Origin: Flectonema sp. DT1601 | Lineage: Eukaryota | Assembly (NCBI GenBank): GCA_964019425.1 | Contig: OZ025784.1 | Span: forward strand, 1,054,001 to 1,118,000 | Direction: 5' to 3' | Length of the DNA stretch: 64,000 bases | Part shown: piece after piece, positions 1 to 64,000 of the stretch | Numbering within the stretch: position 1 is the first letter of the stretch | Layout: each line of letters begins with the position of its first letter | The notes under the pieces: model-generated | The model's input: only the letters and a program-made list of their open reading frames with translations | Database searches by the model: none | What the model was told of the DNA's origin: nothing | Translations under genes and position numbers: made by a program

Positions 1-2895
1 AGACGATAAATCAATTGAAATTAGAGACTTACAACCACAAAGAAATCCACTACCAACGCCGGTCAGCTCATTCAAATTTGATAGTTCGATTGAAACCAGA
101 GATCTGCAACTCTGCAAAAAATGGGATCCTATGAACTTGACTCCTGTCATGCTATTGAAGTTATAAACAAACTCCAGAGAGGTACAATCACAAAGAAATC
201 CATTTCCAATTTCAGTTACGTTCTTAAAAGATTTTAAGTCAATCGTTTTTAGGGATTCGCAATTTCTTAAAAAACATTCTCCGATGGTTTTTAATTTCGT
301 AAAAGACGACAAATCGATGGCATTCAACGAACTGCAAGAAAAGAATGCAAAATCTGAAATTGACGTCACGTTGGATAAAGTGGACATCTGCTTTATGGAT
401 TGTAAGGATGAACACTCACTGAGGAATCCTTCGCCCAATTTAGATACTTTTTCAAAAGATATTTTTATCGTTGTCAGAGATGAACACCACGCCATGAATT
501 CCGATCCTACCTCAGAAAGATTTTTCAAACTCGAAAAATCAATTTCCAATAATGACTCGCAGCTTCTAAATGCGAAATCACCTATCTTTGTAACACTTTG
601 TAACCCCTCAATATGTAAAAGGGTTTTTAAAGACTTGCAATCAGCTAAAAATGAAACACCCAATTCAGTGACATTTCCAAGACCTGATAAGTCGATCGTC
701 TCTAGTTTGGAACATCCAGCAATAAACAAGTCAGGAATATTTTTTATACAGGACAAAGATGAAGTGTCAAAACTAATCAAAGAATCACAATTAAATAAAA
801 AACCTTCTCCGACACTTTCAACATTCTTCAAACAAGAAATATTACTGATGGTTTCCAGAGAGTTGCACTCGCTTAAAAAATCTTCTTTGATCTCAACAAT
901 GTTGGTGAAGACTGATAGGTCAACGTGCAACAACGATCGGCAATTATGAAGAAAAGCAATTCCAATAAACTTAATGCTTAACAAGACTGAAACATCTATT
1001 GATGTTAAAAGTTCACAAAAATTTAAAAATTGATCACCAATGTAAGATACATTTTTCAAAGTTGAAATATTTTCAATCACCGACAGTGATTTACACTTGT
1101 ATAAAAACCCATGGTTTATTTTTTCAACTTTTCCAAAAGAATTGAAATTCACAGATTCCAGTTTCGAACAGCTGTTCAGGAAGTCTTCTTCAACGAGAAC
1201 GAGTTTTTCAAAACTCGTCAGATCAATCGACGACAACGACCCGCAATCACAAAGAAATCGATTCCCAATTTCTTCAACTTTCTTTAAACAACACATTCCC
1301 TTAATAGATTTCAAAGATGAACACCTAAATAAAAACGCTCCCTCGATAACTTTCACATTTTTAAAAGCACTCACATCAATCAACTCAAGAGACGTACACT
1401 GAAATAAAAAAGCAGAAGCAATACAGGTTAACTTTCCAAACGCAGAAAGGTCTATCGCAGTCAAAGAAGTACATGAGTGTGCAAAATGAGTTCCAATTTT
1501 TTCAATATTTTGTAAACTGAAAATGTTTGAAATCGAAGTCAGAGATGTGCATTCAGATAAGAATCCATCTCCAACTCCAATGACTCCTTCAAAACCAGAA
1601 ACAGATGAAACAGAACTGCATCCGTTCATAAACACGCGTCCTATTTCTTTCAACTTGGTTAACTTTGAAACATCAATCGAAGTAAGCGACGAACACGAAA
1701 GTAAAAACTGCGATTTTATCTTCACCACATTACTTAAACCAGAAAGATTTTCTAACACTCGCAACGATGAACAACAAGAAGCGAAAGAGTCCTCTATTTC
1801 GATTACCTTTTTAAAAGCTGATAAGTCGATGCTTTCCAAAGACTCACATTTATGTAAGAAATCACGCCCAATGTGTTTAACTTCTGTCAACGCAGACATG
1901 TTTAAAATAGTAGTCAACGAACCACACAGAGCTAAAAACCCTTCTCCTATATTTGTAAGATTAGCGAACATCGACAAGTCAATAATATTAATAGAAGAGT
2001 TCTGAAGGAACTCTGGTTGGATTGTTGTAATATTTTTCATTCCAACAGTGCAGGTTATTGATTCCAAAGAACTACACGATTTCAAAAACGAAGACCCTAC
2101 GGACTCCAGATTTAGAAAACAAGAAAGGTCAACACAAGACAAACTTACGCAATATTCACAAAAAAAGCAACCAACAGACTTCACATTCTGAAGTGAATTT
2201 AAATTCTTAATATTTTTTAATGAGGAACAATCACTCAGAAAGTTTTTTCCAACACTTTTTATTTTATCAAAAACTAACAAGTCAACGGAAACAAGACTAA
2301 CACAGTGATCTAAGAAATTTGTACCAATACTGGTAACGTTTTGCAGACCGTTGAAATTTATATCAGTTAGATTAACGCAGTGGCTTGAGAATGAATCATG
2401 TATTTGAGTCACAGAACACAACCCAGAAAGAGTCAATGTTGTTATATCTGAGGATGCTAAAAAACCTTCTGAAGTCCAGTTTGCCACTAGTGGCGGATTC
2501 TCAAATGACATTTTTATTTTTATTTTTGGAATCCAAGATCCAGGAAATACAATCTCATTACCAACAACAAAGGTCGTCGTGTTAATCCGAAGTTGTTTTT
2601 GTGTGTGTTCGTGAAGCTCGCTGATCATTCTTCTTCTGACTACACTAGAAAACCATTCCTTACCAAACAACCTAATTATTGAAGCAACCAACTGACAATC
2701 AGGACCCACACCGTGTTTTGTTAATAGCGTGTCAGTCGGAAGTATATTTCCTTCAAAACTCAATTCCAAAAATTCAGAATTAGCTCCCCATTCAGCAGCT
2801 GCTTGTTGTGATATGTCACCTACTGAAGTTCGTGATGTCGACACCACTACCACATCTGAGTAACCAACATCAGGACATGAGACAATTACTTGCAT
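1..2895 (-). CDS. Ubiquitin-like N-terminal domain plus long BspA-type leucine-rich-repeat protein (3' end runs off the window)
   Basis: Manual translation from ATG at 2895: MQVIVSCPDVGYSDVVVVSTSRTSVGDISQQAAAEWG..., then repeats such as 'LQNVTSIGTNFLDHC'. Absent from the ORF track, consistent with no stop inside the window; the + strand ORFs here are antisense shadows. Confidence 0.85.
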   Translation of the reverse strand, partial: MQVIVSCPDVGYSDVVVVSTSRTSVGDISQQAAAEWGANSEFLELSFEGNILPTDTLLTKHGVGPDCQLVASIIRLFGKEWFSSVVRRRMISELHEHTQKQLRINTTTFVVGNEIVFPGSWIPKIKIKMSFENPPLVANWTSEGFLASSDITTLTLSGLCSVTQIHDSFSSHCVNLTDINFNGLQNVTSIGTNFLDHCVSLVSVDLLVFDKIKSVGKNFLSDCSSLKNIKNLNSLQNVKSVGCFFCEYCVSLSCVDLSCFLNLESVGSSFLKSCSSLESITCTVGMKNITTIQPEFLQNSSINIIDLSMFANLTNIGEGFLALCGSLTTILNMSALTEVKHIGRDFLHKCESLESIDLSAFKKVIEIEDSFASCCSSLRVLENLSGLSNVVKIKSQFLLSCSSLTSIDVSKLTKLKEIGRVFMNGCSSVSSVSGFEGVIGVGDGFLSECTSLTSISNIFSLQNIEKIGTHFAHSCTSLTAIDLSAFGKLTCIASAFLFQCTSLELIDVSAFKNVKVIEGAFLFRCSSLKSIKGMCCLKKVEEIGNRFLCDCGSLSSIDLTSFEKLVLVEEDFLNSCSKLESVNFNSFGKVEKINHGFLYKCKSLSVIENISTLKNVSYIGDQFLNFCELLTSIDVSVLLSIKFIGIAFLHNCRSLLHVDLSVFTNIVEIKEDFLSECNSLETISNISCLKNVESVGEGFLFNCDSLISFDTSSLSCIKNIPDLFIAGCSKLETIDLSGLGNVTELGVSFLADCKSLKTLLHIEGLQSVTKIGDFAFRSCESLLEIDFSSLKNLSEVGSEFMAWCSSLTTIKISFEKVSKLGEGFLSECSSLQSIKQMSTLSNVTSISDFAFFSCSSLNAIDLSSFTKLKTIGECFLRNCESLKTIDLKSFKNVTEIGNGFLCDCTSLEFVYNFNSMTGVKFIGSHFLQSCRSLVSIELSNLNELTGVGSGFLCGCKSLISIDLSS

Positions 2896-3594
2896 TTGGG
2901 TGTCTTGAATTCCCTGTCTGAACCATAAAATAATAAAGAGCAACTTTACACGAGACGCATCAAGATTTTCAGCTGTCCCTCAGAGATGGCATGGCTGAAT
3001 GGTAAATAACCAAACATCAGGACATCATAATCTACTCTGAAGTGAATTAAATATTTTTAAAATTTTCATCACCAAACTCACGAATGACGCTTCCTTGCAA
3101 AGACACACTGATACAAAAAAGAGTTAGTTTTCAAAGTACTCATTGAAAGAATCGATAAGCATGTATCAATGAATGCAAAAAAATAACGAAATCGAAACAT
3201 GCCATGAAAGAATAGGCTTATAATATAACATAAGAATTGAGAGGGGAAAACACGGTTAGACATTAGAAACACATTCACAGTTGGCTCAAACGGAAGCCTG
3301 TTGTTTTTTAATAATATAGAAATAAAGATATAGAAATTATAATGCGGCTATAGCGCATTCATTCTCCTTTGGAAGAAACTCTCGGTCTCCTCAAGGAAAG
3401 GATTCATTTGTGTGAACCTCAAGAAAGATGAGGTGATTACATATTCATTGTCACCTTTGTATATTTAGTGTGTTCTCGAATGCGCACACTGGCTACACAA
3501 AAGGGTTTACGATTTGACTGGCTGGCTGGACGGCAAACACGTCAAAATCAAATTCAAATAAGAGGGAGAGAGAATGAGAAACAGAACGAACTAC

Positions 3595-4611
3595 TTAGTT
3601 GTTCACAACACTGTGGACAGCGTCATTGGCGAGACCACACTTGTTCTCACCACGAACGATTCTGTAGTAACCTTCCTCTCCCCAGTCAGCTGCCCATGAG
3701 TTCTTAATCTTCCAGTAGTCAACACCGTTCTCAGAACCGAATCCAACAATCAACACAGCGTGGTCGAGTTCAAGTCCAGAGCATCTCTTTGGGTTGTCAA
3801 TTCCACCCTTGTAGTCCTGCATAGGGGTGGCATTGATTCCGATGGTGATAGGTCCAACGTGAGGAAGCTGCGACTCGATCTTCGACTCACCAGAAGCGTG
3901 CTTCGACACCTGGTACCACGTCTTGATTGAAGCAGCGATCGGTTTCTCCTTCGCCTCCTTGCAAGGTTCAACAAATCCAAGCTTGCTAGTGTACGGATAG
4001 TTCTCTTCGGTAGTGAGTCCTCCTTGTTTGATCACCCATGCGAAAGCTGTCTCTTGAAGGCCTCCACCACACCCTGAGCTGGTCTTGTCACACGACACCA
4101 ACTCCTGCTCAGAAAGGGAAGTGAGTTCGTGTCCAGCCAAGAACCAAGTTCCTTCAATGTCTCCGGTGGTTCCGAAACTCCAGCAAGATCCACACTGTCC
4201 CTGGTTCTTCACCTTGGTCACTGCTCCCTTGGTGGTCCAGTCGAATGAGGTCGCGTTCTTCAGGTTGCTGAGTTCAGGGAATCTCTTGCAAGCAGTGCAC
4301 TCACCATCCCATTCCGCGACAGGCGGGTTGCTCTTCTGAAGAGGGCGGGCGCTCAAGTACGTTGCCTTGAACTCCTCAGGAGTCATATCACTGAACTTCG
4401 TGATTCCGTGAGTTGGGTTTCCGGAGACCGCAACTCTGTCGAGCGACGCCTTGAAGGCTTCGTATCTCTTCGCTTCCTCAACCTCGCTGACGTACTTTTT
4501 GTTGTACTGGTTCTTGAACGAGTCAAACGCAAGGTGGGCAACGTCATCAGCCGAGGCTGTAAGTCCGGCAGCCAGACAAGGAACCGACAAAAGGGCGAGC
4601 GACAACTTCAT
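3595..4611 (-). CDS. Papain-family (C1A) cathepsin L/F-like cysteine protease with signal peptide and I29 prodomain
   Basis: QGQCGSCWSF catalytic Cys motif, LDHAVLIVGFG, KNSW; hydrophobic N-terminus. Confidence 0.95.
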   Translation of the reverse strand: MKLSLALLSVPCLAAGLTASADDVAHLAFDSFKNQYNKKYVSEVEEAKRYEAFKASLDRVAVSGNPTHGITKFSDMTPEEFKATYLSARPLQKSNPPVAEWDGECTACKRFPELSNLKNATSFDWTTKGAVTKVKNQGQCGSCWSFGTTGDIEGTWFLAGHELTSLSEQELVSCDKTSSGCGGGLQETAFAWVIKQGGLTTEENYPYTSKLGFVEPCKEAKEKPIAASIKTWYQVSKHASGESKIESQLPHVGPITIGINATPMQDYKGGIDNPKRCSGLELDHAVLIVGFGSENGVDYWKIKNSWAADWGEEGYYRIVRGENKCGLANDAVHSVVNN

Positions 4612-4836
4612 ATTTTATGAGTTCGGAAAGCTGTTGTGGTGTGTTGTGTAAATAATAATCAAAAACCTAATAATTGCGTTAACAATAATTATTTCATCTA
4701 TGAGCTAATGAACTTATAATCAGTCGAACCATAAAATAATAAAATATCTATTGAGATATCAAACGATACCTTGTTTTTTTTTTTTTTTTTTTTTTTTTTT
4801 GTTGGTACTAAAAATTTCTTCTAAAGGCAGAAAGAC

Positions 4837-6711
4837 TTACAATTCTGTTTCAGGAACAGATGCCCTTTCCACAATATGAAAAGGATAAAAGATATCATCA
4901 CTCACGATTGGTAAGAAAGGCGGTGACTCAATCGCATCTCCCTCAGTACCGATGTTCGTATCTCTGATGAAGGATAGCCTCCATTGAAGAAGGAATTTTT
5001 GATTATGAGTATCATCCAAAGTATTTGTGTAGGTCCACGTTGAATAAATAGGAGTTCGTTTAACCCCAGCAATAACATCTTGTGGATTGTAAACCTTCCC
5101 AGTCCTTCTAAGGACGACAGTGTACTCGTATCCGACTAAGAATTCGCAACTACTTCTCACGGTTCCCATGAATGACGTTCTGTCAGATTGTGGTGGACTC
5201 TGTTTTTTTATACGTTTTTTTTTTTTTTTTTTCAAAAAAACGAACAAAAAAAAAAAAAAAAAAAAAAAAAAAGCAACAATAACACAAACCACTACAGTAG
5301 TCCAATCTTCAGCAGTCGCTGGATTACTGTTAGCAAAAGCAGCAACAGAAACAGGAAGTGCTGCTGTCTGTGTTGGTAGAACTCTATTAAGGATACCTTC
5401 TCTACAGGATTCAGTAAATTGTTGTTTATTAAGAGTCACGAGACATCCACTTGATGAAATATCAAATAAGAACTTAACCTGTCGAGTACCAGCAGTAGCA
5501 CAGTCATGTCCAAAAGGAAGAGACAACAACCCAGTAGGTGTCCTAATTTGATCACCTTTTACATATCCTGGAGCACCACTGTATCCAGGTATAGGTAGAA
5601 GAGCTAAGTCGGTGTTCTTGTCTAACCAAGCAACACCATAGTTTTGAGAAAACGAGTTGGTATTTCGTTGGATAGTTGCTGTTCTGATAATGATGTTAAA
5701 GTTTAAGAATGAAATCCCTTGATTGACTGGGTACTCAGATTTGATTGAAATTTGAACCGACTGAACAGCGTTAATACAAGTACCTGTTGCTTCGTCAAAA
5801 GTAGTTTGAACAGCAGGATCGAGTGCTGCTCCACTACTATCAAAGATAGTTACTACCGCTGCTAATGATCTTGCTCCAAGGTTTGCTCCTGTTAATTCAG
5901 GACCCTCAGGAGGCGCGACTCCTAAACTTAACCATCTTGATATCGCTAACAGTGGAGATGTACATTGTTGTCGTAAATTAGTAATCAATCTCAGACAACT
6001 ATTACTCTCAAGGATTACATTCCTAAGGAAGTATGCTGGAGTTGCATCACTACAGATTCCATTCAATGGCCTCGGTAGTATTAAATACGGTAGTGCAGTT
6101 GGAGTTGGTGTTAATTTCACAGCTGTGACTCGATCACCAACTCGATACCACACTCCCGGAAGTACATTGCCGGAGTTCGGTTGATTTCCTGCTGATGGAG
6201 GAGATGTCCAATCACCGTTGAAAGTTTCTCTGTCGTAGTTCCAAACATTTCTAAAACGTGTCTCAGATTCTATAGCCGTAATACTTTCAACTGTCGATAA
6301 AGGATTTACTGTGAGTGGATTATTGTAAGAAGAGTCATCAAGTCCAAGGTTGTCGTGAACTATGCAGACGGTACTCTTTTCAGCTTCTGTGTTCCTTGTT
6401 GCGATCTGTCTTGAATAATATTCATCTTCTGTGTTAACAATTGCTTCAACACTTCCTGTCGGATTTATATAAAAAGGTTCGAGTAGCGACACTGGAGGTT
6501 CGGTACATTTGACACCTTTCTTGTCTCCGTATTTCTCCCTCCTACATTTCGTAAACGCTAAAAATATTGTCCTGGAATCGCAGTCCGTGTCGCAACAGCA
6601 ATTCGCATCGCAATATGCTTCTGTAAAGTCACAGATACAGTTTCCAGTTCTGTCAACTGTTTGAGTGTTCACAAGTAATAACAGTGACAGGGATGCTACC
6701 CAGATCTTCAT
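4837..6711 (-). CDS. Tectonic family ciliary transition-zone protein; probable 90-nt in-frame intron 5289-5200
   Basis: Signal peptide, CICDFTEAYCDANCCCDTDC motif, SGAPGYVKG, DDIFYPF. The poly-F/poly-K stretch corresponds to a GTTTGT...AAACAG intron. Confidence 0.85.
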   Translation of the reverse strand: MKIWVASLSLLLLVNTQTVDRTGNCICDFTEAYCDANCCCDTDCDSRTIFLAFTKCRREKYGDKKGVKCTEPPVSLLEPFYINPTGSVEAIVNTEDEYYSRQIATRNTEAEKSTVCIVHDNLGLDDSSYNNPLTVNPLSTVESITAIESETRFRNVWNYDRETFNGDWTSPPSAGNQPNSGNVLPGVWYRVGDRVTAVKLTPTPTALPYLILPRPLNGICSDATPAYFLRNVILESNSCLRLITNLRQQCTSPLLAISRWLSLGVAPPEGPELTGANLGARSLAAVVTIFDSSGAALDPAVQTTFDEATGTCINAVQSVQISIKSEYPVNQGISFLNFNIIIRTATIQRNTNSFSQNYGVAWLDKNTDLALLPIPGYSGAPGYVKGDQIRTPTGLLSLPFGHDCATAGTRQVKFLFDISSSGCLVTLNKQQFTESCREGILNRVLPTQTAALPVSVAAFANSNPATAEDWTTVVVCVIVAFFFFFFFFLFVFLKKKKKKRIKKQSPPQSDRTSFMGTVRSSCEFLVGYEYTVVLRRTGKVYNPQDVIAGVKRTPIYSTWTYTNTLDDTHNQKFLLQWRLSFIRDTNIGTEGDAIESPPFLPIVSDDIFYPFHIVERASVPETEL

Positions 6712-7048
6712 TTTATTGTTTTATACCTATCTGTGAAAATATAAATAAGATAACTGAAGTAGTAGTAAATATAACTCAACAGAGGTGTTCCCTTCTAAAA
6801 GGATTTCGTATCAAAGAGAAAGAGAAAGAGAGGACAAGTAACTCATTGGAATTGATACCACAACTGTTTAAGTTATGGAAAAGATCAACAGGTTAGAAGA
6901 TCCAACAGGTCGTTACTATGAGGGGGATACTCTTTGTTTTGAATTATTAATAAATTTAATCAAAAGTACGATAGTTAAAGGACGACTTGATTAGCCAGCT
7001 AGGGTTAGATTAGCCAACAGGAAGAGTCTTTATAAATAATAGAATAGC

Positions 7049-7433
7049 CTATGGCTTACATCGAGTCCGAATAAATACTTCATCAACGGTTGCTTCTAAA
7101 AATGCACATTTTCGTCTGCATAGCGAAGCTTGTGAATGTGAGTCTGTCCACTGTGGGCATTTGTATGGTCTGTTTCTGTTGTAGTTTCCTTCTGATCTGT
7201 GATACCGTTCAGAGCTTCCCTGACTTCTTTGATGAATGTATCTCTGTTTCATTTTGTCAACAGTTTTTGGAAGACTTTTGTTATTACCAAAACCACAGTC
7301 GGGATTCTTCTCAGTCCACTTCTTGCTTCTGATGTGTCTCTTTGAAAGACCAGGTAGCTTGTCCCACTTTTCATCTGCTTTGTGAAGTCTTTTACGTGCA
7401 ACAGATTGTCGTTGATACTCAATGTAGGACATA
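7049..7433 (-). CDS. Small basic hypothetical protein
   Basis: ORF from ATG (MSYIEYQRQS...) on the coding strand with normal composition; no recognised motif. Confidence 0.5.
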
Positions 7434-7725
7434 TTAATCAGGAGGTTGTATTCCTGTGATGCGAGGAAAATAAAAAAGTACAAATAAAAAAAAAAAAAAA
7501 ATTAAAAAAAAAAAAAACAACAAAAAACACCAAATCGCCGTCAGAAAAAAAAAAATAATTATTTTCAATTTACTTCAATACTTTTTTTTTTTTTTTTTTT
7601 TTTTTTTCCAAAGTATGTTTTTTATAAAGTAGGGCTGCCATAAGGCTGACCTGATAGGTTTAACGAAAATACAGCGACTATGATTTTACAAGTCATTAAA
7701 GCAACGAAGTTAGAATGAGGATACA

Positions 7726-9246
7726 TTAAGAAGTGGAACCATACATATTTTTAACGAGTGGAATGAGACGCTTGACCTCAGTCATTTCCAGATGGGGAAT
7801 CAAGAACGGTACGGATACCGTAAAGAGATTCATTTCAGGCCACAAACATCTTCCCATTCCTTCAAGAACTATAATTGAAATTATCAGTTGAGTGAAATTC
7901 GGGTCCAACGTTACGCAGTTTTGACGAACAGCTGACAAGGCATCGTTGAGGACGTCTCCAATTTTTATATCTTGAAGACTGAATGAACGATGTTTTTTAG
8001 CACTAACTCGGTCGATTATACTTTGCATATCACGTTTGAATCTGTTTTTATCTCTACACCTGTGATATTCCGATCCCGCAATCATAAGTTCTGCTGCAAG
8101 AGATCCGTCAGCAACACACACGGCTGAGAACAGTTCAATAAAATTTTTCTTATCTTTTTCATTTAGCGATGACACCAACCCAGCGTCAAGTATAACAAGT
8201 TGTGGTTCACCAGTAGCTGTTTTTGACACCAGAATGTTACCTGGATGGAGATCTGAATGAACGAAATTATCATTAAATACCATTTTAAAGAATGCTTTGC
8301 ATCCAAGCTTCGCAATACGTCGATACTCCGAAGTGGATGCTTTAATAGAACCGTCCATGTACTCTCTTACTGAGTAGCCTTCCATGAATTCTTCAACGAG
8401 AACGCATTGACTGCTTAAGAAGGGTTCTGGAAAGATAATTCCTTCCTCATCTTTAAAATTATTTCTAAATTTTGATAAGTTTTCTGCCTCAACTCTCAGA
8501 TCTAGTTGTACCCTCATCAGAGACTTGAATTCTTCAAAACACCTCATCAAATTAAGCCATTCACTCTGAGGCAGCATAAAATTAACAATCGCAACACAGG
8601 CTTTTATAACTCCGAGATCTAATTCGATGTTTTCAAGAATCCCCGGATGCATTACTTTAATAGCAACTTTACGACCTTTATAATATCCCTCATGAACTTG
8701 AGCAATACAACCACTATGGATGGCTGTTCTCTTGATGTCAGTTAGATCTTCTAATGGTAATCCTGATTGTTTTAATACAGCTTGTGATTCATACCAGTAA
8801 TGAGTTGGGGCATTTTCTTGTAACCGTGCAACTACTGAGCAAAATTCTTTTCCAAAGATATCTTGTCTAGTTGCAGCCCATTGTCCTAGTTTAAGAAAAC
8901 ATGGTCCAGAACTCATGAAAGCGTTCAATAGCATCTGATGGAGAATTCTCATTGAACAAAGACGTGGATGAATTAGATGGAGTATTGCTGCCCATCCAAG
9001 TGGTATTATTACACGAAATATTAAATAAGAAACTCTCATGACTACTTTCAAATGAAGCCAAAGAGTTGCTTTAGGTGCCGTGTAAGCAACTTTTGCTACA
9101 ACAGAACTCTTTGGAATCTTCTCATCAAGGGTGGTTGAGAAAGCAAAACAATCATTAGTTGGTGTTATAGCATTCCATCCAATACCCACAACCGTTCCAC
9201 TTCCAAGAGCGAGTGCTGCTCGTATAGCGTTTGCTTTGACTCGCAT
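7726..9246 (-). CDS. ABC1/UbiB/ADCK atypical kinase (ADCK2-like), probably mitochondrial
   Basis: FLKLGQWAATRQD, GCIAQVH, VAIKV, HSDLHPGN, LDAGL motifs. Confidence 0.92.
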   Translation of the reverse strand: MRVKANAIRAALALGSGTVVGIGWNAITPTNDCFAFSTTLDEKIPKSSVVAKVAYTAPKATLWLHLKVVMRVSYLIFRVIIPLGWAAILHLIHPRLCSMRILHQMLLNAFMSSGPCFLKLGQWAATRQDIFGKEFCSVVARLQENAPTHYWYESQAVLKQSGLPLEDLTDIKRTAIHSGCIAQVHEGYYKGRKVAIKVMHPGILENIELDLGVIKACVAIVNFMLPQSEWLNLMRCFEEFKSLMRVQLDLRVEAENLSKFRNNFKDEEGIIFPEPFLSSQCVLVEEFMEGYSVREYMDGSIKASTSEYRRIAKLGCKAFFKMVFNDNFVHSDLHPGNILVSKTATGEPQLVILDAGLVSSLNEKDKKNFIELFSAVCVADGSLAAELMIAGSEYHRCRDKNRFKRDMQSIIDRVSAKKHRSFSLQDIKIGDVLNDALSAVRQNCVTLDPNFTQLIISIIVLEGMGRCLWPEMNLFTVSVPFLIPHLEMTEVKRLIPLVKNMYGSTS

Positions 9247-9508
9247 CTTTTTTTCCGAAGACTAATGATGAGAAATTTAAATTTAAAATAAACAACCAAG
9301 AATGAAACAAACAGAAACAAGCCTCCCCCCCATCATCAATACATCGTTCACACTATTCTATCTGTAGGTAATAAGAAATACTTCAACGTCAACCATTCCA
9401 CTACAATCATTCATTTGGTTAATCAAATAAAGTAATCCGCCAACGTGAAAACGAGGCAGCGAGACGGTCAAGAACCTTAAAAAAAAGACAAAAAAAAAAA
9501 CTGAGAAA

Positions 9509-12500
9509 TCAATCATCATCAAGAAGCGGAGAATCCCTGATGTAAATAGAATGGTATTCGTGAATATATTTTATAAAGTTAGAAAATGATGTTGAAGCAT
9601 CCAACGTGTCGACTGACACCAGTCGACGCCGTTCAGATTCAGGAAGTAGCTTCAATTCAGCAGCAAGCTGAAGACTTGTTGTTTTCCCCTCGTGTTTAAT
9701 TGATAAAAACTTTCCATCAGCAATGTGTGTGCAGAGAGCGAGTTGTAAAAGTTCTTTAAATGAATTATAAAAGTGTAATTCATGTTTTAATATTTTATTA
9801 CCAACATTTGGATTCTTCGTGAGAATCGTTCTTATTGCTGATCCGTGTTGTGTGAACATCTCTTTTAAACTTCCCCTCCAAGTATTACTGCTGACTAGTC
9901 CCCATACAGATTCTAGACTGTCGGCTAAAGTTCTTGCTAATTCAACATCGTCACTGCGTTGGTTTTCTTTGACCCATTTTGCGGGGTTTCCAATCGCATA
10001 TTTTTTACCTTTGCGAACGGTGCTTACAACTTCTGTTGTTGACGGGAGAATAGGACACTTTGCATCTGGGGGAGGGTACGCACGACAAGATAAGTATTGT
10101 TTAGGAACTGACCAATCGAGTCGATCAGCAGACTTATGAAGTTCCTCCACAGGAAGTAGTAGTCGTAGCCAGGTATGGATTCCCATCGGACGGTGAAGAC
10201 GAATGTCAGCAGAACTCCAAAACTCATCATAAGTTGAAGTCTGTCTAAGTATTCCACCCATCGGATCAGAGACAGGAACTACAGTTGGATCACCTCTCGC
10301 TAATCCTTCCAATACTAAGTGTGCTGTGTCTAATGTTCTTCTCTCACCTTCACATATCGCAATCTCTTTTTCAATCGCAGCGATTTCAATTTGCTTTCTA
10401 TTATCAATATCAGCGTGTAAACTTGTTCTTCTTTCATTCAATGCGCTTACTAAAGAATCAATCTCATCATCGACATGTCTATGAAGGCTGTCCTTCTCAC
10501 ATGGTAATGCGATGGCTAATTCATGAGCTGACTTCACCAATCGTTGGAGTTCACCTTCCTTTTCACTGAGTCTTTGAATTTCAGAACTACAATGAGAAGC
10601 TAATGACACCAAACCTTTCCCAGCATACTTCTCTCTCGTACATTGCTCACAGATTAGACTACGATCGTAGGCACAAAAGTACTTAAGTTGTTCGTAGATG
10701 TGACGAGTGCAGCAGAACGGTTCTCGAAGTTTCTGTTGAAGTCGATCGTGTAAACGTCTACTAGAACGATGAGCAGTAAAAGCATATCGAGAAAGTCTTT
10801 TTATATAAACAGATATTACGACTTCATCCTCAACAGTGTGTCGACCTCCTCCTCTTTGTCGTCTGTTGTTGTCAGTTGATCGTCTTCCGTCGTAAACAGA
10901 ACGACGATCACCAGATAATCCAATTGATGATGCCATTGAGTAGTGTCTTGATGAGCTGAATGAAGCGCTCTCTGTTATGTTACTTTGTCTACCGTCACCT
11001 TCTATTGAACAGTTTAGTTCTTCTTCTTCTACTCCTTCTGCTTCTTCAGTTTCATCATCACACACTCTGTTGTCATCCCACGTCTTGTCAACAAATACAC
11101 TTCCTTGACATTCCAATAACTGGTTTTAGTTTGATTTGATTCAAGAAGTTTGAAGAGAACAATAAACGATAAAGTGAGGAGGAGGAAGGGGGAGGATATC
11201 ATACATTAGAATTATCAATATCTCCAATCTTTTTATCATCTTTATCAGATTGTTTTGTACCTTTTGATCTTACTGCGGCTTTTCTGTTGTTCTCAACAAT
11301 TGGTTCTTTCTCTGCAGCACGTTGGAAGACACTGAATGGCATGAAGAGACAAACTGTATTGTGTCTCAAACAAGCTGTTTTCGCAACGCTAACAGCAGAG
11401 TTTGCCTTCGATGAAAATTGTTGTTGTGATTTAGTTGGAGAAGTTGGTATAGCTCCTTGTACTAATCGAGGTGGAACCATAATTAAGTTCGATAAATCAC
11501 AAATAGCAAGTTCTCTGTCTTTTCCGCTGACGTTTATTTTCCACCAGTTGATTTCTGATGCGTCTTTTCTTGAATCAGTCGGCGCATTGATTTTTGCTCC
11601 TTTTTTCGCAGTAGATTTCTTGGCTGTAGGTTTATTCAAGAGTCCTAGTAACCCTTCTCGTAGGTCGTCTCGTTCTTTATCTTTGCTGGAATCGACGACT
11701 TCTCTGGGACCTGCTTGTCCCAAAACAATCATTAATGGAACACAACATTTTTCATTTACCAAATTTAGAGGAACGTGAAAGGCGAATGAATCTTGTATCA
11801 GAGGAAACCAAATCGGAAGACAAAACAAGATAGAAAAAGAACCCACCCAATTAACCAAAACTGGCCATTTTGGTTTCGCAGCAGCCGTCAACAATAATCT
11901 CCCAAAAGTAGGAGGATCACCCAGAAGAGGCGACTCAGTTGATAATTTTGAATGAAAAATAATTGAAAGTGTCGGCACAGGTGTTATAAGTATAAAAACA
12001 ACAAGTAAAACAACTGGCGGGAATGGTAAATCGTCTAAGGTCACACAGTCCTCTTCAATGCAAGGCATGTCATTACCGATAGAAAGCCATTTATTAACCA
12101 GAAGATTCTCTAAAACAATAACATCAGCAAGATTGCATTGTAAATTATGAGCAAGTTCACAATGAATTCTTAGATAGTGATCGTCGAACATTTCATCGAA
12201 TAAATTTGAAACTTTAACGACGGTGTTGGTGATTAACTGATCAGCGTGTTGAAGAGTAGGAAACGGTCCCAACCCTCTGACAATAGCATCAGTGTTCATT
12301 AATCTACCCAACGGGAGTGTATTGAACTTCGCGGTAATGAACTCCAATCGATCTTCTGTTATAGTCGGAGCCTTCTCTAAGCTGACATAATTCAACGTGT
12401 AAGTATGAATAGTTGCAACGACAGCCGCATGTTCTTCCTCAGCAGTCTTGTGCGCTGATAATAGTTGCTTTAGAACTTTGACTCCCCGACCTGTCTTTTT

Positions 12501-12524
12501 AACATCTTTTTTTATGATTGGCAT
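9509..12524 (-). CDS. Large protein with C-terminal B-box/coiled-coil region; ORFs 11199-12524 and 9509-11116 probably joined by an 85-nt intron (11204-11120)
   Basis: B-box-like CTRH..EQLKYFCAYDRSLICEQC. The downstream ORF lacks an early ATG; a GTATGA...AAAACCAG intron joins ...DNSN to LLECQ... in phase 0. Confidence 0.7.
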
Positions 12525-13584
12525 GAGACTGTGAAGGAAAAAAAGGAAAAAATATATATAAAAAAATATATCTTATATCACTTTATAAAGTTAATGGCCC
12601 GATCGTTGAGCAGTGCATCTTCCTATCAAAACCGCTAGAGCGAATCATAAGATAACACCTGCTTTTGAATGCGGCGGCCTTGAAATGGGAAGGGGGGAAA
12701 AGGAGGGGACTTGGATAAATAAATCAAGGGGGAGTACTATAATTGAAGGCGCCAATAAACATCAGCAATGCAAAAAAAAAAAAAAATACAAAACTTTTCA
12801 CGCGTGCTGAAAGGGTTTAATATTTCGTGTGGGTGATATCCTTTGTAATTCATTTTATCTTTTTTCTTCTTCTTTTTTGTCATACTTGTAAGTTTTTTTT
12901 TTTTTTTTTTTTTTTTTTCCTTTTTTTTGCGACCGAAAAAAAAAGTAAGGGGAGAAGGGACTTGTTGGTGAACAAGAAAAGCAAACAGCAAACTTGCGAA
13001 AAAATAAAAAAGCCAAAAAAAAATGGCCAACAGTCACACTGGTCTTGTTTAGAAATTATACTCAAGGATCACTCGCGGTAAAGTATCCTAAAAGTGGAGC
13101 AAAAACTATCAAAGAAACCATTTTGCAAACAACGAGGAAGCTGCCTCTTCTCTATAGCTAGCAGTTTTAAGACAGCTGCAGCTGAAGAACCAATCAACAG
13201 AAGTAGTAAGGGGTGAAACTTTGACAATGTAAAAACAGTAACAACTTTAACGTATTAATACAAAATTAACATCAAAAGTACTCAACTGAAAAAAAACATT
13301 TGTAGTTTGTTAATCAAAGAAAACGCTCCTAAACATAAAAAGGGAAATTATATGTTTATAGTATAGAGGGGAAAAAAGAGAGGGGGAAAAAAAAATAGAC
13401 CGAAACACAATAAACAAACGTAAGTAAAACATGACATAAAAGTGGGGAATCTTTTTTTTTTTTTGCAATGCAACTACCAACAATAAACCAAACTATGATA
13501 TTTATTCAGAATGAACTAATAATGTTGCTGATCAGTCGAATAATGGCAAAGAAAAAATCGACGAATGATTTAATTTTCTTTTTT

Positions 13585-14853
13585 TTACAAGGACGGGGAC
13601 TTGAACCTGGCATCTGGCTTCCAGCACCTCTTCTCCTCTGCCCAAACAGCTCCATCAGAGGTCAACTTTTCCCAAGCATGAGAGAAGTAGTGCTCAAGAC
13701 TGGTGATGTCAGCAGCAAATTTGCTAACAAGTTTTTTGTATTCGGCATCGAATGTAAGAGCAACATCAGTAGTCATCATCATTAGCTTTGGCTGCTCAGG
13801 AATGTTCCATTGGTACTTACCTCCAGCACCCTTGTAGTAGGTGTAGTTGTGTCCGAAGGTGTCTAAAAGAGTAAAGTATTCATTGTCCCATGCGAATGGA
13901 TCAGTAGTCCATGGTCCTTCAATACCACTTGTGAATGTGTTGAGACCTTTACCATCTCCACAGAGACCTGGCCATGGCTCAGTTGGGTTTTCCATTGGTG
14001 ATGGTCCAGCTCCCTTAGTACAGGCACCGTGAGTACGTCCGAATGCGTGACCACCTCCAATAAGAGCAACAGTCTCAGTGTCATTCATTCCCATTCTTGT
14101 AAAGACATCACGGACTTCAAGAGCACTGTGAGCTGCGTCAGGAACTCCCATAAACCCTTCAGGGTTCACGTAAATAAGACCAACAGTTGAAGTTCCAAGA
14201 GGGGCCTTGCAGTCTCCCTGAATTGGGCAGGCTGGTTGTTCAGGACCAGGTCCTAATGGCTTACTGGAGTTACCATCAGCATCATCAACACGTCCAACAC
14301 AGATCTCAGTAACTGGTCCACCCATGTGAAGGATAGAACCAGTACCAGCTAAGATAAAAAGATCTCCCCAACTAAGAGCATCTCCGTACTTCTCCTTGAT
14401 AGGCCACAGAAGTCCTCTAGCCTTGTCAAGGTTGGTGTTGTCTTTCCAGCTGTTTTCAGGTTGGAAACGTTGACGACCTCCTCCACATCCACCACGTCCG
14501 TCAGTGTTACGGTACGATCCGGAGCAGTGCCATGCGAGACGAACGAACAGTCCTCCGTATGAAGTTCCAACCTTCGAAGTAGCGATAGTGTCTGCTGGCC
14601 AGCAGTCCTGTGATTTGGTCAACATAGTGACAACATCAGCGATGACAGCCTGAATGTTAAGTCCCTTTAACTTTGCGTTATATTGATCAAGAGTTGGGAT
14701 TGGTGCGCTGTCAGCAACTGGAGTTCCGTGAAGTTCTCCTGGGCATTGGGTGCGCTTTGGCAAATCTCCTTCCTTACCAGACAAGGAAGGGAATCCCATC
14801 GCCGTTGGGCACGCGGCCGCGGCGAGCAACACTAGAGGTACCTTAGTCAACAT
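13585..14853 (-). CDS. Secreted catalase-peroxidase (KatG-like), N-terminal catalytic domain only
   Basis: RLAWH, NTNLDKAR, GLIYVNPEG, RMGMNDTETVALIGGGHAFG; signal peptide; 422 aa. Confidence 0.92.
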   Translation of the reverse strand: MLTKVPLVLLAAAACPTAMGFPSLSGKEGDLPKRTQCPGELHGTPVADSAPIPTLDQYNAKLKGLNIQAVIADVVTMLTKSQDCWPADTIATSKVGTSYGGLFVRLAWHCSGSYRNTDGRGGCGGGRQRFQPENSWKDNTNLDKARGLLWPIKEKYGDALSWGDLFILAGTGSILHMGGPVTEICVGRVDDADGNSSKPLGPGPEQPACPIQGDCKAPLGTSTVGLIYVNPEGFMGVPDAAHSALEVRDVFTRMGMNDTETVALIGGGHAFGRTHGACTKGAGPSPMENPTEPWPGLCGDGKGLNTFTSGIEGPWTTDPFAWDNEYFTLLDTFGHNYTYYKGAGGKYQWNIPEQPKLMMMTTDVALTFDAEYKKLVSKFAADITSLEHYFSHAWEKLTSDGAVWAEEKRCWKPDARFKSPSL

Positions 14854-15564
14854 TTTATACTGATAGCTGAAGTAAATATAAATAACAACAACAACTCAAC
14901 ACCATTCAATTCGATACGTAACCTGATCATTAACGGAAGGCATCCTGTTCTCAGAATGGGTACATCACTATGTCCCTTAAAATAGAAATATCATCATCAC
15001 GTGTCCTAAAAGCCTCCGCTGTGCGAGCAACCCACAGCCACCGAAATTTAAAAAAAAGAAACCGTTCATTAGCCTTATATTTCGTTGATCCTGTTGTGGG
15101 AAAATAAATATCGGCTTTCATTCTGAACAGTTTCCTTTACATCGGTACAAAAAAAAAAAAAAAAAAAAAAAAAAATCAACAGCTGATTGTTAACTCATTA
15201 AAGTCATGCCTCGTAATAAATAATGTGGTTTGTCAACAATAATTGACGTGTCGTATTGTAAACTTTGCAAGAAGAAAAAAAAAAAAAAAAAAATGGCAAA
15301 ATACAGAGTTAGAAAAATAGAAGCTAGGTTGTTTGGTAAAAAATAAGAAAAGAAAACGACCGAGTTATTTCGGTGCAGCCAACAACGTTATTTTTATCTT
15401 GTCCACCAGTCGCGATCTAGACCAGGTTGAGGCAACCATGAGGATTACGAGATGATGCTGAAGGAAATACCGATAGCAGCAGACATTGCAGTGAATTCAA
15501 CCAACAAAAAGAAAACCCCCCCAAATAAAACACGCGAATAATTCATTCCGTCTTAGAAATGAAT

Positions 15565-16704
15565 CTACACGGAAAGAACAATTTCAGCAAACTCTTCCGG
15601 ATGGGTTGCGTACATGTGATGTCCAACGTTATCCATTATAAATGTTTTTATAGACGAAGGAAAACTATTAATCTGAGACATGAAAGAATCACTACAAGTG
15701 AAATCATGTCTTCCCATTACAATTGCAATCTTCGTAGACGATGATACTTTAGAAAGACTTTCAAGAAGAGGGGAATGCCAACCCAACTGAGGATGTAAAA
15801 GAGAACGGAGAGGAATCTCACCAGTTACTGGAGCACATTGTAGATGTGACACATAAGTGGATAGCGGTCCTTCATCGAATCCGTACCATTTTCGTCTTTT
15901 TGTTAATATTTTTTTCATGGCTGAATGAGCAAATGGTCCTAACAGTGAAATCATTCTGGATCTCGATAATCCGATAAAGTAAGCGATCCGGATAACTAGT
16001 TTAGTAGAGTTAGTCATCCTATCAATCGTTTCCTTTGATGAAATAATCCCAACAGGAGCAGCCAACAACAATTGATTAACGTCATCAGGATACGCCAATG
16101 TATATGATGCTGCTATAAATCCACCTAAGGAGTGACCAAGTAAATCAATTTCTGCGTTTGGAATATTTCTATCTTTCCATTCCTTTATAGAAGACGTCCA
16201 CCATAAAGACGCTTCCTCAGCAGTGTTTCCTTTAAAATTATCTTTGCTGCTTAGACCGAAACCTAACAGATCTATACACCAGATGTTGTATTTTTTTAAC
16301 AGAGAAGGGATATTTTTTATCCAAATTCCCAGTCCAGCTCCAAGACCGTGAATGCATACGAGAGTCTTTTTATCTGATGAACTTTCTCCACTGGTGAAAT
16401 ACACGGCGTTGATGACTCGATCACGACTGATGGTAGTCTTTCGTTTATCATACTTAATAGAATACTTATCAAGTGTCGTCAGTAAGTCCCCTTCAGCAAA
16501 TAGTAATTCTTCTTCGCTTGACGGTAGTTTCCACAATGTTTTGTATCCAACTAACCACGCTCCAGCCATCATTAAAAATTTCTTTGGTCCGCAATACAAC
16601 AACAACCATCCACAAAATATCCAAAACCCTGTTATCACGACCAGTGCGATGTTTATTAATCGAGGACCGTTTCTTCGGTTCATTAATCCTGGTGCTGAAG
16701 ACAT
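15565..16704 (-). CDS. ABHD4/ABHD5-like alpha/beta hydrolase with N-terminal TM segment
   Basis: HGLGAG, IDLLGFGLS, GHSLGG nucleophile elbow, GHHMY. Confidence 0.88.
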   Translation of the reverse strand: MSSAPGLMNRRNGPRLINIALVVITGFWIFCGWLLLYCGPKKFLMMAGAWLVGYKTLWKLPSSEEELLFAEGDLLTTLDKYSIKYDKRKTTISRDRVINAVYFTSGESSSDKKTLVCIHGLGAGLGIWIKNIPSLLKKYNIWCIDLLGFGLSSKDNFKGNTAEEASLWWTSSIKEWKDRNIPNAEIDLLGHSLGGFIAASYTLAYPDDVNQLLLAAPVGIISSKETIDRMTNSTKLVIRIAYFIGLSRSRMISLLGPFAHSAMKKILTKRRKWYGFDEGPLSTYVSHLQCAPVTGEIPLRSLLHPQLGWHSPLLESLSKVSSSTKIAIVMGRHDFTCSDSFMSQINSFPSSIKTFIMDNVGHHMYATHPEEFAEIVLSV

Positions 16705-17278
16705 CTTTATCAACTATCTTTTTAAAAGAGATGAGAATTACTTTTTGCGGGGGATAACTTTTGATACCTTTATTAAATATAAAGCAACTTGAATTTGGAT
16801 AAAAATCATGTGTGCCGTCGAATATGGGGATTCGAGGGCCCTGTACTACAGCTTTTTAATTTGCAGGGGGTGAAGAATAACTGTCTCCCGACAACATATT
16901 TGAAATCTGTTTTTTTAAAAATAGAGTTTTTAAAAATATCAAAAGATTTCATTTTTATTTTACTTCGAATGGTAAAGAAGCCTCTCATGGGATCTCTTTG
17001 TTGTTGTTTTTTTTTTTTTCCTTCTTCTTCAGACAATGACAGACAAAACAAATGCCTTCCTACTCATGTGGCACATGTTTTTTTATTTTTCCTTTCCTTC
17101 GTATTTTTTTTTTTTTTTTTTTTTTTTTTGGTGCTATAATCACAGCAGACTGGGGTGGGTTCGCTTGCGAACGTGCAATCCTTAATTGCGCTATATTGAA
17201 GATAACGTCTGTGATTCCTGTTTACTCACAGTTAGTGAATGAGGACCAATGTCATGACACATCATAATTGTGTATTTG

Positions 17279-18058
17279 TTACTTAGAAACTCTTTCGTAA
17301 ACCTTTTCAAGGATAGCGTTAATTGCTACAGCTGTTTGGGTTTCAGGAAAAGCTGCTGTGAAATGTTTGCCGTCGTCTTCACATAAAGACAGACGAGGGT
17401 CAATCGGAATCTTTCCTAAGAATGGAACAGAAAAGTCTTTTGCGAGAGCTTCACCACCTCCCTGAGAAAATATTGGAGTGCAATCAGAGCAATGTGGACA
17501 CACAAAACCTGACATATTCTCAACAATACCCGAGACAGGAAGATTTAACTTGTTACAGAATGAAAGTTCTTTCCGAACGTCATCACAGGCAACTTTTTGT
17601 GGACCAGTCACCATAATAGCTCCTATGTTATTTAATCCTTGTAGTACTTCGCAAAGTGTTATGTGTTCGTCGCTGGTGCCAGGTGGGGTGTCAATCACGA
17701 TAGCGTCGAGGTCACCCCACTGAACTTGGTTTATAAATTGTTTTATGCAGCTGTCTTTTTTAGGACCTCTCCAAACTACTGCGTCAGTTCTTTGATTTGG
17801 TAGTAAATATTGAATTGACATCACTTTGATACCACTCTCTGATGTGACAGGAATCCATGTTCCTCCTTCTCCTTGAGTTACATCTGCATTTTGAACACCC
17901 ATAATCATCGGTACTGATGGTCCGCACAGATCGATGTCGAGAATACCAACTTTCTTTCCTTTCTCAGCTAATCCCATCGCAAGCTGACATGCGACAGTAC
18001 TCTTACCAACTCCTCCTTTACCACTCAAGACTACTATCTTGTGTTTGACGTTTTGCAT
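17279..18058 (-). CDS. NUBP2: Cytosolic Fe-S assembly P-loop NTPase Cfd1/NUBP2
   Basis: GKGGVGKS, DIDLCGPS, VVWRGPKK, DTPPGTSDEH, ENMSGFVCPHC; lacks the N-terminal Cys cluster of Nbp35. Confidence 0.88.
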   Translation of the reverse strand: MQNVKHKIVVLSGKGGVGKSTVACQLAMGLAEKGKKVGILDIDLCGPSVPMIMGVQNADVTQGEGGTWIPVTSESGIKVMSIQYLLPNQRTDAVVWRGPKKDSCIKQFINQVQWGDLDAIVIDTPPGTSDEHITLCEVLQGLNNIGAIMVTGPQKVACDDVRKELSFCNKLNLPVSGIVENMSGFVCPHCSDCTPIFSQGGGEALAKDFSVPFLGKIPIDPRLSLCEDDGKHFTAAFPETQTAVAINAILEKVYERVSK

Positions 18059-18297
18059 TTTGATGTGAATAAATATCTGATTAGAAAAATATTACTTTTT
18101 GATGATGTACTTTTTTATTGTTTTTGCTCTAAGTTTGCGTATTTCACAATTAAATAATTTTTTTTTTTTTTTTTCTAAATAAGTAATAACTAATAAATAC
18201 AATTAAATAATAACTTTTTTTTGTTTTCTAATCTACGAAAACTCGTGAAGAACTTACATAAAAACTGATTTTCCAAACTTCTTCTTTTTTTTTTTTT

Positions 18298-19524
18298 TTA
18301 GCCAAACTTCGCAAAATCATGAGGAGGAGGTTCGAATCGAACTTGTTTATCCATTTCATCCTGACGATAGTTTCTAATTAATTTTAATTCTTTTCTCTGC
18401 TTATCGGATATTTTCCAAGTAGTTCTTCTGAGTTGTTTTCCTCTCGATTCCTCAAGTAGTGTTCTAAATATTTTTCTCTGACGAAATCCTCTAAACAGTG
18501 CCTGGATTCGAACGATAGCTGCAGATTTGATCTCTGCTTTTTCAAGAGGAGATAGTTTTCTTACGAACCCGATATCATCTTTTCTGATCAGCATAGTTGA
18601 TAGCAAACAAACAAACAAACATCCAACCGCAATAAAAAAAAACACCACAACAGAAAGTGGGAATATCGTACTGGAACTTTCAACAAGAGTTAAGTGAGAT
18701 TCAACTTCTTCGAGTGTCCTTGGAGAGAAGATGTTGGTATCTTTCCATAAATCACTACTGCAATTACCGACAGTATCAGTTTGGATTATCGAAGTCATGT
18801 TAATTTGATTAGCAATGTGAAGCGCTGTTGTTGTTCCATCTGACTGTCCGCTACCAGTAAACTCCAATTGATCAATCAACATAGACGGAGATAATGAATA
18901 AGCAACAAATGGAAGCATCACAGTAACTGAGTAGTTTGATGCCATTCGAGGAATGATACTCGGAATCACGAGTGTGTACGTCAAGTTCGATCCCGTCGGA
19001 GGTATACTTTCACGAGTCGGGTCTTGTCCCATAATTATAAATCTTGTATCGGATGCTATGACATATGAAATCTTTATTGTTTCTTGACCATTAGGAACAT
19101 GCAACCCATTCCATAATATAACAGAACGATCACCTCTAGACACGTGTCGATATGTAAGTGTTGGATAGTTTCTTGATGTGACTTTTACATCTCTGATTGG
19201 GAAGTCGATGTATCTCTCACCTCCTCTTAGAATCTCTCCGTTGTATGGAATGGTGTATGTCAATTCTTCTTCAACTTCTATAACTGTGCCATTATCACAA
19301 TTCAGTGAGAGAGTCCCTTCATAGTCAGTGAGACTTCCTTTTCCATTAAGTACTCTCGCAAAGTCATGTCTTTTATTGAACGTTCCGAGTATTCCAAACC
19401 ACAATAGAACTGACACAGCAATCCATCCGGAGACAACAACTTTACGAGTTGTGTATTTATCAATATCTGGTAGTTGATTGCGTACTTTGGTATAATTAGA
19501 TTTTATTGTCTCTATTAAGGGCAT
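18298..19524 (-). CDS. Membrane protein with lumenal beta-rich domain, second TM and cytosolic IQ motif
   Basis: Two hydrophobic segments; IQALFRGFRQRK IQ motif. Confidence 0.75.
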   Translation of the reverse strand: MPLIETIKSNYTKVRNQLPDIDKYTTRKVVVSGWIAVSVLLWFGILGTFNKRHDFARVLNGKGSLTDYEGTLSLNCDNGTVIEVEEELTYTIPYNGEILRGGERYIDFPIRDVKVTSRNYPTLTYRHVSRGDRSVILWNGLHVPNGQETIKISYVIASDTRFIIMGQDPTRESIPPTGSNLTYTLVIPSIIPRMASNYSVTVMLPFVAYSLSPSMLIDQLEFTGSGQSDGTTTALHIANQINMTSIIQTDTVGNCSSDLWKDTNIFSPRTLEEVESHLTLVESSSTIFPLSVVVFFFIAVGCLFVCLLSTMLIRKDDIGFVRKLSPLEKAEIKSAAIVRIQALFRGFRQRKIFRTLLEESRGKQLRRTTWKISDKQRKELKLIRNYRQDEMDKQVRFEPPPHDFAKFG

Positions 19525-19680
19525 CCTGACTTCAATCTGATTCTCTCTTTTCCATCGTCGTGTTGACTAATCTGAAAAAAAAAATAAAAATAAAAATGAA
19601 ATTTAACGAAATCTAATAAATGCATATCTCCGTTGGCCATTAAAACAAAAGTAAAAAAAAAAAATTATATAATTGAGCCT

Positions 19681-19800
19681 TTGATCTTGTTCGGTTATTC
19701 CTGAGGGGGTGAAGTATAATAAGAGTTAAAGTATTCACTCGCACAGGTCTTGGCGCTGATCGTCAGAAATCAGAAAATCCTTTACGAACACACACAAAAT
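19681..19800. repeat. Family-A dispersed repeat, copy 1
   Basis: TTCCTG-GGGGTGAAGTA...CACTCGCACAGGTCTTGGCGCTG...CAGAAATCAGAAAA-CC-TTACGAACAC shared with copies at 30343, 45185 and 61605. Confidence 0.85.
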
Positions 19801-20375
19801 GTTTTCTTTTTATCAATTTCTGATAATTAGATTTTATTGTCTCCATTAGGGTCATCCTGACTTCAATCTGATTCTCTCTTTTCCATCATCGTATTGACTA
19901 ATCTGAAAAAATAAAAAAAAAAAAATGAAATTGTCAGAGTAAGAAACGTTACGAAATTTAATAAATGCATATCTCTGGGGTTGCCATTAAAACAAAAGTA
20001 AAAAAAAAATTAAAATGTAACAAAAAAGGTTCTTCAAAAAAAAGCAACCAGAAAAAAAAATAAAAACTCTCTCGTTTTTTTTTTTTTTTTTTTTTATGTT
20101 TAGCAGAGAGCGTCGATCAATAAAACATAAACAAGCAGCAGGTTTTCGGAAGCTAGTTGTCAACGGCGATCAAAAGAAAAACAACAGAACTGAGAGACTG
20201 ACAAACCACTGAATGGTTGAAAGGCAAATACCAAAACGAAATCTCAAAACAACCTAATACACTCTTGACACTTAAACAAATTGGGAAGAAATTATTAGTA
20301 GTAATTCTGAAAGAACCAGTCAAACAAAAAAAGAAAAAAAAAGAAAAAAAAAATCAACTTACCATCGACCAATTA

Positions 20376-22175
20376 TTATGAATTCTCATATTCGTCTCCC
20401 AAATGCGACATCTGTTGTAGCATTTCCGTTCCTGTAACGATTTGTGTTGTTCCATAGATAACTGATTTCCCTTTGTTTTCCTCGAGTTTTTCCCATTTCT
20501 TCAGATCTTCATATTCAACGTAGTTACCACCACCAGCAACGAATACCAGTGCTTGGTTAAATCGGAGTGGGGTTGGGTCAACTTGTTGGGCTGTTTTAGG
20601 ATCCCAGAAATCTAACTCATCAATAATTGGTTTTGATGAATCAGATCTTCGAAGGATAGCGTCAATCATCCTCGTGTGTGGTAACTGTCTCTGTCCACCA
20701 CTTGCGATGTTTTTAACAAAATCACCTATTTTCCTGGTACTGAAGAAACTCTTAGTAGTCTTTTCCTGATGTCTACCCTTCGCACTGAAATTAGCAGCCA
20801 TGATACGCTGGATACATTTGTATGCCAGGTGGTATTTGCCGTCGACGTCTTCTGGATCAGCGTCGGTTTTTCCGGCTTTTCGGGAAATGTAACCTTCGAG
20901 TTCCTTTGGTTTGTCGGTCTTTTCTCCATCCTCACCTGAGAGGATGCTGTAGACGAGTGCTAGTCTCATTCTATGGCTGAGGGGGATGTCATCGCTCTTA
21001 CAGAGATCTCTAATCTTATCATGGTCGTACTTCGATGCGAACATCATTTCTTCTGCGATTCCGTTGAACTCATCCAGTCGGTGTTTTTTAATTTCTCGAC
21101 TTAAGAGATCACACAGCTGCATGTGTGTTTCCAAACTCCTTTTTCTCTCTGTGTAGGATGAAGCATTTTCCAACGCCTTCATTAAGAATTGCGTTTGTTC
21201 GTTGAGATCAGATTGTTGCTTTTTACGTTTTGATTCTTTTTCTTCTTGATCGATTGCTTTTAGGTATTCTCCCACCTTCTCAATGACTTCACCGACTTCT
21301 TCTCCTGAGAGCTCTTGCCATACTAAATCTTTTTCGTCTACTTCGAATTCTTTTTTTCCTCTCACAACTTTATTTAATGACATCCCCAAAGTATCGTGTA
21401 GCAGTGCTCTGTAAGCAAAAGGCTGAACCAGACCTGTCGATAAATCACAAGTTCGATCTGATAGAAGTAATATGGGCCTGCTAACCTCTGCATGAGGTAA
21501 GTAGTGTTTCATATCTTTTATTTTTGATTTTAATTTTTCAGCAATGTCTATGCATGCTAGGTTTCCTCTTGACCAAGCGATGATCGGGATCATCTGTAAT
21601 GTCAGTAAGACGTGAACAATACCTTCAGCACAACTATCAAGATGTTCATCCAGCTGTTCTACAGTATTCTGACCTGAGTTTAACGTGAAGAAACTGTCAG
21701 GTATATTCAAAGTAAACATATCAGAAACTGGAGCGACAAAGTTTAAAAATTGATCTTTGACTTTAACATTTGTAATACCCCTACGAGGTTGTAATTCCAC
21801 AGCAAGTAATTCCAACAACTTTCTCGGCATTGGAGATGTCCAGTGAATGTTAAATGATTGATACATGTCAGAGACACAATCTTTCGCAATTCTCTTTACA
21901 GCTTCTTCTGTAGGTTGACAGATGTATATTGCAGGGGCGTCTGTGACTGCCTCTCTCGAAGCTGATAGTTTCATGAATAGCGTGACTCCCATTTTCCTCA
22001 AATCTCCTACTTTCAATATCGGAGCGATAAGTCCCATGGCAAAGTCATCATAAATAAGCACGGACCAATTAGGGGACATACTATTCCCCTCTGTGTATCC
22101 AAGTATCTCTTCTAAAGTAGACTTCGTCAACTGTCGCAGAGAAACCTGCCGACCTTCTCTGCTAGGCGTTGACAT
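20376..22175 (-). CDS. SLY1: Sec1/Munc18 family protein Sly1
   Basis: WSVLIYD, LKVGDLRKMGVTL, PAIY..PT, VFVAGGGNYVEY. Confidence 0.9.
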   Translation of the reverse strand: MSTPSREGRQVSLRQLTKSTLEEILGYTEGNSMSPNWSVLIYDDFAMGLIAPILKVGDLRKMGVTLFMKLSASREAVTDAPAIYICQPTEEAVKRIAKDCVSDMYQSFNIHWTSPMPRKLLELLAVELQPRRGITNVKVKDQFLNFVAPVSDMFTLNIPDSFFTLNSGQNTVEQLDEHLDSCAEGIVHVLLTLQMIPIIAWSRGNLACIDIAEKLKSKIKDMKHYLPHAEVSRPILLLSDRTCDLSTGLVQPFAYRALLHDTLGMSLNKVVRGKKEFEVDEKDLVWQELSGEEVGEVIEKVGEYLKAIDQEEKESKRKKQQSDLNEQTQFLMKALENASSYTERKRSLETHMQLCDLLSREIKKHRLDEFNGIAEEMMFASKYDHDKIRDLCKSDDIPLSHRMRLALVYSILSGEDGEKTDKPKELEGYISRKAGKTDADPEDVDGKYHLAYKCIQRIMAANFSAKGRHQEKTTKSFFSTRKIGDFVKNIASGGQRQLPHTRMIDAILRRSDSSKPIIDELDFWDPKTAQQVDPTPLRFNQALVFVAGGGNYVEYEDLKKWEKLEENKGKSVIYGTTQIVTGTEMLQQMSHLGDEYENS

Positions 22176-22666
22176 GGTTATTTTTTTTTTTTTTTTTTTT
22201 TTTGCTTAACGCTTGCTACTACTATCTAGAGGGGGTGAAAATATAACTCTCCATCATTACTCTTTTTAATGTCCACAGCTGTTTGTTACATCAATCAAGG
22301 TTGTGATCATCTATTCACACGCTGTTTTTAAATTATTGAAAATAATAAAATACTCTTTTCATCAACACATAACACAAGTTAAAAAGTTTTATGTACACTT
22401 ACCTGACTGCCAATATGAATAGGATATGGTAATGGCTAATTAATTGTGTGTCTCATCACATACACATACATACATAACACACAGCACACACATATACACA
22501 ACCAGCGGAATAATAGGAGAAATTTAATCACATGACTAGTGAGGCAGGCGCGCATAGAAACAAATAAAAAATAATAATAATAATAATAATAATACACCAA
22601 AGGACAAGACCGAGGTAAAAGAAAAAAAAGAAAATCAAACAATTCTAACGAGTAAATCTTCCAAAA

Positions 22667-23320
22667 CTATTTCTTAACACTCTTCTTAATCATAGGAGAC
22701 GACTTTTTCTTCGGCGGTGATTTTTGTAGTGACCTGGCCGGAGACTTTTGCTTCTTTGGTTTCGGTTGTTTAGCTGTTTTTTGTCCTTTTGTAGACGCCT
22801 TAGCACGTACCGTTTTGTTTGGAAGGTTCGATGTTACTGTCGAAATTTCAGGAGCGTAGTCCCCTCGAACGATAAGGGCTGCCTTTAAATGTGATTCCCT
22901 GGGAGCACTCGAACCGTTAGCACTAGCTACGCGAATCGCATCTTTTACGACGTCATGAAGGTATTCCTCAGCGTGGTACATCAGTGTTGAGACTGCCTTT
23001 GGTCCTAACCGAAGGCCATGATCAGAACCATTATTATTACCTGGGAGGTGATGATCATGATGAACTGCGAGCATGTTTCTCACTTCCCTTTCAAAAGGAG
23101 CTTTAGCAATAATCGGTTTTGTCAGTTTTCTCAATTTCTTAATTTTATTTATGTTCGCTCTGATTCTTGCCTGTCCCGTTAAAGACCGAGTCATCTTTCC
23201 TGCATGTTTCTTCTTTGACATGAATGGTGTCTGGATAGGTCCTCCCGTTGCAGTGTTTTGCACTGGAATCTGAGTGGAGGTAGTTGGCAATGAACCACCT
23301 GAAGCTGTTTTAATTCTCAT
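22667..23320 (-). CDS. Divergent histone H3-like protein with long loop 1 and Lys-rich C-terminal tail
   Basis: IAKAPFEREVR...LRLGPKAVSTLMYHAEEYL...ALIVRGD aligns by eye to the H3 fold (IRKLPFQRLVR...LRFQSSAVMALQEASEAYL...ARRIRGE). Confidence 0.75.
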   Translation of the reverse strand: MRIKTASGGSLPTTSTQIPVQNTATGGPIQTPFMSKKKHAGKMTRSLTGQARIRANINKIKKLRKLTKPIIAKAPFEREVRNMLAVHHDHHLPGNNNGSDHGLRLGPKAVSTLMYHAEEYLHDVVKDAIRVASANGSSAPRESHLKAALIVRGDYAPEISTVTSNLPNKTVRAKASTKGQKTAKQPKPKKQKSPARSLQKSPPKKKSSPMIKKSVKK

Positions 23321-23414
23321 ATCGTAATTTGTTGTTGCCTGATCAAAAAAAGGTTAATATCCCTAATAAAATATTTGCTACGAGAAAAAAATTTATTAAA
23401 AGCATAGTAACAGT

Positions 23415-23449
<35 letters not shown>

Positions 23450-24397
23450 GTTATTGTATCAAAATAATGAGGCAAGGGGGTGGAGGCTAGAAGAATCTCT
23501 CTTCAACAGAAAAAAAGACCCCAAAATATCTTCACAATTCTACACCCCTTTTTTAATATCCTCCTTCAGCACAACCTGGGTAAATTAGCACCTTTTTTGT
23601 TCTTATTTTTGTCTTCCCTCTCTCTTTCGACTTAACGATAGAACGGTGCCGTGCTGTGTATTTTGCTTTTGCTCTGGTTTTTTTTAAACACTTTTAAAAA
23701 TTGACAGTAACATTATTTTATTCTTTTTCTATTATTCTTTTTGGAAGGGTTTTTTTTTTTTTTTTTTTTTTTTTGGGAAGTTACGGGAAGAAAAAAAAAA
23801 AAAAAAAAAACAAGGGGTTTTAAATAATTAATTTATTTTTCTTTCATTTTTTTAACAAACGTGGTTTTAAACAACGGAGTTGGACATGTGTCCAGTCTTC
23901 CCAGGCCATAGCATAACTACCTTTCATCTCACACGCAAAGGTATTTTTGCATTTAACAAGTATTGTAAGAACGAAAAAGAATGATGGACAACACACGTAA
24001 ACTTCCTTTAGCGTTATCAGTTTAAGTCGGTTCACGTTTTCGGGCACAAACAAAACATCAACAAATGTTATATTATTCTCTGTATAGTTTAAGATAAAAG
24101 CCAATTTCTTGTAGTGGTCCAAAGAAACTTTACTTTCAAAAAAAAAAAAAATTTATTAAAAAAAAGAAGAGTAGAATTATTCACACTCATCTTTTTTTCC
24201 CCTTTTTTTTTTTTGTGTATTTTCCAAAAAAAAGTTTGTGTATTTTTTTTTTTTACATAGTTTTTACACCTTTTTTAATATAAATAAACTCTAACGCCAC
24301 CACGTCCATTACGTCACAAAGCGTGCAGTCTATTTTGGCACTTGTGGGTGCTCATTGCTTGATATCAATAATAGCCCTCAACATAGCTATAAAAATA

Positions 24398-36275: not shown

Positions 36276-36965
36276 TTAAACAGAGCTCAATTTATCCATT
36301 GAATCAAAGGGTTCCTTAATTATCAATTCCTGGATCTGTTCTTTTTCATCTTTACAATTGATGTCTTTAAGTTCGTGTGTTTCTCTGAACTTCAGAGTTG
36401 GTTCTTCTATTTTATATGATTGGTATCCGTACCAACCTTGGAACGTTGCAAGAAATGACACTATAAGCATACTCCCCGCGAATTTTGTTGTTTTTTCGTG
36501 GTCATCTAATTGATCGGAAAACCATGTTCTCATAGTAACGTAAAACGGCATTAGACACAAACCAACAAACAGTAAACCTTTCCAAAATATTAGCGGAGCA
36601 ATTCGAACTGATTTGGCACGTGCTTTTGAATAATTTAATTTCACTTCTGTTTTTGGAAGGTCGGTTACTTCTCTATGATTTAGGTAAACCTGAATAGCAG
36701 CGAGTGGAATGACTGTTGCGATCACAACCACGTTGGCAAACAGTAAAGTAAATCCCAGCTGTAAGAATATTAATGGAGATAAAGCGGTGAGCAGCCCGAG
36801 AACCATCCCGATTATTATATTTCGACGATGGGTCTGAAACACCATCTTCTTTCTCTTTTCAGATGATATTATTCTCCCACATCCGAATCCATGCGGGTAG
36901 TACGCAGTAGTCCCATCATCCAAATCAACGAATGCTGACTCAGTCGCTACATTCAGGAAAGACAT
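36276..36965 (-). CDS. 4-TM membrane protein, paralog 2
   Basis: ATG at 36965 (MSFLNVATESAFVD) aligns to the paralogs. Confidence 0.85.
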   Translation of the reverse strand: MSFLNVATESAFVDLDDGTTAYYPHGFGCGRIISSEKRKKMVFQTHRRNIIIGMVLGLLTALSPLIFLQLGFTLLFANVVVIATVIPLAAIQVYLNHREVTDLPKTEVKLNYSKARAKSVRIAPLIFWKGLLFVGLCLMPFYVTMRTWFSDQLDDHEKTTKFAGSMLIVSFLATFQGWYGYQSYKIEEPTLKFRETHELKDINCKDEKEQIQELIIKEPFDSMDKLSSV

Positions 36966-37119
36966 AATTTGTCTTTTTTTTTTTTTTTTTTTTCTGTTGG
37001 AAAAAAATTTAAAAAACAAAATACAATTCACTAGCAGGGGATTTGTCTCGTTCGGATGTCAAACAAACAAAAATAAATAAGTTAGTTGGTATTTAATATA
37101 AATCGGATTTATCAAAAAA

Positions 37120-37268
37120 ATCAATCAAATCAAACAAATCGTGAGGGCAAAGAAGTTATGGTTGCTTTTCGGGCTAAAATTAAAAAGATCTTTCCCCGGA
37201 CCATTCCTCTTACCCAGCCTTCTTCAGCGAAGAAAGCAACGGGGACACTGCGTTGTCAGGCCTGTTCC
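37120..37268 (-). repeat. Family-B repeat, decayed copy of the permuted hammerhead element
   Basis: Colinear with 63045-63175; retains CTGAAGA, GTC, GAAA and stem I, but stem III and the first stem II pair are broken. Confidence 0.8.
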
Positions 37269-37817
37269 AGAAGTGTTAGTTTTTGAGAGTATTAAAAAAT
37301 TGCATTTCAGAAGGGAAGTCAGCGAAGTCAACACCCCTGGGGAAGCCCACGGGGTACGAGTTATTTGGTACGACAACCATGGGACTCTCACAGGGTTATT
37401 ACCAGAGTGAAAACATAAAATAAATTGTTCCGTTGGTATCAATACTTAATCTAAACGTATACTATGAGTCGCTGTAACAGAGGACTCAATCCATAAGTAT
37501 AGATTGTTGAATTACCTTCAACTAAAGTACTTCTACCTTGATTCTGTATATTTTATTGTTTTAGAAGGAGAGACCGTGTGACTCACCAGCTTCAGAAGAG
37601 GAATGAAGAAATGACCTTTCGCATTAAATACGGAAAGATATTCAAGAGTGTGTGAAAGGAGATTAATCGTTTGATTTAACAATCTGGTTAAGGTGTGTAC
37701 ATTAGTGTTCACACATGGATGAAAACATTTGAAAATATCTACTTTTTTTTGTACAGTTTGAATTCCCTTGCAATTGCTGTTATTTTTCAGGTGATCAATT
37801 ATTGCTCTCACAACTTC

Positions 37818-38507
37818 TTATGCTCTACTTGAGATTTCTGAATCCAACCTGTCCGATGGATCAGATTGTTCTTTAATAATTAATGCGTGTTTTTCATCTT
37901 CGCAATTGATGTCTTTAAGTTCGTGCGTTTCTCTGAACTTCAGAGTTGGTTCTTCTATTTTGTACAATTGGTATCCGTACCAACCCCAAAGTATGAAAAA
38001 AAGACATATCAAGAATAAGAGTATTGTGTTTATAACTGTTCTTTGATACGGTTTCAACAAATGTGAAAACCAAACTCTAATCGTTAGGGTCAACATCGTC
38101 AGACACACACCAAAAACAATATCAGCTTTCCAAAATATTAGTGGAAGGCACCGAACTGATTTCGCACGTGAGTTTGTGATATTCATTTTTATATCTGTTT
38201 TAGGAAGATCAGCTACTACTCTGTGATTAAAATATATCTGAAAACCCACTGCTGGAATACAAGCAACAGCTGTAATGCCGACCACGAATATCAGTTGGAG
38301 ACTCAGCAGTGCAACTACTATTCCAAAAACAGTTGCAGCTAACAATTCGGCGAGAATAATTCTACGGTGAACTTCGAACACTTCCATCTTTCTCCTTTCA
38401 CACGTAATTATTCTTCCTGAAACTACTCTTCCACAGGGATAGAATATTGTGCTTCCGTCTTCCTGATCGGTGAATGAAGCTTCTGCTTGTTTGTCTAAGA
38501 ATCTCAT
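37818..38507 (-). CDS. 4-TM membrane protein, paralog 3
   Basis: Aligns to the paralogs; C-terminal YKIEEPTLKFRETHELKDINC is identical to paralog 2. Confidence 0.85.
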   Translation of the reverse strand: MRFLDKQAEASFTDQEDGSTIFYPCGRVVSGRIITCERRKMEVFEVHRRIILAELLAATVFGIVVALLSLQLIFVVGITAVACIPAVGFQIYFNHRVVADLPKTDIKMNITNSRAKSVRCLPLIFWKADIVFGVCLTMLTLTIRVWFSHLLKPYQRTVINTILLFLICLFFILWGWYGYQLYKIEEPTLKFRETHELKDINCEDEKHALIIKEQSDPSDRLDSEISSRA

Positions 38508-38756
38508 TTTATATGTTCCGTGTATACCACACTGTTGGTCAGAAAGATTAATTTAGAAAAGCTTAACTGATAGTGATTAGAGTCAAGCAAGAACGATAGC
38601 AACAACTGCAATTATTGTTTTGTTTTGTTTTGTTTGTTTTTTCTCGATAACTAAATACCTGAGGAATGTTATAAATAAGTGAAACAGCAACTACGCAACT
38701 TTTCTTAATAAACTAACTCGATTTCCCGTTTTTTCGATATCATTAACCAGATGTAG

Positions 38757-38897
38757 TTTTGTAGTACCTCGGCTACATTTGTTGCTATTGGGCAATTTGC
38801 GCGCCTGCTGCCATCCTTAGATGTGGTAGCCGTTTCTCAGGCTCCCTCTCCGGAATCGAACCCTAATTCCCCGTTACCCGTTACAGCCACGGTAGTC
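38757..38897 (-). pseudogene. SSU (18S) rRNA fragment
   Basis: + strand AATTTGCGCGCCTGCTGCCATCCTTAGATGTGGTAGCCGTTTCTCAGGCTCCCTCTCCGGAATCGAACCC is the reverse complement of conserved 18S sequence. Confidence 0.92.
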
Positions 38898-39391
38898 ATA
38901 TCATCCCTGCAAAAGAAGACAATATAAATACTCACCAGATGTTACTTAAATCCAAATGTGGTACACTTTTAGAAACCTGAGACATAGATACAGGGAACAT
39001 TCTTAAAGTAAACACATACAGTTTTTTTTTTTTTTTTTTTTTTTTTTGGCCGATCTATGTCGATACTAGACTTGTTTAATATGCGAAAATATAATAAATA
39101 CCTTCCTCGGTCTTCTTATAAAGTATATGTTTTTCCGACAACAAAAAAAAGGAAGTCTAGTATGAAGCATTGCATAAATAAAGAGAGGAAGGAAAAAAAA
39201 AAAAAACAACTCCATACTGCACAAACCCATTGACGAGCACGAGTAGAATACGGTATGAGAAATGAAAACTGGTCCACTATACGATTGAAAGGCAAGAAGG
39301 TTAAGCGACATTTGGGGGGCAAGCCTGTGAAATATCACAAAAGCTTTAAAAAAAAAAAAAAAAAAAAAAGAACGCTGCTTTTGTTTGAAAC

Positions 39392-39429
<38 letters not shown>

Positions 39430-39964
39430 GCAAAACCTCAAGATAAAAAAAATAAATAAAAAACCAATCGACAGGGACGGTAATAAAAAAAAAAAAATAA
39501 AAACGTGTTTTTTCTCAAATTTTCAACTCGGCCGTGAGGACTGCCGAAGAAAAACAACCTCATTGGAATAAAAGCCTTGGGTCGAAGTTAGAGCATTGAA
39601 CACAATGATCTAATTTCTACCGAGCTCTGCTGAGGTACACTCATTCCAACTAATGCAAAATAAAGATCTATTTGATCCCGTCAGTGTTGTAAACGAATTC
39701 CTTTTCTTCACATTCGCAGGACGAACGGGTCCCGTGAAATAAAAGAGCCATCCGCTTTACAGCTGTACGCAATCAATAAACAAGTCTTTTGTACCTTGTG
39801 GTATTTCTTTTTGTGTGGGGTTATTTTTAAAAAAAAACTATAAAGAAACAAAAAATAAAGTGATATTCGTTTTAAATGAATGCGATGAGAGAAAATCGTG
39901 GTACTCTCATCAGCATGAAAAAATATTTTTGGAGATTACGTGATTTAATTTGTCACGAGAATAT

Positions 39965-40423
39965 TTATGCCTCATCTGGAGCACCAGTCTTCTGACGCAC
40001 CTGCTCAGCAGCTCCAAGGAACTTAACTCTGATGGCACCGTTTCCGTAACAAATGAGAAGGATCCAGTTGATAACCTGACACATGATGATACCTGCTGCT
40101 GCTGCACGTGCTGAGTCTCTAATCTCAGAATCGATGTTGTCATTGTCAGCTAACTGAAGCCAGAACTCAGTCTGAGTCATCAAGTAAGCTCCAGCCATGG
40201 CACAGAATCCAACAATAACTTGAGACCATTCCTCAGCCTTGTCAGTGAACACTGCTACAATCACGCAGACCAACAAGAAGAATTCAAACCAACATCCCCA
40301 CCACAGAGGTCTCATTGCTTCATTGGACAGGTTTGCCTTGTCATGGTAAGCTGCGGTACCCGCCAACAACAGAAGCCAGGCGATCAAAGTGAGGACTAGA
40401 AGAACGATGGTAACAACACGCAT
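39965..40423 (-). CDS. Small 4-TM protein, Sho1 membrane-domain-like, without SH3
   Basis: Four hydrophobic helices; AAAAGIIMCQVINWILLICYG resembles the last Sho1 TM. Confidence 0.7.
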   Translation of the reverse strand: MRVVTIVLLVLTLIAWLLLLAGTAAYHDKANLSNEAMRPLWWGCWFEFFLLVCVIVAVFTDKAEEWSQVIVGFCAMAGAYLMTQTEFWLQLADNDNIDSEIRDSARAAAAGIIMCQVINWILLICYGNGAIRVKFLGAAEQVRQKTGAPDEA

Positions 40424-40686
40424 TTTTGAAAAGTGTTTTTTTTTTTTTTTTTTTTAAAGATAACAAAATAGCTGAGGAAAATAATAAATAAATTTTATCC
40501 CTAACCCTAACTAAAACCAAAAACCGACAAAAGTAAATGAGCTCTCTGAGTTTATCGAGCCATGTAAGAACTATAATTAAAATATTACAATCAGATTAGT
40601 TGGGAATATAATTAAAATAAAGACTGCAATCTATAATCTAAACACAGTTAGCTGTGTAAAGTATGAACTCGTTAACCAAATCGAGT

Positions 40687-41637
40687 CTACAGTGGCATTG
40701 GAACTTTACCAATTAAAAGTTCAACACCCATTCTCTGTCGCAGGTATGGAATGTCTTTTTGTGTGAAGGGGAACACCTGTTTACGAGACATCAAACAGTT
40801 ACAATATTGACAAAGAAATACTCCGCAGTCATGACTATTTTCCTGAACAGGGATATTTGATGGAACAATCCGGTCTAAGTGATTAAAACTTTTCGGTTTT
40901 CCTTTCTTTTTCATATATTCAAATGAAAGGAAGTCAATAAGGACGTGAACGACATCACTTCCACTAATCCCAATTGAGTCGAAATAAGCGATCCTCCCAC
41001 CTCTGAAATCAACAACTGCTAGTCCCCAATGGTTTGTTAGATTACAAGGTAACAATAACATGTCATAATTAAATATATCAACTTTTCTTGTCCATCGTTG
41101 GACAGCTGTAAAGTCACAATCGCTGTGGATAAGCTTCATAAAGAAGTGAGTTCCAAAAGCAAATACCGTCGTGGATCCGTACAAGCTATTTATCCTGTGG
41201 ACTACAAGACTTAAATAAGAATTAATGACCTCATCGTTCAACCAATTTGAACCAGACAACGTGGCGTAATCACGTCTTAGCAGTCGTACCGCTGATTGGG
41301 GGGCTGGGGACTCATCTGATTTGGTTGACTCATTATTGTCCATCCCCGCTCTGGTTAGGTTTTGGATGTCACTTTCTGTTATTTTGTATTTATTTTTTCG
41401 ATATTTCCAATCGCGGTTATGATGCTCATCGACACCTATTTTGTAGCTCATTTCTGAAAAGACATCTGCCAACGACTTCGTCCTATCTTCCAATATTTGA
41501 TCCACAGTGAGACTCCATAAATCTGTACTTAGAATTTCAGCTTTTTGACGTTTTATGATTTCTTCTTCAACCAAATCAGACAAAAGAAGCTCCGCAATCC
41601 GTTTTGCTGAAGTATACTTCTCTCTGTCCTCGGACAT
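40687..41637 (-). CDS. Ulp1/SENP SUMO protease (C48)
   Basis: WLNDEVINSY, RWTRKVDIF, HWGL, YFDS, QENSHDCGVF. Confidence 0.93.
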   Translation of the reverse strand: MSEDREKYTSAKRIAELLLSDLVEEEIIKRQKAEILSTDLWSLTVDQILEDRTKSLADVFSEMSYKIGVDEHHNRDWKYRKNKYKITESDIQNLTRAGMDNNESTKSDESPAPQSAVRLLRRDYATLSGSNWLNDEVINSYLSLVVHRINSLYGSTTVFAFGTHFFMKLIHSDCDFTAVQRWTRKVDIFNYDMLLLPCNLTNHWGLAVVDFRGGRIAYFDSIGISGSDVVHVLIDFLSFEYMKKKGKPKSFNHLDRIVPSNIPVQENSHDCGVFLCQYCNCLMSRKQVFPFTQKDIPYLRQRMGVELLIGKVPMPL

Positions 41638-41935
41638 TAATTATGCTGCTCGGTATTGGTCTGCTGGACATGAATTCCTTTTTCTATTCATCCTGTTGTT
41701 GAATAATAAAGATTTATTGTAAAACAAGTACTAAACACGTTCCCCTGCCAATGCAATTCTTTTTTTTTTTTTTCCTCTCTAATATCATGATGAGATTATA
41801 ACAATAAAAAGAAACGGGAAAAAAAAGAGGAAAAAAAAAAAGAAAAAAACATCGTAGTGTTTTTTAATCTTTTTTTTTTCTTCTTATATATTATCAATGA
41901 GTGTGCTACTGCACAGTTATTCATTAAGAGTAATA

Positions 41936-43375
41936 CTATCCTGCAGTGTCTCTATGTCCGTATTTTCCTCTCCATTCGAATTGAAGCTGACCTCTTCCGG
42001 AAACAAAGGGAGTGTTAACTATTTCTGTGTCACTGTAATGACTCGCTCCGACAGCATCATCGTTGACGTTACCACTTCCGCTGATAATTGCATCGCGTTC
42101 TGTCCAGTGGGTGTAATCTAATTCTTCTATTAAGGCTAAGGCTTGAGCAAGGCAATATGATTCTTCTGGAGTTGGAGTGGATTGCATAACAGATACAGCA
42201 TTACGTACCTCTTCTGGTGAGGCAAGTCCAACTAAATTAGTACCGATAGCCTTCTGTTGTAATGCAAAGAACAACGCTACTCTAACTACGTCAACGTTGT
42301 TACTCTCACAAAGTTCGACAATCTCAGCGCAGCATTCTCTTATTTGAGGAGGTGCGCTGTGCCAACGTGGTGGTCCATTCGGAGTGAACAATCCCATGTT
42401 TAGCGGAGCAGCATTTATTATCCCAACGTTATTGTTAATCGTGTGTTCTAAGAATCGAAATGGAATACTTTTCGTACTCGTCAACAGTCTGTCTAATAAG
42501 TTATATCTTCCAACTGTCTGGAATACATGACAATGTCTTGCTTCACCGATACCAGTCGTTTCAAGTTGAGTTTCCTCTTTGAATATCATACTTAAGAGAG
42601 TAAGATCATACCCTGAGAGACCAATATGGTTTATCATTCCTTGTTCTTGGAGGTTAACAAGCGTCAGAAGACAACTGTTTCTTGCTGTCTTATAGCTCTT
42701 GCTATACCCAATGTCATGAATATAAACGATATCTAAATAATCAACGTTTAACAATTCAAGTGAACGCTCTACTGACTTAGCAGTAACATCACTCGAGTAG
42801 TTATTTACTCCAACCCAACGTGTTCCTCCGAGTATCGGGTCTTTTACTTCTTCTAAGTATCGACCTACTTTTGTACTTACATAGTAAGAGTTTCGTGGTT
42901 TTCCTTTTAATGCTTCTCCTAGTAGATATTCTCCAGATCGATTGTAGCCATAGAGGGGTGCGGTATCGAAGTAATTAATACCAGAGCGGTATGCTTCTTG
43001 AACTGTTTGTACTGCTACGTCTTCAGAAACATCGCTGTAGGTACCAGCTGCTGCACTCATTCCCATTGATAATTCCGACGCATCAATGTCTGTTCCTAAT
43101 ATACGTCGATATTGTGTATTCTTAACAAGCTCGAGATCGACTCCGCTATTTTTGTGGTATGTTGATGGAAGACCTTTGTGATCATTCATTTTTCTTCGAT
43201 GCTTTTCTTTTATATACAATGTTGTCACGAGCTTGTCTTCGTCGGTTTGCTTTAAACTCTTTATATAGTCTACGCCTCGTTTCGCTGCGTCTGTCGCTGA
43301 TTCATAGCAGCTTTTTCCTACTGCTGACATAACATCAGATATTTTCGGTAGTCCCACGGGTTTCCGAGGTGGCAT
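41936..43375 (-). CDS. Aldo-keto reductase (L-galactose/D-arabinose dehydrogenase-like)
   Basis: GINYFDTAPLYG, STKVGRY, DYLDIVYIHD, GIINAAPL. Confidence 0.88.
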   Translation of the reverse strand: MPPRKPVGLPKISDVMSAVGKSCYESATDAAKRGVDYIKSLKQTDEDKLVTTLYIKEKHRRKMNDHKGLPSTYHKNSGVDLELVKNTQYRRILGTDIDASELSMGMSAAAGTYSDVSEDVAVQTVQEAYRSGINYFDTAPLYGYNRSGEYLLGEALKGKPRNSYYVSTKVGRYLEEVKDPILGGTRWVGVNNYSSDVTAKSVERSLELLNVDYLDIVYIHDIGYSKSYKTARNSCLLTLVNLQEQGMINHIGLSGYDLTLLSMIFKEETQLETTGIGEARHCHVFQTVGRYNLLDRLLTSTKSIPFRFLEHTINNNVGIINAAPLNMGLFTPNGPPRWHSAPPQIRECCAEIVELCESNNVDVVRVALFFALQQKAIGTNLVGLASPEEVRNAVSVMQSTPTPEESYCLAQALALIEELDYTHWTERDAIISGSGNVNDDAVGASHYSDTEIVNTPFVSGRGQLQFEWRGKYGHRDTAG

Positions 43376-43509
43376 TTTTTATAAAAGAAATAACAGATCT
43401 GTGAAAGAAAATACAGTAAAGCAATCGGCAGAATAAATAATTTTTCCTTGTTTTTTTTTTTTTTTTTTTTAGATTTTTTTCTATTTTCTATTGTGGGGCT
43501 TAAAGAGGG

Positions 43510-44787
43510 TTAGAAATGCCTTTGTGAATTTTTTTTTACTACCCCACGACGTTCAGATTTTCTAGCAATGAATTGCTCATTAGAAACGACAATTTGTTTA
43601 ATGACACTCAGAGCTTTCTTAAAGAAGTCAATGCTGAGACCGAATTTCTGATACCAGTGAATGTATGCTCCAACAAATATTTTAACAGCCGCCTGATTTG
43701 CCATTGGAACTAATATGAGAGATGTTGTCGAAGGAGCAGTTGTGACGACGAGAATTTCTTTAGTACCTGAGCGAGAAGTTGAATTTGGAATGACTGAGGC
43801 GTCAAATGAGAGGGTCGACATTAAAGATTCAATTTCTGATATTTTCGATGAAACAGAAGTGAGTTGATTGTTATCACAACAAACAACAACACTAACACCA
43901 ATGGCTTCTTTAGTAGTTCGATTCTTAACATGAATTCGAAGGACCGAATCCCACGACTGGAAATCATCAACAGTAACATAATGACACGACAACGTCGCTA
44001 TCTTATGATCTTCATGAGGTGCAAGAGACGCTACTAATTTACATCCTATACAAGGAAGACTACCGAACTGCAGCAATAGTCCTACAGAGTCTGCTATAAA
44101 ACTGTTGATGTGCTGAAGTGTTACTCCAGTTGTTTTCTTTTTTCCAGCTGATAAAAAGTCAAATACTTGTTGATTACTAATATAAATAATTAAATTAGAA
44201 TACTGTAGCAATGTACTAAATGTTAATAAAGAATTCAGACTGCTAACTGCGGTGTCGCCGTAATTATGTGGTCCAACAGTAATGTTAATGTGATACATGA
44301 TTGCTTCCGAGAATAATTTTTTACATTCTTCAAGAAGCCGACTACCTAAGCCAGAACCTGTACCTCCCGCTAAGGAGTGTATGAATATTAAACTTTCGAT
44401 AAAACCGTTTGATCGTTTTATTTCTTCTTCGATGGCTTCCAATGCTCGTTCATATATTAGAGTTTTCGTTGGTCTCCATCGAGTGGTGAACGCTGGTCTT
44501 TCATCAACTCCGTTCTGAGGAAGTGATTGAGCACGAGATGGTTTTTTTCCGATATAACCAAAAGCCCAGTTGTTTCCCCTTCCCTCCTCATCCGCTATAA
44601 AATTAGATTTCCTGAAAGTCGTATTTTTCGCTAATACTTTTTCTATTACCTTCGGCTCAGTGTCGACTCCAACACATCTCGCATATCCATCTCTTGTGTG
44701 AGTTCTCTCATTTCGTTGAAGACGTTTCCAAATTTCACTTCCAACTTGAATACCACATTGACCAACCAATACGAATACAACAGACAT
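43510..44787 (-). CDS. Zeta/delta-like tubulin
   Basis: VGQCGIQVG, VDTEPKV, GRGNNWAFGY, HSLAGGTGSGLGS, GAYIHWY. Confidence 0.85.
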   Translation of the reverse strand: MSVVFVLVGQCGIQVGSEIWKRLQRNERTHTRDGYARCVGVDTEPKVIEKVLAKNTTFRKSNFIADEEGRGNNWAFGYIGKKPSRAQSLPQNGVDERPAFTTRWRPTKTLIYERALEAIEEEIKRSNGFIESLIFIHSLAGGTGSGLGSRLLEECKKLFSEAIMYHINITVGPHNYGDTAVSSLNSLLTFSTLLQYSNLIIYISNQQVFDFLSAGKKKTTGVTLQHINSFIADSVGLLLQFGSLPCIGCKLVASLAPHEDHKIATLSCHYVTVDDFQSWDSVLRIHVKNRTTKEAIGVSVVVCCDNNQLTSVSSKISEIESLMSTLSFDASVIPNSTSRSGTKEILVVTTAPSTTSLILVPMANQAAVKIFVGAYIHWYQKFGLSIDFFKKALSVIKQIVVSNEQFIARKSERRGVVKKNSQRHF

Positions 44788-45184
44788 CTATTTGTTAGTA
44801 GTTACCAGGAGATGTGTAATAAAATATATTTTTTATGTTCGTAGAGCATGTCTGTAGTCGAATATGTTGTGTCGCCTGTTATGGAATTGAAGTAATCATC
44901 CTTTAGTAACTTTCCTTTGTTCAATATTACTAAGTCGTTGTGTGATAGTATATCGGAGTAGAGTACGAGGGAATAGTCATTCTTATACCACACAGCCGTA
45001 AGACACCCTCCAACAAGTGAATGTTCACGCATTCCCTTGACGGCTTTGAGGCGAGCAATTACGGTTGAACATGTCACAGTAGTTTAAAATAAAATGAAAA
45101 TGCGATGAACTTTATTAGTATACTTGTCCAACCGAGGGGGATGAGATGACGGGGAACTACTTTGAAAGAATAAGAAGAATGAAC

Positions 45185-45330
45185 TTTGATCTCGTTCGAT
45201 AATTCCTGCGAGGGGTGAAGTACAATGGGGGGTAAAGAATCACCTACACAGGACTTGGCGCTGCTATTGTCAGAAATCAGAAAACCCATTACGAACATAA
45301 AAACGATTTTTTGCTTCTTCACAGTCGCTG
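45185..45330. repeat. Family-A dispersed repeat, copy 3
   Basis: Colinear with the 19681 and 61605 copies. Confidence 0.85.
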
Positions 45331-45543
45331 AGAAGTTGGTTTGATTTGATTTCAGCGACGCAACCAAAAGGAAAAGAGAGAATAACAACATTGAGAATTC
45401 TGCGGATAAAAAGAAATTCTCTCTTATTTTTATTTCACTTTTTTTTTTTTTTTTTTTTTCACAATACCCGTAAGAAGACACAACTTCGTCGGCCTGGAGC
45501 TACCGTGAAGCTCGACTAAAGTCGTACCGAATAACTCAAAACT

Positions 45544-46599
45544 TTACTCTTGTTTAACAACCCAGTCACATATTCCTCCGGATCTAAGTGGTACAACTAC
45601 CGTTGGGTTTGTTTCTTTAGTTCCAAAAGGGAATGACTCGGCTACCTGGTGGGGCTCTTTAACTAATGTTACTTTCTCACTATTTTGAGGAATGCCATAA
45701 ATATTCGATCCATTAATTGATGTAAACTTCTCGAGGTGCTCTAATGCGCCAGCAGATTCAAACGCCTCCGCGTAGAATGACAACGCTTCATGAGCAGTAA
45801 AGATACCAGCACATCCACAAGCAGATTCCTTATCTCCAATAGCGTGAGGTGCTGAGTCAGTACCAGCGAAAAACTTTGTATTTTCAGGATCAGTTGCCGC
45901 TGCGAGAAGAGCTTTTCTGTCCTCTTCCCTTTTAAGAATTGGAAGGCAGTACATGTGCGGTCTAATCCCACCTTTAAAAATGTCATTTCTGTTGTGGATT
46001 AAGTGATGAGCGGTGATGGTGGCGCCAACGTTTGGTCCCTGTTTTTTTACGAAATCAACGGCAGCGCGGGTGGTGATGTGCTCACAGACAACCTTGAGAT
46101 GTGGTACTTTCTGAATGATTAACTTTCCCATAATCTCATCATAGAATGCCTTCTCACGATCAAAGATGTCTTCACAAGTAGTTGATTCACCGTGTACACA
46201 GAGAACCATACCAAGATCTGCCATCTTTCTTAAAGCAGGAAGACACGATTCATAGTTTGTGATTCCGTTTTCTGAATTAGTTGTTGCTCCAGCAGGGTAC
46301 AGTTTTACTGCCTTAACAAATCCAGTGTTCCACGCTTCTTCAATCTCATCAGGAGTAGTAGTGTCAGTTAGATAAAGAGTCATTATGAAATCAATACGAG
46401 CACCACCAGCGGCTTCAATTAATCGCTGACGGTACTCAGTCGCTTTTGCTGCGTTTGTAACGAAATTGTTCTTCAGATTTGGCATCGCAAGAACTCTTCT
46501 AAACTGCTTTGCTGCGAGTGGAACGGTTGTTTCAAGTACTTCACCGTCTCTGAAGTGATGGTGGAAGTCATCAGCTGCTGTGATTGTTAACGTCGTCAT
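45544..46599 (-). CDS. pyrC: Dihydroorotase, stand-alone homodimeric (E. coli PyrC) type
   Basis: DDFHHHFRDG, MPN, KLYPAGATTNS, EHITT, CLPILK, GTDSAPH; likely ATG at 46599. Confidence 0.93.
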   Translation of the reverse strand: MTTLTITAADDFHHHFRDGEVLETTVPLAAKQFRRVLAMPNLKNNFVTNAAKATEYRQRLIEAAGGARIDFIMTLYLTDTTTPDEIEEAWNTGFVKAVKLYPAGATTNSENGITNYESCLPALRKMADLGMVLCVHGESTTCEDIFDREKAFYDEIMGKLIIQKVPHLKVVCEHITTRAAVDFVKKQGPNVGATITAHHLIHNRNDIFKGGIRPHMYCLPILKREEDRKALLAAATDPENTKFFAGTDSAPHAIGDKESACGCAGIFTAHEALSFYAEAFESAGALEHLEKFTSINGSNIYGIPQNSEKVTLVKEPHQVAESFPFGTKETNPTVVVPLRSGGICDWVVKQE

Positions 46600-46681
46600 G
46601 ATAGTGTTTGTGTTGTCTGGAAAATGTAAAACAAAAATAAAGACAACAATTAAAACATAATTCACCAAATGAAAAACAGCC

Positions 46682-47821
46682 TCAGTTCTCCTCTTCAAAT
46701 ATCGACATCTGCAGATTTTGAACTTCTGAGTTTTTCAACAAGTCTCCCACAACAACTTCCTTTATAGTTTTCAATAACACCTCATCAACTACCTTCATCT
46801 TTGACACAGCTTTTAAGAATAATATCACAACCTCAGTATGGTTGTGTAGTTTATATTTGTCACGATAAAGTTCAAATATAGCGATTGTTGATTTATCAGC
46901 TGCCGGACTATTTATAATATTTAATGAGAGTAAAGCTTTGCTAATCGACTCACCGGATAATAGATTGTGGTGATCAGCTTGTTTTAAGTACATCATTATT
47001 GTAATGTGATTGGTTGTGCAACTTATCCAAATGTCGAAGCAGGAGGGAGGGAATTGAATTCCCATGGATTCTGCGTGAAGTAACCACTGTCTACGATCAG
47101 AACTTTGAGTGATGTGCCATCCAACTATGTAGTAGTACCTCCATCCTAATGATAGTTTCGGATACGTAGATGGTATTGTTTTGTGTTGTAGTTGCAACGC
47201 TTTGAATCCCTTTTCAAATGCGACAACAGAGTGATAAGCCTGCAACACATCAACCGTCACATCAATATCATTAGCATACTTTGATAACAACAATTCAACG
47301 TGGATTAACTTATCTGTCACTGTATGTGTCTTTGCAATGCTAGTAATTGCCTGAGCAAGGACGTAGTCGTCTATTGCGGGTACAGATGAGTCACATTGCA
47401 TTTGATCAAGTATTTCCATTATCCTCACAATAGCTGTCTTCCCTTCAATACTCGACGCTATGCGTAATAACTGTACGTAGCTTCCTTTATCCACGTTGTG
47501 ATAATGAGAAGCGAATTTTATAATTTGTGTGCATTCGTGGTATGCTTTTGGTATTCGTTTTTGAGATAATTTTTTATATCTCTTAACCACTTTTGAAATT
47601 ATCGATATGTATCTTGCTACTTCAGAATTGTTTAGGGTAACACCTTTTCCAACGTCTCCTTCCCATGTAATTTGCTCAAAAACTTTTAATGGCGAGGGTT
47701 CGGTTCCCTCTCGCAGCCACCTTGCTGCTATAAATTCTGTACCTGTACTATGTCTAAAGCTTAAATTAGTAAAAGTACGAATCCAACTGACGTACCCTCG
47801 CACTTCGCTGTACCTGGGCAT
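46682..47821 (-). CDS. Hypothetical alpha-helical protein (start uncertain)
   Basis: Long ORF on the coding strand; the first ~66 codons of the track ORF look like UTR. Confidence 0.65.
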   Translation of the reverse strand: MPRYSEVRGYVSWIRTFTNLSFRHSTGTEFIAARWLREGTEPSPLKVFEQITWEGDVGKGVTLNNSEVARYISIISKVVKRYKKLSQKRIPKAYHECTQIIKFASHYHNVDKGSYVQLLRIASSIEGKTAIVRIMEILDQMQCDSSVPAIDDYVLAQAITSIAKTHTVTDKLIHVELLLSKYANDIDVTVDVLQAYHSVVAFEKGFKALQLQHKTIPSTYPKLSLGWRYYYIVGWHITQSSDRRQWLLHAESMGIQFPPSCFDIWISCTTNHITIMMYLKQADHHNLLSGESISKALLSLNIINSPAADKSTIAIFELYRDKYKLHNHTEVVILFLKAVSKMKVVDEVLLKTIKEVVVGDLLKNSEVQNLQMSIFEEEN

Positions 47822-48742
47822 CAGCAACGAATTTGTACTGGAAAAATGAAAATGAGCAATTAACAAAGTAAATACGGCTGCAATCTCATTGGAAAAGGTC
47901 ACTATTCGCATGGTCCTGCTGAGTGTGTGTTCCTTGAGAGAAGAAGGGGAAAAAGAAAAATACGTCTCTACGAACATCAAAAAAACCAAAATTGAGAGTC
48001 GCACTATAATTTTTTGCATTATTTATAATTTTCTTTTTCCATCATTTTTTTTTTTTTTTTTTTTTTTTTTTTCTTCGTAACGTGCGAGGAGGGTTAGGGT
48101 TAAACCTGAGTATGGGAAGTTAATGTGTGTCCTCTCGCTGTTTCTTTCCCCCTGCTATTGATACATGTCGTGCGTGGCAATGCCAGTCCAATGCACTGTG
48201 GTCGTTTCCGTAAACCGAAGTTAAAAATTAGTGATCCCTCACAACAATCGGGTTAGATTTTGTACGATGCGTACAACGAAAAAAAAAAAAAATGTATCAT
48301 TTTTTTTTTTTTTTTTTTTTTCCCCCTATTTCCCCTCATTCATTTGACACTACCTGCAGCATCTTCGTAATAATACTACGGCACATAGAACGTGTGCTCA
48401 TCCAACGGTATGGTATATAATACAGACGGGCTAAGGGACGGGCTGTGATTACAGATGTGTACGGTAAATCGAAAACAACGTGTAGGGAAAATGGGAAAGG
48501 AGTTTTTTTATTTCGCCTGGGGAAAAAGAAAAAAATCTGACCTTTAAACAGCTGCCTTTCTATTTTCTTACAGCAGGCCAGAATACACCTAGCCTCACTT
48601 TTTTTTGTCGGTGATGACCGAGTTCTGAACCCAGCTTGTGTTGATTTTTAAGCAACAACACAGTTTACAGTAATTACTACCGCGTACAATTTGTAACTAA
48701 CTAAAATAAAACGGGAAACGCATTGAAGAAAAAAAACAGTTT

Positions 48743-48777
<35 letters not shown>

Positions 48778-49024
48778 CCATCCTGTTTTTAGTTCTTCTT
48801 GTGTTAGGTATTTTTTTATTTTTATTCCTATTTTTTTTTGAAATTTTTTTTTGTCTTTTTTTTTTTTTTTTGTCTTTCCGTTTTTTTTTTTTTTTTTTTT
48901 CTTGTTTCTTATAAAAAATTTGCAGTGGGTTTTTTCTTCCTACTCCCATTTTATAAATAATAGAAAACAGGTTAGCTTACCCATAATCTATGAGGAGAAA
49001 AAGAACCACTGATATTAAAGAACT

Positions 49025-49642
49025 CTATGCACTTGGCTGGGTAGGCGTGTCATAATCCCAGAACAGTGGGTGATCACTCTCAAGACCAGGAGCATCCTTA
49101 AGTGCCTCTGGGTTAGGGTTGTTGCTGATGCGTTTTGTAGGCGCCTGCTGAAGATAGTCTTCTGCGGTTTCATTGTATGAGTAGAAGTGAATCTGTTTTG
49201 TTTGTTTATTACAACTCGAGATTACTATTCATTTGTGTTTCTCATACTGAGTGCGTTAAGTTCAACTCCCATCATCTTAGTAGTGAAGAAATGAAAAAAT
49301 CTACACCAGCGCCAAAAGTTCTTGTAGAGAAAAAAAAGCAAGAAAACACATACGGAAGGCTTTGGAATTTTTTCCAACATTGGGGTCATTTCCTCTCTCA
49401 AATGCCACTTAAGATCATCAATAAGTGCGTCTTTTGGTACCAACACGGAGGTAAGATGGGGAGGTAGGTTAGTGGTACCTGTTTGGTTCGGTTTTTTTTT
49501 TTTTTTTTTTTTAAAAACGAGGCTGATTTTTTTGTTTATTTGATATATTAGGAAGTAAAAGCAAACCTCTTGGTTTTACCCAAACTCGAAGACGATCTCC
49601 AACACCGTCGGCTATCGAACGTGGAGGAAGCATAGCGACCAT
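49025..49642 (-). CDS. 122-aa hypothetical protein, 3 exons (49642-49567, 49478-49354, 49192-49025), possible ubiquitin-like fold
   Basis: Manual GT-AG splicing gives an open frame MVAMLPPRSIADGVGDRLRVWVKPRGTTNLPPHLTSVLVPKDALIDDLKWHLREEM...WDYDTPTQPSA*; intron phases 1 and 0 match. Confidence 0.75.
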
Positions 49643-50017
49643 TATAAAAACAGGGGGGAAGGGGGGCGGTAGTGCTGAATTAATTATATAAAATACTCAA
49701 ATCAATCAACTAAACCAACACACATAAAAACTAACATCTCAACAACTCAATCCATACTAACGTAATACGACGTTGTCTTGTAAAAAAAAATGAAAAAATA
49801 AATTATATGCAATGCCAAACATGCTAATTGAAAAAAAAAAAAAAAAAAAAAAAACTTTACAATAAATTACAAAAAATAAAACGACTTGCGAGATCAATTA
49901 TTTGCTTTTGGAAATGAGTTAGTTGCTTGCTTTTCACTAAAAAGAAATTAACAGGAAAGAAACTCACCAACACCTCCTCTAAGTCATCAAAAACCCAATC
50001 GAAATTCAAAAATCCGA

Positions 50018-50482
50018 TTAGTAAGTAGATGTGGTATAATTAAGAATTGGTTCTATGTCATTTAATGCCACGTTGATACGTCTGTTGGATCCATCGTGTC
50101 GGTGATCAAACTCAACATTTAAACCAGTCGGTAGATGCGGATCATCACTGGGTCCAAAGATTGTACCAGGTGTGCTGGTACTGATAACAACAGAGCCTCT
50201 GACTGATAAGTTTGCGATTGCTTGTACTCTGTTTCCAGGAGAAAATGGTGATGAAACGCTGCGAGCAGGGGATCGTTTTGGTGATGTCGATCGTCTGATT
50301 CTTCGTTGACTTCCAATTTGATTTACTTCCTCAACTTGTTGTGCGATACTTCTCGCTTTCTCAGCTAATCTTGAGAGTTCTCCTGCTCGAAGTCCACTTT
50401 CGTCACAAAGCTGTTCAACTCTCACATGGTCTTCGTATGTGCTATTGCTCCAATTATAATCATTTACATGTGGACTTATCAT
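50018..50482 (-). CDS. Hypothetical protein with C-terminal SH3/KOW-like beta domain
   Basis: FSPGNRVQAI...TPGTIFGP...NVEFD...RINV pattern. Confidence 0.65.
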   Translation of the reverse strand: MISPHVNDYNWSNSTYEDHVRVEQLCDESGLRAGELSRLAEKARSIAQQVEEVNQIGSQRRIRRSTSPKRSPARSVSSPFSPGNRVQAIANLSVRGSVVISTSTPGTIFGPSDDPHLPTGLNVEFDHRHDGSNRRINVALNDIEPILNYTTSTY

Positions 50483-51731
50483 TTTTACCTTTTTTTTTTT
50501 TTTTTAACAATAAAAAATTTTAATCAATAAAACCATATGCTTAATCAACAAGAACACCCCAAAGGCCAAAACTAATTTCGTAAAGACGAGAAACGTAGAA
50601 AAAGTGCGAGGGCATAACAACGCCTCACAGGTCAGATTTTTTTTTTTTTTTTTCCTTCTTTATTTTTTTTTTGTTTTTTTTTTTTTTTGCTTGCTCCCGA
50701 TATAAACAAAACATGTCTCTAAAATAAAAAAGTAAACAAAGATCACTCACCTTGCCATTGCTAACCCGATATAATGAATTGGACGGGAAAAAGTCGGATA
50801 CGCCGGGAACAACAAAATTGCATGCAATGCTAAGCGAACGACGTTGTTGTTGTTTTTTTTTTTTTTTTTTCTGGAGTTACCTCGCACATTTTCTGGTTGT
50901 CTAGTTCACTATTATTTTTTTTCCCCTTTTTTTTGTTCAATTCATATTTTTTTGTTCTTTTTTTTTTTTTTTCCTTCTTTTTTTTTTGTTCTCTTCTCAC
51001 AATACTTTTTTTTTTTCTCCAGAACTATGAAATCGTTATCACCCGAAGAATAAACGCTAGTTGAATGTGGAGAGAGTTTTCCTTTTTTTTTTTTCAACAG
51101 ATTTGGCATTACATAATGGGAATTATCAGCCAATTGAGAATGCTCACCTACCATCATGGGTTCCTTATTGTAAGATGTTATGTCAGGCCAAGGGTTTGCT
51201 TAAAACTTAAAAAAACGCAAAAACCCTCCCTCTTTTTTTTTTTTTTTTTTTTTAATTCTTCTCACAATATTTTTTTTCCTTCCAGAACCATGATATTATT
51301 ATCACAGCAATCCTTTTTTTTTTAAACACTAAACCCGAAGATAACGGTAGTTAAAAGTTTTTTTTTTTTTAAAAAAAAAAAAAAATAGAAGGGCAAGTGA
51401 AAAGGAGAGAGTTTTTCTTTTTTTTTTTTTTCACAGATTCAGCATTCTAAAGAGATTCCTACTTGTCAGGCCGGGTGGCCTAAAATTAAAAAAGGAAAAA
51501 AAAACACGCACAAAAAACCCACCCTCATTTTTTTTTTTTTTTTTCCTTCCCTCATTTCAAACATTCAAGACTTTTTATTTTTTTTTCCCTAGAATTTCCA
51601 TCTATAATTTAGAAAATTTTATTTAAAAAAAAAAAAAAAAAAAAATTTAAAAAAAAAAGCATTATTGCCTACGATTTTTTTTTCCCTTTTTTTTTTTTAA
51701 TTTAGTTTAGTAGTAAAGTAGTCCTAATAGT

Positions 51732-51773
<42 letters not shown>

Positions 51774-53105
51774 GTGAACGAATTCTCTCTATAATATTCA
51801 TCTTCGATGATTTAAAAAAAATATACATAATAAAATACTACTACTTTTTTTTATAACAGAAAAACAAGAATAATATCCTCGTCATCGATCTACTTATGAA
51901 AAAGATCTCTATTTTCGAATCCGCCAAACAAAATTCAGCGATTGCTCAGATCTTAATTACAGCGATTATCTGTTATTTTTAATGAATACATTTATTTTTT
52001 TAGTGAGGTCCAGGAAACCAATAATTAGTAAAAGGCTTACAACACAACCCATTGACGACGAGGTTGATAAAGCTAGTTAGTAATTAGCCACCAAGACTCA
52101 CCACCGAAACAAGGAGAGAGGGTTAAAAAGAGTTGTCGGAGATCAGAGCAGAGACGCTCGAAAAACTTTTTTTTTTTTCCCCTCTCCCCTTGGTTGAAAA
52201 TATTTCACGGAGTTCACAATAAAATCAAACTCCAAACCACGTTGAACAAGAACTACTCTTGTACAAAACTACTCTATAACTACTTATGGAATGCGGGATA
52301 AGATTTATTGCAGTTTTTTTATTTTTATTTTTATTTTTACTATTCTCTTTTTTTTCTTTTCTTTTTTCTTCCATGTTTTTTTTTTTTTTTTTCTGATTTA
52401 TCACATTCAGGGCCGAGGAGGCACTCCCGCCTCTGCCTGCAGCTTAGGAAAAATCAGTCAAAATCAGTCAAAAACAAAGATAGCCTAGGAGCAATAAAGT
52501 AACTAAAGCGAACAAACAATAACTCTTATGGGAATTTCTTTTCACACGTGTTCTATTCTTATAATTGATACCTAAGCTAAGGGCGAGTGAACAGGGAACA
52601 ACCTGTATCCGAAAGGAATCATGGTCCAAACCTATATAGTAGCGATTCCCATCCTTCACGAAAGCACTTTGGAGAAAAGAACATATTAAAAAAAATGGGG
52701 AAATGAATAAAGAAATTAAAAAAGAAAAAAAAGCTGATTTGAGGAAAGATAACCCGTGCGGAAAATATTTATAAATGTTTACTTATTTTAAATCATTAAT
52801 GAATGTACGAAACACCGATATCAACTGCTGTTGGCAGCAAAGTCTTGAATAACACACCTGATCTTTCATTTTTTATTTACTACGTTTTTTTTTTTTTTTT
52901 TTGATACAACTAAAACCCTATTTTAGGATCGAAATAGTCCAGGAGAACTTTTTTTTTTTTTTTTTTTTTTTTTCCACTTTCTTTTATTTTTAAAGTTCGC
53001 TGGAAGCCTTCTCGTCAGATTGGAATCTTCACACGTTGTCTACACTGAACTATCATACGTCGTAAGACGACTTTAATAGGACGACATGCTATGGCTGCTT
53101 TCACC

Positions 53106-53963
53106 TCAAGTAGGAAGTGCTAATGACTGCGGGGGTGGTGTTGAAGGTGCGCTCTCTAACGAAGCCTCAACTTCTTGTCTTCTATTAGCGAGGTGCCACT
53201 TGTCGTTGTGCTTTCCAGTCTTTGAGTATCTTGAAAACCATATCCTACACCTCCACTTTGCGAAACACTCTGATAACACTCCTTTAAAATTAGGATGTGC
53301 TTCCTTAGACGTAAAGTAAAATGTTAACTTCTTCATATCAAATTGAAACTCAGCGAACATAATTTTCATATTAGAAGTTCCACAGCGCTGAAGGATCTCT
53401 TGACATTCCTGCTTCGCAAGTTTTTCTTGCTCAGGGAGAGTTGTTCTCCAGATTTCAATTTCGTCATCGGTCGCGAATCGAACGACATGTTTTACATCTG
53501 GTGGAGGCTCATCAGGTCCAAAAGGTCTACTCTCAGTTACCATACCAAGATCTTCACCACGATCACCACTTACTATTACGTGAGTTCCGTGTTGGAGAAC
53601 TTGAGTATGCATGAACTCACCAACACGATTCTTTTTAAACTGAATTAAAAGCATACAAGGTCCTTCTGGAGCAGGTGGTTGAAACTTTGGTGTCGGAGGA
53701 GGAGTCTGTCTCGGAAGATCCCAACAATCAAGAGAGTCGTCAAGTGTTGGAGGTGCGTCAGACGAATACGAAGCAATACTCAAAGACGCATCACTGAATG
53801 ATCCATGAGGAGATGGTGGTATGCCTGGTGGGTACGCTGATTGATTCAGAGGGATGAATTTTGGCGCCTGTTTGGGTTTAAATTTCAGAATTATTATTGT
53901 CAGTTGACAAAAAGAATTGAAGAATGATAATTCCCAAATGGCACCAAAATGTTTGATCATCAA
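53106..53963 (-). CDS. PSP1 C-terminal domain protein (5' structure uncertain, probably spliced)
   Basis: VIVSGDRGEDLG, EFQFDMKKLTFYF, CRIWF. Confidence 0.85.
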   Translation of the reverse strand: MMIKHFGAIWELSFFNSFCQLTIIILKFKPKQAPKFIPLNQSAYPPGIPPSPHGSFSDASLSIASYSSDAPPTLDDSLDCWDLPRQTPPPTPKFQPPAPEGPCMLLIQFKKNRVGEFMHTQVLQHGTHVIVSGDRGEDLGMVTESRPFGPDEPPPDVKHVVRFATDDEIEIWRTTLPEQEKLAKQECQEILQRCGTSNMKIMFAEFQFDMKKLTFYFTSKEAHPNFKGVLSECFAKWRCRIWFSRYSKTGKHNDKWHLANRRQEVEASLESAPSTPPPQSLALPT

Positions 53964-54923
53964 TCTGGTAGTCGTATTGAGCGACTAATAGAATCCACAC
54001 GTACCCCACCCCAGACAAGTAACCACACCATCAGCCAATATTCGTAATTTCAGTTATCAGAGTTTTTTTTTTTAAAAAAAAAATCGATTTTGTTGATATG
54101 TCCAAGAAAAGGAAAAAAAATAAAAAAGTCATGTTGTGCGGATCAAACCAGTTTGATTTTAGTTTTTTCATTTTGGTACCAATTTGGTGATTTTTTAATA
54201 AAATAAACAAAAAAAAAAAAAAAAAAAAAAAATCGTAAGCATGTTTTGCCCAATCGAATAGAAAAAAAAAGTAGCAATTTTTTTTTTTGTGCCATTACTA
54301 ACTTTGTGCGTTTTACCGAAAAAAGAAAATATTTTATTGTAGCGGGATAATTTTTTTTCCGTATTTTAAAAAAAAAAAAAATGAAAACAAGAGAAAAAGA
54401 AAAAAACACATCCTTTTTTTGGTGGATGCAACTACTACGAAATAACTAACAAAAACAAAGAAGAAGAATTTTTTTATAAAAAAATAATTAAAAAAAAAAA
54501 AAAAAAATCAAATATTAATCCAATAGTTCTCAATACGCACATTTAAAGTTTAAAAAATGCGACGGAAAAACATCATCGGGTTTTAAACTTAGTCAAAAAC
54601 GCAGATGGACTTGATCATCACGAGAACTAACTGACAATCAAATTAAAAATAAAATAATAAAATAAAAATAAAACAGGGGGGAAAAGGAATCCTCATTCCT
54701 CAACGAAAAAAATGACAGAAGACACTACGAATTTGACATTCTGCATTGCCACTGAAAACAGTGAAAGGAGCAAAACTTTTTTGTCAGTTGCACTCTGGTT
54801 GGCACTTTACTCCCCCCCCCTTATTCTTGACCGTTTTTTTTTTTGGGAAAAGTTTTTCCCCAAAAAAAAAAACGATAAGAAAAAATAAAAATAAAAAAAA
54901 AATATAAATCAATAAAGAAAAAA

Positions 54924-56453
54924 CTAAATATGTTGAGTAGACACCTCATCAGCGGAAGGGTAGGACTGCGTGTATCCGATCGGCGGTGCGACAGGTTGTG
55001 GTTGCATTTGAACTGGTCTGTAAATAACAACGAGATTCTTTGTTTTTCCTGGAGATGGATCTTCAACGCCAAGAGATTCCTCTGATACGAGAAGTCCGTT
55101 TATTCCACCATCAACAACTGCTGCTCTTGCAGCTTCTGTAGCCAATACCCACAATGTTCCCTCTCCATAGACAGCTCTCACCACTTTAGTGATAGTTCCT
55201 TGGGGAATATAAACCATTTCACCATTAGGAGTTGATACAAAAGCTCTATTTGGTCTATCAGTTGATGGGTTTGAGTATCTAGCTAAGTCTTCAGGTGACA
55301 TGTCAGATGTTCTTCTTGACATTGATTCGTCATCCATCATTGAGAATTCTGATAAATCATCAACAACAGAATTATTATCCCTCCGACTAGATCTTGGATT
55401 ATATGGATCATGTCTATATGAACCAGTTGATCTCTCAGTCACTGGATCTTCATCACCATCTTCATCCTCAATAACAATCGGACCAACTGATAGTCGCTGT
55501 GATGACAACGACATCTGAGGCATTGATTGAGGTGTTCCCTGTAACCCTCCAATTAAATTTTGCTGAGGAGTACCTTGCTGTCCCATTGCTGGCATATAAC
55601 TAACCTCTAGTTTCTTTGGTGTTCCCAATGAAAAATCTTGTACACCTAAAGCCATAGCGCTAACTTGAATAACAAAACCCCCAGCGTTCAGAGGAATACT
55701 CCTAACACAGTCTACTACTCTGTAACAGTCTCCATAAGTAGCTGACACTAGAGACGCGATGGTGCCTTGCCTAACTGACATGAATTCTCCGTCAGAAGCT
55801 GAGATCGTAATTAAATTCGGATTTCTCACTGGAAGTGGTGACCCTACACTACTCTGTGGAGACGTATTAGTGACATCAACTTTCGGATGCGGTTGTTGTG
55901 GCTGCACTCTCGGCTCTGGTTTATTCAACACTCCATTTGCTGGAAAATTATGCTCAACTCCTTGTGTATCAGCAAGCCTCATTAGTTCAATAATTATCTG
56001 TTGACTTCCTTCCCAAGGAATCGTAGCTGCAGTTTTTAACTCCGGGAAGTCAAGTCTTGGACCTCTGGTGTGAATTGATAGTTTGATGCGAGTAATTGCT
56101 GGTCGAGGATCACCGTTAACTGAATAACAAAGACCAGTGCTATCTTGTATTGCCATAAATCGGATGACCGATCCTTTTACAGGATCAGTGAAAGAGACGT
56201 CGCCTGGTAGTTGTTCAGGTTCAGGTGGTTTTTCGGGTTGTGTTTCTTTCTCTGGTGATTCGTGTACTTCACCTCCTTCTTCTTCTACCATGTCATCCCA
56301 TTGAGTTTCCCACATTGCTATCAATACGACGTCAACTTCAACACCAGCTCTCTTCGCAAGTGTTTCTAATACATCTGCTCTCTTTGTTGAGCCTTTTATT
56401 TTATCAAAAGCTAACCCGCTTTTCTTTAGCAGGTCCTCAAGTGTTACGTCCAT
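54924..56453 (-). CDS. Protein with two SUEL/Gal-lectin-like or DUF3395-like domains
   Basis: Repeated VSATYGD...PKKLEVSY and VRAVYGE...DPSPGKTKNLVVIY units. Confidence 0.7.
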   Translation of the reverse strand: MDVTLEDLLKKSGLAFDKIKGSTKRADVLETLAKRAGVEVDVVLIAMWETQWDDMVEEEGGEVHESPEKETQPEKPPEPEQLPGDVSFTDPVKGSVIRFMAIQDSTGLCYSVNGDPRPAITRIKLSIHTRGPRLDFPELKTAATIPWEGSQQIIIELMRLADTQGVEHNFPANGVLNKPEPRVQPQQPHPKVDVTNTSPQSSVGSPLPVRNPNLITISASDGEFMSVRQGTIASLVSATYGDCYRVVDCVRSIPLNAGGFVIQVSAMALGVQDFSLGTPKKLEVSYMPAMGQQGTPQQNLIGGLQGTPQSMPQMSLSSQRLSVGPIVIEDEDGDEDPVTERSTGSYRHDPYNPRSSRRDNNSVVDDLSEFSMMDDESMSRRTSDMSPEDLARYSNPSTDRPNRAFVSTPNGEMVYIPQGTITKVVRAVYGEGTLWVLATEAARAAVVDGGINGLLVSEESLGVEDPSPGKTKNLVVIYRPVQMQPQPVAPPIGYTQSYPSADEVSTQHI

Positions 56454-58763
56454 CTTTGTGTTGTTAACCACTCACTTGAATATAAAGAAGGTTTTTGTAT
56501 TTATTATTATTTTCTTGTTTTTTTTTTTTTTCAATTTACCAACTTTCTCTCACATAAAATTTGTACTGTTATGAGAATATAACGTTTTTACCTTTTTTTT
56601 TTTTGAATGAAATTTAATTATTATTTTTTTAATTGATTACATAACCCAAGTAGCTAAAAAGAATAAATGGTGTGCATGGTAAATTGATACTGCATTATTA
56701 AGCCTCAAAAGGAATAACAATCCCCTCGACTGTCAGCGGCAGCGTAGTAAATGACTGCAAATAAATAAATAATACCACTGGAGGCCACATGAACATAGTT
56801 GAGCGTCAGTTTTGTATGTTACTGTTAACAGTTTTTTATAAAACTTCGGGAAATAATTCCTCTTTTTTTGTGTTGCTTCACATAATTACAAAATCAATAT
56901 CAAATTACGGGAAACAAGACACTCCATTTGTTTGAATTGAGTTGCAATTTTTTTTTTTTTTTTTTTTTTTGATAATGGAAAAACAATCACATTATATTGG
57001 GTTACACATCATACACATCTTCAGTCGCAAAGTCAAATTATTTTCAGTCTCCTTTTGAGGATGTTATTTAAGAAGAGACGGGTCTCGCAAAATATCTCTT
57101 TCCTCTTCTCTTAGTTTGGTATAAAAAAACTAAGCATTCAATGTCTCGTACCGATGTTACAGCAACGAGACGTCTGATATGAGTGAAGACAACCTTCTAT
57201 TTCCAAGGGACAAACTAAATTACAAAGAAAACTCGACTTATGACGAGAATAGGGAAAGAAAAAAAAGATGACTACCATCAGCGTCACTGGTGACGGCGAG
57301 AAGACAAGCGGGTTTTTTTTTTTTATTAAAAAACTTTTATATAAACAGATGATAGCAGGCAAACTAATCAGACTCACGCCTACACTTTGCGACTAACTCA
57401 GGTGCTGATACTCAGGAAAGAACATGACGACCATCAACGCCACTAGTGACGGCGAGAAACGACGAGAAGGACCACATGAAACAGGGTGTTTATGTGTACA
57501 ATCGTCAATGTATCATTTTTTGGTTCGCAGTCACCGACGCAACAAAACATTTACGAACCGCTGAGAATCCTACGGGTAGGAGACTACAGGTAGAACTATC
57601 TCAACGTAAGGAAAAAAAAGAAAAAAGAAAAACAACTAATGCATAACATCAACTTTCTATTAAAACTCAAGCGACAGGCCAGACGCAATCACCCTGACTT
57701 CACACGTTGAAAGGAACGAAAATAGGCAAGGAGGTCGAAGACAAAACAAAAAAAGTACACCGAGTACCCTGCAGATAAAATTAGCGAAATCACTTTTTTT
57801 TTTTTTTCGTTAAAGATAACGTGAATGAATTTTTTTTTTTTTTTTTTTCCCCGCAAAAAAAAGAACAATAAAAAAAAAAAATATAAAAGACGACTTAGGA
57901 ACACCGATATACTTCCATCGTCTGTTCCAGAGGGTGGATCAAACAACCTTCTTCGCTCGAGGCTCTGAATAGATGCCCTTGCTCAAAAAACCAGAGCATA
58001 CAACAGCTGGTATTAAGAAAAACTAAAAATAAATAAATAATATTAAGTGACTTTAATGTGAATAAACACATCTACCTGCTTGTAGTCAAAGTTCCAACTA
58101 ATTATATATATACAAAAAAAAAAACAGGTACGCACGATAATAAAGAGAGCGAAAAAAAAAAAAAAAACATATTGCTTTTTTCCTTGATTGGTTATGCCTG
58201 ATTTAAACTGGAAAACTTCAAAAAAAAAAATATCACTAGATAAACAACGCCACCCATGAGTATCTTCCGAGTACCAGTTTTTTTTTACTGGCTTGATGTC
58301 ACTAGTCTCGGTTTTTCTTCAAAAATGTAAGTAGATGAATAAAAAGGAAAGAGGGTATAGAAATCATCTACTATAAGAAAATCCTTCTCTATATAAACAT
58401 TTTAATTTTTAATTCGCATCTCTTCTCTGAATTCAATTTATTTTTTTTATGTTTTTCTTATTTAAGTATCATAGTCTACAAGGAGAACACGTGAAACTAA
58501 AAAAAATATCTATACTACTCTGGAAATAACGACTGTAATACGATTACGCACTCAGCAATTGATGAGATAACGATGACAATGGACACACGAAAATGCGCGT
58601 AAACACTTTGAGAAAAAGAGGAGGAAGAGGAGGGATAGATGTATGTTCGATTTTGTAAAAATTACAACAGTGTTGAATCATAAAAACATAAAGATAATTT
58701 AACATCAGTTTTAGATACAGTGACTAAGGGTGATGCGCAACTTAGCATAATAAAGTAACTATT

Positions 58764-58818
58764 AGGTTTCGAGAGTAATCCATATACCTCTTACCTCTAT
58801 TCTCTCTCATCAGTATGG
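58764..58818 (-). ncRNA. Hammerhead ribozyme candidate, non-circularly permuted (family C)
   Basis: CCAUA-CUGAUGA-GAGAG-12nt-AGGU-A-UAUGG-4nt-CUCUC-GAA-ACCU: full core with stems I (5 bp), II (5 bp) and III (4 bp). Confidence 0.8.
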
Positions 58819-59218
58819 TGTAGAAGTAGAAGTAAGTCAGTCAAATGTTGAGACTAGTTTGCGGTACTGAAATGTAGTTACTTTAAGTTTCATGTTCATA
58901 ATAAAAAACATATTATTTACTGTTACTAGTTCGTAGCTCACTACAGGAGAGGATTATTGCCATAACAGTGAGGGGACAAACTAATCCCTTTTTTTTTTTT
59001 TTTTCTACTATTTTTCATCGAAAACGGCGATAAGTCCGATTTTAAGTAGAAAAAAAAAAAAAAAAAAACAGCAATAACAAAAAAAAAGAAATAAAATTAA
59101 AATAAATACCATTGTTAGATTTGCGGAGGAAGCAATTTTTTTTTCTCTCTTTTTTTGTTTTTCATAGTTTTTTTAAAAATGAAAATGAGAACCTTTTTTG
59201 TCAGTCATCTAATAAGTA

Positions 59219-59290
59219 AGCCGCTTTTCAGGCTCCCTCGAACCATAATTCCCCGTTACCCGTTACAGTCGTGGTAGTACACTACATTAC
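59219..59290 (-). pseudogene. Degenerate SSU (18S) rRNA fragment
   Basis: AGCCGCTTTTCAGGCTCCCTC-GAACCATAATTCCCCGTTACCCGTTACAG matches part of 38828-38897 with a ~9-nt deletion. Confidence 0.8.
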
Positions 59291-60023
59291 ACTCTTGCAG
59301 GCTTGAGGTAATACCTCAATGCAGTTTACCCTATTATCCACTCACTACTGAAAGAGTTCGTCCAAAAAAAAAAAAAAAAAAAAAATAGAAATAACGTCAC
59401 AATAGGGCTTCGCAACGCGAAATAATAATTAGTCTCGTCGGGAAAATGTGGGAGAGGCGCTGTCCCCCTTTCCTGTTAGACAATTCGACTCATGGCTGTT
59501 GTCCTTTATTCACAGTGATAAAACCTGATAGTTTACTTTTATTGATTATTTTTTAAGTGGCATATGGTTATCAAAAAAAAAAAAAAAAAAAAAAAAAAAA
59601 ACAAATACGAAAACAAATAAAAAAAAACAACAATATAACATTTTTACGGATATATACATAAGACTAAACTCAAAAAAAAAAAAATAAATAAACGGTTACC
59701 TTTTTTTTTTTTTTTTTAGGTATTATTTTCTTTTCCTTTAATTTTTTTTTTTTTTTTTTGATTTCTGAAAAAAAGAAAGAAAAAAAAGACTTTTTTTTTC
59801 TATGTTTGCATGATATTTGCAAAGAAGTAGTAACGCAAACCAGGCCACTTTTTAACAACTTGTGTGGAGCATAGTGATTACAAGGAAACACCTTTCTTCG
59901 GAGGATTTTTTTACGCAATCGGTGAAAATTATCCATCCTCGTTTACTTTAACACATAATAATATCATAGACCTACTTGGTGTTGCCTCTTCACTCGAAGA
60001 ATGTTTGTTGCAAAAATATATTT

Positions 60024-60075
<52 letters not shown>

Positions 60076-60339
60076 GGATTTAAGGCTAATAAATGAATGC
60101 AAGTTTCGGGAGTACATCATTTTTTCCCTCGGGTAACCTTCTTTTGGGCTCTTAATGCGCCTACACATTAATAAGGGCCAAATGAAAATTGTATTTTGGC
60201 GGAGTAAACGATGTAACCCTCCACTTGTTGTTAATTTCAATATTTCGGTCGTACTTTAAAAGTTTGTTTTCCAGTTTAGAAGCAAAAAGGTAAAGTACTT
60301 CTGATATTAATTTTAATGTTTACAAAATATATTCCCACG

Positions 60340-61203
60340 CTATATTCTCTGAACAGATAAATTTCGAGATGAATGCGTTAGGATTTGTTGAACAGGTGAT
60401 TTTGGTGGGAATTGTTTAGATGAAGGAGCTGTTGGTGTGCCCGTGTGCGTATAGGAGAGTGTTTGTCTCATATAGCGTATCTGTTCTTCCATATCTAATT
60501 TCAGTTCACGAAAACGATGTCGAACACGTTGTGAATCATCCTCGATCTGACGTTCCGCCATAGAAGTTGAAACAGATCTCCGACGTTGTTTCACATTTTG
60601 AACTTGAACAGTACCTCTAAGACTCGGTGTCACACTAATCTCTCTAGCAGGAGGATTAAAAACCGGATTTAAGTGCCAAGGAGGAACACCAAACGTGTTT
60701 GATGTACCCTTCTGGATCTGAGGAGGAGGAGTCAATATAACAGGAAATGGTATAAGAGGTGGAGTCTTTTTGATCGTCTCTTCACCATTACTGTTACAGT
60801 TTGCATTGCTGTTCCTGAAGCTCATGTTCTCCAACTCAATTTCATCTGACTTTGCGCTTACTGTTTTTACTTCATATTGGGTACTGATTTCAGTGACATC
60901 GTCTTCCCAGCTTAGCTTTTCATGTAACAAGGTTAATCTATTCCCTTGAGCAGACTGCAATCTACCTAATAATACAAAGGTAACGATCCCAGCTATAAAC
61001 AACACGGCACCCGCAGACAAAAATACGATTAACCACTCCAGTGTGTTAGGTTGTTGTTGTACGCTGCTCAGGACATTCTCTTTTTTTATGCGCGCTAGAA
61101 CCTCCGAATCTAATGCAGGGGGGGAAATTGATACTAAAATTAAATGGAAAGCAACTTCAAACTGGCAAAAACGAGAATAGGGTTCGGCCAAACCTGGTTG
61201 CAA
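60340..61203 (-). CDS. Single-TM hypothetical protein with Pro-rich tail (5' exon structure unresolved)
   Basis: Long ORF with TM WLIVFLSAGAVLFIAGIVTFVLL; no ATG near its 5' end. Confidence 0.6.
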   Translation of the reverse strand: MQPGLAEPYSRFCQFEVAFHLILVSISPPALDSEVLARIKKENVLSSVQQQPNTLEWLIVFLSAGAVLFIAGIVTFVLLGRLQSAQGNRLTLLHEKLSWEDDVTEISTQYEVKTVSAKSDEIELENMSFRNSNANCNSNGEETIKKTPPLIPFPVILTPPPQIQKGTSNTFGVPPWHLNPVFNPPAREISVTPSLRGTVQVQNVKQRRRSVSTSMAERQIEDDSQRVRHRFRELKLDMEEQIRYMRQTLSYTHTGTPTAPSSKQFPPKSPVQQILTHSSRNLSVQRI

Positions 61204-61604
61204 TATAAGAAATCAACTGTTGGTATCGATAAAAAATCCCATATATGTGCTGTCGAATATGGGGATTCGGGGGCCACGTACAGGGGGGAAATTAATACTA
61301 AAATTATGAAACTTGAAACAAGTAAGAAAAGTAATTTCGGGGGGTGAGAAAAAGATGAAGCAAGCAAAATAAAATAAAATACGCATGTTGTCAACGTCGT
61401 ACCGTACTGATCGCACATAATATTTTAAAACCGAGTAGGGGGGGAACAACTGTAACACAAATCGATGATTAATTTCGAGATCGACTCCGTTGAAGTGTCT
61501 CTCTAGTTGATCGTATATTTTTCCCATGTTATGTATCCTGTGTTAGTGACACGAATACACTTCCCAGCAGCCGACCAAGTATAATTGGAGTTAACTTCTG
61601 TTTC

Positions 61605-61730
61605 GGGAATTCCTGTGAAGGGGTGAAGTACAATGGGGTTAACGAATCACTTGCATAGGGTTCGGTACTAATGGTCAAAAATCAGAAAACCCTCTTTACG
61701 AACACAACACACACACACAGGTTTTTGCTT
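61605..61730. repeat. Family-A dispersed repeat, copy 4
   Basis: Colinear with the 19681 and 45185 copies. Confidence 0.85.
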
Positions 61731-62749
61731 TTTTTGTAAGTAGGACTCGACTTCAAGAGCAAAGGAAAAGGGAGAAAGAAAAAAAACACTTGAGGGGCAA
61801 AAAAAAAAAAAAAACGGAATTGTGAATTGTGATGTTAGGTTAATTATATTTTTCTTCCATCCAAAAGAAAGTGTTTGGATGCAAAAAAAAATTAAACATC
61901 ACTGTTGTCAATTTACAAACAATTTTTTTTAAAAAAAAAAAAAAACTCGCAAGTAGACACTTGGAAAATAAAAAAAAAAAACCAAAAATAAACAAAACAA
62001 ACCCAAAAACGATAAACGTTTGAAACCAACAGCGTCAAGCCAGATCTCGGGCGACAAGCTGGAATGGTGCGGAGACAAAAGAATACGAGCTTATAGATAA
62101 CGGGTCTAGTACATTACGTATGTAGACCAAATCTTGTCTAGGATTATTATGTAGCTAAGCTGTCGTTGGAATGGAAAGATCAGATACATAATCTGGGAAA
62201 CAACAGCCAGACAATTAACAACACTAAAGCAACCTCTTCTTCTAAGCTATTCCAACGTAAAAAAAAAGACGTCAAAAAATTAACTGTCTTTAATTCAGAC
62301 GAATACAGAAAACTAAAATAGATAACTAACTTCAGCAACACACATGACCCACTTATGTTACCAAAACTTGTTAAGTAAAGCAACCTGATGGTTGTTTTTT
62401 TCTTTCTTTTTTTTTTTTTTTTTTTTTTTTGCTCTTTTTTTTTTTTTTTTTAATTAGAAACCACATTACACAACCGACACGAGCTACAGAGTGAATAGCT
62501 TCTCCAATATATCAAGCACACATTCGATCGCGTGCTGGGGTAATTTTGATCCGATACGAAAAGATTTATCTGGGAAGAATACAGGGCTGAGGTAGGGGAA
62601 AGAACGAGCAAAAAAAAAAAAAAAAAAAAAAAAATGGGGGAAAAGGAAAAACGGGGGGGAGGTTAATTCTTTGATTTTTGCAAAATAAATTACAACCGTA
62701 TTGTACCACATTAACATAAACGATAAATTTAGCAATCAACTGTGAACTA

Positions 62750-62935
62750 CTGTGACTTAACTTACTCTTTTAAAGTAACTATTTAGGTTTTCGAGAGAAT
62801 CAATCTACCTCTTTACCTCTATTCTCTCATCATCAGTAATAGTGTGAGTCTGAATAACCTTCAGTTAAGGCAAGTCTGGAGTGTAATTACTTTTCAAAAA
62901 ATATGATCCTAAGAAAAATCTTATTATTGTCATCT
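62750..62935 (-). repeat. Family-C repeat, decayed copy of the permuted hammerhead element
   Basis: Colinear with about 58720-58925; single-base insertions next to the core and loss of stem I. Confidence 0.8.
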
Positions 62936-63066
62936 TAATTACAGTTGAATACAGTCACAGCTCGTGGTAACAAGTTAGTATTAATAATTATCGTAGTAAC
63001 AAGTTAGTATTAATAATTATCAGTCAATCAAAAAAAAGGCAAAAGTTCGTAGGACAACAAACAAGT

Positions 63067-63140
63067 TGGTTTCGGGCTAAGATGAAAAACAATCTTTCTT
63101 CGGACCATTCCCCTTATCCAGCCCTCTTCAGCGAAGAAAG
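63067..63140 (-). ncRNA. Hammerhead ribozyme candidate, non-circularly permuted (family B)
   Basis: CUUUCUUCG-CUGAAGA-GGGCU-12nt-UGGU-C-CGAAGAAAG-15nt-AGCCC-GAA-ACCA: full core with stems I (9 bp), II (5-7 bp) and III (4 bp). Confidence 0.85.
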
Positions 63141-63656
63141 CAAGGGGGACACTGCGGTGTCAGGCCTGTCCTACAACAACAAGTTAGTTAGTTAGTTATC
63201 AAGTCCATCAGACCACCGAGTATCGGTTAGGTAGACACTCAAAGAGTACCGGGTGGCTCTTCTGAACAAGAAACCTTTAACTACTTCAGAGCTAATTATA
63301 AATAACGGAACATTATTCAATGCTCAGTGAAAAGAAGATGAAGATTGATATCATTTTCTTAAGAAAAATGAATACCGTAAATAAACAAACACCATTAAAA
63401 AAAAACTAATCAAAACAAAACAAAAAACAAGAATTTTTTTTTTTTTTTTTTTTCGATGATAAAAAAAGACAGTTAATCTCAGCACAAAATACACAGTTTC
63501 AGATGTCAAAGGAACCGTGGCACATCCATTGCACATTCATCAAAAGGAAAGAAAATTGATAATCCACAAATGCCCTCGTCATAGCAGAGACAGGCTCTAT
63601 TTATGAATAAAATTTATAAATAAAATAATTTTGAAACAGCCGTGAAGCAGCTTCAA

Positions 63657-64000
63657 CTAGTCATATCCACTCAAGTATTTCCTGTAAGCTTTGTAATTAG
63701 TAACCCATCCAACCATGAAACTATTTACCTGATATGAGGTAAGTGTAATTGACCCGATGTGGTCATAATCAGCAGGCGCGTCCTCACTAACGACAAATGG
63801 CTCAGACATAGCAGTTAGTGAAAAGTCATACTTTGCAACCATTACGAAAGAACGACGGGCGAACTTATCATAAGCCACCCAGGCAACTACAATATAGTCA
63901 ACCAGTACTAGTACCTTCGGCTCAGTTGTTGAAGCTATGTTGGACCAGATAACAAACTGAATAGAATTAGGAACGACGTTACTAGAAAAGTCGATTTTAA
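63657..64000 (-). CDS. 3' end of a hypothetical protein entering from beyond the window
   Basis: Frame is open from the window edge (KIDFSSNVVPNSIQFVIW...) to TAG at 63657. Confidence 0.65.
   Translation of the reverse strand, partial: KIDFSSNVVPNSIQFVIWSNIASTTEPKVLVLVDYIVVAWVAYDKFARRSFVMVAKYDFSLTAMSEPFVVSEDAPADYDHIGSITLTSYQVNSFMVGWVTNYKAYRKYLSGYD

Follow-up and report, generated by a model that had tools for sequence, protein, structure and literature searches.

A hammerhead core, C1, lies on the minus strand at 58818-58764 of the 64-kb window, the window being the whole stretch of DNA that was analysed. It is a new and statistically well-founded example of the known but very rare ribozyme type CSG and not a new ribozyme class. 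C1 is very probably a selected hammerhead fold. Judged from its sequence it would quite probably cut in vitro, and there are reasonable grounds to regard it as carried by a retro-mobile repeat. The preferred reading, which we consider fairly probable, is that of a cis-acting type-CSG hammerhead on a small, likely retro-mobile non-coding repeat of a diplonemid genome, predicted to cut between 58785 and 58784.

The core was read from the sequence and located with a descriptor. Block C, CUGAUGA (C3-A9), occupies 58807-58813 and is flanked by the 5' strand of stem I (58814-58818), which forms five Watson-Crick pairs with 58784-58780, and by the 5' strand of stem II (58802-58806), which forms five Watson-Crick pairs with 58775-58771. 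Three further stem II pairs, 58801-58799 with 58777-58779, are possible by eye beyond a bulged A58776. Block S (58780-58789) holds a stem III strand (58789-58786), A17 at 58785 and the 3' strand of stem I (58784-58780), while block G (58764-58775) holds the 3' strand of stem II, GAAA at 58770-58767 and the other stem III strand (58767-58764), and stem III forms by four Watson-Crick pairs between 58789-58786 and 58767-58764. The triplet at the predicted cut is GUA. CUGANGA, GAAA, UH, A15.1-U16.1 and G10.1-C11.1, which characterise the type-CSG core, are all present, and G10.1 and U16.1 stand 20 nt apart, as they also do in B1, the intact hammerhead of family B. Each of the segments that the initial annotation had assigned to 58764-58818 was found in place on the minus strand, and the perfect pairing claimed for stems I-III was confirmed with 5, 5 and 4 pairs, all Watson-Crick. 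The 55-nt unit proposed there is too short, since P4, P5 and P0 lie partly outside it; with these three helices included, the type-CSG unit at C1 spans about 135 nt.

A descriptor scan for all six hammerhead block orders on both strands gave two matches in the 64-kb window (58813 and 63131), both in CSG order and both on the minus strand, and the other five orders gave 0 matches on either strand. No match to the circularly permuted orders CGS, GSC and SCG was found within 120 nt, and C1 lacks the circularly permuted order with a three-way junction that marks the canonical types I, II and III. Among 150 dinucleotide shuffles of the window, scanned for the CSG order alone, any CSG match occurred in one with Watson-Crick pairing and in two when GU pairs were allowed, and a match as good as C1 in none (0/150), by thresholds for "as good" that were chosen after the motif was seen. 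Relaxing the descriptor to one core mismatch plus one mismatch per stem added a single match, at 5761 on the plus strand, which was discarded since its core is broken. An Rfam scan of the window returned 10 matches and no hammerhead family at E up to 1, as expected for a block order outside the coverage of the Rfam models. Scans for relatives in five collections gave 2, 0 and 0 loci in viral contigs, 4 in metagenome contigs and 1 in prokaryote genomes, and by eye stem I of the type-CSG fold is formed in 0 of these 7 loci. Several stem bases were fixed in the scan patterns, so that other CSG families would escape them.

The fourth helix, P4, was absent from the search descriptor, yet it was found where published type-CSG sequences have theirs, connecting the stem I flank with the stem II flank over 8-10 bp. 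The pairing test places its 3' strand at 58790-58799 and its 5' strand within 58821-58836, where a 6-nt duplication gives rise to two registers, 58836-58827 with 58799-58790 (10 bp) or 58828-58821 with 58799-58792 (8 bp). Pairing with the linker equal to that of P4 was seen for 10 of 5000 random 25-mers of the window and for 20 of 5000 shuffles. Directly 5' of P4 is the hairpin P5 (58838-58856, minus strand; 5 bp, one of them U-G), which is present in the MFE and the centroid structure and sits at the matching position in family B. The unit is closed by P0, in which 58875-58885 and 58751-58761 form 11 Watson-Crick pairs, a run length equalled by 6 of 2000 random 70-mers with Watson-Crick pairs and by 32 of 2000 with GU. 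The six helices of C1 (P0, P5, P4, I, II and III) are mutually compatible. A nested fold of 141 nt around C1 includes P0, P5, P4 and stem III (z = -2.82, 2/200 shuffles); the plus strand of the same segment is about as stable (z = -2.44), and folding energy therefore does not tell the two strands apart. For the 63 nt surrounding the annotated core this method, which is unable to form pseudoknots, gave no hammerhead fold and a stability no better than that of shuffles (z = -0.32, 74/200). Within the fold of 141 nt, P4 extends into two bases of stem II owing to the 6-nt duplication, and such an intrusion could slow the predicted cutting by C1. Only 0-2 nt link the distal ends of P4 and stem III.

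B1 is an intact type-CSG hammerhead of family B on the minus strand at 63047-63176, with its core at 63131-63125, a stem I of 9 bp and a predicted GUC cut between 63103 and 63102. Six helices, P0, P5, P4, I, II and III, are common to B1 and C1 in identical order, which upholds the earlier proposal that both families have the topology of a non-circularly permuted hammerhead. Among the controls for B1, 95 of 5000 reached the pairing of its P4 and 47 of 2000 that of its P0. The families were correctly described as unrelated in sequence, as they give no BLAST match and an equally high alignment score is reached by 65 to 280 of 300 shuffles. Stems I and II had been said to differ completely; most of their pairs do, but one of five pairs in stem I and two of five in stem II are identical. 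Between C1 and B1, 8 of the 14 core pairs are changed on both sides (stem I 4/5, stem II 3/5, stem III 1/4) and 0 are broken, in a comparison of these two sequences alone, which are too few for statistics. Since the two families resist sequence alignment, this is an agreement of structure and not covariation among proven homologues. The supposed independence of the two families is not shown by these data, the common six-helix order and the 20-nt spacing fitting common descent as well as convergence.

Type CSG was defined by Eckert et al. 2023 (PMC10085705) by the order CUGAUGA / cut site / GAAA, and the block order of C1 was thus already published and its fold is not new. The available part of that paper describes two unique CSG sequences (five in all) from soil metagenome DNA with no known organism; CSG-1 and CSG-2 both cut at the predicted site, slowly, at 0.004 and 0.026 per min. 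In their fourth helix the bases before stem I pair with the bases after stem II, and the short linker between P4 and stem III was flagged as not obviously fitting the crystal structure. Biological relevance was graded by the authors as weaker for CSG than for type SGC because CSG comprised two similar sequences without a host. The sequences described here resemble CSG-1 and CSG-2 in the C-S-G order, the intact core, the P4 that links the stem I and stem II flanks, the DNA source, a 2-nt link from P4 to stem III (in the proximal register) and a link of about 4 nt from stem I to stem II. The spacing from G10.1 to U16.1, counted by eye in Fig. S10, is 19 nt in CSG-1 against 20 in C1 and B1. The stem sequences differ, and the cut triplet is GUC in the published sequences and in B1 but GUA in C1. 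In contrast to the published CSG sequences, those found here stand on a eukaryotic contig, in two families and in dispersed copies. P0 and P5 fall beyond the 66-column published alignment and are hence not comparable. Type SGC (HRIMA-1 and variants) shares with C1 the non-circular permutation, the pseudoknotted core and an additional stem I/II helix; it differs in its order and in its 583 sequences, which are nearly all known from metatranscriptomes only and linked to hairpin-ribozyme RNAs. The extra helix of type SGC was required (PMC10085705), so a 55-nt RNA without the fourth helix would miss a part required in this related type. PMC10085705 alone was found to treat type-CSG or type-SGC hammerheads, in a search with subscription journals mostly outside it, and as far as the searches reach C1 and B1 are the first placement of type CSG in a eukaryotic host in print.

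C1 is part of a family C repeat unit of about 300 bp (58616-58917, minus strand) whose extent is that of its alignment with C2, at 67% identity over 316 columns. C2 is a decayed second copy at 62836 (62641-62928, minus strand) with a 1-nt insertion after the core. Stem I of C2 is broken and the 5' strand of its P4 is gone; P0 is retained with one G-U and is by itself at chance level (251/2000). Both C1 and C2 terminate at a pyrimidine tract. For family B, sequence alignment revealed on the minus strand a decayed copy, B2 (37272-37072), in which no P0 was found, a 5' fragment, B3 (32484-32445), and a tail fragment (34335-34271), and a further fragment of the recurring tail lies at 31661-31600. 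B1, B2 and B3 have a common 5' boundary, at the start of P0 or within a few bases of it. Some of the dispersed copies may stem from local tandem duplication of three paralogous genes (33159-33890, 36276-37058 and 37818-38552, minus strand). These three tandem genes have no Pfam match, and from their hydrophobic stretches they apparently encode membrane proteins. B1 and the decayed C2 are 295 nt apart; a composite B-plus-C element suggested by this spacing was dropped as the region upstream of C1 yielded no part of B.

The dispersed non-coding repeat with a hammerhead that characterises retrozyme-like elements is thus present in the window. Non-LTR retrozymes and Penelope-like elements, as described in the available parts of 10.64898/2026.07.22.740005 and PMC8557442, likewise include small non-coding intergenic hammerhead repeats, presumed to depend on a reverse transcriptase supplied in trans, but their hammerheads are canonical, circularly permuted and often in tandem, unlike C1. 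No tandem array was found at the C1 site, and the window as analysed showed neither a tandem array nor a pLTR nor a Penelope protein. No reverse transcriptase or endonuclease family was detected in the 44 frames of the window that were scanned (11 + 33). The Pr77 HDV-like ribozyme of the trypanosomatid INGI/L1Tc elements (PMC12278014, available part) is likewise a self-cleaving RNA of euglenozoan retroelements with short non-coding versions; it belongs to another ribozyme class, HDV-like as opposed to hammerhead. The words "hammerhead", "ribozyme", "Penelope" and "GIY-YIG" are absent from seven supplement files on Diplonema papillatum. Titles and the beginnings of abstracts gave no diplonemid hammerhead and no ribozyme of a Diplonema retrotransposon, with subscription journals mostly outside this search.

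The window lies on a contig of 1.37 Mb and is likely diplonemid nuclear DNA, as suggested by a Sec1-family protein at 20376-22205 with 68% identity to a Flectonema neradi protein, the next named matches being from Lacrimia, Namystynia and a Rhynchopus cluster. C1 lies in an intergenic region flanked by the frames 60340-61212 and 54924-56471. All 19 frames of at least 250 aa are on the minus strand, as are all the ribozyme copies. In D. papillatum the genes form one-way arrays that are thought to be co-transcribed (PMC10161547, available part), and rRNA fragments are scattered widely in its genome according to the same source. Isolated fragments of SSU and LSU rRNA were also seen here, at 39007-38758, 59278-59219 and 26324-25964, all on the minus strand and thus on the coding strand, and two of the three cover one and the same SSU segment. 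A link between the ribozyme copies and the rRNA fragments was considered and rejected since such fragments are widely scattered in D. papillatum. The LSU rRNA fragment begins a few bases ahead of what we take to be the R2 target site.

A public sequence search found one run, a marine metatranscriptome present as contigs (X1), with 0.10 of the words. The X1 contig is 367 nt long with a depth of 6.4 and aligns to 58685-58908. Relative to C1 it has three located substitutions and three indels, all outside 58764-58818, two of its five substitutions being without a located position. By eye, the six located differences break no proposed pair; the contig lacks 6 nt at the duplication, which leaves a single P4 of 10 bp, two bases away from stem I, and has a 10-nt insertion that would extend P5 to 6 Watson-Crick pairs. 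The probability of six events all missing a core of 55 out of 224 nt is about 0.18 and is not significant by itself. The contig runs across the predicted cut site and gives no strand, ends or proof of transcription; it may be DNA or antisense, and it may represent another locus, strain or species. Loops upstream of both C1 and B1 share a short motif, which was set aside because two of its bases are changed in the X1 contig.

In the fold that we infer, P4 and stem III would each be an ordinary hairpin within the junction that P0 closes, and their loops would kiss via stems I and II so that the standard core is formed. In known hammerheads, attack by a 2'-OH leaves a 2',3'-cyclic phosphate and a 5'-OH, and by analogy C1 would follow the same chemistry. 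By the topology alone, stems I-III together with P0, 25 bp in all, span the cut from the 5' to the 3' product. The ends left by the cut would therefore remain clamped, and re-joining would be favoured by this clamping. Only one stem spans the cut in the circular permutations of the hammerhead, as against all three core stems in type CSG. Where a unit is cut at two ribozymes, the retained products would favour formation of a circle. The presumed role of the cut, modelled on that proposed for retrozymes, would be to set the ends of the repeat RNA for copying by a reverse transcriptase encoded elsewhere. A wider proposal, which we put forward tentatively and hold as doubtful, is that diplonemids have an undescribed class of retro-mobile RNAs with the CSG hammerhead as its signature ribozyme, and that the block order would be selected as a clamped cut-and-rejoin device, in which four helices (I, II, III and P0) would clamp the ends and the element RNA would be circularised out of the polycistronic transcript of the host.

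Four other explanations were weighed against the cis-acting ribozyme of a mobile repeat. Action solely as a dimer or in trans, through a kissing contact between a P4 hairpin and a stem III hairpin that belong to two different RNAs, is unlikely. It would account for a linker of merely 0-2 nt between P4 and stem III, flagged as structurally awkward in PMC10085705, whose methods contain no concentration series in the part available, and a layout of two hairpins permits swapping. The constant spacing of 19-20 nt, on the other hand, looks like the length for an intramolecular fold-back, the intact copies in the window are single and not in tandem, and P0 closes one unit on itself. The question of a dimer is independent of the origin of the element. 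An explanation of another kind, distinctly improbable in our judgement, is that the host keeps the ribozyme as a processing signal that cuts polycistronic pre-mRNA between genes or alters the fate of a neighbouring transcript. This would suit the shared minus strand of the 19 long frames and all the copies, the putatively co-transcribed one-way arrays of diplonemids (PMC10161547) and the pyrimidine tract that ends both C1 and C2. Against a maintained signal, three of the five copies with 5' parts (C2, B2 and B3) are decayed or truncated and most intergenic regions are without a match, and the rRNA fragments share the strand too, so the co-orientation is not specific.

There is only a small chance that the copies derive from a viroid-like circular RNA, or from another RNA replicon of the host, pieces of which were fortuitously copied into DNA and integrated. 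Ribozymes of the related type SGC belong to RNAs known from metatranscriptomes only (PMC10085705), the single outside copy found is from an RNA library (X1), and RNA-like fragments, among them the pieces of rRNA, do enter the genome; but the published CSG sequences in the available part of that paper are known in DNA only, the opposite strand is without a ribozyme match, and the X1 contig has no joint or circular signature. That C1 is a chance match, or a dead relic unable to fold, is the most improbable of all. The linker is purine-rich and of low complexity, the duplication gives a competing fold, and no true relatives were among the seven loci of the five collection scans, whereas 0 of 150 shuffles match as well, three extra helices are common to the sequence-unrelated family B, and every core base is intact.

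For the type-CSG hammerhead as such, two sequence-unrelated families with one six-helix plan on one eukaryotic contig give far better support for the fold, and the type is now placed in a group that allows tests of cleavage, of RNA ends and of the parent element. Diplonemids include cultured members. The longer unit with P0 and P5 offers better constructs for kinetics and structure, including how the link between P4 and stem III is accommodated.

Some further repeats and elements were observed in passing. A second dispersed non-coding repeat of about 110-190 bp with 76-83% identity occurs at 19679-19838, 45184-45346 and 61602-61711, and the pairs 19492-19662/19823-20009 and 16801-16846/61232-61281 belong to the same group. 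The long intergenic region downstream of C1 contains a 42-nt direct repeat with 86% identity (57261-57302 and 57417-57458). The four metagenome loci (L003 at 2001-2048, L004, L005 and L006) were ruled out as hammerhead relatives as stem I of the CSG fold is absent from them; they share one element, about 500-670 bp or longer, which occurs in differing contexts and is presumably similar to a group II intron. A 396-aa frame at 45544-46734 on the minus strand has no Pfam match at E 0.001 and resembles what we assume to be a dihydroorotase.

Follow-up and report, generated by a model that had tools for sequence, protein, structure and literature searches.

A type-CSG hammerhead ribozyme fold in a dispersed repeat of Flectonema sp. 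DT1601, with a probable tie to Naiad/Chlamys retroelements

The DNA analyzed here is a 64 kb stretch of the Flectonema sp. DT1601 genome (the window), and the features described below were read on its minus strand. All 21 reading frames of at least 270 aa are on this strand. One-strand gene arrays are known in diplonemids, according to the parts of that literature consulted. A dihydroorotase at 45.5-46.6 kb has Diplonema papillatum as its best organism-named match (65% identity), and its matches in bacteria and algae are at about 55% identity. That single protein, together with the arrangement of the genes, suggests a diplonemid host. The window also contains three paralogous membrane-protein genes of 243-260 aa (33159-33890, 36276-37058, and 37818-38552), one of which gave nothing above cut-off in Pfam, and an open-ended reading frame of 993 aa that resembles leucine-rich-repeat proteins (1-2979, minus strand).

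Ribosomal RNA fragments, both SSU and LSU, are dispersed on the minus strand (38758-39007, 59219-59278, and 25964-26324), and the LSU piece has exons of a Ras-family gene, located at about 24.5-27.1 kb, on either side. Thousands of dispersed rRNA pieces are described for D. papillatum in the sections of the source covered. Further dispersed repeats were found at 19679-19838, 45184-45346, and 61602-61711, as well as at 16801-16846 with 61232-61281; these families are about 50-160 nt long and have one orientation each. Near the end of the window, an upstream reading frame (63998-63657) precedes the ribozyme fold described here, and the predicted cut is 554 nt past its stop. This frame has no Pfam match, and no longer homologue was found among 40 candidates, which is a weak test.

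The fold belongs to a repeat that we call family B, and its parts are as follows.

63140-63132 with 63102-63094, minus strand: stem I, nine Watson-Crick pairs
63131-63125, minus strand: core C3-A9 (CUGAAGA), from sequence reading and descriptor scan
63124-63120 with 63078-63074, minus strand: stem II, five Watson-Crick pairs followed by two G-U pairs (strands 63124-63118 and 63080-63074)
63107-63103, minus strand: stem III strand 16.x and C17, with the GUC triplet; predicted cut between 63103 and 63102
63093-63081, minus strand: linker from stem I to stem II, 13-15 nt, varying from copy to copy and exceeding that of every other CSG example seen
63073-63071, minus strand: G12-A13-A14 (GAA), part of 63073-63067 with stem III strand 15.x
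63070-63067 with 63107-63104, minus strand: stem III, four pairs, with A15.1-U16.1 and C15.2-G16.2

All core elements listed in the initial annotation, which was made from the sequence without database searches, were found at their places in 63140-63067, and its stem lengths (9, 5-7, and 4 bp for stems I, II, and III) hold. The three stems abut the hammerhead core without insertions, and the G10.1-C11.1 pair and NUH site are present. The annotation also proposed a non-circular strand order (CUGANGA, cut site, GAAA; C-S-G). This order is supported by a descriptor scan in which both strands of the window were searched for each of the six orders; it gave two matches, 63140-63067 and 58817-58765, both C-S-G. 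When G-U pairs were allowed, one alternative circular reading passed, in type III order with a stem I of 3 bp and its site at 63212, but it is far weaker. Hammerheads of types I, II, and III have the circular order C-G-S and a three-way junction without a pseudoknot, and 63140-63067 does not have this arrangement. Standard hammerhead models miss the fold, as had been expected: Rfam gave no hammerhead match at E-values up to 5 and no other ribozyme in the window, and its strong matches were rRNA fragments only.

Shuffled sequences were used as the background for the scan (3629 windows, with dinucleotide content kept within 500-base blocks). They yielded 35 matches of any order, two of which were in C-S-G order with minimal stems. 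None reached the 18 Watson-Crick pairs of 63140-63067, and five shuffles had a match with 14 or more. We consider it nearly certain that the hammerhead fold is real and selected. The proposed cut between 63103 and 63102 is supported as the site predicted from the fold, and the copy at 63 kb would probably cleave in vitro.

The initial annotation pointed to a report of rearranged hammerheads from about 2023, and this precedent is real: Eckert, Friedrich, Weinberg, and Weinberg (2023) named six strand orders (PMC10085705). It is closer than the annotation supposed, as the exact order found here is their type CSG, which cleaves in vitro (PMC10085705). In the sections of that paper covered, type CSG comprises two similar sequences, from soil-metagenome DNA only and with host unknown. 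CSG-1 and CSG-2 cut at the predicted site at the slow rates of 0.004 and 0.026 per min, and Eckert et al. judged the evidence for CSG to be weaker than that for SGC. Their structure line for CSG has two neighboring hairpins, with two separate pairings between the loops (PMC10085705). The blocks of 63140-63067 follow the order C, S, G. The topology of the family-B ribozyme is already published, as type CSG, and the fold at 63140-63067 is a member of a class that is in print but barely populated.

The first reading of the fold stands, but it missed a fourth helix (P4), an outer stem (P0), and the repeat that carries them. The added helices are listed below.

63147-63141 with 63116-63110, minus strand: helix P4, 7 bp, directly against stem I, in the published CSG position
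63176-63166 with 63057-63047, minus strand: closing stem P0, 11 bp counting G-U pairs, enclosing the whole domain
63161-63148, minus strand: 5-bp hairpin between P0 and P4

As in the published class, stem I and stem II are linked on their outer sides by a helix, the 7-bp P4. Singly, P4 and P0 of family B are not significant, being matched by 307 and 148 of 2000 loose shuffles, respectively; for a second family in the window (family A, below) the numbers are 65 and 32 of 2000. Both helices draw their support from where they lie and from appearing again in other CSG examples. The RNA can form the neighboring hairpins P4 and stem III, whose loops pair together twice to give stems I and II. This double loop pairing puts CUGAAGA, GAAA, and GUC into the usual core, and P0 can clamp the pair of hairpins.

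A competing structure is also available. Strand 2.x of stem I (63140-63132) can pair back onto the core as an inhibitory hairpin (-17.4 kcal/mol, versus -6.6 kcal/mol for the open P4 hairpin), and the nested minimum-energy fold hides the core. Summed helix energies are -52 to -54 kcal/mol for the knotted fold before pseudoknot penalties, versus -42.7 kcal/mol for the best nested fold. Because the inhibitory hairpin is strong, the margin after these penalties may be small. On these energies the knotted fold is plausible but not safely dominant, and the competing hairpin could slow cleavage.

The family-B repeat is present in four pieces within the 64 kb, and the following features mark these pieces and the junctions of the copy at 63 kb.

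63002..63174, minus strand: family-B copy with the ribozyme, 5'-truncated, 173 nt, delimited by an X2 contig match and window paralogues
37081..37270, minus strand: decayed family-B copy; G10.1 changed, a 5-nt insertion breaks stem III, and two stem I changes stay G-U
32445..32560, minus strand: family-B 5' part, stopping within stem I; its upstream sequence resembles the flank of the X2 contig
34255..34336, minus strand: family-B 3' fragment, a weak match (E 1.6e-4 in one comparison, 0.31 in another)
63178..63188, minus strand: upstream 11-bp direct repeat, resembling a target-site duplication, at the end of an (AACT)4 run ((AACT)4.2)
62998..63008, minus strand: downstream 11-bp direct repeat, at the common 3' end of family B
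62962..63021, minus strand: tail-like 29-bp tandem duplication of the element 3' end, 2.1 copies, 96% matches

Further copies were identified in contigs from four public runs (X1-X4). The runs had small query shares, and their contigs, even those from RNA libraries, carry no evidence on transcription, strand, or ends; they give almost no cover of the host genes at 33159-33890 and 36276-37058, so they may not contain Flectonema. Six of the 14 contig pieces on 62400-64000 overlap the element and continue into other flanks. Four of these six end at 63002-63005, and the 5' ends vary. A 389-nt contig from X2 matches all 173 nt of 63002-63174 with four differences and has different flanks. The differences listed for X2 and X4 are all outside helices, and those of X2, together with its loose end, spare the core. 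The end of an X2 contig at 63098 was discounted as a cleavage product, being off the predicted cut. Since the X2 contig and the 32.5 kb piece share upstream sequence, the element must be longer than the copy at 63 kb, which is 5'-truncated. A circular unit of 173 nt was rejected on the same grounds, as both run on upstream in common sequence.

Each of the three 5' junctions in the window is preceded, within about 7-12 nt, by the motif AACTAAC (background, 0.27% of positions), although the motif was picked after the junctions had been inspected and the sites are few. It was also found upstream of one X3 copy. Copies of family B share a 3' end that lies 101 nt beyond the predicted cut, and this end has no poly(A) tail in the window or the contigs. 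Family-B copies in the window are single and dispersed, with no tandem of the unit, and no pseudo-LTR pair or inverted copy was found there. Pfam detected no reverse transcriptase or endonuclease remnant in 140 frames, as expected for truncated copies. The direct repeat, the 3'-end duplication, the fixed 3' end with variable 5' ends, and AACTAAC are marks of target-primed retroposition, and a retroposed repeat is very likely the carrier of the family-B ribozyme. Another repeat (63184-63265), 99% identical in run X1, adjoins the 63 kb copy on its upstream side. The X1 copy of this repeat runs into sequence found at 32324-32368, and the end of the repeat resembles the family-B 3' end.

Type-CSG folds with the same layout and different sequences were found in family B, in family A, and in a metagenome contig (L046). 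Family A is unrelated to family B in sequence and has a close variant in run X2. Its pieces in the window are listed below.

58650..58885, minus strand: intact family-A CSG hammerhead; stem I 5, stem II 5, stem III 4, P4 10, and P0 11 bp
58785, minus strand: predicted family-A cut after this position, at a GUA site; a 3' tail of about 125 nt follows
62687..62892, minus strand: decayed family-A copy, 110 nt downstream of the family-B copy
31600-31657, minus strand: weak family-A fragment at 31.6 kb

All seven pieces of families A and B, including the weak 31.6 kb fragment, are on the minus strand. The third example, L046:922-974, is in a 1074-nt contig and has an 11-bp P4, a 5-bp stem II, an 8-bp stem III, and a short interrupted stem I. 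Its wider span (897-986) includes a closing stem of 8 bp, which does not reach significance by itself, and is followed by a small stem-loop. The region upstream of L046 had no Pfam match in six frames read through stops and gave two uninformative protein matches. The two halves of the core are 51 nt apart in family B, 36 nt in family A, and 40 nt in L046. Among the few family-B copies available (the 37 kb copy and the X2 and X4 contigs) there is no compensatory pair; equivalent helix positions carry different pairs in family A and L046.

L046 came from a search with core-word patterns and a pairing filter, in which the first bases of stems II and III were fixed, so that the counts are not a census. 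It was the only one of 117 metagenome loci to pass the pairing filter, with 37 of 64 parts scanned. None of 43 viral loci (0/13 and 0/30) and none of 19 prokaryote genome loci passed. Loci L064, L104, L051, and L171 were dropped, having met loose stem rules and failed the combined filter. Viral scans for the Naiad protein motif and for the nematode-type CSG gave no matches for either.

Naiad and Chlamys elements are Penelope-like retroelements described by Craig, Yushenova, Rodriguez, and Arkhipova (2021) as having truncated 5' ends, tails of 30-40 bp, and an insertion bias toward microsatellites (PMC8557442). Naiads were reported, in the parts of the paper covered, to be without a canonical hammerhead and to have half-cores 35-50 nt apart (PMC8557442). 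The hosts given there are animals, green algae, spike mosses, and a slime mould, and Euglen-, Discoba, and Diplonema are absent from its text. We searched the supplement of PMC8557442 for four 8-letter core words, which occurred at 29 places, 23 of them in DNA records. On reading by eye, five of these 23 look like complete CSG hammerheads that include P4, as does a sixth place that turned up in the following search. By headers and table order, the records are Naiad_Ppac, Naiad_Parc, Naiad-1_Nbra, Naiad-2_Nbra, Naiad-3_Nbra, and Naiad_Hcon. In the nematode records, as read by eye, P4 is 9-13 bp, stem I 5-6 bp, stem II 4-5 bp, and stem III 6-11 bp; the CSG fold is downstream of the ORF in six of eight nematode Naiad records, and the distance from cut to consensus end ranges from about 25 to about 560 nt. 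Two other records of the supplement (near parts 17 and 19) have a core within a long hairpin and may be SGC-like. The only named carriers in which CSG folds were seen in this analysis appear, from reading by eye, to be Naiads.

Family B has traits of Naiad-type elements. It is 5'-truncated with a common 3' end, and it has a microsatellite insertion bias, although at few sites and with a repeat that differs from the published ones. We lean toward reading 63140-63067 as a type-CSG fold in a dispersed repeat that is the 5'-truncated tail of a Naiad/Chlamys-like Penelope-like retroelement or a non-coding derivative of one, and a mobilizer of Naiad/Chlamys type is itself somewhat favored over other sources. 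The broader proposal, that CSG hammerheads are an overlooked ribozyme of Naiad/Chlamys elements and that diplonemids carry at least two such families, is put forward tentatively, at a little under even chances.

Under the Naiad/Chlamys reading, two hairpins of the RNA would kiss and build the catalytic core, and the RNA would cut itself after C17, between 63103 and 63102. Hammerhead chemistry consists of attack by the 2'-OH of C17 on the next phosphate, which leaves a 2',3'-cyclic phosphate and a 5'-OH. The ribozyme would trim read-through or tandem transcripts, and transcript trimming is the role proposed for Penelope hammerheads in the sections of PMC8557442 covered. New copies would be made from uncut RNA by target-primed reverse transcription, starting about 100 nt downstream of the cut, primed at genomic AACTAAC-type sites and mostly stopping early. 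The fold-back of stem I may form before the 3' strands exist, which would delay cleavage and leave some RNA uncut.

The same ribozyme could instead be in a SINE-like passenger of a non-LTR element with a restriction-like endonuclease (SLACS/CRE, R2-like, or HERO-like) that recognizes AACTAAC. We regard this as unlikely, although it is the best of the alternatives. A narrow target motif and a short duplication suit site-specific non-LTR elements. The motif may resemble a spliced-leader or branch-point sequence; no support for this resemblance was found in the D. papillatum sources searched. Insertion of CRE/SLACS is site-specific, in spliced-leader genes, according to the portions of the sources covered. 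The D. papillatum supplements, as far as covered, contain many reverse transcriptases of the SLACS and LINE/R2 groups, both of which form large families (PMC10161547). Penelope or GIY-YIG annotation is absent from the supplements searched, a scope that probably excludes the repeat section of Additional file 1. This absence, like the missing mention of a euglenozoan host in PMC8557442, counts against the Naiad link. However, family B ends without poly(A), the ribozymes of the trypanosomatid elements ingi and L1Tc are HDV-like and at the 5' end (PMC4035085, in part), and no named carrier of a CSG fold other than a Naiad was seen.

Less likely still is that the copy is a folded-off relic, in which the stem I strand pairs with the core and cleavage needs a protein or partner RNA. 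The burial of the core in the nested minimum-energy fold is consistent with this, as are the 4-bp stem III, the linker of 13-15 nt (2-6 nt in other CSG examples), the slowness of the published CSG ribozymes (PMC10085705, in part), and the insertion of the anole Penelope element in vitro with no need for cleavage (PMC11167929, in part). Nevertheless, the 63 kb copy keeps an intact core, the X2 differences and loose end avoid the core, and the knotted fold is ahead by about 10 kcal/mol before penalties.

Marginally less probable again is that the copy has been domesticated within a 3' UTR, where its cutting would act on the mRNA upstream or on the polycistronic precursor, comparable to SIDER2 of Leishmania. 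The distance of 554 nt from stop to cut is below the median length of D. papillatum 3' UTRs, about 800 nt, and the family A and B pieces (7/7) share their strand with the long frames (21/21). In the sources covered, SIDER2-linked cleavage is on record and engineered 3' UTR hammerheads knock genes down in Trypanosoma cruzi. The strand bias is not specific to the ribozyme, however, as rRNA fragments are on the same strand and other repeats are mutually co-oriented; in addition, five of the seven family A and B pieces are broken or partial, and the frame upstream has neither homologue nor Pfam match. That short motifs of AT-rich intergenic DNA fell into this arrangement by chance is already largely refuted: descriptor matches do occur in shuffles, but none is as strong, and two matches of the same order, both with the published fourth helix, are in one window.

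With the Naiad/Chlamys reading retained as the favored one, what is new here is the host lineage, the mobile carrier with its target motif, and a probable tie to Naiad/Chlamys elements. A tie between type CSG and these elements was not found in print, and no later publications dealing with type CSG, or with permuted hammerheads of Naiads, were found in a search that covered the subscription literature thinly. Our literature search likewise found no report of a natural hammerhead from diplonemids or other Euglenozoa. The window adds two unrelated CSG families in a eukaryote genome, the metagenome scan a third example, and the supplement of PMC8557442 appears to hold six more, which its authors, in the parts covered, did not report as complete ribozymes. 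Together, these examples point to Penelope-like retroelements as the biological home of the class. If CSG is the ribozyme of Naiad/Chlamys elements, this retroelement group and natural hammerheads would both extend to Euglenozoa, and the orphan CSG-1 and CSG-2 from soil would be explained as retroelement tails. Euglenozoa transcribe polycistronically, and a self-cutting RNA on the sense strand could affect neighboring mRNAs; the stem I fold-back of family B would then be a switch between uncut RNA for copying and cut RNA within such transcripts. Whether Naiads truly lack a hammerhead, and what purpose the knotted wiring has, are now questions that can be addressed with short RNAs.

Several known systems share features with family B; for these comparisons the cited sources were covered in part. 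The L1Tc, ingi, and SIDER elements of trypanosomatids also have self-cleaving RNA in short retroposons within polycistronic units, but their ribozymes are of the HDV-like class and at the element 5' end, whereas family B has a hammerhead (PMC4035085, PMC5509151). Hammerheads of canonical Penelope pLTRs and of retrozymes are near the 3' end and occur in scattered, truncated single copies, as in family B; they differ in being type I circular permutations, often minimal and dimeric, whereas family B is CSG (PMC4209133, PMC11167929, bioRxiv 10.64898/2026.07.22.740005). Non-LTR retrozymes are tandem arrays of type I units, unlike the single, dispersed copies of family B. Family B would also resemble Penelope in starting reverse transcription shortly past the cut (PMC11167929). 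For the anole Penelope element, Frangione et al. placed the ribozyme cut at 26 and the start of reverse transcription 111-118 nt into the ORF; most copying used uncut RNA as template, and cleavage was dispensable for insertion in vitro (PMC11167929). By subtraction, this start is 85-92 nt past the cut, versus 101 nt in family B, a match that is loose because distances in the nematode elements vary widely.

Naiads and family B have in common 5' truncation, microsatellite bias, and split half-cores (PMC8557442). The 29-bp tandem at the family-B 3' end may correspond to the short Naiad tail; Naiad-type elements also occur as partial tandem or inverted pseudo-LTR arrangements. The family-B target is an AACT run, whereas Naiad targets are (TA)n, (CA)n, or (C)n; Naiad/Chlamys elements have an ORF with an N-terminal GIY-YIG, a CxC motif, and a telomerase-like reverse transcriptase, and no such ORF was found in the window (PMC8557442).

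The nearest relatives in structure are CSG-1 and CSG-2, which share with family B the C-S-G order, the full core, the GUC site, stems I-III, and a helix that pairs the 5' flank with the linker following stem II (PMC10085705). Stem I is 9 bp in family B and 6 bp in the published CSG, stem III is 4 versus 5 bp, and the linker that separates stem I from stem II is 13-15 versus 5 nt; P0 and the extra hairpin of family B are outside the span of the published CSG alignment (PMC10085705). Family B is in an identifiable eukaryote lineage and a multi-copy repeat, with cleavage predicted, whereas cleavage was shown for CSG-1 and CSG-2 (PMC10085705). SGC hammerheads (HRIMA-1 and variants) are also of the non-circular class and have the same two hairpins in the other order (PMC10085705). 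They number 583, come from metatranscriptome contigs, and are believed to be circular RNAs of a virus-like kind, and their linear order differs from that of family B; we infer that CSG and SGC would have the same wiring once on a circle (PMC10085705).
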